Below are positions 1 through 64,000 of a stretch of 64,000 nt of DNA, in pieces. Below the pieces are notes generated by a model that searched no databases, was not told where the DNA came from, and saw nothing but the letters and a program-made list of their open reading frames with translations. The stretch lies in assembly GCA_907165135.1 (NCBI GenBank), contig OU015568.1, forward strand, positions 10,540,001-10,604,000, in the 5' to 3' direction. Both the position numbers and the translations under genes were made by a program. The DNA comes from Oikopleura dioica. Its lineage: Eukaryota > Animalia > Chordata. Each line of letters opens with the position of its first letter. The first letter of the stretch is position 1.

Positions 1-579
1 ATCGCTTGTTTTACGTCCGAGGCCTACACATTGAGGAAACGATGGATACGCCGAGTCCTCACAAGCGCTAATCCCCAACTTGGTTGAATTGATGGTTTCC
101 CATATTGCTGTTTCTTGTGATTCATTTTCGGTCCGTTCTATTTTTGGAATTGTTTCTGATTGAAACTGAGGGAAAACAGTAATTGTGAGAAGTGAGAAAA
201 AGGGAAAAACTGATGAAACTCTTCCCAAAACCTCCGGGAGACGGACGGTGCCGGAACCAAATTGGTACTCGGTACCAAAGTCAAGCATATTTTCTGGCTC
301 ATCAAAAAACTAATGTCCGCTCCGCTGCTGCAGTGTGAGGAAACTCTATTTATGGACCGAATATACCTAATGATCGACCGAATATACTTCAAGTATAATG
401 AATGATTAACTCTTCCGGGAATAGTTTATTAGGACTTTTATTGAGAATTTAGCGACTTTCATAATTAAACCATCCATTACGAAGGCTCTACGAGCGCAAC
501 CAGCAGACTAAGTGATGATAATGAAATTGTCGCCTTACTTCTATCATTTTATGATCAATCAATTAAAAAAAAAATCACA

Positions 580-677
580 TCGCCGTTTGCCTAAGATCTC
601 CGTCTGCCCAAGTTGGGCAAACGGCGACTTGGGCAGACGGCGACTTGGGCAAACGGCGACTTGGGCAAACGGAGACC
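580..677. repeat. Small foldback minisatellite, 16-bp unit TTGGGCAAACGGCGAC
   Basis: Four direct copies at 613-676, preceded by two degenerate reverse-complement copies at about 580-612 (atcgccgtttgcctaag, atctccgtctgcccaag). No clear TSD. Confidence 0.8.
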
Positions 678-788
678 ACTCAAGAAAAACTGATTGAAAT
701 GTCAATTATTGCAGTTTCAAATTCATTTCAAAACTCCGCACGAAGCTTTATCTTTTGAAAACGCTTTTTTTTTCATTTTCAATAGATT

Positions 789-2191
789 TCAGCCATTGCA
801 TCGACTTTTTCCTGCTATTTCAATTGAAATTTCAAATTTTGAAACGATGAAATAAATGATTCGACAGTTTTGAAAAACTGGTTTGATATCAAAATATCCA
901 CCCCTGGTCAGGCAGCATCTGTGGCGCTCGTCAGAGTCGTAAGTTTCCATGCAGAGAGGGCAGTCGTCGCCGGACAAGTTGAGATTTCTTTCTCGTTCGA
1001 GGAGAGTGTTTCTTTCTTTTTCGAATTTCAATTGATTTTGAAAATCATTTTGAATAACGGCCATGGACTCATTATTCTGTAAAACCTTTGAAGGGATAGT
1101 AAAATATTTATTTTTTTAAATAAACTTATTGTTCCTTATCCCTGACTGTTCCAATTCACTTGACTTTCGATCCACTGCTTTATTCAAATTTTGCACCTCT
1201 GCTTTCAATTTCGAATTTTCTTGCTTCAGTTTTTCTACGGTTTTTGAGACACCAGTTACATTCTTTTTCAGCTCGATATTTTTTATTTCTAATCCATCTC
1301 GTTCTCTCTTCAGTTTCTCGTTTTCAGAGGAAATTTCCGCAAATGCAGCAGTTTTTCTTGAGATTCCTTTATTGAGATTGGTCACTTCTTTCTTCAAGCG
1401 TTCAGTCACGCTCTTTTCCATTTCAAAAAGGTGTTTATGCATCCCATTGTCGCAAAATAACCCATTTTTCAGTGTATAATTTGTTTCCTCTAATACTACG
1501 ATTTTGTCTTCGAGCTCGGCGATCTTGATTATCTTCTTTGCATTTTGCTCCTCGTGTTTTTCGTTTAATCGTCGAATAAACTCGTTTGAGGAGTCAATTC
1601 GGGCATTGTAAGATAGTTGCATTTCCTCAAGTTGTTTTCGCAAGCTCTGATTTTCCATTTCCATCTGTTTCTGAGTAAATTCCATCTAAAAACTGCTCGA
1701 CTCTTTAATAAAAAAGCCATGTTTACCATCATCAGTTGCATCTCCGTTTCCTTTCTTGTTGCGCATCTTATGTACGAGTTTTTAGCAACAAGAAGTTCTG
1801 GCGTCTCTTCATAGCCTTCGGGATATGTAATGTCCAGAATTTTTTTCTCGACGGGTCCCTTTTCTGTTTTGCTGAGAATGTCCACATAATAAGTTGGCAC
1901 AACTGGTTCAACTTTCCCTTTTATTTTTAAGAAATTGAAATTGAAAAGCTGCTTGTCGGAGTCATAAAAATGTTTTACGTTTACGAAAGCAATGAAAGCA
2001 ATATATGACTCTTTCTTATTATGATGCTCGATTTGAGGCTTGAATTTCTTCATAACGTCCGTTAGTTTGACAACAGAGCCATTAGATGCTTGGTAAACCT
2101 TAAAACCAGGTATCGTCTTCGGACTTATCAGGTCATTGGGATGCATGAGGTCCCGGTTGTCCGCAAAAGTCGAAGCGTTCATCGAAAACAT
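789..2191 (-). CDS. Hypothetical protein with long coiled coil and degenerate C-terminal RING-like motif
   Basis: ORFs 2191-1565, 1685-1116 and 1064-789 join; a clean phase-0 GT-AG intron at 1726-1686 links the first two. Heptad-rich middle; CPLCMETYDSDERHRCCLT resembles the first half of a RING. Second intron donor and 3' end uncertain. Confidence 0.6.
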
Positions 2192-2454
2192 CTTCTTTCT
2201 CTTTCTTTTATGTTATGAAAAATATCTCACGGATAGACACTGAGTCAATATCAAATAGCGCGCTCAATTTGAAATCGAAAACAAATCTTAAAAATCCGCT
2301 TACGAAAATTCTTAAGCCTTAGGCTATTCCCTGCTATAAATTCATCTCCATTTAACAAAATCGATCGAATGACATGTTCTTTATTATGAAAACACGAAAC
2401 AGGCTTTTATCTACAAGTGTTGGAAAACGTTTATTGCAAGTGAGTGGGAATAAG

Positions 2455-5400
2455 TTAAACTTCCGAAATGAGGAGACTATCGCTGGCCCTCGAGTTCCTT
2501 ATCGGCTGAGGTCGATATTTGCCGTATCCATTCTTTGCCATCGAAATTTGAAGATCAATGAGAAGCTGCTGTGCGCGGCTCTGATGTGCCTGGTAGATTT
2601 TCTCCACACCTTGCAGAGCGTTCTTTTCTAACTAAAAATATTTGTTAAAACACAGCGGGGGATCGTAGATAACGTAGAAAATACGCGTACGGTTTCTAAA
2701 CAAAATGACATGTACTTGCAATTATTTCTGAACTTTTGGATTTTTCTATTAGAAATTTTGGGTTTTAGAGAATGTTTTAGTTGACAACCGAAAATCTGGA
2801 TTGAAAGTATTTTTGCCTTTTGAAAAGAAAAAAATCAGTGGGAGCGGGGCGTTATTTTTCTTTGGCGGTGGTGGATTCGCCTTAGCTTGATAAATGGCAG
2901 TTTTACCTTGTCAAAGTTTCTCGTGAAGGTGTCGCGGCGCTTCACAGTCGCCTGTCGCGCTGCTGATTTGAGCCCCTGCTCCGTTGAGAGTGTTGATCCA
3001 GCACTAGAAAAAGATATGACGTTACGTTCATGAAAACGGTTTCTCGCAAGCATAAGTTCAACGATTAGCTATTCAAGCTAGCGAACGTTGCGTCGGCTTA
3101 TCACTGGGCGCCGATAAGATAACAAATTAAAATTAGCATAAGTTATAACATTTTTTCGAATTACCTAATCGACTTCGAAGAATCGAACATTTCAGCATTT
3201 TCATCTTCAGAGGGAAGGTATCCATAAGTAAGCTTATCTCCAGACTGAATAAGCTTCACTCGTATAATCTTCTCGACACGTTGAGGCTCAGCCCTCAGGC
3301 TAGAATCTGAATGGCCAGAATCCGAAGTACATCGAGGAATCTTCGACTCTGCTGTTGGAATCGACGGTATTCGATCTTTCTGAAAAGAAAAGCGTATTCT
3401 TCAGGTGTTCAAAAAGACGGAGTTTCAAATTTTAAAATTCAAAAACACGAATTTTCACAAAACATCTGGGCGAGGATTTCCAGATCTCCAGGAATAAGAA
3501 AGTTAGCTGACTCACCTTGCGCTCTGTAACGAGCTTGGTACAGTTATCCGACAGAGAAATGGCACTTCTGACAAAATCGTCGATGTTCCGCCTGAGAACG
3601 TGTTCTACTTTCTACGATCAAAGGGATTTCAGACTTGAAACGTTTACAAAGTGCTTTTTTCCTAAAGTAGAACCTTTCCTTGGCCGTTCGATAATCTTCC
3701 GTTCTGGCTTTTCTTCCTTTTCAATCGTCTCAATTCCTTGTCTCAATGGAATTTTAAAAGTATCCGCCACAATCTTCTCCACCTCCTGATCAATCTCTGC
3801 CGAGCTCCGGTACCCTTCCGAGCTTTGTGACATTTCTGAAGAATTTTCTTGACTCTCTTTTTTTTAAGAAAAATTTGCATAGAATCGAAACCAAAGCTAA
3901 ATTTGAGGAAAAAAAGGTGCGATGGAAGGAGAAAATGAATCGCCTGGCATCGATCATCAGCCTGACAATTTTAGCTTCGGATTTCAATAAATTATTCGTC
4001 TTACTGCTTATTCATTTTTCTTCAAAGAAAAATTGATCAATACTAATAAATTTCATTACATCAACAATATCTTGACAACGGTTAAAGGACCGGTTCATGC
4101 TATTATCACAGAAAATCACCGATTTTCCAGTAAGCTTCTTAGCTTTTTAGAAAGCTGAAAAAACAATGTCCTTGACGGTCTCTCAAGGCGATTACAGTAA
4201 TCCGTTAATTGCTTTACTCAACTAAGGTAATTACCTGGCTCCGAGTCTTGTGACCTCGTCTTGCTGCTTTCTCGCTCTTTTGGCGCGGCGACCTTGACGG
4301 GCTGAAAACGAAACGTTTAGATGTAGGTCACGTGAAGTTTAGGGAACGTAGGGCCAGGAAGGAAAATGCCTCGCCGCGCTTCCCATGCCTAATTAGTTTT
4401 ACTACAGGAAGAAGAAGAGGGCGACGTTACAATAGATGACCAAAAAGTCATTCCAAAATATTTCATCCCATAATTTTTCTTTACATATTTTTCGATGATT
4501 ACTCAATTTTTGAGTTGCATTTTAGCAAAAAATAAAGTTTAATTTGGAAAACGTTCAAACATTCCGTCAAACGAGGACGTAACTAAATTCCACTGTTGGA
4601 TTATCCTCTGAGTTAGTTCCCTCCCTAGCTTGACCGGGAGTATTTGTTTCCCATGTGGAGGGGGGTTAGATTTCCGCACGTCTGTTAGACTGACCTTCCA
4701 CTTTTTGGCTTCGCTCTCGAAGTCGCTCCATGATTTAGGAACGCTGTGGTGGCTATCTTGTGACGAGCTTCGGAGTCGAACGCCGGAATCGATGGACAGG
4801 AAGCCTTGAGATGCTGAGCTTGTTGTTTGGTCATCAACTGGACTTGTGCTGGAGATTTGGCGAGGACTTGGAGAACGAACTTCGATCACTGGAACTTCTG
4901 GTTCGGCGAACTTCGATTCCGCCTCTTGATGATTGAGCTCTTCTGAGGTGATTAAGGAGGTAGAAGGGGATGGAGGATCAAACTCGATCCTGATCTGGGC
5001 TGGCAACTCAATCGGCTAAAAAGCTTCTTTATTTCTAAAATATCAAAAAAGAGTGGCGCTGAGAGCAAGTTAATCTCGCACCCCGGATCTCTAAGAACAG
5101 TCCCAGCTTGAGAAGAGCGTCGAGTAGAGCGCTGATATTTCTCAAAATATCAATTTCATGTGTGAGGAGAAGGGGCCAATCTCAAATAGCAATAATGGTG
5201 ATTTGATTTGATAGAGTGGTCGAGGAAGAGACCGCGAAAGGAGAAAATGATGAGTTTTGGGTTTCTCGAGGACGTCAGAATGGGACGAGGTCTGCAGGAT
5301 TTCGAATATTATTTTCAATAAAGAAAAGTTTGCCTAAAATCACCTCAGTGTTTGCTTGATTTCCCCTCAAAATTGATTTGCGTTGGATAAACATTAAAAT

Positions 5401-6378
5401 CAGGCTCTATCAAAGATAAAGCTAATAGAAATTTCTAATTTCAAAACTCACAATTCTCAAGAACTCTCCAGGAAGTCGCTTCATTTGGGGGCGACAGAAT
5501 GATATATTTTCTCAAGCGAAAAGAGCGAAAATTTTTCTTTATCTCGGTAGCGCCCGATCAGTCAAAATAATTGAACCCTGAGAAATTCGAGAATGTAGTG
5601 GCGGTGGTGTAATTTTCAAATTTTCGCCAAAACAGCGCTTCAAAATCAGCGACTATTTCCGCGGGCATAATTCCGTAATTTCACAGCAACCCTATTCAAC
5701 GACTTCTAATGTGATCACAGAGCTTGTTTGAAGATCTGTTTATTGTGGCATCAAGTAATGGACGCGAGAATCAATAACTTTTATGTAATCCCCTTTGTTC
5801 TCCAAATATTTTGAAAGTTGTGCGTCAGTTTTATGTCGAACTGCTATCATCCTTTTTTGTTTAGCTTCTATGTTTCTAAGCTAAAATCTGATTTTCTAGG
5901 AAAGCATCTTGAGAGGCAAATAGAATAATTACAGTAAAGCAAAGTAAGGACCGAAATTCAAGCGCTTGATTACCAAAAAAGCAACAAACTTTCAAGAGCT
6001 CCCTCTTGCTTACCATGTTTTCAGCCTTTTCGGGAATTTCAAGAGCCTCAGCTTCAGTAATCAGCTCGAGATCATTTACTCCAGAGTCGAAGTTTTGACG
6101 AGCGCACTCGACTGGTTCTTCATCTTTTCTTCTTCCGTTGTTTTTGCTTGAGCTTCTGGCCGGTTCTGGCTGGTTCTTTGAGGAGTGGCAAGAAGAAGGT
6201 CGAAGTCGGAAGAGTCGGTTAAACTTCCGTCCGAGTAGGTTAAACTGTCGGAATAGGAAGTGTATGACGAGCTGAAAAAGACAGTTTTAGACAATTTTTG
6301 TTTGTTAGATTGATGTTCAGAGATATAAAGATAAACAATCAAGGAGTTGATAGAACTGATCCTTTTAGCGCGGTCCAC
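2455..6378 (-). CDS. Multi-exon hypothetical Ser/Pro/charge-rich protein
   Basis: Consecutive exons splice in frame at GT-AG sites (KKHF|KVEHVLRRNIDDFVRS...ERK|KDRIPSIP...SKSIS|AGSTLSTEQ...NFDK); ORFs 4539-5006 and 6076-6378 are on the same strand. No recognisable domain; start and last exon uncertain. Confidence 0.5.
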
Positions 6379-7210
6379 AAATACGCGAAATCCTTCCCGC
6401 TACAACTTCGGAACGTGCGTGCCCGCGAAATCCGGATAAGAACGACCTTTTGAATAGGATCTTATACGTAGCTATCGTATATTAGGAGTAAGAAAGAATT
6501 TCTAGGTCATAAGTGGTCGCATTTAATTGCCCTAATTAGCTGTGAAGAGCGGTAATTATTGGCGCATTCGGTTCTTATCGCTTTGCAAAGTTGAAACTTG
6601 AATGCAATAAAATCATTAAAAATTCGCAAAAACCAAGATGATAAAAATCGAAAAAGGTGCATCAACATGGAAAGGGTTCATCCTTTGCGGTCGGTGGTTG
6701 TTATTACGCCGACATTTATGTCTAAAGGTGGCATGAGTTGTCACGATTAGAACTCGCACCTTCCAAACGAACGCGTCGAAAAAAGGGAACAAACCTGGTG
6801 AAGCTCTCAGAATCACTTAAATCGCTCATTCTTCACTATTCATAAAAATGCTTCTGAGAGTGGAAATATATCTCTAGAATCGGTAGAATCTGCCTGCGGG
6901 CTAGCGCGATATTCAAAATGTTTAAAAAATGCGCCATATTTGCTGGGTCAATTTTTCTGGCACCGAAACAATAAAATCGCAAATAGAAGGTGGTCAAAAT
7001 TGACTTTTCGATTTCACAAAAGAATCGATCGTAACTATTTTAAGTAAAAGTGCTAGCCCTTCCCTTAATTAATCTTTGATCTTCGTTTATATCTCTTATG
7101 ATTTTCTTTTCTCTAAGTTTGTTTTTGAAGGTATAGAAATGTTACTGTAGCAAATTTAATCAACGTGTTTCAATTTCAGCTTTTTTGCAAAAAAAAAATC
7201 CGAGCGGTCG

Positions 7211-7305
7211 GTAGCATCACCGCCAAGGACGCGCGATCGTGGTGGTGCTGCGGCGCCACCGAAATCGATCGCGCGGGACTTGGGCGAAGGGACCCGTGAC
7301 GCTAC
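7211..7305. other. GC-rich imperfect inverted repeat (about 95-nt hairpin)
   Basis: gtagcatcac (7211) pairs with gtgacgctac (7296-7305); gccaaggacgcgcgatcg pairs with cgatcgcgcgggacttgggc; inner ggtgg/ccacc stem; AT-rich flanks. Confidence 0.6.
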
Positions 7306-8614
7306 TACGTTCCCACTGAAAATAGTCTTCTGATAAGAATTAAGCTCCCATTGAGCATGATAACGTTTGGGGTCGTTTCAAATGCCTGCTGCGTTAATTT
7401 CATGTTGATAATATAATTTATATTATATAAACGTACCTTTATTAAGAAATCTAGCGACCGTTTTTCTCCTTTTTTTCTATCTATTTTTGATCTTGCTTTG
7501 TTGGAAGAGGTGGACTCAAGCGGAGAGGTGGTATTAATTGAACAATTGTTTGAAATGCCACAAGTTTATTTCTCAGAATTCGAAATCAAGGAAGACTTGC
7601 TCTTTCACTACAGCTTCTGATTTAGAGGGAACATACTTTTACTGTAAATAACTTTTATCTAAGAGCAGATGTGTTGCTTATAAGTGTACCACGCTTTGCG
7701 GGAATTGATGATAGTTATTGAAGGACTTATCGATAAGTTATCGGCCTAAAACACATGAGCTCAGGTGGTACACGATAAACTATCAGCGGGAGAAATTAAA
7801 TAAAGTAAAAAAATAAATTACTATAAAAAGTAAAATTGAAGCCAGCGAGTTCGCTCGAGGAAGTTTAATTCGATTTGCTCCGGTCTGGATAATCTTTTTG
7901 GATTCTCGAGAAAAAACGGTGCTATGCAAATTTGCTTGGAGTATTTTGAACTTCTGCTTTGGAGGATTATTTTGAGTTCTCTAATCTCGTATTATCAAGT
8001 AAATGCTCAAGAGGGTACTTCACGGTTTGAACATATTACGTGTCCGAAGGATTAGATGCGTAGAGGGCGGCTATTATTCAAGAAGCACAGCCTTTTCAGC
8101 ATCGAGTGTAACAAGAAAAATGAAATTTATTAAAGAATATAAATTGATTTCTCTTTCATCGCTTTTTCTTATTGCATTCATTCACTCCTCTTGAACCAAT
8201 ATTGTCTCATTAAGACTTTACTTAATTATTAAGTTGTAGCTTCATTTATCGCTTCGTCATCATAGCATGTTACTATTTCATAAAATTTTTAGGTTCATTT
8301 CGATAATCCCAGCTTTTTCAGATAGTCTCCGCCTTGGTTTTCCTGCGGAAATTCTTTAACTACTCAAAAATAACATCCTCATTAAAAGAAAACTTTGAAA
8401 TTCTTTGTTGATGTCAGCCAAGAAAGAGCGTAGTGGTCTACACTCGACGCAGGTTGTAGGTTAATGATAAGTCATTCTTTCATTATGTTCAAGTATTGAT
8501 TTCAAAAAGCAGGAAAACTTGGTGAGGGATGAAATTCTAGTATCTCTAATCCGGTTAATTTTCCAATAAAAGACAGCGCGCCATGTGGCACTCATTCAGA
8601 GAGATCGTAGAATC

Positions 8615-10121
8615 ATGAAGATAGCTTCAAGTTTTTCGATTTTTTCGTGCATTTATGCCCAGGTTCCTCTCTGCCATACAAGAGTTGAAGATGCAGCTTG
8701 TCTAGAATATGAGGGAAGCGGTGCAGGAGATGGATCAGCTGGAGGCCCTGATTGCTTACTTTACGAAACTGTCGTAAACGATTTGAGCGGTGGAATATTC
8801 GCTGTTCAGGCACCTTACAACGGAACAATTTGCAGAAGATCTCTTTCAATTCCTGGGTGTCAGATATTCGAGGGCTTTGTCAATGGTGTATCAAGCTTCA
8901 CTGGGCTCATTTCTCATGAATTTGAGTTTCAAGGAAATCCAATTTCTGTGACCCTCCAATGCAAAGATATCGGTAAGGTTATAGGAATAAGATTGATCTG
9001 AATCTATTTTAGATTGCTTTGATGGCGCAAATGGAGGCTGCTCGCACTTTTGTAACAGTAACAATTCTAAACATTTCTGCGAGTGTCCGAATTGTTGGGA
9101 ACTCGACGGGTATAAAACATGTAGGCCTGAAACTGGAAGAATCAGAACTGCCTGTGGTCCAGAATACATGTCGGTTGACGTTGACAAATGCATATTCCAC
9201 GACAAAAGGTAGGACAAAACCCCAATGAATAACTTATTAAGTTTATGTACGATTCTAGTTTGTCATATGCCGAGAATTTGAACCTTCGATGGGATAGCTG
9301 GATGAGCGACTGCGCTCGATTCAGAGACAACAACGCCGGAGCTTCGCGTTCGATGACCACACGTCTAGACAACTGCGGAACAGCAGTATCACAAGAAGGA
9401 GAGGAAATTGTCTTTCGAAACAAAATCATCAGTGGTTCTCGATTCAACGAGTACAACATCGTCCTCGATAACGCAGTCGAACTTGGGGTAATTCATCTCA
9501 TCGAAATCAGAAATTTCTGTACGAGGAATCTAACCAAAAATTAAGGTCGAATGCCGCTACAACACTAATGCATCAACGAACACTGCGATAATTGAAGTCG
9601 AGTCAATGGCAGTTACAGGAGGTGCTGTTGGCTACGGCTCTTTTGCATTCAACGCACAGTACTACAACGATTTCACATTCTCGACTCCAGCTGACAGCAA
9701 TAACGTCGTGGTCGTTGGCGAGCAGCTTTATCTAGCTATCGAGCCTATTGCTATCGTCAATGGCGTTAAGGCAAGTTTAACAGAATAAAGCTGGTGGGAG
9801 AGATTTTGCTTTAGTGGTACATCACGGACTGTACAATACACGATGACCCAAACGATGCTGACCGAACATTTCCGATCGTCGCTAATCGTTGCCCGAACCC
9901 ATTGATCGTTAAGACATACAACTCCTTCTTGAACACTCACAGCTTCGACATGAGCTACACTGCTTTCCAATTTGAATTCGAAGGTGCGAGTTCTTTCTCA
10001 AATTCATTTCAATAAGAATATCATTTTAGGTGGACTAGCGTCTTCACAAGCTGAGCTTTTCCTGACCTGCGAAATAACTGTCTGCCTTGATGGAAACTGT
10101 CCAAGTGACCCGACCTGCTGA
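8615..10121 (+). CDS. Secreted EGF-like + zona pellucida (ZP) domain protein
   Basis: Signal-peptide-like start MKIASSFSIFSCIYAQ; EGF NGGCSHFC...CECPNCWELDGYKTC; ZP-N LDNCGTAVSQEGEEIVFRNKI; ZP-C WYITDC, NRCPNP, FDMSYTAFQF, LFLTCEITVC. Five short introns incl. GC-AG at 9771-9814; stop at 10119-10121. Confidence 0.9.
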
Positions 10122-10322
10122 GAGTATATCTATCATTTTGCAAATATTACATTGTTTCGATTTCGCTGATAAGACTTTTCGATTATCAACGTCAATTTAA
10201 TAAAGCTTCGTATAATTTATTGAAGAGGAAAAGCGTAAAACCGTCATCATTCAGGAACTATCCGGGGTTATGAATATTTATAGCGTTCTTTGTCGCGAAA
10301 TAAGAGAAAAATGCTTCAAAAT

Positions 10323-10649
10323 TCATAGCCCGTTATTGTCATCAATCACAAACTCGACAAGACCGTTTTCCAAGTTGAGAACTGCCCAAAGAGCCAGTTC
10401 GCCCATCGAGCAGATAAATGTTACGGACACAGACGAAAGCGAGAACTCGGATAACTTCTTCGTTGATATCGTTTTTCCGGCAGCGGAGGAGATACTCTTG
10501 CATTTTTCAATAAACTTTGACATTTTTTGACTGTTGGTCGTGGGATAGTAACAGGTAGAAGGGTTAAAATGAATTGACGGCGTCGTGAATGATGGGGAAA
10601 GGGAAGTCTGATTTTGTCCTGAAGGTTGAGTCGGAATTACGGACGTCAT
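10323..10649 (-). CDS. Small hypothetical protein downstream of YARS
   Basis: 108-aa ORF starting about 255 bp after the YARS stop on the same strand; no recognisable domain; may have a further short exon. Confidence 0.35.
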   Translation of the reverse strand: MTSVIPTQPSGQNQTSLSPSFTTPSIHFNPSTCYYPTTNSQKMSKFIEKCKSISSAAGKTISTKKLSEFSLSSVSVTFICSMGELALWAVLNLENGLVEFVIDDNNGL

Positions 10650-10904
10650 TCTCGTGAAAGTTGATTTTTCCTTTGAGTACGTGAGGATTGATTTAAAATG
10701 AGTATCTTACCGTGCGGAGTGCAGATTGCCTCAAAATACGGGCTGAATTACCGACTCGATTCATGCTCTCTAAATACGAGAATCAAGAATCATGGAAGTA
10801 AAGTATTCAGTGAATACTATTCACCTAACCCGGGCAAAGCACTTTTAAACCCATACAGTAACAATCACATAACAGGTCGACAGAGAAAAATAATTTTCCA
10901 GAAA

Positions 10905-12976
10905 TTATTTGATTTGAACATTCTGCAGACTTTGCGCTTTGATTGCTCCTTTTCCTTTCACTTCCCAAGTGACTCCCTAAACGCAAATAATCTAAGGCCG
11001 AAACATAAAGCTACTAAATGACCTTGTAAGTAGCTTCCAGAGCATCGTTTGTTTTCAGATCTGGAGCGACTTGTTCAAAAGCAGAAACTTGCTTCTTCGA
11101 AGATGGTTTGATGATAGCATCGGGTTCGCCTTCGAATCCAGCGACGGTGACGATATCGCCAGGGACGGCACCTTCTGGTGGACACAAAATTTCAACCTTA
11201 TAATTTTCACATCTTGGAGGCCTAGTTGATCTTACCTTATCAGGAGTAGACGCACACATGACCATAGCTTCCGAAAGAATGCCTCTCATTTTAGCGGGCT
11301 TCAAATTGCACAAAATAACAACCATTCGATCTTGCATCTCTTCCAGGGGAACGAATTTCACTAATCCAGAGATAACTTGTCTCGGTTTATCCTCGCCACA
11401 ATCGATTTCTTCCAGGTAAAGGGCATCTGCATCCGGGTGCTTTTCGCATTTTGTAATTTTTCCTACTTTCATTAGTAACCTAGAAGATCGAATGAAAAAG
11501 GAAGAACGTAAAACTTCAAACCTTGAGATATCAGCAGGCTTTTGAGGCTCAGCTTCCTTTGGCTGTTGCTTTTGCTTTGGTTTAGGCTCAACGCCTTCAG
11601 GTCTGATATTATGTTTCTTCTTTTCTTTCTTCACTTTTGTAACTTTTTCAACAGGATAGGCATTTGCAGCTAATGTTTTCATTTCTTCGGATTCGAATTT
11701 CTTGATGATAGGAGCAAGGAGACGATCGATAGCAGCTCCCACAGAGTTTTTCAGATCACCAGGATGGACATTTTTATTCTGAAAAGGTTGATCATGTGAT
11801 CTTTTCAAGTGAGTCTTACTTTGAAATCATCTTCGAGCTCTTGGAAATCCTTGTAAATTTTGTTGCCGCCCCATTCTTCTTTTCGCAAGACTTCGAACTG
11901 TCCGTGGCATCCGAAGAGCACGTGCTTAGTGAATGCGAGAGGGCCGTTATTTTCGATGTTTCCTTCCTCGCAGAAAGCCTTCTTCAGCTTCTTTTTAATT
12001 GCAGATGGAGGGTCGAGGAGATCGATCTTTGAATCTGCTTCGGACGAAGACATCTTAGTACCGGTGAGGCCAGGAACCATGGGGTTCATAAGATGCGATC
12101 GTTTCGCGTATCCGAGCTACGAAAATATTGAAAAATAGTGACTTGCAATGATTTCTACCTTGGGGAGATTTTCTCGGGCGTACATGAAGATTTTTCTTTG
12201 ATCAACACCACCAAATTGAACATCGACTTTTAGGTACTCCTCATCAAGCGCTTGGAGACCTGGGTAGATGAGTCCAGAAAGTGGAGCTGAATCGGATTGT
12301 TTGACGACTTCGGCTCCAGCCTTCTTGGCGTCTTTTTCCGTCACGATGGTTGATAGTTTATACGCATCCAAGGTGTATTCTTTGGAGAGTTGGTAATCCG
12401 TGCCCTTGACAAAGGAAAGCTTGTCCAGCGGTACGCCGATCGATTCAAGCATTCCGGTAATACACTTTTCAGCGATTCAAGATCACGTGCTACTATAAAT
12501 CCAAATAAAGCTTGAAATCGGACCCTTTCCTCTCGGTAGTACTCGACGCGGTAGTTGATCAGCTCCCATGGTGCTTTCATGTTATCTAAACGAAGCGTAA
12601 TTGGTTTAGAAAGGGATCAGACAAGGTTGGATTACCGAGACACGCGTGCAGATCAGCAAAGAGGATCTGCACTTCGCAGCCAGCGCGCAGAAAGTCGGCG
12701 ATTTTCGACATTGGCACAAAGTAGGCGATGTGAGGCTTTCCTTCACGGAGATATTTTGAGAATCATTATGAGGGGAATCTCAATTTTCATCGATAAATTA
12801 TTATGGCGACATCAATAAACATCCCTCCCTGTGGTAGCAGTACCCCAGTAGATCTTCACGCTTCTCTCAGCCAAAATAGCTTTGATCTCATTTTCGCCAA
12901 CAACTTCCTCCAAATTTCGGGTGATGAGATTATATTTTTCGTCGACCGAGAGCTCAATCGCTGCACCCTGTGCCAT
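10905..12976 (-). CDS. YARS1: Cytoplasmic tyrosyl-tRNA synthetase with C-terminal EMAP II-like tRNA-binding domain
   Basis: [15 protein letters not shown] (HIGH-type), [36 protein letters not shown], then in the same exon a Lys-rich linker into KHPDADALY...[10 protein letters not shown]. Nine exons; last exon [26 protein letters not shown] at 12976 preceded by tttag. Confidence 0.97.
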
Positions 12977-14059
12977 TCTAAAACGACCCATCAGATTTGC
13001 TTTCAAAAATATTTCCTGTTAGAGTACAAACTGGTAAGTTACGACACAAATTGTAACTGTACCTTGGATCAGTGGGCAAGTTGCTGCCGAATTTGGCGAA
13101 AATAGTTTTGTACCAACGCAAGAGGTTGGGAAAACCGGCGAAAGATACGTTTTTGCTACAGTAAATCGCCAAAAAGAGGCAGATATCTGCTGGGCCCGGT
13201 CGCTCGAGGACGAGATAAGTGCGTGTCGCGAGAGTTCTCTCCAAAGACAGCAAGTAAACTCTCAAATCGTCTAGCAGCTAAATTCTAGAGCTATGAAAGA
13301 CGAATCGGAGGGAAAACGACCTTTAGAGAAGATAATGGGATAATTTGTTGTTCTCCGATCGCGATAAGGTCGAGCGTTTTAGCCTAGAAGGAATGGGAAA
13401 GTTTGAAATCTTAAATAAGAATTGGACACCCTTAAATCAATTCATTCCCATTCCTGAGTCCCAACCGAGCTCGTGCGGTACTGAGACCAAATAAATTCCG
13501 AGCACTTTTCCGATTTGAGCGACAGGTATTCCATCTCACTCTAGGTACAGTCACCGCGTAAAAAAAAAGGAAACAGGGACAATCATAAATCATGATGAAG
13601 AGGGCTGTTTGTATTTTGGAGTATCACCGAAGACAGAGAGTGGAAATGTTCATCGAATTGTTTTTCAATAAAATTTAATTCTAGGAGAGTGCGTGCGAGT
13701 GACGGGGAAAAAAGGAGGTTGAAGCTGGAAGTTGGAGGAACTTACGGGATTCTGGACGCCGCTCGGCGAATTATTAAAATATTTTCTTTAGGAAGAAGGC
13801 GGCTACACGCTTTTAACATTCTAAACTCGATCAACTCAGATAGAAAAAATCGAAAAAATACATTTATGCCGTCCGTCGTCCAGAAAGTTTCGCCCCGTTT
13901 TTTTAAAGAAACATATCAGGAGTAGTATCAAAGAACAAGAATTGTGTTTTTAAAAACGCTCTAATAGTAATAATAATTAAAAAAATTTCAACAAGAAAAA
14001 GACGGAGAGTAAATGGCAGAGTAAAAGAAACGACCAATTGTTTAAAAAAAATATTGTAT

Positions 14060-14400
14060 CTAGGCTTCTTCGTCGAGGAAGGCGCGGAGTTTCAGAAGAA
14101 TTTCATTTTTGATCTCAGCTGGTACTTGGTCTCTTCCGATCGGCGTTACTTCGTTCACCAAATCGTCGATCGAGACGTTTTCAATACTCGACGCGCGCAC
14201 TTTTTCTAAATAAATCAGTTTACTTTTTCACAAATTTGTGTTGGCCAACCTTTGCAAATCTTGCGCATGGAATCGGTCCATCCGCATTCTTGGAGTCTGT
14301 CTCTCAGCGTCTGTTTGAGCTTCTCAAGCTCGCCCGAGTTTTGCAATTTTGCGTGGAGTCGATCTTTGAAATCAGCTTCGCTTTCACGAGAATCCGCCAT
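14060..14400 (-). CDS. ENY2: ENY2/Sus1 (SAGA DUB module and TREX-2 subunit)
   Basis: KLQNSGELEKLKQTLRDRLQECGW...VSIDDLVNEVTPIGRDQVPAEIKNEILLKLRAFL; one phase-1 GT-AG intron. Confidence 0.92.
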
Positions 14401-14450
14401 TTTTCTTAAAACCAGAGGCGTGATTAAAATTAATCAGAAGATCATTCTTC

Positions 14451-15713
14451 TTAATCTTGTGAGTAAGAAAATCTAAAGGAACTGTACTGGGAGTTTCCCA
14501 CTTTCGGATTTTCCGAATGATGGCAGTTGTAAGCTAGAGTGTCTGGGTCAGATAAATTAGGGTTCAAAAAGACGTAGCCTATCATAAAGTCGCTTGTAGT
14601 GTGCAAATACTGAAGTTCTATTCCGCCTCTTCCGTCATTCAGCAGCTTGAGGAATCCAAGCTCGATGCCGGTGTTCGAAGAACTTGGAAAATTTGAAGCG
14701 ATAGAGTGAGAGTCAAAAAGAAACTCCTCCGAACAAGCGAGTCTGGCAGTATTGTGGATGATCAACTCTTCGCCGCAGCCAGAACACGTGGTGCAAGAAT
14801 CTTCCTGCGACCAGAATCCAGCACCAAGATGAGCGGCTGATCCGACTCTTCCATTTCTTTTGACGACGAATCCACCAGAACTTGAAGCAGCGACGGAATC
14901 GGATGAATACTCTTCGTTGTTATCATTCTTCTCGATTTTCATCGCTACGGCTCCTACCGTGTCACATGACTTTTGAATCTTCTCAGGAGGCCCGTTTGTT
15001 TTCTCAGCTGCTCGTTTTAGGACTTTGGAGTACTTTTTGAAGACTTTGAGCGCTTTCTCAGCGATGGGCAGATCTTCGCGATAGCTGATGTTGTTGTTTT
15101 TGGCGAATTGCTCAGCACCAGGGCCGGAAATTAGAATAGGAGGGATGCGTCCTTGTTTGTCCTTGCCTCTGTCAGTCGGGGATGTATTAAACCTGCTCAG
15201 GTGTGGAAACGACAATAATAAACATCAACAAATTTCACACTTTTCAAACATGTAAATCTCCGTGCCTAGATTGGAGCTCTGCAATTTTCTTTGCCACTTG
15301 AATCGGATTGAGAACATTATTCAGGCCCGAAACGGCGCCGTGACCTCGCTCCTCGACCCCGCCGATTCTCTTCGTAAAACTCAGACCGGCTTCGTTTTCC
15401 CTCTTGCCAGTTTCGGTCAGATTTCCTCCATGGCCGGCATTTGTCACGGAATCGTTTTCAAGGACGGAGACAATTTGGGAAATCGCTTCCTGGAGACACC
15501 CATTTGCCAGGTATACACGCACGCCTGAATGTAAAATTTTATAATTACGCATGGGAACGCAGTTTTCATCAATACGGATTATTTTATCGTCTCTACAAGT
15601 TTAAAAATATAAAACTGACCCTCTTTCAAAGCTGTCTTCAACAATTTGACATGTCTGTCTCTGTTCCTCTGGGCAATAAATCCGGCGCCAGTATGCGCAG
15701 CAAGGACGATCAT
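14451..15713 (-). CDS. TASP1: Threonine aspartase 1 (taspase-1)
   Basis: AAHTGAG, LENDSVTNAGHGGNLTETGKRENEA, GRIPP, autocleavage site D/TVGAVA, SSGG...GRVGSAA, CSGCGEELI; three exons. Confidence 0.92.
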
Positions 15714-16810
15714 CCCTTTTCTTTGAAAACGAAATTATCGAGATCGGAATTTGCTTCCCGCGGCGGGGAGCGCTGGCCGAGAGCGGCCAATCGCATCGCA
15801 ACGCTCCAAAACACCAAAAATCGCCGCCAGTCCCAGCCACATTCCGTACAAACACCAAAATGAGCAAAATTCATAGCTTTTCTAGAGATTCGTGATAAGA
15901 AGAATAAATAAAGAGATTGGTCTTTTATCAAAAAAATGGTTTCGTATCCAAGGTTTTTCTAACGGTCAGTTAATAACTTCAAAAGTTAATATTAACATTA
16001 TTTAAATTTTATCACTATTATTAGGTTAATCGTTATCACGAATTATTATGTTATTTATCTCCCATGCTGATAGATATTCAAGAGTTAAATTAAATAAATT
16101 ATAATTTATAAAGGTTTCTTTCTGATAAACATGAAATAAAATCATTTTTCAGACATAAAATGTCCTCTCAATTAAACTACCGTTTTCAATTAGATATGCA
16201 CTTATTATTTTCGTGAAAACACCCGAAAACTGATAAAAAATACCACAGAGCTGAAATCTCGCCCTTTCAACGGAAATCTCATCTCTTCTTATCACCAAAA
16301 GCGGCCAAGTCTTATCTTCCCCCACAAATGCTCCCTCCCTGCATTTTCCTCCCATTTCTAAAAGCGGCCAATTTCGGATTCTATTCGATTTCGGACATCC
16401 GGGAATATTTCCCTACACACGGAAGAATCAAACCCGATTGAGTTCGTGTTTTTTGACCCCCGAACAATGCGCAAATATTTGATTGTACTTCGCTTTCTCA
16501 TTCTCATTCTTTTCCCGAGCTGGAAAAACGGGCTTTATGAGGTTCTTCCGGGCGATGATTAGGAGACGACCTTTTGATGAATAATCTTTAGCTATCCAAG
16601 AAACTTAGAGTATCATACAGAGTCTATCATCAAATTTACGACATAAATAAGTGTATTTTCCCTTATGATATGAAGCGGCTTCGTCAAGTCATCATCTGTT
16701 GAATGTCAATCTATTTTTATATTCTTACGAAGCGGTTTTTCTTAGAAGGTCTTTGAGTACCCTGACTCAGGTTTTCTACACATATTCCCGAACCCAAATA
16801 AGGCCCTAGG

Positions 16811-17505
16811 CAGGGTTTGAAAAGTCACAAATTTTGACTGAGCATGAGCAAGGCTGAGCACGGAGAGCTCAAATTTTGGCTGAGCCTGAGCACGATTGAG
16901 CATCCGCGTGCTCAAATTTGCTGAGCCTGAGCACGACTGAGCATTTGCGTGCTCAAATTTAGCTGAGCCTGAGCATGATTGAGCACCCGCCTGCTCAAAT
17001 TTCACTGAGCCTGAGCACGCTGAGCATGCTCAATGCTCATGCTCAGAGCATGCTCAAGCAATCATGCTTCATAAAAGAACACAAAAAATCAAATTTTCAA
17101 TGAGAACCATAAATATGCTTAAAACCAAGATAATTTCAATTTTCAAAACTATGGGTGTGGGTGGGGTTGGGGAGATAGATCAACTCAGTTTTCCAAGCCT
17201 TTGTCAAGCCCCTTAAATTCAAAAATCAAGGAACGGGGCTGAGACGGCCCGTAAGAAAGAAAAAAATTTGAAAATAAAGAAAAGAAGAAAATTTTTGCTC
17301 AAACGTGCTCAGAGCATTTGAGCACGCATTTCAGAGACTCGTGAGCATGAGCACGGCTGAGCACGCGAATGCTCAGATTTTATTGAGCTTGAGCACGGCT
17401 GAGCACGACACGCTGGAATTTCCATTGAGCTTGAGCACGCTGAGCATGCTCAGTGCTCATGCTCAGTGCTCTGAGCATGCTCATGCTCAGACTTTTCAAA
17501 CCCTG
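16811..17505. mobile_element. Non-autonomous hAT-type element (MITE), 695 bp
   Basis: Perfect 16-bp TIR CAGGGTTTGAAAAGTC (16811-16826 / 17490-17505); 8-bp TSD GCCCTAGG (16803-16810 / 17506-17513); both arms packed with TGAGCA/TGCTCA motifs. Confidence 0.92.
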
Positions 17506-18243
17506 GCCCTAGGCCGAGAAAATAGTCTTCTGCTCGGAAAGAGAGAGGGTGAGATCAAGTAGCTCCGCCTTCAACCGGAAATAATCCTTCCACTCGTTGC
17601 TCCAAGTACCGATACAAGTTTCGTGGCTCGATCGGCCACTGTTTTAGTATTCGTCATTTTTGAAAGAGATTTTATTGGGTTCAGTGGGCAGCGACGGCGC
17701 GCTTTTCCCCGGCACAGCCCCGAAAAAAGTACCAAAACAGATTCTCCATTTTGACGCTTTTTTTTTCAATAGAGAATAAAACTAATCTGAGGAGGCGAAA
17801 ACATCCTTGGAAAATTTTGGTTAGAATGCTTGAAGCTCTCGTAATGATTAGTTCCTTACTGAAAAATCCTTCCTTATCCAAATCCATCTTTTTTAAGAAA
17901 GGAAACGCACAATAGCCAGCTGTGACAAATTTTGGGGATAATTTATTGTAGGAGGATTTGGCTTGAATACAACAAGCAGAGCGAATAATCTATTTTCCTC
18001 GGCCGAGCTCGTAAAAAAGGAATCTTGAGTTGGTTTTTTTCTGAATTACATTCTGACAGTTGTAGCCTCTGCGGCTTTCTTTTTTTAGAGAAAATGTCTA
18101 TACGTCAGAGATAGGTAATAGGTGCCAATTGAAGAAATATTTTTAGTACTTTTTAATTCCACTTGATGAATTTAAAACAATTTCTAACAAAAGAGCCGTT
18201 TTTCTTCAAATTATTGTTTAGTCAGACGACGTCAGTATATTTG

Positions 18244-18693
18244 GGGCGCACTGGTTATGTCGCCGAATGTCGCCGAATGTCGCCGAATGTCGCTGAATGT
18301 CGCCGAATGTCGCCGAATGTCGCCGAATGTCGCCACTTATTTTCGAAAAAATAGGAATTATGAAAGAAAAATTGTTTTTTTGGCTCAAATATTCAAAACA
18401 AACTTGTTCTAGAACCGTAAAAGGCGGGAATAGTAGGAGGCGCGGCAATAGAAGTGTGTCCAGCCCGACCAGTGAGTTTCCTACCACAAATTGCGCGGAG
18501 CGCTTCCTTGCCTCGAAATTATGCTAAAACAGTTCTTGAACAAGTTTGTTTTGAAATTTCTTGGTTGAAAACTAGTTTTCTTTCCAAAAATCCTGGTTTT
18601 AAAAAATAGGTGGCGACATTCGGCGACATTCGGCGACATTCAGCGACATTCGGCGACATTCGGCGACATTCGGCGACATAACCAGTGTCGACC
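18244..18693. mobile_element. Foldback/MULE-like MITE with tandem-repeat TIRs, 450 bp
   Basis: Termini GGGCGCACTGG / CCAGTGTCGACC; inverted arrays of 10-bp ATGTCGCCGA; direct repeat GTATATTTG at 18235-18243 and 18694-18702 (TSD 8 or 9 bp). Confidence 0.88.
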
Positions 18694-19153
18694 GTATATT
18701 TGAGTTATTTTCTGATTCAACTTGATGAGTCCTTGAGGGCGAGGCTAAAGTTTAACTGATTAACGTTTTTAGCTATTCTTTCTTTTATCCAAAGAGATTT
18801 TTTCAAGAGCCTTCATTGTGAAGAAGATTAATATCCTCATTAATTATGAATAATTTTTTCTGATAAAAGGCGGTAAAATCTTATATTCTGCCAGAATTAA
18901 CGTTGATTGATCAATTCATCCTTTTTTTTTGGCAGAGGGGTGGGAGACCTCCCGCCGTGGCCCGCTTTCGGATCCAAATTGATTTTCAAAGATCAAATTT
19001 GTTCTCTTCAATCCCCTCTCTTGCCTTCTTCGTTGCGATTTTTCGTGTTTCATTGAAATCTCCAAGAGTCAATTTTTTATCGAAAATATGATTTGAAATC
19101 ACAGAGGAAATTATTTTCGTTTTTTATAGAATGAACTTGCGATGACATGAGAA

Positions 19154-22100
19154 ATGCGGAACCTGCTATTCTCCTTAACGCTTTTACTTTCATCTGCCGC
19201 TGAACGGTGCCCGGAGCAGCACTATGCTGTCACAGATGACGGGAGCACGCTGTTTTCTTCCTGTGGAAAGAACATTCTCCGATGGAATTTCGATGGAGAG
19301 CAAACAAAGCTGGAAGCGCAGCACCAAAGTATCTCGCCGAGTTGCTCTGGTGAGTCAATGGCTAGAAGCGTACTTAAAAATAAACACACAAAGAGGAGAT
19401 AACTAAATCCCACTTGAGCTCATTTAAGGGCTCCTCCTATAAGTCAATACATAAACAAACGCTACTTATCGCTTATATTTGCTCAAATCAACGAAAATAA
19501 TGGTTCGGTCCTTAATTAATTTAGCCCCGATTTGAATTTCCTGAATCGACTTTTATTGGGTTATCAAATTTGCTCGATTTAACGGCCCTCAAACTCTCAA
19601 ATCCACACAATCAGGTCAAGAAGTTGACAAATTCTTTTCAGACGAGTGGATAGCGAAAAGTACATGCCTTGACTCGGCTGACCCTCTCAGAAGTTTTTAC
19701 GACAACAACTGTCCCTCTTCGAGCATCGTCAAGTCGCTCCAAATCTACGACTATCCAAAGTCGTCATCGCTCATCGTTTGCGATGACTTTTTTGGCGGCA
19801 CCTTCCACATGTTCAAACTCAACAACTTTCCCGATCAGCGAGGGCGACCATGCAAAGACGGGGCGAGATCCTTTTTCCTTGCAAAAGATCAAAGGCTCAT
19901 GGAGCGCGAAGCTGATGATCCACTCGTTGAAATCGGCGAGGTATTCTCGAAAATTGTCTCCGACGACGACGGTCGAGCACTGCTGGTAGTTGCCTTCAAC
20001 GTAAAAGACGACATCAAGAGAAAATACGCGCCTCTGTCAATCAGACGGTTCAGCGAAGGAGACAACAAATTCCAAAGAGCAGATGAGATCTTTTCAAGTA
20101 CGGAAACAACCGCCTTCGCAACGATTGACAATAAGATCGACTTCAACATCGGCGTTGATTGGGACAAGCGACCGCAGTTTCATTCGATTATCCATTTCCC
20201 CAAACAGAAGAGAGTTATCGTCGGCTACAACACTTACGAATCCACTTCGAAAAGTCGATTTGCACACATTTGCCTCCTCGATGATGAAAATCGCAACCTA
20301 AACAAGAAGTTTCTCGAGTTCGCCGTCAACTGCGGGGGGAAAACAAAAGTAACTGATGTTCTCAGCTTTGAGTACTCTTGGGGAAATAATCGTCGATCGC
20401 CAGAGAAGTCGATTCTCTTCCGAATGTCTGACGGATCAATCTGTTTTCAAAAACAGTCCGTGCTCGAGAACCAAATTCAAAATCGCCTTCAAGACAGGTT
20501 TCAAAACTGCGACAAATCGCAATGGAGAAATGTCAAATACTCAGACTGGATCAAGAACAACCCAGAAGACTGCCATCCTCGTTTTAAGAACATCAAGCAG
20601 ATTTGCGATGACGATTTTAAATATACGCTGGAAAGCATGGGAATAACCGCAATTGACTCTATCTCCCTGGTTCCTGTCCAAAGCTATTCAAACGAAGGCA
20701 ACAATCACTTGAGAATTGAGAACTCATTTCAAAGCTGGAGCTTTTCTAGCGTCAAATCTAACGAGAAAGCTTACAACTTTATCGAAGTCATCGAAGGCGA
20801 AAATGTTCGACGATTTGTTGCCTCCCTCAGTCCCAGTAACTCGAACCTGTACCTCGCTGAAATCGATTCTTTTGCTGAGAAAACGATAAAGAACTCGATC
20901 ACAAAAAACGCTACTAAGTGGACATTTGACGGTGAAACTGTCCGAGCTGAGAAGGTCAACTCGTGTGATCGGTACTCATCATGTGAAAGCTGCCTCGCAG
21001 AAAAGTCAGATCCAACTTGTGGCTGGTGTATCACTACTGGAAAATGTTCAGACTTTTCAACGTGCGAACAAAACGATCCAGCTTATCAATCGTTTCCTCG
21101 GCGAGTTAAAGAACCGCGCTTTTTGTCGAAAGAAGCAGAAGATTATTTCAGGCAACCATGGTCACATAAATGTCCCTCTCTTTCTGTTAGAGAGGAAACA
21201 ATTAGTTACCAAAACTTGTGCGACAAAGGAAAATCGTGCAAGGGAAAGTCCTTCTCCTCAATTCATGCCACTGTTGATGGTCTTCCTGAACGAAGATCTC
21301 TTCTTATGAAAGAGCTTCAGTGTCGATTTACAAAGAGCAATAGTCCACCCGTGTCAGTTCCGCTAAAAAATGAGCCGATTGAGACTTACTCACAAGTCGG
21401 AGTTTACGAAGTTGACTGCGAGAAGCCGCCAAGTGATTTTATAGCTTCGATGGAAAATAGTCCCTCGAGCTCTGTAAAACTTTCGCTTGGATTTGCACCG
21501 GTTCAGGGGCGAGACTTTGTGAGCATCGCTACAGCAGACATTGAAGTATTCAATTGTAACAAACTCAAATCATGCAATACGTGCCTCAATCCCAAATACA
21601 ACGGTTTCTGTCTCTGGTGCTACACCGACAACCACTGCGCCAATACAAAAGAAGAATGCCCTCATATCAAGAATATCCTTAAATCGAAGTCGTCCTGCCC
21701 AAATGTTCAATTTCTCGACGAATATGTTTACAAACGACCTGGTATGCAAACAATTTCTTTGGCTGCATCAAACTTCCGAATAAATGACGACTTCGACCTC
21801 GCTGAAGCAGATGATATCCTTGTTGAACTAGAATATCTTGATGTAAACAAGAATGTCTCCGGCAAATACGCACACCCTGGCGAGCTCAGCTTTCAGAATC
21901 AGTTCGATGACATTCCCGCTTCCGCCGATTTGGAGTATCCCGTCAATATCACCATCAGGGTCAATATGAATGGGAACGAAGTGATTGTCGATAGATCCGC
22001 TGGAGACAACGTTCAAGTTCAATTTGACATGTTTGAATGTCCTCGTATTAAACACTCGTGCTTTGGATGTCTCAATGCTAAGCCAGAGTATGGCTGTGCA

Positions 22101-25100
22101 TATTCGATCAAAGATGAAAAATGCGAAATCAGTAAGAATGGCTTACTAAGTGAAAATCAAGTTCTTCCTTTGCAAACATGTCCAAATCCTGATATCAGTA
22201 AAGTGACTCCCAATCATCTGCCACTGAATTCTGGACCTATTATCGTGGAAATAGAAGGTCGCAACTTCAATCCGTCACCTGTTGGAAATAGCGAAGTTTT
22301 CATCGGTAATTATCCCTGCAGAGTTGTTTCGTGCACCAAATATGGCTTCGAGAATCCAGAGCGAAGGAACAAGACTTGCTGTGAATTCCATTCGAAATCC
22401 AATATACGAGCTGATGGAAAGACAAATGATGAAGTTACTCTATCAACTTCTGCTGATTATCAAGTCTCTGCGAAATTCAGTTCTCTTGGTGTAAAGCTCG
22501 GTAACCCAAAAGCTCTATCTTATCCAGAATTCGTCTACAGTGGTGGATTTCAAGAGTTCACAATTCGAGGCGATTTCCTTGATGCTGGGAGGCACGCTGA
22601 AATCCAAATCCTCGGCTCTCCATGTACGATCATTGAGCCTCGTCTTGAAAACGAAATCAAATGCATTACTGCGTCTTATCAATCAATCAGAGAAGATTCA
22701 AGCTATCTACAGATCAGTTCAAGTTCCCCAATTTCACTGTCAGTGAAACAAATTCGAGATCCAAGACTTGAAAAGTTTGTGCCAGACAAATGTATCAAAA
22801 ACGAAAAAGGATCAAGTGAGGTTGAAGTTCAATTTTTCGAAGACGGTCATGCTAAAGCTTTTACTTTTGCTTTGCTGAAATCACAAGACGGAAGTGAAGG
22901 AGAGTGTCGTAACAGTGATGGAAAGCTTTACTGTCGATGTCCATATTCATCCGGTGCCTTAATGGGTGAGGAACTCAACTTGGTGATAACTAAAGAATCA
23001 AAAGAAGAATTGAAAACTCTGAAAGCACCTGAATCCTTGCAAACGGCAGCAGAAGTGAATGTTATTAACAAGGAACCAATTATAAAGGTGACCCGCGAAA
23101 GTAATGAGACTGTTAGCTCTGGCTCGTATATGATCAAAGGTGGACCTTTCTGCTTGGGTTGGGAGAGAGAATGTGAAGACATTCCCTGGCGACTCATTTT
23201 TCGATCGAAAGAAAACGAACTAGAACTTAACAGAAGCAGCATCATCGTCATCCGCAACGAAGTAATTTCGTGGACTCCACCTTCCTTTGCGGCATATCAG
23301 GCAGTGTTTGGCTCGGACCAGGACGCTCCAAGCTTAATATTGAAAAATGGTGGATTTGAAATTGAGGCTGTCGAAAAAATTGAGTATGAATCGTCGAATA
23401 TGATCATCATTGCTGGAGGTGGTCTTGGTGTAGCGCTTGTCCTCGCGATTGTCGTCTTTGCTGCTAGAAAATCTCGCCGAAGAAAAGAACGAAAGACTGC
23501 ACAAGAGAAAGATCGGCTATTGAAGGGAGTCGATCGCACACAGAAGGACGAAGCAGAGAAATATAAACAACATCTTCTCGGAGGAATTCAGGAAAATCGT
23601 CCAGAATCGCGAATGCCGCCGACAATGCCGTTCCGCGAGTACAGGAGTTTCATTCTTCATTTTATGTTTCCTCCTGAAGACGAGGAAAATCGACTCTATC
23701 ATCGAGAACTTTGTCCATTTGGAACTCAGAATTCTCGAGCAGGCACCATCGACCGCTCGATGGGACTCCAAGAGTTCAAAAAGCTCCTGGGGCAGCGAGA
23801 GTTCCTCCTTGTTTTCATCAAGACTCTGGAAAGCAATTCAAGATTCACATCACGTGATCGTTCCAAATTCGCTGCATTCTTGATGATCTCACTTCAGGGA
23901 AAGCTCGAATACGCAACGCTGATTCTACAGTATTTAATTATTGATATGATTGAGAAGATGCAACCGAACAACTTGGGAACATTGTTTAGACATTCCAACA
24001 CGATCGGTGAAAAAATGTTGAGGTAGCTTTGCATCTCATTCTTTCGTATTCTAATTTGATATTAAGTTACTGGTTCGCAATGCTCATGTACAGAACTGTC
24101 TACAGAAGAACTGGTGAACACATTTTCAATCTCTTCAAAAAGCTCAAAGATCTCGTGCACTCTGAGCCAGTAGATCAGATCACAGGCCATTCGAGAATGA
24201 CCCTCTCTGAGCAGTATCTCCTCAGGGTCATCAATATCAATACCAATCAATTGTCAATAACGGTACTTCACCACGAGGGCGGCGAGCCCCAGTTCATTCA
24301 GGTATATTAATTGCTCGAATAAATAACCTTTCCTCAGATTCCATATGAAGCTATTTCTAAATAAATTCTTTAGATATCTGGGCTTTATTGTGATACTGTC
24401 GATCAAATCAAGGAGCGCATTCTGGACACGATCTTCTGGGACATGGAATACTCAAAGCGTGACTCAGTGGCCGACTACGACTTGGAATACGTTGACAACT
24501 CGTTGAAAAATCCAGTTCGTCGGCTAATGAAGAATATTGACTCAACCAGTGAAACGAAGGTAAGTTCGTTCTCATTTAGAAAATTTTCATAATATATCTT
24601 TCAGGACGGACTTCGTAAACTCAACACAATCGATCATTATCATAAGCTTTTCCTTCCAAATACGAAGAAACTCGATTTCACCGACAAGCGCTACCTTGAG
24701 CTCAAGCCATCAACCAGCACCACAATGCTAGGCCAGTCGCATCAATCTGGCTCCTCCTTATCGCGTTCTAGAATCAATATTTCCGACCATCCTTCATCTA
24801 GCAATATGACTGGAACGATGGGCCGCTCAGGAACACCTCTTCATGGAGAAACAGTTCGAGACGGGCGGCAGATAATCGACTATCATCATGTTTACGATGG
24901 CATGAGCACGCGGAAACTGGTATAATCTTCCATCTTTGATCTGTCATTAACTTTCAATTAGGCTGCTCCAGATCACTTCACGCTCACGATGATCAGAGCA
25001 AAAGAAAGTCTGGAAACGCCGATCCAAGTGTTGATAGAATCGATTGTTTCTGTGGTGGACCGGCAGTACCAAATGCCAATGTGCATCAAGTACATGTTTG

Positions 25101-25837
25101 ATTTTCTGGACGACGAGTTCCAGAAGGTCCCTCAGCGGCATCCGGATACGATTCATAAGTGGAAGACGAACTCCTTGTTTTTGCGTTATTGGGTCAATCT
25201 TATAAAAGTAATTTGAAATAATTCTACTAATCAATATTGATTTCTCTTTCATAGAACCCTGAGTTCTTATTCGACATCAACAAATCAGTCGCTGTCAGCA
25301 ACAGTTTGACTGTAGTCGCTCAAACTTTGATCGACGGCTGCTCAACGACCGAAAGCGACCCACTGCTAGCTCAAGCGCAGTCTACGTCAAAGGTGCTCTT
25401 CAGCAAGAATGTCCACAACAACTTCCGTGAATGGGTACAAAGCTACTTTCAAGAGGTCGAAATGCGGCCAGAGATCCCGCGAGATGATTTCATTCATTTC
25501 TTGAGGGTAATTTATATTCAATTTAACCGGAGGATTGACTTTATTTTCAGGAGGAGAACGAACTCCACATCCAAGACTTCAACAAGAACTTTGCCATTCG
25601 GGAATTATTTAATTACGCCAAAGAGGTACGATAATGACTTTATACCTATCAACAGCTGACTTACATTTCTAGTATTATAACGACCTTCTAACCGGGCTTA
25701 ATAATGACCGCGAGTGCCACCAGCGAAAATTCGGAGCGACCCTATCCCGCTGCATTTCGATGAGTGCAAGCGCGCCTGTCTTTGCCTACGCAAACAACCA
25801 CCCGGTGCCTGCCCCGCGGCGCGTTTTCCCTAAATAA
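19154..25837 (+). CDS. Plexin (semaphorin receptor family), divergent
   Basis: Signal peptide; three PSI domains (e.g. CDRYSSCESCLAEKSDPTCGWC); IPT (PDISKVTPNHLP); TM helix GGGLGVALVLAIVVFAA; split GAP domain (FMFP, [45 protein letters not shown]) with RBD DTVDQIKERILD. Class not assignable. Confidence 0.96.
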
Positions 25838-26095
25838 ACCTTTTCCAAATCCCCGCTCTTTTCTGTAAATACGCTTGAACGAAACACCGAGAGCAAAATC
25901 CTTGTATCAGCCTTATCTATTAATCCACGAAGTTGTATATTCTGTTCTACTGATAATTTACCAAGAGTATATACTTTACATTCCCCCATCTATGCAAAAT
26001 TTTTGCTCGACTGCCAAACAATCAACAACCGAAAATAAATGAAAATAAGTTCAAACTCTATTTGTAATCTTTGATTGTTATAGAAGGTGGTCGAA

Positions 26096-26747
26096 ATGGC
26101 GTTCACCTTCGCTGCCATGTGCTACATCATGGCGCTCATTGCCACAGCAGTCTTGTCACGGGTTGAAAACTTAATTTATTTATGAAAAAACTGGGCTGGT
26201 CTCAACCCTTGCAAAGATATTCTTCGCAATCTGGCATTTGATAGCATTCGACGAGCTCCAGCATGACTACAAAAATCCGGTGGATCAGTGCAACTCTCTT
26301 AACCCTCTCGTTTTGCCTGAGTACGCTGTTCACTTGCTCATTGTTGTACTGATGTTTTCTTGCGGCGAGATGTCCAGCGCGACGATCAACATACCTTTGT
26401 TACGTTTCAAAAAGATATATCGTGAGAATATTCTAAAATTAGGATTCCAAATGATAATAGATCAAATGATCAGAATTCTGATTATTGAAAAATATGCTTT
26501 TGAAACTGAAACAGGTTGCCTACCACGCATGGCGATACAGCAAGCGTCCAAGAGGAATGACAAGGGTACTGTCCTTTCTTTTATTCTCTCCTTCAATCTT
26601 TAGGCTGGCCTTTACGATCCTACCACAATCATGAATCGCGACTCGCTTAACTACGCGATGTACGAGGGCTGGTCCAAGATGGCTTTCTACTTCCTGTCCT
26701 TCTTCTACTACCTTTACTCCATGATCTACGTCCTGATCACTTACTAA
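26096..26747 (+). CDS. CNIH1: Cornichon (CNIH1-like ER cargo receptor)
   Basis: [10 protein letters not shown]...IFFAIWH...[27 protein letters not shown]...AYHAWRY...[10 protein letters not shown]...EGWSKMAFY. Four exons; two donors anomalous (see findings). Confidence 0.93.
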
Positions 26748-27184
26748 CTCACTCCTGTCTGACTACAGATTCCAGACAAGCCCACTTTTTTGCGCGATTA
26801 TGTTTGTAACCGCGTTTAGATTTGTTTACTTGTAGCTTGAATCAAACCGAAATCGAAAAAAGACCAAAATAATTCTTGCTTCTTGCCTTTGTTCGTTTTT
26901 GTTCATATATTTTGAAACCAACAATTTTACAATTTTTCTTTCAACCAGAAGCACAGCTGTCTTCAAAGATTCCTCAATTTCACCCTTTTAAAAATAAACG
27001 AAAAACTAAACTAGTCATGTTACATGTAGAGTTCTCTGCGTTTTACCACTTCTGCGACATTTTATTTTGATTTTTTTACTTACAGCTTTCCGAGATTATT
27101 CAAGGAAAGAAACCTGGTCCTAATAAAGTACATTTTGAACGACGAATATCGTATGTATTGAAATTCCCGTTTAGACACTCAAAA

Positions 27185-28020
27185 ATGCCGTATTTGAATG
27201 AGCAAGGCGTGCCCGAGTACATGCAAGATGCATTGAACCAAATTCTGCAAATACGCATTCGTCGACAAATGCCAGTCACGAAATATCCCACTTCGCCGAA
27301 AGAACCGATTAATATCGCTCAGTTTTTGGGCAATTATTGCAAAAGCGTCGCGAACGGAACGCACCTTTTCAAAAGTAAAGATACAGATATAGTCTATATC
27401 ATATAGACAAACAAGTCATTTTCATTTCAAGGGGAGTTTGAATTTATCACCCTAACGAGCAGAAATCGCCTCCAATTCCTTCGCCTTCTTGAAAAGTCGT
27501 TTGCAGTCGGGCTTGGCGATGAAACGCTCGGAATCGCCGATTTTCACAGCTTAGTGGGTAAGGGTCGCGATTTCTCTAGATAAAAATTACCGGTATTTAA
27601 GAGCTTCTTTGCCCGGATTTCCCAGAAGCAATTTGCCATGACGTCTACGAAATAATAAAAGACGAGGAAAAGACGTTAGAAAAGATTCTCGTCCATCTGA
27701 GATTCCGACTTCTGTTTTTGGAATTTGTTGATCGGGCGAAAGAGAAATTCAGTGACCCCGAAGTGACTCTTGAAAAAAGTAAGCTCCGAAAAAATGCAGG
27801 AATTTTTAATTCGACTTGATTAGTTCTCGACGACTTATCAGTTGTTGCTGGAACTCTTCGTGATAATTTCCTGCCCTCCCCGAAGATCTACTCTCTGAAG
27901 GAACACGTGCCAAATCTGAAAACTGAAGGAGCTAGTAGAGCGTGGGAGCTTTTTGCTATTCTTTCAAAAGATCCTAAAGTTATCTCCCTTATTGACTCAC
28001 TGGAGTTTGACAGTGTGTGA
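27185..28020 (+). CDS. CSTPP1: C11orf49/CSTPP1-like protein (tubulin polyglutamylase complex regulator)
   Basis: YLNEQGVPEYMQDALNQIL...IAQFLGNYCKSVANGTHLFKREFEF...NRLQFLR...ELLCPDFP matches my recall of C11orf49; three canonical introns. Confidence 0.8.
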
Positions 28021-28086
28021 TTTATTTTTTCTACTCTTCAAATATATTTTTCTACTTTCCGTATTTCTTCAATCTTTTGTTTTAGA

Positions 28087-31000
28087 ATGGCGGACATAAA
28101 CATGGCCTTCGTGTACGACGAAGAAAAACGCAAAAAGAAGAAGAAAGCAAAGAAGGCGAAGATTTGCTTTGAAGACCCTCAAGAAAAGAAACCTAAAAAG
28201 CCCAAAAGCCAAAGAAAAGAGCTGTCGCGGTGGAGAAGACAAACGATGTCTGTCGATTCTTCCTTGCCAGTGAAACTTGCAGATTCGGCGATAAATGTAG
28301 GAATCGTCACGTCACGGGTGATCAATTATCCTCTGGTAATTGCAGGAACTTTGAATTGTCTAAAAAAATAATTTCTTCATAGAAGGAGTACTGGGGTCGG
28401 CACCTGGGCTGGGCTATGGCCCAGTTTGCCCAGCCCAGTGGCCCAGTTTGCCCAGCTGGGCTGGACTGGGCCACAAAAAACTCTGGCCCAGCTTAGCCCA
28501 GTAAAGCCCGATTTTCATTGATAGTTGATTTTTTCAAAAAATAAGAATTCTAGAGCAAGTAAAAGTTTTTTCTTCGATTCTCTAGATGAATGGTCGCTCT
28601 CTTGTTATCATTAATTTCCTTATTTATTCGATTATGGGTAAAAAGAGAAAAATCGACCATGATTTTATTTCGTTCGCTGAGGCGACGAAGGTTATAAACG
28701 AAGGAAAGGGCGAATGGATCCCGCTCGTGAATCAAGTAGTGACGAATGCAAAGTGTAATTTTCGAACCGATCCTGAGTTTATGAAAAAACAAGATGCGTC
28801 TCAAGAAACGATAACTCTTTGCACGTTCGAAGAATACTTAGTGGATAACAAACCAATCTGTGTTGTTCGCTGCGCCTCCAAAAAATGTCGCGAAAAAACA
28901 AAAGAGGTATTTGAAAGTCAAGCCACTAGATTGAAAGATTAACAAAATATTAAGTTTTTTCTCTCTCATGAAACGAATTCTGGTTGTCAATACTATGGAA
29001 AATACTTCCTTAGACATTTACGAAGCGCTTTTCTGGGGAATTCACGCGATAAAAAAGTTTCCGTTAAAAATCAACCATCAAGTATGAAAATAATGAGTCT
29101 TTGTCATAAGATATATTTAAAGTTGCCTCTTTCACGACCATTCGATTTCAACCAAAAATGTCAGACGACGACATCGAGCAAATTCGAAAAATTCAATGTC
29201 AGCTTATCTCTACAGGTTTTTCTCTAATTCGTAAACAATAATATAAATCTTTTATAGGAGTGATTCCGATGAGTCGATTTTCAACTCCATTGATGATAAA
29301 ACTGTACGAGGCGATTATTCGAGCGGTTGTCCCTACCAATGTTGACGAAGAAACCATCGGAAATCTTGCTCAAAAAGTTGGCGCGAGTTCAAAAACACTG
29401 GATCGTCATGCTAGTCAGCATATTGAAGAGCTGAAAAAGACGATCAAAGACAACGCGGAAAGAATCGCTAAGTCGAAATGCGCGCATGTTATGCTAGACC
29501 ATCAGTATATGAAAAGGGGTGCGGATCATGAGACAGTAAGTCAATTTTTTTTATATTGTCTTAAATAAAAATCTTAGAAGCGCTGTGGAGTATTGTTGAT
29601 CTTGACCGACTCGGATATTCTTCCACACCGTGTTTTACTTGGCTATATCAGCATCAACTCAACAAAGATGGATATGAATATTCAACCAATCACAAACCTT
29701 CTTAAAAGTTACAATCTTTTCGACTATGTCAAGAAAGGATTTGTATCAATAAGCAGCGATTTTGCGGCCCTCAACTTGTGCAGGGAGCTTGGACCACTCA
29801 ATTTTTCAGGCTGCGCCGCTCACACGATCAACAATATAATATCGAGGATGTTTACTCATCATTTATCACCTAAGTACATAAAAAATTCAGTCATCACGAG
29901 CCTAGTCTTCACAAACCTAGTCCCACGAACCTAGTCATCTTGAACCTAGTCTTTACGAACCTAGTCACACGAACCTAGTCATCACGAACCTAGTCTTTAC
30001 GAACCTAGTCCCACGAACCTAGTCATCACGAACCTAGTCTTTACGAACCTAGTCACACGAATCTAGTCATCACGAACCTAGTCTTCACGAACCTAGTCAC
30101 ACGAACCTAGTCATCAACCCATTTCCCTTACTGCCCAAAAATTTTTCTTTTTAAAATTTCACGAACCTAGTCACACGAACCTAGTCCTCACGAACCTGGT
30201 CATCAGTCTCAATATATTCTAGGGCGAGCATCGAATATGAAAGATGCAAAAACGTCTTCGTTCATGGAAGCAAGAATTTTCAGACTCCCGAGAGTCACCA
30301 GTACGCGTCATTGAATTGCTATCTAACAGCACGACCGATCGGAAAGGAAGCTGCGCTGCTAAAAGCTAAGCTGAAATTACAGGTAGAAAACACTTTTCCG
30401 ACCAAAAATAATATTTTTCTAAAGTATGACGATGTGAATGTGACTTCGACAGACATCGAAATTGTAGCTGAACGATACAAAAAATATCCCTCTCTGGGGA
30501 GCGATTTTCTGACTTCCACGAGGTTTAGAAAGATCATTTATTCGATGAGCGTAAGAAAATATTAAGGGGATCCTATTTGATAGATGAATTTTAGGCACTT
30601 TTGATCAACTTCGAAGTGATCGCTGACTTGGAGCGACTTAGTCATCCTCAACACAGATTGAAAGTTGCGCTTCCAGACAAGGCGTTCGTCGAAGCGGCTG
30701 TTGATATTCTAGTGCCCCTGTCAACGACAATGGATCTTTTTGATTCGGACTCGAAAAAGATAAATGCTGGTCAACTTTATGATCAATACACAAAGTTGAT
30801 CATTTTCGCGGTCGAAAATATCAAAAACTCGATCGGATATAAGAAAATCATCAGGTACAGTCATTCAGAAAATTTATCTGATTTTTTAAGCGAGAGCTTG
30901 CTCATAACTATCGCTGAGCAGATTACTGATTACACTATCGACAGAAATGGATGCAAGACAAAAACAAAAGTTGAAAATCGAATCTCCTCAAAAGAACTGG

Positions 31001-32378
31001 CGCAAACCTTTCTTTGGCTTCCAACGCGTGCCCTCGATTTTGAAGAAGTTCGGGAAGCGCTCAAAGAAGTTCCTGGATCTCTGCTCTGCTCGGAACTAGA
31101 TGATGTTTTGGAGAGTTCTACTAAAGATTACATTGAAAACGCCAAAAAATTTATCATCGCGCTTTCTGAGTCCTACGACGAACCAATTGCATCAATTCCG
31201 AAAGAATCGTCTAAAGTTTCTGGAATCGGTAATTTATTGAATTTTTCTATATTTTGGGAAAATTATTCTAGCGCGCAAGTTTCCAAGACTCTACAAATCT
31301 TCGCAAGATAAAACTTATCAGAATGAGTCAAAGACGATCGAAAGCGAGCTCTTTATATACTCTCAAATGGGTGGTGAAGAAGATGGAATTTTCGATCAAT
31401 GTAAATTTATAGAATTATCTTTACTAATCTATCAATTAAAGTCATTTGCGAGATGATGGTGAAAGAAATACCAGAGTGTCAATGGAGATACGAGTTTTGG
31501 TCGAGACAAACATCAAGAATGCCGTTGTTGTCTTCCGTAGCTATCCAAGTAATATAATTTAAATATTTGAAAATTTTGATTTATCAAGCTCTACCGTGGA
31601 TCTCATGATTCGACTTCTTTGCTCGAAAGAGTCTTTTCTGTCTCGAGCTTGTTCCTGTCAAAGCTTCGCTGCGCTTTGAAGAGCGAAACTGTGGAGAAGT
31701 ATATTCAATATGGAAGCTGCGAAGATATCGCCGAGTTTATCAAAAATCATCTTAACAAATAGTTTTTTATCACTAACTTTATTTTTTCTAATAAACCTTA
31801 TTTTTAATAGTATTTTTTGAATAGTGCTCTATTGGGCTAATCGGGCAAAACTGGGCTAACTGGAAAAAACTGGGCTTACTGGGCAAAACTGGGCTAACTG
31901 GGCAAAACTGGGCTAACTGGGCAAACTGGGCTGGGCTGGGCCACTAACCTGAAAATCTTTTACTGGGCTGGGCTGGGCTGGGCCAGCTACTGGGCGGCCC
32001 AGGTGCCGACCCCAGAAGGAGTAGATCCAGAAGCAATGAATGTCATTCTTCAATACCTGGCCAACTTTGGGTTTGTCAAGACAAAAGCAGAAGAGCTTGC
32101 GCAGCTCAAGAGAGAAAACCAAAAGCTGAAAGAAGAAATCGAAAAGAGCAAAGATACGCTATCTTGCAGAGTTTGCTTTGAATATTTTGGCCTTTCAAAG
32201 GTAATTAATTTTGAAATTATTAATTCATCCAGTCAATTTTTAGCTTTGCACTCTTCCATGCGGCCATATCTACTGCAAAGAATGCGTCAAAAGGTTCCCC
32301 AAAGATCCTCACTTAGCTTCAGTTATCACCTGCCCGACATGTAACCAGGGAACTCGTACTGTTATTCATCTCTTCTGA
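28087..32378 (+). CDS. CCCH zinc finger - coiled coil - RING protein, carrying a hAT insertion and an apparent 1-nt frameshift
   Basis: Lys-rich N-terminus; CRFFLASETCRFGDKCRNRH (C-x8-C-x5-C-x3-H, 28251-28310) one frame off the ATG; phase-1 donor at 28336; exon 2 EGVDPEAMN...CRVCFEYF resumes at 32016; exon 3 CGHIYCKEC...CPTC; stop 32376-32378. Confidence 0.75.
28586..31762 (+). CDS. hAT family transposase (spliced)
   Basis: About 11 exons join in frame at GT-AG sites; BED-like CASKKC...FLRH; candidate catalytic D in VMLDHQ and ISSDFA; CxxH motif GCAAHTINNII; hATC region FWSRQTSRMPLLSSVAIQ...LERVFS...KLRCALKSETVEK. Start 28586 or 28634. Confidence 0.9.
29889..30203. repeat. Minisatellite (core ACGAACCTAGTC) in a transposase intron
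   Basis: 15 copies at 29889-30116 with 15/15/14-bp periodicity, plus 3 copies at about 30159-30203. Confidence 0.95.
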
Positions 32379-32686
32379 ATCGGCACAACTGATTCTGAAA
32401 TCTTTTCACTCAATTTTTAATGCTTTTACCGTAGCCCAAAATCCTCAAAATTATGATAATTTTCATATTATATCATACAATTTATATGGAATCAGGACAT
32501 GTCTATCGTCAGCTTTATTATGGATCTATTTTCTCTACTGCCCTCACTTGCTGCCTTTCGGCTAAAACGCCTAAATTTCTGCATTCTAAACCACAACTTA
32601 TTGAAAAGTTCTAATATTGATAAATAAATTTTATATGGATAAATTGCAATTGTTTTCGTCATTACAATCCCAGTCTTCTTCATAGA

Positions 32687-33967
32687 ATGTCGGGCTACAG
32701 AGGAAGAGGTCGCGGCAACCGCCGGACAGGAGGAATGTCGATTAGAGGACGCGGTCGAGGATTCGGAGGAGTCAATGTCTGCCAGCATTACCTTAATGGG
32801 TCATGTAATTTTGGTACGAGATGTCGGAACTACCATCCTCCGACCTACTCTCCACCCAGTTTAGGCGATTCGCGTGAGTCGATTCCTGCGACAATTGCGA
32901 CGGCGAACCACCCGGAAACGGCTGGACCCACACCAAGAGTCGGAACTGGTCGTGGATCGGGTCGTGGTAGAGCTCTATGGAGAGGTGGACCCATCCAATA
33001 TAGTGCATCTGTTCGTGGAAATTCTCGTGGTCGTGGGAATCTTATTCCCCGACCAAGTGGAAATGCCTCAAATTCAAATCCAACTGTAGCGGTCAATCGG
33101 ATCCCAGATGATGCTTTAAACACGCGGGCCGTTCCTCCAGATGAACTCAGTGATGACGATGACTTTCTTGAGGATGGAGAAATTGATGACGAATCAGACA
33201 TCAGCGTCGATTACAAGTTTGCATGATAAATATTTTCAAGATCGCCTCACTTTCATATTTAGTGATCTACACGTAGATGAGGCACAGGATTTCGAAGACT
33301 ATTTCTACTTGCCTGGCGATTTTAGTGATAACAGTGACAGATTTTCCGGATTTGGAGAAGAAATATTATATAACGATGTAAGAATTTTAGAAACCTCGAA
33401 GTTGACGTGTTCCATATTTAATGATAAGATTCATTTCTTTATTCAGGGAGATGATATTTTGGAAAATCCTTTCGAAACCATCATGGGTCGTGCTTTCGGT
33501 CGAGCAAATCGTCAGCCGGCTGCTCCTAATAATGCTCCTGCAGCGGCAAATGGAGCGCTTACTGCAAATGGTAAGTGTTAATACTCCTCGTTGATTTCAT
33601 TGCTTCAATAGATGTACAATCCTTCGCTACTCGTGTGACTCAGTCAATGCAGTCAAAGGATGAACAGATCAAGGAGCTGAAAGAAGAGGTGGATCGCCTC
33701 AAAGAAATTATCGAGGGCACTGACGAAAGCAAGAAGGACGGTCGTCTCTGCACTCTAAAATGCGGAGTTTGCCTCGACATCAAGAAAGCCACAGAGGTAT
33801 TTACATTTAATGCGATATTTTCCTACCCTTCTGTCAAGTTCTCGGTGAATACTCCTTGTGGACACTGTTTCTGCAAGACCTGCAACGCCTCCCTCAAGGG
33901 AAACCGAGATTTCAAATGTCCAAAATGCCGAGCGAGAGTGCAGCGACAGACCGACATTTTCGTTTGA
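32687..33967 (+). CDS. RGG-rich CCCH zinc finger - coiled coil - RING protein
   Basis: RGRG repeats; CQHYLNGSCNFGTRCRNYH (C-x7-C-x5-C-x3-H); acidic tract; coiled coil; C3HC4 RING CGVC...CGHCFCKTC...CPKC. Five exons, canonical introns; catag acceptor 1 nt before ATG. Confidence 0.88.
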
Positions 33968-36889
33968 TCCCCTGCTCCAACTTCACATTTTTCATCACTC
34001 ACAATATTTTCCGCGCGTCCATCTTTTTGTATTCTAACGGACAAAAAATCATTGAAACAAGTGTATGAAGCATCGATTTTCCCTCAACAAGTTTTATTTT
34101 CTGAAACTTCACACAAAGATGCCTTCTATTTTTTACCCAGTGTTAACTGCCAAATAAACCACAAAAATAAAAATTCGAACTCTTTTTCATCTCGATGAGG
34201 CGATACTAGTTATTCTCTTCTGTAGGTCGATTCTAAAATTTACCGAAAACAAATTGCGAGGAAATGAGATAAGACAACTTTCGGCAGAGGGCATTTATTA
34301 TCACTCCGATATTCGTTTTTGATAAGTTCATCGGGTGCTCAAAACGGATTGCCGGGTACTTATCGGTCAAATCCGTAAACAGCGGGAGATATAGAAACAC
34401 GGAAAACACGCTTTCCATAGTCAGATACCGATTACGCCGATATTGAGCGCTTATCAGCGGAACACTTCCACCGGTTATCGCTACTTTGAGTACAATGCTT
34501 GGCCCAGCAGAAGCGCCACCGCCGAGGCACTGTTTCCGCAACACCGCAGGAGCTTATCACCGACAGATATCGAAGTACCTCCCATTGTCGGTGCACCTGA
34601 CAAGTTGAGTACACTTGCGGTTCAGAACTTTTTCCAAAACAGGAGATTTTTCCATATGAAATTCATTTATAAGTTATCTTCTGGAAATCGTGTTTTTCAA
34701 AATAATTAAGAGAAACAAAGGGGACTCATTGCATGATCCCAGTTTTAATAAATACTAGTACTCATTTAATATGGAGAGCAGACAAACAACGCCGTGCCGG
34801 GAATTCTTTTATTATTTTATCAAATACATTAAACAGTTTTTCAAAAATTATCAACATGGAATGCAAGAGTAAAAATAAAAAAAAACAGGAACGAAAAGTA
34901 CTTCAAAGTCGTTTTCCTCTCACAAAGTCTTTATGCAAATGATCGCGATAATAGTGCTTCCTTTTCCTAAAATGTATTCTGCGTTGTGCATTCCAGTGCC
35001 CTATCAGTAGGGCTCGCTGCATGTCGCCGGGGTTGTTATCAGCTGCGCGTATCTATCTTGCCACTTGTGTTGCCATTTCCGGTACTCCTCGTCTGCGCGT
35101 TTCTTCTTTTTCGACACCAGGTGGAGTTAACACGAAGAGTGAGGAAGTAAAATATATGGAAATGCTAAGAAATGTAAATGGGGATCTCGATGGCACCGAT
35201 AGTCCGGAGGAGGAGACCCTGCCGGTGGACGTCGAGACCTTCGACAGCGTTATCGCCGCGTTATCAGTGACTGTGCGGCCGGGAGCGCCCGCTGCGACAA
35301 TTATTCGGAGGAACAGGGCACTTAGATCACTTTGTTGAGAAATATACTGCCGCCTATACACTGGAGTTATCATAATTTCTTTTGATCTCCGGGCATCGAC
35401 CGACAACTTGGCAACTTCGGATTCCTGAAAAATGGTACTCAACTGATTCATTATCAGGCGATAAGCATTCGAGCAACGCTTCAAAGTGGCAATCTTCCTT
35501 CCAATGAAACTACTATTAACTTTTTATGGCGCTATATATTTATACACATACTTGTTTCGTGTGTGGCGAATCAGAAAAAAACGTTTACCGTCGAAAAATG
35601 CTTCGGAATGTGGGAAGACAGCTGTGCTTGATGAATTCTTCCGGCTACTGGTAATTGATTTTCTCAACCAAATCAGCAGCGATAGGCGGGCTAGGCGACG
35701 AAAGAATATAGAAGATCCCACGAATCGTGGTACAACACATTTGTTAATCGTCAAATCGGTATCACTAAATCAGGGTTCTAAAAAGAATGAATTGTGCTGA
35801 AGACGCTCAAAATGCACGTTAATTGCCTTTCTTGGTGATTCCACCGGGGGTTTTCTGTTAATGGTTTCCTTTCGGAAGACAATATCCTTCCGCGTGCGGC
35901 GATAAAATATATCTTCAATCGTTGCGCTCATCGACATTAGTTCCTTCCTGGCTTTTCTGAAGCCTAATCGTTGAGCTATGAGACTGAATTTCTAAACAGC
36001 TATATTTTTGAGAAACCGCGATGGTTTTAATATTTCCGGGAAAGGAGCGGATCGAAAACGAAGAAGCTTTGTAAGATAATGCAGCCTGCGTAGAAAGGCA
36101 AAGAGAATAGAGCGGCTCTAGCGCTGGGCTAATAGCTTGGCTTAGCATCGCAAGTATCCCCCCGGATAGGTCGGGGGATACTATAATCCGGGCGGCGCTC
36201 GGTGGTGGTGGCGCCTTTCACCAGACACTGCGGCGGGCCATTCTGACGGCTGGTCGTGATTAACAGGTGCCTTTTGTTGCGACCTGCTAAGTCGGACTTC
36301 CTTGCTGATACTTCTAGAACAAGAACATTCGATTCCGATTGACATCCGCCGGGTTGTGCCAGAGAGACACCGATAGACAAGAGAGATAGAGAAACAAGGC
36401 AATTTACGCCGCAGTGCGTTTTACCGAGGAATAGCGCTAAACATCCTGAAGACACGAAGCACGGAAGACCGCCATTATAAAAAAGAGAGACTCAACAGAA
36501 TTCACTGAGATGGAATTGATGCCTTTTAAAAATCTACTGGGGCTACCACCTGTTTCTGGAATCAACTCGATAGCAAATGAGTACTCAAAAGGTTTGCATA
36601 CAATAGCATATTATGTTATACAGTTTTAATTTCAGTTTGCTTTCCCAATATTGTAATTAATTAATTTTGCCTACCGGAGCTTTTTTCTCTAGATTCTGGT
36701 GGTGCATCACCTCGCTAAACTGGGGCTTTCAGCGGCCTCAGCAAGCAGCGTAACTCGAGCAACCGGAATGGCTTTTGAGATTAACACCTCTGTGAGCCAT
36801 TTTGAAAATTGGCGGAGGCTTTCTCCATTCTGCAGTTGGTGTTAGTGCCAGGGTCAATTTGCTCTGACTAGGCTCAAGTGAGAAGTGAA

Positions 36890-38690
36890 ATGGAATACCC
36901 AAGCAGGAACAGAGGTTCCGTCGGATTTAACACCTCCACCGGCAGCACGCGCAGCCGAGCTAAGCCCCGCATAGAGCACCGACCGGTGTCGAATGTATTT
37001 CTCACACCCTGAAAAGCCCCGTCAAAGCCACCCGAGCGCTATTACTGCTTTTCCGCCATTACCTTTTTTCGCACTTTACCCGTTCCGCAATTTTGGGATC
37101 ATCAACGACAATTGATTTCCACCTAACTTCGGAACATCAAATGCTGTTTTATTCGTGCTAAGAAAAGACTCAAGGATTTTTTAGTAAAATTTGTTGGCTT
37201 AGATACAGAAATGCATAAATTTTTAAGCGGGAAAGCAATTTCCTCAATTTCAAGCGCTAATCAGTCATGTTTAGTCGGCAGCTTCGACGTGAACATCACA
37301 CTCTGGCAATTTCTACTTGAGCTGCTCATGGATCATAAAAATTCCAGTCATCTGATTTCCTGGACGTCAAAAGGTAAAATGGAAAACTTTTCAAATTCAA
37401 TACTTACGGTTGAGTAGAAGGAGAATTCAAGCTTCACCGCTCGGAAGAAGTGGCTCGATTATGGGGAATGCGCAAAAACAAGACAAACATGAATTACGAC
37501 AAGCTTTCCCGAGCACTACGTTACTATTATGATAAGGTGCGATAATGACAAGCCAGGCCAAAAGGGCAGATAAATTGTTATAAAAGCTTTATCTCATTCA
37601 AAATTTTAAGAACATCATCAAGAAAGTCAACGGGCAGAAGTTTGTCTACAAATTCGTTCAATTTCCAGAGCACTTTGATACAGCAGAAATAAAAATCACC
37701 AACTCGCCGTCAGTTTCATCAACGGAGGCTACTCCACCATCAGTTTCAACGTCGCCTAAACCAACTATCAACCCTCGAAAACGACGAATATTCGGTAAAT
37801 ATTTGAAAACATACGATAATAAAATATCATTTGATTAAAAAATAATTTATTTTTTAGATGAACCGTCAACACCACCACCCTCTTCGCATCGAGCCAATTC
37901 CTTAGCTGCTCTTCTTTCTGAATCTATTGCTGCTCAAAACTCAGCGGCCATCGCCGCGGCTTCACTCGCTGCAGCATCCGCAAATTTAGGAGCCTGTCCA
38001 GCTTCTACTCCGAATTTCGGCACTCCTGGTATGATCGTTGATAGCCACTTTCAATTTACTTCTCTTATCAGCCCCTGCTGCTCCAGGATTTAAGCTGGGC
38101 GGTGACGGAGCAGCCCGCGCCGCTTTCCATCCGGCCAAGGCGATCTCTCCTTCCCACACTGGCCCACCACCCATGCCGAGCCTCTTATCACCCCTCTTCC
38201 CGAATTTCAATCAGATCGCCACTTATCAGTATCTCCTGTTGCAGCAACAAGGTCTTACGCGGAATATCTTCTCACTGCCGCCACTACGCCCAACTTTTCC
38301 TATTCCGAGCTCGACGCCAAAGGTAACATTACCAAGCATGCTATCCATTGTTACACCGACTGGAGCTCCTTCCACACCAACAGGGTAAAAAATCAATTTC
38401 TTATACTTTCCCCTAATCCTCAATTTGAAGCGTGCCCTCTGAGACAGGTGCAACTGAGTGCTGCGTGACCGTCGTTGATGATGATTCCAACAGGTAAACC
38501 TCGTCTTCCTCTTTTCAAGATTTATAATTTCCGATTTTAAAGTGACGAGTCGCCACTACCATCAAAAATCAGGCGCATCGAGGACAAATCACCAACTGCT
38601 CCATCCTCTCCCAAGAAGATTGAACAGGAGACAAATGAGGAGCAGCCACTAGATTTGACAAAAAAGACTTCAAAAGTTTCAGACGAGTAA
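36890..38690 (+). CDS. Elk: ETS transcription factor, Elk/TCF subfamily
   Basis: [11 protein letters not shown]...[14 protein letters not shown]...[51 protein letters not shown]; C-terminal PLDLT. Start uncertain (36890, or in-frame ATG at 37211). Confidence 0.92.
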
Positions 38691-39206
38691 AATTGTTCAA
38701 TGAACTTGAAAGGAGGATAATATGTACACAAAATATTTCTATTTCTTCACTTGATGTCATAATAAAGTTCACAGCACTTTTTGAATTCGACTAAGTCCGT
38801 GTATGAGAAAACTGGCTATATCTTGGAATTATGATATCTTTCATGGATGAGCGCAGCGATGTTTTCTTTGATCCTAAAACACGTATGAGGAAGTGGAAAG
38901 AGTTTCATATCAATAAAAAGTGGAGATTGTCCTGTCTCATACAGTATGAGACTTTTAATTTACTTTGATGTCAGAATACTTGTGTTATGATTTTAGAGAG
39001 CAACAAAAGCTGTCGCCAAAAAGTGTGCTTTTTTGGAATCATAAACTCTAAGTTTACAAAGTATCTCGTGACTAAGCCCAATTAGGGCACCAGATTGATG
39101 AGTTCTGACCGTTCTCGGTATTTACGACCCGAGACCTACGATGGTCTAGGTTGGTGCCAGACACTCTCGACTACATTCCTTTGATTTTAAAGAGATTTCT
39201 AAGAAA

Positions 39207-40114
39207 ATGGCGAAAACGGCAAATGCGGAGAAACACTCGGGCATTCTTGCTTTGTTGATTTTAGGATTGGTTAAGCTTATGAGATTGAAATATATAAAAA
39301 TATTAAAACTAAAAGCTCATAAACCTCATCAAGTTATTATTTTTACTGGTTACGGCCTTGGCTGGTCAATTTGGAGAGCGATTGAAGGAAACGTTCTAAT
39401 TGACATTTAAAAGTGTGATTTTTACTCGAATATATAATTCATTGATGTCATAAAACGTTGATGTTAGAATCAATGCATGTTCCTACTTGGCTCGTTTTTT
39501 ACTACCTCGCGTTATTCGCTGTGATCCTTCTTCATGGCTTTTTCGGAATTGTTGCTTGGGTGGTAGGTTATTAATTTATGACATAATAATAAATTTTTTG
39601 TCAAACTCACGAAATATAAAAAAAATTGTTTAGACGAAATCCGTGAGAATGTACCTTGCTGTTTGCTTTATCTCAGATTGGAGCTCACTTATGCTTTTAT
39701 ACTTTTAACCTAGAATATTTCTCATGCAAACAGAATAGCTCCTTGGAAGTCTTCCTTGCTATCGCGGCATTCATTAGCGCTGGACTTGGAATTTGGATCT
39801 GCCTCAAAGTATTTGAAGTTGCTGCCACAGAAGAACTAATAAAACCGTTCACGCTCTCAGGAATGTTTTTAAAAATATAAACTTTATGATCTGACTTTTT
39901 AAGAATTAAGATCTCTATAAATTTCTATTCAATAAGGTTCATACGAATTCTCAATTTTCTCATCATTTCTGAAACACATAAAGTTACTATCGATTCGTTT
40001 GTTGTTGGATTCTTACTCTTGCTCCTTGGATACATGAGCTTTTTCACCCCTAGGCGCGCATGCATGGTTGTTTGTCAAGACTCCTGCTACGAGACTACTG
40101 CTGAAGAAAATTGA
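39207..40114 (+). CDS. Small multi-pass membrane protein, unidentified
   Basis: Short exons each encoding hydrophobic segments (WLVFYYLALFAVILLHGFFGIVAWVV; VFLAIAAFISAGLGIWICL; FVVGFLLLLLGYMSFF); exact splice sites uncertain. Confidence 0.5.
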
Positions 40115-40830
40115 AATATTTTGTACTAACTTTCCACTAATGAATGCCAATAACTTTCAATAAATACAAACTTTTAAATGTTTTTCTGTGAGCGTAGAGA
40201 AGCAGGCCGGTTAGATTGTCAATGTTCCCTGCATTATTGCTTTTTGTAACTTCCAATAACTTTGATATTGATTTTTGAAGCTGAAATTTTCCCCGTGAAA
40301 GCCTAAAAAGACTTCTATTTATTAACTGATCGAGGGAAATCAAGATAGAAACTCAAAGTTTCTAGACGAACACGTAGCACGTATGTTTTCATGCAGATTG
40401 GTAGCTCATTCTATAAGAGTTTAATTCTTCGAACACATGACTTACTTTGATTTCAATTGAAATGAGGGCTTATTAAAGTTGACTTGAGCAAATTTTACCG
40501 CTTAGGTCACTAATATAAGCTCTTACTTTAATGATTCTCGACGACTTAAACTTTTCGAAAATCGGACATGAATTGTGATCCTGAGCCGATATTTGCCAGT
40601 GACAAAAAATCATGAAGGCATTAGCAAATACAGCGGGATAAACAAGAAATGATCATACTCCACTAGTTGTTTTTATTACTGACATTTATTCAATAATGGA
40701 ATCAAGGAGAAGAATGAATTAATATACAGAAAATGTAGCAGTTCGATGGCAGTAAAATGATGAAAAATGATCTTGGGAAAAGTCATTCAGTTAATTATGG
40801 GAGAATAGAAATAGATACATGATAAGGTGC

Positions 40831-42467
40831 TCAGAGGGCTTGGAATTTCCACTGGCTTTCTTGGGCCTGGTGCTGCTGTTGTTGCTGAAGCTGCGCCATG
40901 TATTGAGCGTAATACTGTTGGTACATCACAGAGTCGTAGTAAGAGCTGAAATAGTTTGTTAGAATCTGGTTCAATGAATACTAAAGAAAGTAAAGTCTCA
41001 ATTAAGTTTGACTCATTCTTACCTTGTTTGTTGTTGAGTAGTGGTAGTTTCGCCGTTAAAAGCTGGCTGAGTAGTTTGTTGCTGGTTTTGAGAAGAGGAA
41101 GTTGGAGAGGACCAAGTCTAAATTTAAGCTTGAGAAAGTGTTCGCTAATTGTTGATAAGGCCTCGATAGTGGTAAATACACAAACTTCCGGGGACCTAGT
41201 TCCGTAATCGTGGGAGAAAATTGGAGCTACTGTATGTGTATATTTAACGCTCGACTTGAGCCCGACCTACTTTATAGGCTAAGTGTATTTACTGTTTCTA
41301 AATTTACCTGTAAGTTTTCAGTGGTGTTGTTTTCTTCAGCTTTAGGAGAGGAAGTGGTGAGTGGAGTCAAGTCATCAGAAGCATTGTCAGATGACTGGTC
41401 AAGTTTTGGCTGCTCGACTGGAGTGAACTCTCCGATAGAGCTCAAATCAGCTTGCTGTTCCTCTTGTTTGATGCCATATTCGACTTGGACCTTGTCTGGG
41501 GAGTTGATCGCCTCTTCAATGAGATTCTCAGCAGTGTTGATGCTCTTGCCAGAATCGAGAGTGTCATAACCAGACGAATTTGGTGACTGGCTGGAGTTTG
41601 GTGATGATCGGAGGTTGAGATCAACTTCATCTGGAGTAGCGGGCTTTTCAGAATCGGCGTCCGATTTGTCGGATTCTTTCTCGACGCTTGTGTTAGACGG
41701 AGTGTTTTTGGGAGATTTCTGCTGCTGTCGGAACTTGGCACGTCGGTTCTTGAACCAAACCTGGACTCGCGATTCTGGAAGACCAATCTTGAGAGCCATC
41801 TCTTCACGCATGAAGATGTCTGGATATTTTGTCTTTTCGAAGAGTTCTTCGAGAAGTTCCAACTGGGCTCGAGTGAATGTTGTTCGTTCTCGTCGTTGTT
41901 TTCGAGGTCCAGCGCCTGAAATGAAAGTTAATGCATTTGTTCGACAAAAAAGTTAAACCCATCCCACATGTGGTTATCCGTTGGTGCGTTGTTTAGAACA
42001 GAATAGGCACGTGGCCGGATCGAAGTCTTAATCCCCTTCATGATAACCCCTGTCGCGGTGTGGGAGGGGCATTTGATCAAGCCGCTTCCGGACGAGTGAA
42101 TTACACAGTACTTTCTTATTCCCCCTCTCTATACAAACTATTTTATAGATAAACACTTACCGTAGCCAGTAGATGCTGGGTTGCCATAGAGGCCAGTGAG
42201 GCCAGTGTTAGCATATTGTCCGGCGTAAGCCATTTGCTGCTGTTGGTAGAGGGCTTGTTGCTGGATCGGAGTCAGACCCTTGGTGAGTTGCTGGGCAAAA
42301 GCGTAGTAAGAGTGAGGATCGCCTGAATAAATCGAGTTAGTGTTGCCAAAAAATTAATGAAAAAATCTTCAAGGCCTTCGATAGAAAGAGCATTTACCTG
42401 GGTAAGGAACTCGAGATGATCCAGTAGCGGTGGAAGTAGGAGTCGAAGCGTTTTGGAAGAAGTTCAT
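40831..42467 (-). CDS. Otx: Otx homeobox protein, compact paralog
   Basis: [61 protein letters not shown] (K50); TWSSP motif; C-terminal WKFQAL*; five exons. Confidence 0.96.
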
Positions 42468-45400
42468 TTTCAGTCTCTAGTTTGAAGGATTTTTAGTATA
42501 AGAAAAGTTTTTTGGGTGTGTTTTTTTGTTGCTGTGCTAAGACAATTTCAGAATGATATGAGATTCCTGCGAGCTGAGAAGTTTTATCGGTGATTAGTGG
42601 CCCTCTAGCCGTCGATGTGGCGCTGTTCGGACCGCGCGCTTGCGCCGCTTCTCCTGTTTCTGTTCCGGTCTCGGGACGATTTCGGCCAGGCCAGCGCCGG
42701 ATTAGCGATTGACAATGATGATAAGGGAAAAGTTCTCAAGGATTGAGCTCTCGAATTTCGATCTTCACGGTGGATTTGGAATTATGTTACGACTTATCCC
42801 ATTGGTGATGTTTTTCAATTCAGGGTCTTCATTTTCATTTTTAAATTTTCAAACAGTTGTTTAGATATCAGTAGAAAATAATTTTTGGTAAATTTTTAGT
42901 TTTAAATCAAGCGTTTATTACGTTAATATCTCGTTCCACTTTTTCCACGTGACTGTAATTTTTCGCCAAACATTGACTCTCGCGTATTCCTATCACCCAC
43001 AGAGCTGTTCATTATCGCGGTGGGGGATTCGTACGATTGGCTCTTGACCGTAATTCCGGAGTCGAAGCTCTGCAGGAGACCCTTTTCCCGAGGACTTAAC
43101 CTGCTACTGTAAAATGCAAAATTGAACAGGACTTGGGAAAATGCTACAAGTTTAATGAATAAACAGTAGTTCAGGCTGGGCGGCGCTGACCTAAATAGGA
43201 ACAAGGTCAGGGAGAAGTTACCTGCACCTGTAAAATGCAAGTTTAGCGCTGAGGTGAGAATGTTGAGCTTTCTCAGAGATTTGTTCTGTTTATCGTAAAA
43301 TACAAGACTTCTCTCAGAATCACTTCGAATACGAGTATTCCTCCATATTCCCACAGAAATCATTTTTCGTCTTCTGTGGAACTCTGGCAACTCTTGCTAG
43401 TGCAAATCTCGGCCTGAAGCTTCATCAGACCGGTATAATTCTTGTATATTTCACGCGTACGCTTTACTCCTCTTTGAAAGCGAAGTAAGACTCCGTTCTG
43501 AATAATTATCCTCCGCATGCCTACAGAACTCTCACTGTGCCTTGATCAAAAGCGCTGCCGCGTGATCAGCGGAACGGTACCCCCGCGCATGTGCCTTTTT
43601 GAAAGGGCCGCCGCAGCTTTCATTGCGCCTATCACAGGTTCACAAAGCCAAATACACATGTTTTCCGTTTCCGAGAAACTTCAAGGGTAGACTTGACCGT
43701 GGCCACGTGATTACAGGATCCGTTTATTGTCTTTGTGGCCAAGTGATCAAGAAATGTTAGCAAAGGGATAAAAAGGCGCAAATCTTATCAGAAAAGAGCG
43801 TGTTTGGAATAATACTTCATTTAGGGGAATTTCCAGGTTGGACAAACGAGTCGATAATGATAATACTGAGATTGGATTAGGGACTTTCAGTATGGATCCC
43901 CAGGAAGGACCCCTACGGCGAGCCAGTGGCTCCGGATAATGAAAAAGGTCCAATAATTCCCAGGCTCAAAATATTGATCTCATTATTTTTCGTAACTATG
44001 CTTGGACAGACATTCCCTAGAATTTCCTGCTGCGTGAATCGAACATTGTGTCACAATGATTGTGCTAATAAAGATTTTTTGGGCAGACGAAGGCCCAAGT
44101 GGTTAAAAACCGCGACTTAGGTCGGATTAAGTACCATTACAAATAATATTTCTGATGCCAAAACAGCTCACTTCCATTAAGCACTAATTGGACCATGGCA
44201 AAATCATCCCCCCATTTCGCCCTAAGTGGGTAACCACAGTTAGCCTTAATCACGTGACCCTTCTATTCCCAGCCATGAGCGCGAAAATGAAACAGCTGTG
44301 AAAATTTTGCTAAAACAAAACTTCTGAATTGTCGAGTATTGTCTTGTTCTGGGTTGAGGAGAAGGGATCAGGAGATTTTTGAAAGACTGTGGAGAGTTTT
44401 ATTGACCTAATTACCACCAAGTTAAACATTGAAATCATAGAAGAGTACGGCCGTAATAGGCCGTTCCGGTTATTTCGCGGGGCCTTGTTTGAAGATCACA
44501 TAAGAAAAAGTGACTTTTACATGAGGCCAGAGGAGAATAATTAGTCAGAACGGATCCTCCGCCATTTCATAAACAATATCAAAGGCAGGGAATTGCATCT
44601 GATGCAGGTGCGATCAGAGCCAGAGCAAAAATTCTAGGTGATCTTTTAAAAAATGGCTTGACTGAAAAGAAAAGCTTCAAGCATTGTCAAATTTCGAATA
44701 CTCTTTACAGAGGATTCATAGCTCCAAGCATAGATTTTTCCTGGCTCACTTTTAGTGTGAAAAGTAAGCCACTTCCGGATTCGCTAATTAACTCCTTCCT
44801 TCTGTTTACCTCTTGTGAACAAGCCCCGTGCTAGGATTATTTCTTCCCGCTTTTGGGGATTATTTCTGGTTGAGCTCGATATAACTCGCCGCTTCTACTT
44901 TGAGCCGGGCTTAGTTCTGACCCGCTGAAAAATGTACAGTCTTTTCGGGCGGCGTTATGGATAGCGCACTAATCCCTGCTTTTCCTTGCATTTGAGGCGG
45001 TTTTATGCTCCCCTGAACTCTATGGGCACTTCCCATGATAGCTTCTTTGATTTTTGAAATAGATCCTAAAACAGAAAATATTTTTGAAAACGTCAGAAAC
45101 CCAAATTTCATCTATCCTTCATTTTCTGGCAATTCTTGGTCGCTTTCTTTGATAATACTGTAACATCTACACCTGCAGCTCAAATTTCATATCAGTTTCA
45201 CGAAACTCTTATCCCCGTGAAATTTTACACTAGAAAATTTTTAGAAATCTTGATAAAAACGACTTTCTGGGCTAAAGCGTTGAAAATTCATCATTGGAGA
45301 ATTCTTGAGCGATTGCAATCGGACCCTAATGCGCCTAAACAAGAGAGTAAACAGTGGCGAACTGTGTTGTAAAATTGTACTCGATGGCCACTCTGCTGTG

Positions 45401-48400
45401 GAGATACAGTCAGGGCAAGTCTGAGCTAATGGACCACGAAATAAGGTTGATTTCCGGCCTCAAAACTTGACCGAAAAATACTTTCGTAACTGACAGTTTT
45501 TCTTCAAAATATCAAACTTAGCTTATCTTAACGAGCTGGTACCGGCTCATATTCCGGCTGATACCCTGGAAAACGGGCACCGTTCAGTATCAAAGTGCCT
45601 CGCGCGGCGCTTTCCTTTCATCTCTCTCGCATAAGCAGTCTACTTTGCATAGTTGCGCCGCGATGAACAAACTCCTGCTGGTTGTTTATGCTTTCTTTCG
45701 AGGGCCATCTTCCAAAATTTCCCAAAAATTTAATTTAAAATTGAATTTGAATTTTTTTGTTGGAAAGATAAGGAGCATCTTGATCCGATCGGCCAGTTTG
45801 CACAGACTACAGCTGGCGAAGATTCCGAATACTGACTGAGGAATCCTTTTAGTCCCAATAAAGACTCTCCGCTAATAAGATAGAGGGAGGTCTTGTTCTT
45901 GAAATATCAGTAGAACAAGAAGGGGCTTCCTCTGGAATGTTTATTCCGGCGGAATCGGAATCGCGCGCGCTGCCGAGCTCGGCTTATCAAAGCAAATTCG
46001 GCGGTAGGTACAAAACAGTATTTAGAAGATTTAGCTGCCGAGGGAAGCGATTACGAGTATCGCGATTTTGATATTTCGAAGATTCTGTTTCGTCTAAAAC
46101 CCCAATCGAAGCGCAGATTTTCCAACAACGGCAAAACATCACAGAATCGAAATTAAACCGATTGCCGATAGTCTCGTTGTTTAAGAAGTTGGAATAACAA
46201 ATACAGGTCCATTATCGTTTTCCGTCAATAAATAAAAAATAAAGACAGAACTGGTCTCAAATTAGTTTTACTCAAGTCACGTTTTTAGCATAGATTTGAC
46301 TGTACTAAGACCGAATAATGATTTGTTTCTATTTTGGCCAGGCTGGCTTTAGGTTAAGTGAAGCGGAAGTACCTTTTTCGTGCGTTTTGTTTTTGGCTAG
46401 TAGGGCTGGGAAATGCTCAATTCCGCAAATGGTGGCTAATCCTCAGTTTCCTAAAGCAACTGGATCCAGCTTTAGAACACTTTTGGTGTTCTTCGAAAAC
46501 TCAACCCCTGCGTGCGAGGCTAAACCCTTCCGATAGCAATAAAAAATTAACCACTCTTCCCAGTCCTAAAATAGACCTTGAAATTCGAAAATAAACAAGT
46601 TGCTCTCAAGGACGAGCTAATCTGAAAAGAGGGTTGAAGAGCAGCTGATGCAGCAGGCAGATAGTCTTGGGAAGTTAGCAAAGGAAAGGACGCGGATTCA
46701 GGTTAATACTTGACCAAGGTCAAATTTCCGAAGTTGAATTGGATTAACGAAAGCAATTTTCTTTGTTTCCGATCACTTTCAAGTTTTCACAAATCTGTTG
46801 TTTTGAGAGAATATTCCTTGAACTTTCATGCTGAACATGATCGGGCAAATAACTGAAACTGCCGTAGATCAACGCGATTTACCTCTCGCTCAATTTCTTA
46901 GATGTTTTATTTTCCTAACTGTATCGAAAAAGATAGGTTTGGGTCTAACAGACGTTTTGTCTGCCCCCTAAGCTGGATAAGCTGCACATGGCACCACCCT
47001 ATGAATTTATTCGCATTGATTTTGGATTAATTCGGCTTCTTTTCGTTTTTCTAATTGACCGGAGATAGTTGACGATAAATAAACGTCAATAAAGGTAAAT
47101 CTGCGGCCATGGCCAGAATTGATATCTATTTATCGAGCTAGATATTCAATAAAAAAAAGAAAAACATTTCTTCACTTTTATCATTTTTCTCCTACCAAGG
47201 CCTCGTTAGTACTTTTAAGGCAAGAACGAAAACCGTTTTGAGCTTTGAAAAGCTTCCTGAGAATGCTTCTTATCATCGCATTTCTTTCCGATAACACTAG
47301 CTCAGCAGGGAGCACCGCTTGGCTACTGGGAATGAGCGCTTTACATATTCTAGCTCAGGCGATAAGGCTGTGCTGATAAGGGATCAAGTTTCTCGAGTGT
47401 TCCTTGGCTCTACTAACGATCAGCTTTATTGGCAAAAAATCCGTCGAAAGCGAAAATTCACCTTTCGTAAAGTTTAATGCAATTAGCACTTGAAAGGCGG
47501 CGGATTCTAGCGCATTTGATCGTGAATGCGATGTTTACCTGAATTCTAAAAGCTGATTTTCTTTTGAACCTGTGAATCTATGCAAGAAAATTCGAAAACG
47601 TCCCCATCCTTGAAGAGTTGCTGGAGTGCCAAAATTGGCGAATGACTTTTCGAAAAAGAAGACTCAAAAAACTAAATACCGATTTCTGTGATTTGCGCTT
47701 GGAACTTGCGTAAATGCGGGATGAACCTCAATATTTGGAGTGGACTGAGCTCGAATTTTACCTGGTGGAAAAGTGTGAAAGCGCCAAGTTGAAAAAATAT
47801 ATCATCGCCAGGTGTGATGCTCGTTCTGGTGCTGGTGGAGGTGCCCACCCGGGATATACAAAAATCTCGAAAAAGGTGCACCTGCCAATATACTAGAGAA
47901 TATTAGTGCAAGAGCAAGGTTCACTTGATTTTAGCAAGAGATGGAGAATGGAAAACTTTTGTGTATCCAAGTAAAATTTATTTCGAATAAGAAGTAAGTT
48001 TAGTAATTCTTACTTTTAAGTAGTGGACAGGATGAATAGTAAGGCTAGTCGTAATCTTTGTATTTCTCTAGCTCGTAGTAAATGTAGCAGTACCAAATTG
48101 GCTGCCTCTCTTCAGGAAGCTCCATGGTTTCTCGCTCTTTCCTTTTTTGAGTTTTTTAGTCTGAGGCGACGAGGGAAGTCTGCTCTTGTTTGAATTTTTA
48201 ACGAGGGATCCAGTAAGAGAGGGGGTTAATATTTCACACTTTGTCACTCGGCCAACGATCCAGAAAACACAGAGACTTTAGAAGGAAATTTACTGCCAAA
48301 AAAATTTATGACTCAATTCAACAAAGAAATTCTTTTGTTGGATCATCAATTAAAAGTTTGATTGAATAACTAATCGTCCGAATGATTCGAAATGCACTTT

Positions 48401-51400
48401 TCAAGATCGACAAAGTATTGAAAATGGCGGAGGAGCGAGGAAATGGTCCTTATTCAGTACATAGTTTAGTTTCCGGCAGAGCAGCGCTTCCGAAAACTGA
48501 CACTTATCGGAAAAGATTATCAAACTGAAGGAAGAGCCTTTTTGATGGTTACAGAAAGTTTTCTGCAAGCTTCAAGAGGGGTTTTACTCTTGTTACGTCG
48601 ATTTTAGAGCATGATTTCACGTTATAAATCATGACTTGATATTTTGTCTTAAATCCACAGTATTCTTCTTAGCTTTACAAATACAGGACTTTTTGCAACA
48701 AAAATGACTAGCTTACCTAGTATTAAATGTCCAGAAAAACCTTACCTTTCGGTTTTCATTTTTGATGTTTGTTGACATTCGCTGTGGCTTTGCATAAAAC
48801 TCGAAGGAGCCCAGTGGGGAGAAATTAGCGATATCATTCCATCGCTAAACACGCTCTTTGCATATTATCGAAGGTACAAAATACGGCTACAGATGCCTCG
48901 CCGGATGTTGACACTATTTCCCCGAACGTTTGGCTCATTTGTTTTTGCTGCTCAGCGATCACCAGTCTTATCGTCAAACGAGACAGTGATGGAGAAAATG
49001 TCTTGAGTCAAATCAAACTTGAATGATTACTGAGCTTTCGGCTACGATTTGAAAGTAAAAACGTAGTACTTAGATAAAGAGTAAAGAGCTAATAACTCAG
49101 ATGTGCACTTCTAACCGCCTGAAAACCAAGAAAATTCTAGTGGCAGAGGGCTTGCTTCTGTGGGCCAGACAGAGCGGGAACGCAAACATTTTTAGAAGAA
49201 GGAATCAAAACAAGCCGCTCCAGAATCTCCGATGAGCGGAGCAGCCGGGCGCCGAAAATATAAATTAACCCAAAAGATAATATTCCCCTCAGAACTACAA
49301 CTATCGCGCAAAATCGCCACGTGTGCCAGACGGATGGCTTCCAACACGTTTTTATAGTAATAATCAAAACATTTCCATTTGAGTCTCAACTCGAATCTTG
49401 AATTTAGAAATTGCAGATTATTCCTATTGGTCTGCTCCAAGTTCTAAGTGTCGTCTCGGCACGTTTTTGATGTTATATTTGAGTTTATCTGGTGTCATCT
49501 GGCATCCGGCGCTCTGCTCAATGACGATGAGCTGATGGGCTCGTTTGGATTTGTGACCACAGGCTGGCGTCTGTTTGATGTGCTGGTGCAAGAAAACCTC
49601 TCCACCAAAGACCAGAGGCGCCTGATTATGCGGCCAGGCTGACAGAGATCCGATTCTCCGATTTTGGCGGAAGCGGCGAGAGCTTCCAACGCTCGAGACA
49701 ATAACTTCTCTGACACTAAGACTGTAATTGTAAATATTCAACTCAATTCTAGTGCACTGGTCTTCATCTCATGAACAAATGTAAACGCTAATGTTATCGT
49801 TTATCAAGTTTAAACTTGATAAAATCGTAATTATCTCCCAGCTCAAAATGTAAAAATGGCGCAAAAGCACGAAAATAATAGGTTTGGGTGTTTGGTGCCC
49901 AGGTGCTGCTGCACCACGAAAATAAACCGCCAAAATATTTTGAAGTGCCGCGCCGCGACTCATCCCTTCTAATGACCTCGACGCTTTTTTGACGCGAATA
50001 GCTGAGGCCCGATTTAGCGGCAGAATTATTCGCCGCTTCTACTGTCACGTGAGTGAGTCTGATAAACTCCTGAAGATCGGGAATCGTCTCAAGAAGCCGT
50101 AAAAGGGCAGACTGGTGCGGGTTCCCGGTTCTATTTAGCCTGAAAATGCTTTATCAAGTGGGCAAAACAGAAATGTTTGGAGGACGCTACTAAAACCGCG
50201 GAAACGCCAAAAACATCAGAAATCCTATGCAAAGCTGATGGTGTTAAATACAGTCCAGGACGAGTGTCAAAATTGAAGAATAACGAGAAGATGACGTACA
50301 ACTGACGCTCGAAGAAGGTCAGCTTAGACCCGACCTTATTATCACTTTTTATGCCACATTTCTATAGAAAAATATATTTCAGCATTTGTACCCACCGAAA
50401 AAAACGGTTATTATAAATTTCTTTTTGGAATAATATTTCTAAAAACACGTTAAAATTCAATTTCGAAAATCCAACTCTATAAAGTTCATCCGCCCTGATC
50501 CAGACTTTGGAATGTAGCAGATATTCTTCAAGAGGCCGTGAAGTAGGGATGAGCCTGGTGAGTTTCTATTGGCTCAGCTCGAGAGTGGCGCTAGCGCCGG
50601 ATTATCCGCGCTAAGCCGCACTATTAGCTGGGCCAATCGTGGCGCGCCGTGCAGCGCATCTTCCAATTTAGAAAAGCGCCACCTATTGAAATGTTTTACG
50701 AAATTTTCGTTTTGGGGAGTAAGCGGGAGGATTAAAATTTTTAATCGTGAACTTAAACAAGATAAATGCCAAAATATATATTTTTTGGAATAATTTTTAA
50801 TCAAAAAATGCAGGAAAATGTTTGATTGATAAAACGAATAGAAAGGTCAATTTTATTTTCTGGTATTTTCTTTCGATTACGAAATTAAGCTTGTGATTAA
50901 ATATTAACTTCTGTAATTGGTGGTGTAAATAAAATGGTGTAAAATCTGGTGTAAGCGATAAATATCTCCACCAGAATCTGACGAGCGCGTGCTGAGACCG
51001 AAACAAGGCCGATTGCGGGCGACTTACGAGACCAAAACACTACAACAAGTACTGGCTTTTCTGATACGGCTAATGTTGCACTTTGGCACGTGATTAGCAA
51101 GATTCCAAATTGGCAAAGAACTTGCTCTTGAACAAAAGGCTGAAATTGAGTTGTCGTCGGATCTAAATATTTGCTGCCAATTTGCATACAAAATCCGAGT
51201 TCTCGACAAGTCTAAATCTAAACAGCCCTAAACAGAAGTTACGGAGATTTCAATTAGCGCTCTGTTGAAATAGAGCGGTCCAAAAATTGACATGGCTGTA
51301 GTTTTCGAAATTCGAACATGAACTAGAAACTCAAGCGTTGTCTAAATAAGTGAAGATCTGGCCTGATCCGGGATCTTATCTTTTTGATTGTGTTTGGCTC

Positions 51401-54400
51401 AGCTTTGGTCGAGCATCCACTTGAGCCGCTCTTTTTCACAGTTGCGAGTAAATTTTAAAAATTGGAAAGTGGCTGAGAACGTGGCGACTCAGGAGAGGTG
51501 CGAGCTCAAACACTAGACCGCCGGTGTGAACATAAAAATACAGAGTACTTCTGCGCCAGAGTACTCTTCGAGGCCACTTCTACGGGTATATTCTATACAA
51601 GGCTACTTTCAAAGCATTCATGGGTCTTTTTCACTCTTTTATTGAAGGCTTTAACAGCAGAGGGCTTTGTTAATAGGTGACGAGAGCGAAAGCCAAGGGG
51701 AAGTTTAATAAGGCTCTACGGCCATTTGTGACAAATCTGGCGAAACTCAAGCACGAGAGCCTAAACCGCTTATCTTCTATCGCCTCTGAGGATTATTCTC
51801 GAAATGAAAACCATAAATATATTCTCCCTCTCTCTTTTCGGTTTTAACAGCAATCACGACCTTCTTTCGGCTTGATTTTGTAGCGGTAGAAATTCTAGCA
51901 GGATTAGCATTTGAGAATTCACCACTTCCTGAAATTTCGCCGATTTCTCTTTCTTCATCGGCGGCGGATTAATTCAATTTATTGCGTCAAGACGACCTTG
52001 GGCGGAAATTCACCGCGGTCGGGCACGGTCCTTTCAAGTTGCCCTTTCCGGCCCGTGGCGTATTACAGAAAAAGTATATTTTGGTTTTATTCTTGAGCTG
52101 CACCGCTATTAGCATTTTTCCGCGACCTCGGATAAATAATTCAAGCTTGGCTTTTTGAAAGTCGCCTCCTCGGAGCAGTAATGAAAATACACAAGAATTC
52201 GCGCATTTTCAAGGTATGCTTTCAAGTGGCGAAATAAGATGCAACACCAAAATACAAAATTTTGCAACTTTCTTCTTTCAGCCCATAAGTTTTGAAAATT
52301 TTTTCATGAAAAGCCATCTGGTCGCCTTTATCAGGCCCAACACTTGTGTAAATGCTCTTATATCAACTGCTGATAAGAATTTCTTGAATCGTGCGTTGTA
52401 TCCTTACTAGTACGTGGCATGGGAACCGGGTATATTTGTGATTAGGTAATCATAGAATGGAAAAAACCTGCGCTGAGGTGAATTCAAGTTGGCAAGGGAT
52501 CGCGCTCCTTATCAGTGCTCAGGAGGAAGGAGTACTGATAACGAAAGGATCGTGTGAAGGAAATAGCATTATTTAAGGAAGTGACATTATTTACAGTAAA
52601 ACGAGTAGCAGCAGGGCCGTGGATTTTCAGGAAACTAAAAACAAACAATTCAAATTAGGAAGTTTATGCTTCCGATAAGTTTCCCAGCCGGATTAGCTAA
52701 CGAAATGTACCTCTCAGGCCATCAAGCGCTTTTTATGTCCGTAATACGGGGAAACTAATAATTTTTCATCAAATAGGTTTTTCGACAAAAAGCCCCGAAT
52801 CTGGGGCAAGCATAAATTCAGTTCGTATGTTTGAAGGGTTAAAAATAACGTTGTTTTTATTCAATAAAAAAGGGCATCAATATAATTAATATTTTTTTGA
52901 AGAAAGTAATTTTATTGTGTCTGAAAATTCAATCTGGAAGTTCAAATTAGAAGTCTAGTTTTTACTTTTTGTAACCGAAGTTTTAGAAATAGAAAAAAGT
53001 TGTTGGCGTGAATGCGCGGTTTCGAGTACGGTGGATGTACTCTTGGTGCTGGTGGTGGAATTACAGATTCCAACTCTGGCGGTGTTGGCGGCGACCGCAG
53101 AGCAGTGTCCCTCGATTATGGGAAAATGAAGAATGAAACAGAAATTGGCGAGAGGTGACCTCGGATAATCGGATCCGCACCACGCTTGTGTGGTTCTGAC
53201 CTCGTGACATAACAAAATCTGCCAAGCGCCAAAATCGCAGCGGTCGAAACATACTTGTATTGCGGTTGGAAAGTGTGAGCCCTAGAATGGCCACTATTCT
53301 TAACAAATTTGAAGTATTGTAGAACACTTTACTTATACAATCCTTTTACTAATTTTCGACCATTAAAAAACTTACTCTTCAGATTTGTTTTGAGATCAAA
53401 TAGATTCAACTCGAGTGTTTGATAGAAGAAGGTACTTCCCAAAGGTTAAGAGACACAAAGTGGCGATGGGCACCGGTCTTAACCCGCGCTCGACACAATG
53501 TAATCGCGCGATGACGAGTTAACTCCGCAACGCGCCCGACCACTTTGTGATGAAGATATTTTACAAGTCAGTTTTAGATTTTCGCAAAACGCTTTCTCAG
53601 TCTGATCCTCTTCTCTAAAGCAAATAATATTGAGTCATTAATTTCTTCAATTCTAAATCTCCCAAAACAAACTGACCGACTTTTGATGCTCGAAAAAAAT
53701 TTCCTCCCCCATTTATTACGTAACTTCGGCTGATCCTTTGTGAGCCTTCGCGAGCTTGGATTTATTCAGTGACGCCCAGTTCAGTACTTTTGCGAGGAGA
53801 TCGTTTACTTCGACTGCACCTGTTTCTAAACAAACAAGGGAGCTGATCGAAATTGCCAAAAACTCGAATTATTTATTAAATTTACAAAAGTAGCATAAAG
53901 AAATGGGATTCAAGGCTTTTTCAAAACATCGAGTTTGGAATAGTTTCCGTATTTTCTCGCTTCAGTTTTTCCTCGAAACCTGGTTTACGCTTAGAAGTAC
54001 GCGTGAACCACAAATCTTCAAGTGAAATATTTTCGTTGTCTTAGATTACGATTAATGACGCCCAGTCTGACTGCGCTCGTGAAAATTTACATGTGGTGTC
54101 GGAAGCCCAAGAGTATCACATAACTATAATGAAAAAATCAAAAGGGATGAATCTGGCGGAGGACGCCAGACAGGCGGCGCGAGCGTTGCGGTCGGCGCAC
54201 ACCTCCACCAGATTGGAGTCGAGCAGAACCGAGAATATCACACCGCAAGACATTCACAAATATCAGAATTAGCTTGTTATTAACACGAGATTACGACACG
54301 TTCTTTATTTTTCGTTGGCATCATCAACTTTAAAAATCATCGGCAAAAGTATGATATCTATTTGAGATTCATTATTTCCATATTCTAATGGGTTTTCTCA

Positions 54401-57400
54401 TCAATCAGTATGAATAGAGAGCTCAATCAATTCTGCCTCAGCGAGCTCACTCTTCAAATCGAGCTAATCCCCTTTTCTCGCCTTTCTCAGAATATATTTT
54501 CTCCTCAGCTTCTTTTCAGCCGGGCCGGGACCTCGTATTCTTGAGCTCTTCCGGTAGCATTAAATCGGTGGGAAAGAATACTAATCGGGCGCTCACTATC
54601 GAAAATTGTGGCTCAGAGTGTCTCCTATTACTGGATGATCCTGTTATCGAGCCGTGCCGATTTGGATGCAAATGGTCGTCTTCGCGAAATTCGCTCTTCA
54701 TGGGAATTTCGCGTGGTGATGAAATGGCGCACTTGGAGTCAGGTGCCTTAATCCGGCTCTAGAAGATTTTATTTCCAACCGAGGAATATAAAGAGATCTT
54801 AAGTACCAGTGGGAAATTTTGTGTTTTAGTGCTTATGTATGATTAATATTGAACACCTGAGATGATAACTACAAAGAAAACTCGTCAACTTTTATTAAAA
54901 ACAGGACTTTTTCAAACGATTTTTCATGAATTCACATTTGGCGTATTTCCCATAATTGGCATAATTCGTCGTTTTCTCGAAAAACGCTCCAAAATCGGTG
55001 CTCGTCCCATTCCAAAAGCATGCTTGCGGGCGCATTTCCGACAGTGGCCCAGAAGCGTCCCACGGCTCCTAAATCCGAAAGCTAGAAGAGAATGCCTGAA
55101 AGGAATGGTGTTCAAATTCCCACTAAAACAGCGGCTTTGGCACGCTTCTGGTGCCACTAGTCTGAGACTCAACCTTACTAAGACATAATGGACCTAACGC
55201 ATTCCGCGGTTATCATTTCAAAGCCATTCAATTACCTTACATAAGACCCTAGTGCCTTCAGTCTAATCTGATAACTAAAGTGAAGTTAGAAAATTATTAG
55301 GTTTAAACATTCGATATTGATTGAAAATAAATATTTTTTTATTATAACAATTGTTATCTTAGCATTGCAAACGGCTGTAATTACAGATTTTAAACGGTAC
55401 CCTCGGATGTTCATTGTGAGAAAAGTGTTTGTGTTCATTTTTTCTTATAAAAGATATTGTGCCTTCATATAACGTAAGGTAAGGAAGTTTTTATACTCAC
55501 TTGCCGAAGCATAGTTGGGAAGTCAGTAAGTGTTTGTAATCACTGGCGTGTTTCATCGGTCCCCAAAAACTGCCCTTTCTACTGATAGTCTTTAAATTTA
55601 TGGTCTTTGAAACGATCACGTGAATTTTTATCAACGAGTTTAATTTGGATAGAATTGGGAAGAATCAACGGGAAACTATTGCAATGGCATATTTTCTGTC
55701 TTCAATCTGGAGTCCAAAATAACACTTGTGTCGATAATTTTGAAATTGATGGGCGGATTAGAGCTGGGGGATGGAATCGATCACCCCGGCTCATCCGCGC
55801 TGATTTGGGCGGTGGGGTCTGCTTGAACTCGCGAATCAATTTCCGTAAAAAACTTATCAGCGACAGAAAGAAAAAGGACTGATTTTAGAAAGTCGGCTGA
55901 TCCCGCTGTAAATGGTGGGGATGAGCCGACTGTTGCTCTTTGAGATTTGAGCGTGGCGCGTCCACGGTCGCGTCAAAAGTCTCGAAATTGAAACCGCCGG
56001 AGACCGCCGAGCGAGGAAAACACACATTGTTAACACAATACCGAGCACTGTGATTATTCACACTAGAATTGCAATTATTTGAACCTTCAAAATCTTCAGA
56101 AAACTTTTTGACGTTACCCCTTTTATTGATTCTTTTACTTTTTATTAGAAGAAAATGATAAGTGTTTGCGTAAACACGTATTTTCAGGATTCTGCTTATC
56201 GAAGAAATTCTTGGCTAATCTGGCCACTAATCCGTTATTTGGTGTTGGTGGAGGTGTGAGGCTCAATCCACGCGAGCTCGATCCCATCCGTTCACAGCTG
56301 AGCTGGTGCTCATACGCGCGCACTGAAAATATTTTTTCGAATTTCGCGCCAAATTGGCGATTTACGCGATCAGCTGCTGTAAATTCCAGTGAACAGAAAT
56401 GAAAACTTATTTTGGTACTTAATCTAATGGGCTGGAAAATTTCTGCTCAAATAAAGCAATCATTCTTAAATTCTAGTCGCCTCTTCTTCCAAGCATCAAG
56501 TACAGAAATCAAGAGATAAACAATTTCCATAGCTCGAGAATTTTGTCCTTCAATGTATAATACGCGCGGCATATCAAAGCTTTGGATTCCGCAGGAGCAC
56601 CACCGCACACCATATTCTGCAGGAGTCAATCCAACCCATGGGAATTTGCGCGATCAGATCAGGCGCAGAATTATTTGTAAACGAACAAATTCTCAATCTC
56701 AATTCTATTTGTCGAAAAATGCCCACTCCAAATGCCCTTCATGTGGTCGAGGTGCAAAATGTATTCGCGGTTAAGGGACCCCCACCGGGACCCCCACGCG
56801 CTTGGTTTGCGATAGGAGGCTCGAAAAAACTGGAAATGTAATTTACCAGTTGTCTGCTGAACTGACCTGAGTGAAACTAGCTGGCATGAGTAGAGGCAGT
56901 AATCGAGCAGAATGGCCCGCTCTATATATCGAAATCGGCTTATTTTGACGGTGGGGCTCGCTTTGAGGCGATTTCATTTCACTAAAACCGGATTGGACTT
57001 GGGCACACGCGCGCGGACTCACATTCTACCCCTGCGACGATGGTATATGATATGGCATCGATTCGGTAACTGAAAATAACAGTGGACGCTCTCTGGCTAA
57101 TGGATGTCTCGATGGGATCATCCGGCTCACATCCTAGCGACTGCTAAATTGCGAACGCTTTACCCCTATCGAATATTACCGAAAACCAGAATATAAGCTG
57201 TTTCAATATAATTTTTTGTCTTAATTAGCTGTTACTTTATTTTCTTTTAATAATCGGTGTTTTTTTTATAATCTGCAGCATTGCTTTTGTATTTGAAGTA
57301 TTAAGTGATTCTGGAAAGTACTGTAATAAGTGGGATTCTACGTCTTTTCTCGGTTTATTTACGTCTTAGGTCGGCTAAACTGGTGTTGGTGGTGCAACGG

Positions 57401-58977
57401 CTCTTTGCGCGAATGGTGTTTGAATGCTCGCTGGGTTTATGCATTTGGGAGTCAGAAAGTTGGTGCTCTGATGCACCAGCAACACCAACCATCAACAGGA
57501 GCAAAGCTGACAAGAGTACCTTTCGCCATGAGAGCTCCCAGAGGCCTAAGCATCAGGGAGCAGGATTATAAGCCAGTTTAGCTACTCTGGCTCGATCAAC
57601 GAATGCCGTGCTAAACTCGCTGCCGGATCATCCCGCTGCCTTTATGCCAAACAATGCGCCGCCGCCATCTTGCTCCACCAGAAGAGAGGTGGAGTCCTTT
57701 CTCACGCCGCTTTAGTGAATCTGGCATTCTAGAGCGTTTGACTGAAAAGATACCGCCGAGAATAAATTGGATGAAAATAGTTACAGATTCTAAAAGTTCT
57801 CTTTTCTTTAAAAATTAATGTCAAAAGATTGATATTTTAGAAGTAAATCTACTTTCCATAATCGCATCTAGCACAAAAAAGGCGGAGTACCGGTCAACAA
57901 GAGTCGGTAAAGAGGCTATGAACCAATGCCGCATGGAAGGGCATGGAGATAAGCTCGAGCTGCGGCACTGTCAAGGGCAACGGGCTTTTCTGATCGCTTC
58001 TCCGCCGCATTGCTGTCACGTTAAAGCCGATTTAAACAATATGGCTAAATGGACATATTATTCACGTAACTGGTTAACCTGTTAGATCGTGCCAGTAGCC
58101 GACAGTTCAAGTTTGGCTGCGAAAGAAGAAAGTACGTGTGCCAACTGGTACTTAATCATTTTGTCTTCGTCTTGATCCGCGTGGGAGGCTCCTCCACTTT
58201 GCTCCGGGAGCTTGATCCACTACAACTAATCCCTTCCTGTGTCACTTTCTAGCTTTTATTCCCTCATTATCGTTTGTTCAAGCCATAATTTTTGGGAAAA
58301 ATATTTTCTATCAAAAGTTGTGTTACGAAAACCACAGTGAACTTTCGACCGATAAAAATGAGTATTTTCTCTAATCAGAAGTTTTTGATAAGATAAATAA
58401 ATTGAATCTTAAAACTATTTTTTCTCAATTTAGATCTAAAAATTTACGTCAAATTCATAAAACGACCTTGAAAGTGACGAAAAATTAAGATGAATCAAGG
58501 CTAAAGTGTCATTTCCCTCAAAAATCGCTTCAAAAATGTGTGACTTTGCATATTTTAGGTAATGTGAACGTAATGATCTTTCTTTTGTCATTCTGAGCGG
58601 GCTGAGCTGAGCCAGGCCGGCCAGCTGAGCTGTGGCTGAGCCCGGTGCTGGGTCCGCTGCTGGCGGCTGATCGTCGCGCCGCGCCTGGCGCTTGGTGCTG
58701 GATCAAGCACTCGGCGTGGAGCTACCTCGGAGCGCCACCGCGCGGCCACTTTCACTGCGGCGGGATAATGCTGCTCAAGAGTGGCAAATATGGTCACTTA
58801 GGGGCGTTCTAGCCCATCTGAAACTGACCAGAGCCGAGTCCAGAGCGCACAAATCCACGGATAAACCCTCACACACCACGAAAATTTGATTTTACCGATT
58901 TTCCTCGCTCACCAGTAGAAATCACCGATTAGCACTAGAATTTACTTGTCCTAAATTCAACGCACACAAGAGTAGAG
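42468..58977. promoter_or_regulatory. 16.5-kb region between divergent Otx genes; probable shared cis-regulatory landscape
   Basis: No homology-supported or coherently spliced ORF found; GC-rich patches at about 42.6, 50.6 and 58.6 kb; GGATTA/TAATCC sites (e.g. 42699, 43874, 44124, 50599, 52690, 54749, 55755). Confidence 0.6.
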
Positions 58978-62926
<3,949 letters not shown>

Positions 62927-64000
62927 AAAAAAGTCGCATCTTTATTTTTTTGCTTCTGTCAATTTTAAATTCTCATCAAAAACTCAGTAATCCTAAATGT
63001 TCATACCGTGCAAATTATTACATACACATTATTGATTACAGTCTTATAAATGACTGTAGTTGTCTTTTCATGTGCTTCCTAAGGGCGTCAACAGCGATTT
63101 CTATTGCAGAATCATCTTTTAACGATGATGACGCCCTTACACTTTTCTTTCGAAAAACTGTATTTATTACTACTGGTTCATTTGTAGATATTATTTGAAA
63201 TAAAAATACATCTAAAAATTACGCCTTGGCTCTCTTTTTCTATTTTTGTCGGGGGATAAATTTATGAGAGGCCTACTTTGTTCAGATAAAGAGGATAAAC
63301 TGGCTAAGATTGATTAAAACATGCCAGGATACTAGGTACTTAGACCCTCTAAGCAATCGTCAATACTAGGTATAATCATGTGTTAGCTGCAAAAATACCC
63401 AATAATAAATCTGCAAGGATATCACTGGACAGCATTTTTGGGCATATTGCCGCATATAAGCTTTATATTATAAAGAAGCGGACAACATATTAGGGTGAAC
63501 TTATTGTTAAAAATATAATTTCTTTTAAATTTTCAAGCATCTGTAATTTTGTACGTGCATATTTGAGAGAAAAAAGATAGTGTTTTGATTTGAATCCATA
63601 AATCACCGTGACGCGCGTCGTATTTTTGTGGAGTGAAAGAGAAGAGAAAACGAAATGAAAATGTTTTTTCAATCGCAGCGGCAAAATGTTGTTTCCGCCG
63701 ACGAGTCTGGCAGCGCCTCCGCCACAAGAAACCACCGGAAGTAATCCAGCACCAGATCACCAGATTCCCCTTTCACGTGATTATTTTAATAAAAATGCGA
63801 AGCGCACGTTGAGATTTCGAAATGGAATTTAAGCTTTTCATCAGATTTTCATCAAATGTTTATGTTATGCATATTCTTTATTCCAAATTGAAGCCGGTTG
63901 GAAGACGGGAGCGTATTATCCGTTGTCCGAAATGGAGCCCGAGTCTTAGAGCCTAAATCAGGGCTGAACCTGTCACTGGCAAATCAGATGAGCGCCGGCT

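Follow-up and report, generated by a model that had tools for sequence, protein, structure and literature searches.

EMAPII-type appendages of aminoacyl-tRNA synthetases

Domains appended to aminoacyl-tRNA synthetases are usually seen as stable additions, made step by step, that serve as markers of animal evolution, and the EMAPII-like tail of the tyrosyl-tRNA synthetase (TyrRS) is a textbook case. AIMP1/p43 is both a scaffold of the animal multi-synthetase complex and a cofactor that binds tRNA. In metazoan YARS1 (human C-domain, PDB 1NTG) a class Ic core is followed by an anticodon-binding domain, a linker and a C-terminal Trbp/EMAPII-type OB fold. The N-terminal region of p43 anchors it in the multi-synthetase complex (PMC4394549, PMC11286949), and tRNA is bound by the OB fold together with a basic region (PMC11286949). 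The same combination, either in cis or in trans, is a cofactor for general tRNA binding in yeast Arc1p, plant MetRS and Entamoeba Lys/MetRS (PMC11286949, PMC3226552). In Caenorhabditis elegans, p43 is reported to be fused whole to MetRS (Havrylenko et al., reviewed in PMC4394549); no free p43 is left and the fusion anchors MetRS in the complex.

The TyrRS of Oikopleura dioica has the same order of domains as YARS1, but its C-domain belongs to the AIMP1 branch and is not an orthologue of the YARS1 C-domain, its linker is long and Lys-rich where the canonical one is short, and the protein exceeds insect TyrRS (roughly 525 aa) in length by about 25 residues. Most similar is AIMP1/p43, or pro-EMAPII (PDB 4R3Z, 1E7Z, 1FL0), in which both the Lys-rich region and the EMAPII domain are homologous; unlike AIMP1, the Oikopleura protein is without the N-terminal helical/leucine-zipper region and has its module attached in cis to a synthetase. 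At this locus an AIMP1-derived linker and OB fold have very probably displaced the YARS1-type tail, with AIMP1 kept separately. As in C. elegans (Rhabditina), a single animal lineage has a class I synthetase that ends in a p43/AIMP1-derived module, but in Oikopleura the copy is of the tRNA-binding half only, it took the place of a paralogous domain already there, and AIMP1 survives as a free protein. The appendices of Arc1p, plant MetRS and Entamoeba Lys/MetRS belong to more distant branches and arose by independent acquisition, no resident paralogue having been replaced.

The TyrRS gene and its transcript

The window, that is the whole 64-kb stretch of O. dioica DNA analysed, contains a cytoplasmic TyrRS gene of ~552 codons on the minus strand at 10905..12976. 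Its nine exons lie at 12976-12827 (boundary +/-3), 12738-12636, 12585-12530, 12464-12159, 12116-11820, 11778-11522, 11479-11236, 11196-11023 and 10976-10905, the last including the stop codon (10907-10905). The model is based on the mapping of all nine exons, collinear and at 89-100% identity, to residues 5-556 of a protein derived from an independent, spliced cDNA of a close relative (P0377/L006), on three splice joints in RNA contigs of run X1 (10975/11022, 11476/11519 and 11778/11820) and on a gap in the alignments with PDB chains at the same place as 13 intron-encoded residues. Searches of the window were run per exon, P0377 being the full-length stand-in, and dN/dS was summed over exons. 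Of the introns towards the 3' end, one of 39 nt (11235-11197) separates stretches of 22 and 14 residues, and one of 46 nt (11022-10977) separates ...EATYK from a stretch of 10. A first-pass annotation had described a TyrRS anticodon domain that runs without a stop into a Lys-rich linker and an OB fold. The peptides that it quoted were all found on the minus strand within 10905-11700, and the genomic ORF at 11014-11808 is in frame through two small introns, but a third intron precedes the final 23 codons, which lie outside that ORF.

TyrRS proper, comprising the catalytic Rossmann domain and the anticodon-binding domain and ending ...AANAYP, occupies 11653..12976 (minus strand). It is a eukaryotic cytoplasmic TyrRS of class Ic: Pfam tRNA-synt_1b (PF00579) was matched by exons 4 and 5 (8e-16 and 3.2e-13), and a HIGH-type motif (PHIAY) and a KMSKS-type motif (KMSSS) were read from the translation. 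Identity of the exons to a springtail TyrRS was 59-88%, and dN/dS relative to L006 was 0.011/1.72 (0.007 over exons 1-5). From conservation only, the protein is predicted to activate tyrosine and to charge tRNA-Tyr.

The gene is expressed as a leader-trans-spliced, polyadenylated mRNA. The cDNA contig L006 begins with 29 nt identical to the 3' end of the spliced leader, followed by AATG..., which places a trans-splice acceptor (ttttAG/A) at 12977..12979 on the minus strand, abutting the ATG at 12976; the leader was also present as a loose end on RNA reads. The poly(A) tail of L006 comes after ...GAATAC, which aligns with position 10803, and the 3' UTR up to the poly(A) site deduced in this way spans 10803..10904 (minus strand).

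Affinity of the C-terminal module

The linker, 43 residues at 11522..11652 (minus strand) with its Lys-rich stretch encoded in exon 6, is AIMP1-like. Appendicularian TyrRS linkers have the form KKEKKK...P(A/V)DISRL and those of appendicularian AIMP1 the form KPKKEKK...KP(V/I)DVSRL, whereas the canonical TyrRS linker is short and non-basic and ends in (I/L)xPxRLDIRVG. On a reading of these residues, TyrRS-derived sequence gives way to AIMP1-derived sequence somewhere in about the first 10-15 residues of the linker. Exons 7-9 (10908..11479, minus strand) encode an EMAPII-type OB-fold tRNA-binding domain whose AIMP1 origin was assigned from Pfam, PDB matches and trees. The C-terminal ORF matched Pfam tRNA_bind (PF01588) at 5.7e-30 and EMAPII chains in the PDB at E 2.5e-46 over query residues 3-152, the match to solved EMAPII domains extending through the C-terminal pseudo-dimer subdomain and the last exon aligning to the C-terminus of AIMP1. 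Purifying selection on this domain is strong (dN/dS 0.035/1.43, about 0.025, relative to L006).

The proposal of the first-pass annotation that the domain is of AIMP1/p43 type and not of YARS1 type was borne out by scores, identities, linker and trees alike. In a phmmer search of the PDB, human EMAPII/AIMP1 scored 157.8-160.4 bits (E about 1e-46), compared with 131 bits for the human TyrRS C-domain (1NTG) and 103 bits for Arc1p. A search of 1.84 billion cluster representatives gave 6954 matches, of which the best 150 were nearly all free AIMP1-type proteins, at most 71% identical. The C-domain shows a gradient of identity (78-92, 76-81, 59-74 and 44-60%), the last three ranges referring in turn to free AIMP1 of appendicularians, AIMP1 of other animals and the C-domains of 192 canonical TyrRS, nearly all of them from arthropods and one from a fish, each of which was clearly less similar than any AIMP1. 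To judge from these comparisons, the resemblance to AIMP1 is far beyond chance and is directional. At diagnostic columns the AIMP1 state was found in 6/6 cases and the YARS state in 0/8. Both the EMAPII domain and the Lys-rich region are thus of AIMP1 type. A 4-residue insertion, recognisable by the pattern KP(T/S)xKKxxSxFEQ and lying within a 15-residue stretch encoded by exon 8, was found in 47/440 domains, namely 5 appendicularian TyrRS and 42 appendicularian AIMP1, and in no others.

Two maximum-likelihood trees were built. In each, the canonical YARS C-domains formed one clade (support 100/99 and 99/92), and the O. dioica domain fell outside it; the canonical type came from arthropods and from a single fish protein with poor annotation (the human PDB chain was compared by score only). 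The appendicularian TyrRS C-domains formed a clade of their own (100/96 and 96/93), which joined appendicularian AIMP1 (100/99 and 100/100) in a group nested within animal AIMP1; bootstraps were short of full convergence, with correlations of 0.888 and 0.982. The order of the TyrRS C-domain clade relative to individual appendicularian AIMP1 lineages was not settled by either tree. Two MetRS fusions (P0014 and P0055) also lay inside the AIMP1 clade. Among non-vertebrate deuterostomes, ascidians and thaliaceans included, the TyrRS sampled were those of appendicularians alone, and the swap is placed in a common ancestor of the appendicularians sampled. The donor can be named more exactly than in the first-pass annotation, as the AIMP1 of the appendicularian lineage itself.

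Free-standing AIMP1

O. dioica also has a free-standing AIMP1 of 310 aa with full architecture (P0402), whose N-terminal region aligns with that of a cockroach AIMP1. Its gene is at a different O. dioica locus and has a different sequence. In marine metatranscriptomes, related AIMP1 mRNAs were found with the spliced leader. With the AIMP1 N-terminus of P0402 as query, tblastn gave no significant match in the window, and the sequence N-terminal to the linker is that of TyrRS; the gene at 10905..12976 is therefore no AIMP1, having neither the N-terminal helical/leucine-zipper region nor the free-standing, non-enzymatic state. A reorganised multi-synthetase complex, which had been suggested for this lineage, is without support because AIMP1 is retained and its anchoring N-terminus was not copied, TyrRS having received the linker and OB fold only.

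Proposed history and significance

As far as sequences can tell, the origin of the C-domain, the direction of transfer from AIMP1 to TyrRS and the persistence of AIMP1 are established. The linkage of a TyrRS tail to an AIMP1-type domain was also present on four metagenome contigs and three further transcripts, and no fewer than three or four appendicularian lineages, divergent from one another, have the swap. A common ancestor of the appendicularians sampled would have replaced its YARS1-type EMAPII-like C-domain with a copy of the 3' half of its own AIMP1/p43 gene, the copied piece comprising the Lys-rich basic linker and the EMAPII OB fold. The mechanism was presumably illegitimate recombination at the DNA level or exon shuffling. 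One of three or four introns is shared in position and phase between TyrRS and AIMP1 (ATYK/G and ATFN/D), and it may predate the swap; two other lineages have an intron adjoining the junction. A search of the 64-kb window for remnants of the former canonical C-domain found none.

The module may act as a general tRNA-capturing appendix in cis, with the OB fold on the 3' end and the basic linker on the body of the tRNA, and a lower Km for tRNA-Tyr would be expected from it. By analogy the swap may represent displacement by a functionally near-equivalent paralogue that added a stronger basic linker. One chordate lineage would then have discarded the TyrRS tail for a copy of its AIMP1 paralogue, linker included, which has since been under strong purifying selection. 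Such a natural domain-swap experiment is an argument that selection maintains the TyrRS tail for generic tRNA capture by OB fold and basic region, and not for YARS1-specific sequence features, e.g. the cytokine-related ones studied in mammals. Together with nematode MetRS, the swap would make two animal cases in which a synthetase carries an AIMP1 module, here with AIMP1 not lost, and the 4-residue insertion provides a clean marker for appendicularian AIMP1 and TyrRS genes.

Alternative explanations

Directly upstream of TyrRS on the same strand is a GST-C-like unit (13063..13534, minus strand) with exons at 13534-13454, 13383-13321 and 13277-13063. It matched Pfam GST_C at 2.9e-7. RNA joints were seen at 13276/13321 and at 13382/13453, and a loose end with the spliced leader at 13542. 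The unit is outside the swap itself and is either a separate cistron or an alternative N-terminal extension of TyrRS. Its identification as AIMP3/p18 was not established, the PDB giving only eEF1-gamma (E 0.056) and the Atlas a generic GST_C. By reading, a donor after 13063 and the acceptor at 12978 would join in frame, and a long TyrRS isoform, in which this GST-C/eEF1B-beta-N-like unit (13534-13063) is cis-spliced to the TyrRS start, is conceivable but unlikely. Such an isoform would consist of a GST-type docking domain, TyrRS, a basic linker and the AIMP1 OB fold, much like Arc1p or p43 with a synthetase inserted, and would link TyrRS with the network of GST domains in the multi-synthetase or the eEF1 complex. 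An eEF1B-beta-N-like domain is present in the long TyrRS isoforms of arthropods, and if the reading were true these isoforms would point to an old, overlooked bilaterian feature.

A wider form of this idea, in which the AIMP1 module, the long GST-C isoform or both attach TyrRS to the multi-synthetase or the eEF1 complex, is similarly doubtful. For a physical association with AIMP2, AIMP3 or GST-domain partners the upstream GST-C-like unit is a circumstantial indication. A profile of the arthropod TyrRS N-extension had the upstream unit as its sole match in the window (E 0.0023), and precedents are known in the MetRS-p43 fusion of C. elegans and in a Toxoplasma TyrRS that is part of a complex (PMC4394549). 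Against this, besides the retention of free AIMP1 and the missing anchor, the single full-length cDNA has the leader at the ATG and is without the GST unit, and the junction of that unit with TyrRS is without a spanning read. Raw-read runs X9-X11, which bear the same species label, are only 90-95% like the window, cover TyrRS poorly and were uninformative about this junction. The sole 'fused' database protein (P0446), considered as a GST-tail-TyrRS fusion, was rejected; its first ~100 residues match crustacean long TyrRS isoforms (e.g. P0222), so that a chimeric co-assembly involving a crustacean TyrRS is its probable origin.

Piecemeal overwriting of a resident canonical C-domain by gene conversion from AIMP1, possibly repeated as concerted evolution, would agree with the 77-81% identity of the Oikopleura TyrRS-C and AIMP1 paralogues, with their common intron site and with the unsettled order in the trees, but is improbable. 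Between canonical and AIMP1-type domains protein identity is only about 50%, their DNA being too dissimilar to start conversion, the non-homologous Lys-rich linker was transferred too, and no mosaic of YARS-state columns is left. Ongoing homogenisation is not indicated, because the TyrRS C-domains of four lineages cluster together and not each with its own AIMP1.

Still less credible than conversion is the absence of any swap, the C-domain being a canonical YARS1 orthologue that merely looks like AIMP1 because AIMP1 is slow, vertebrate YARS1 is fast or invertebrate TyrRS is AIMP1-like in general. The two domain types are indeed paralogous and arthropod TyrRS C-domains scored up to 147 bits against that of O. 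dioica, but arthropod C-domains are not AIMP1-like and, with the fish one, are less similar than any AIMP1. The exclusion from a strongly supported canonical clade, the AIMP1-type linker and the insertion held in common with AIMP1 all oppose this explanation, and a tree with all TyrRS C-domains forced into one clade was rejected by the AU test (dlnL 66, p-AU 0.0105). Long-branch attraction is unlikely since branches were short in both trees. A chimeric TyrRS-AIMP1 join produced by assembly or annotation, for which no sign was found, can be dismissed, as the linkage recurs in the cDNA L006, which is independent, spliced and polyadenylated, and in the four metagenome contigs of other lineages, its RNA joints are present in run X1 and AIMP1 has a separate locus with a different sequence. 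The swap by transfer from AIMP1 thus remains the preferred reading.

A database search with a four-exon TyrRS profile returned as top matches three crustacean-type tandem double TyrRS (P0285-P0287); the Oikopleura protein was not returned.

Gene structure and expression

The TyrRS gene comprises nine exons on the minus strand (12976 to 10905), in a window with a G+C content of ~41% and intron lengths of about 40-90 nt. Pfam tRNA-synt_1b, which covers class I Trp/Tyr synthetases, is matched by exons 4 and 5, and Pfam tRNA_bind by the C-terminal ORF (5.7e-30). All of the peptides quoted in the first-pass annotation were found, two of them crossing small introns (STPDK/VEIL and ATYK/GVTW). The exon model is independently supported, since the translations of all nine exons map in order and at 89-100% identity onto residues 5-556 of P0377, a TyrRS derived from the 1801-nt marine metatranscriptome contig L006; RNA joints at 10975/11022, 11476/11519 and 11778/11820 are present in contigs of the plankton metatranscriptome run X1; and L006 begins with 29 nt that match the Oikopleura spliced leader in its 3' part, followed by AATG, and ends in a poly(A) tail ~100 nt past the stop. 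With the leader joined to AATG, trans-splicing of the TyrRS mRNA thus takes place at the AG at 12979-12978, right before the start codon. The leader sequence was also present as a loose end on reads. Both the leader and P0402, a protein named for O. dioica, support this species as the source. At least two TyrRS introns are non-canonical, which is consistent with O. dioica: a GA-AG intron after ...YYRE (12826-12739, minus strand), fixed by the cDNA-derived P0377, and a GG-AG or GA-AG intron after ...TATTG (12529-12465, minus strand, boundary approximate).

Affinity of the C-terminal domain

Searches with the stop-free C-domain (11023-11478, minus strand; exons 7 and 8 with 13 further residues encoded by an intron) gave 157.8-160.4 bits to human EMAPII/AIMP1 chains, 131.1 bits to the human TyrRS C-domain (1NTG) and 103 bits to yeast Arc1p. 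The best 150 of 6954 matches among 1.84 billion cluster representatives were nearly all proteins of ~300-350 aa with the domain C-terminal, reached a maximum identity of 71% and included named AIMP1 from house-dust mite, cockroach, locusts and crayfish; a TyrRS core was present in only 2 of the 150. Arthropod TyrRS C-domains, retrieved separately, scored at most 147 bits, against 185 for the top non-appendicularian AIMP1. The earlier claim that the domain resembles AIMP1 more than YARS1 is thus borne out by the bit scores and by the best representatives. Identity to the window domain was 78-92% for appendicularian TyrRS C-domains, 76-81% for appendicularian AIMP1 (n=42; 80.6% for that of O. 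dioica), 59-74% for named AIMP1 of other animals (n=37) and 44-60% for canonical TyrRS C-domains (n=192). Of the eight alignment columns diagnostic for AIMP1 versus canonical TyrRS C-domains, the AIMP1 state was found in all six covered by the window domain and in 7/8 of P0377, with the YARS state at none in either. A 4-residue insertion (IKP(T/S)xKKxxSxFEQ versus NPKKK----IWEQ) was carried by exactly 47 of 440 domains, five of them appendicularian TyrRS and the other 42 free AIMP1, among these P0402 of O. dioica.

Phylogeny and direction of transfer

A maximum-likelihood tree of 108 rows (LG+C20+F+G4, PMSF), with bootstraps not fully settled, recovered a canonical YARS-C clade (100/99; 23 rows, arthropods and a fish), an appendicularian TyrRS-C clade (100/96) and a joint clade of appendicularian TyrRS-C and appendicularian AIMP1 (100/99) inside animal AIMP1. 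In a second tree, of 57 mostly named rows and likewise with bootstraps not fully settled, these clades received 99/92, 96/93 and 100/100, respectively. Appendicularian rows had short branches (0.01-0.14). The grouping named beforehand as contradicting the swap, in which all TyrRS-attached C-domains form one clade, costs 66 lnL units and was rejected (p-AU 0.0105). Since the joint appendicularian clade is nested in AIMP1, at a distance from canonical YARS-C, the transfer went from AIMP1 to TyrRS. As the four TyrRS-C form a clade of their own and are not paired with individual AIMP1 lineages, a single old event is indicated, without ongoing homogenisation.

TyrRS-type sequence ends at ...AANAYP (~11653). 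The Lys-rich linker that follows (KKEKKK...P(A/V)DISRL) resembles the KPKKEKK...KP(V/I)DVSRL before the OB fold of appendicularian AIMP1 and differs from the linker of canonical TyrRS, which is short (...(I/L)xPxRLDIRVG). The copied block therefore consists of the linker and the entire EMAPII domain, ~200 residues. A phase-0 intron in O. dioica AIMP1 (ATFN/DVAW) has the place and phase of the TyrRS intron at ATYK/GVTW, the remaining introns differ between the two genes, and in two other lineages an intron adjoins the TyrRS/AIMP1 junction (after KKG). The common intron and the junction-adjoining introns would fit exon shuffling or another recombination at the DNA level. Within the 64-kb window, a search for remnants of a canonical C-domain found none. 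The domain swap that had been proposed is strongly supported, with the lineage's own AIMP1 as donor, the linker included, and as an old event under selection. In text searches of the papers covered, no report of an AIMP1-to-TyrRS domain swap was found.

The free-standing AIMP1 and appendicularian relatives

A profile search retrieved P0402 ('Oidioi.mRNA.OKI2018_I69.XSR.g13257 [Oikopleura dioica]'), a protein of 310 aa matching Pfam PF01588 only. Its gene lies away from the TyrRS locus, on the 12.96-Mb record XSR (OU015569.1, GCA_907165135.1; locus L005), and cockroach AIMP1 is colinear with its N-terminal 130 residues (E 5e-5); on these grounds P0402 is a bona fide free-standing AIMP1. Within L005 4001-13108, the gene spans 7.9 kb owing to one intron of ~6.5 kb (4933-11419), although the genome is otherwise compact. 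The gene for a 318-aa protein with Pfam matches of GST_N type follows ~100 nt farther downstream in the same orientation, and the two may form one operon.

The same search yielded ~40 P0402-like proteins of ~320 aa from marine metatranscriptomes, assigned to a taxon by the leader and by their resemblance to O. dioica. Some (P0378, P0381) are marked as appendicularian mRNAs by a translated spliced leader (THPIFESDFDCLT) at the N-terminus. Such openings of the database 'proteins' P0377, P0378 and P0381 (LSNR-M; MG-THPIFESDFDCLT) are annotation artefacts. Three further TyrRS with an AIMP1-type C-domain were found (P0377, P0424 and P0451), and four short metagenome contigs (L001-L004, one a TARA scaffold), 67-75% identical to the window in DNA, have the TyrRS anticodon-domain tail followed by an AIMP1-type domain, with intron positions partly different from those of the window. 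P0446 was set aside as a probable chimeric co-assembly, with its 5' part from a crustacean TyrRS and its 3' part from an appendicularian one.

Constraint and possible function

Exon-by-exon comparison with the L006 cDNA, in which synonymous sites are near saturation, gave dN 0.011 and dS 1.72 for the TyrRS core (exons 1-5), 0.065 and 1.22 for the tail and linker (exon 6) and 0.035 and 1.43 for the AIMP1-derived domain (exons 7-9), the last a dN/dS of ~0.025. The module is constrained and, to judge from sequence, a working part of TyrRS. OB folds of the Trbp/EMAPII type capture tRNA by its single-stranded 3' CA end. In Arc1p and AIMP1 an adjacent basic region is required for robust binding (PMC11286949), and aminoacylation becomes more efficient when the fold is fused to a synthetase (PMC11286949, PMC3226552). 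Both elements, OB fold and basic region, were acquired by the Oikopleura TyrRS. From what is known of the family, the module would most likely act in cis as an appendix of the general tRNA-capturing kind, here serving tRNA-Tyr, and functionally stand in for the lost YARS1-type domain.

The reorganised multi-synthetase complex that the first-pass annotation had also proposed is unsupported, because AIMP1 persists with its N-terminal region and only the tRNA-binding half was copied; the uncopied part of p43 is reported to anchor it in the complex (PMC4394549, PMC11286949). The MetRS of C. elegans with its p43-like C-domain is the closest earlier case but differs, since the worm has no free p43 and complex assembly is mediated by the fusion (PMC4394549). 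C-domains of four MetRS (P0014, P0055, P0087, P0104) and of the GluRS-type P0033/P0066 are also placed within animal AIMP1 or close to it, so the AIMP1 module has been fused to a synthetase several times.

The upstream GST-C-like unit and arthropod TyrRS

Directly upstream of TyrRS on the minus strand is an expressed GST-C-like unit (Pfam GST_C 2.9e-7; exons 13534-13454, 13383-13321 and 13277-13063, with possible further exons to ~13819), its splicing supported by RNA joints and with a spliced-leader loose end at 13542 and the leader site at ~13541. By reading, its last donor, after 13063, joined to the TyrRS acceptor at 12978 would carry the frame on as far as the TyrRS ATG. Read otherwise, the unit would terminate at a TGA that follows a 47-nt intron, or at a TAG overlapping the acceptor. 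The sole full-length cDNA, L006, begins at the leader without this unit, and no reads across the junction of the unit with TyrRS were found. Farther upstream on the same strand are an ENY2/e(y)2 gene (14062-14400; Pfam EnY2 5e-12) and an Asparaginase_2-family gene (14451-15552); given the close spacing, these two, the GST-C-like unit and TyrRS may form one operon.

Many insect and crustacean TyrRS isoforms of ~600-620 aa (e.g. P0205, P0223, P0263, P0293, P0155 and P0243) have an N-terminal domain of ~90 aa that matches Pfam Arc1p_N_like. The profile of this extension matches the eEF1B-beta N-domain (PDB 5DQS_D, 3.8e-20) and AIMP3 (1e-8), which suggests docking to eEF1-gamma or GST-type partners. 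In the six-frame translation of the window the only match to a profile of 42 such extensions was the GST-C-like ORF (E 0.0023). The unit may thus be homologous to the extension of the arthropod enzymes, or else be a cistron of its own in an operon, with an AIMP3/eEF1-gamma-like fold. Proteins of 880-905 aa from Homarus americanus, Procambarus clarkii and transcripts (P0285-P0289) are double-length TyrRS, with two bodies in tandem and a single EMAPII-like domain at the C-terminus, the second TyrRS copy being diverged at conserved motifs in P0286 and P0287.
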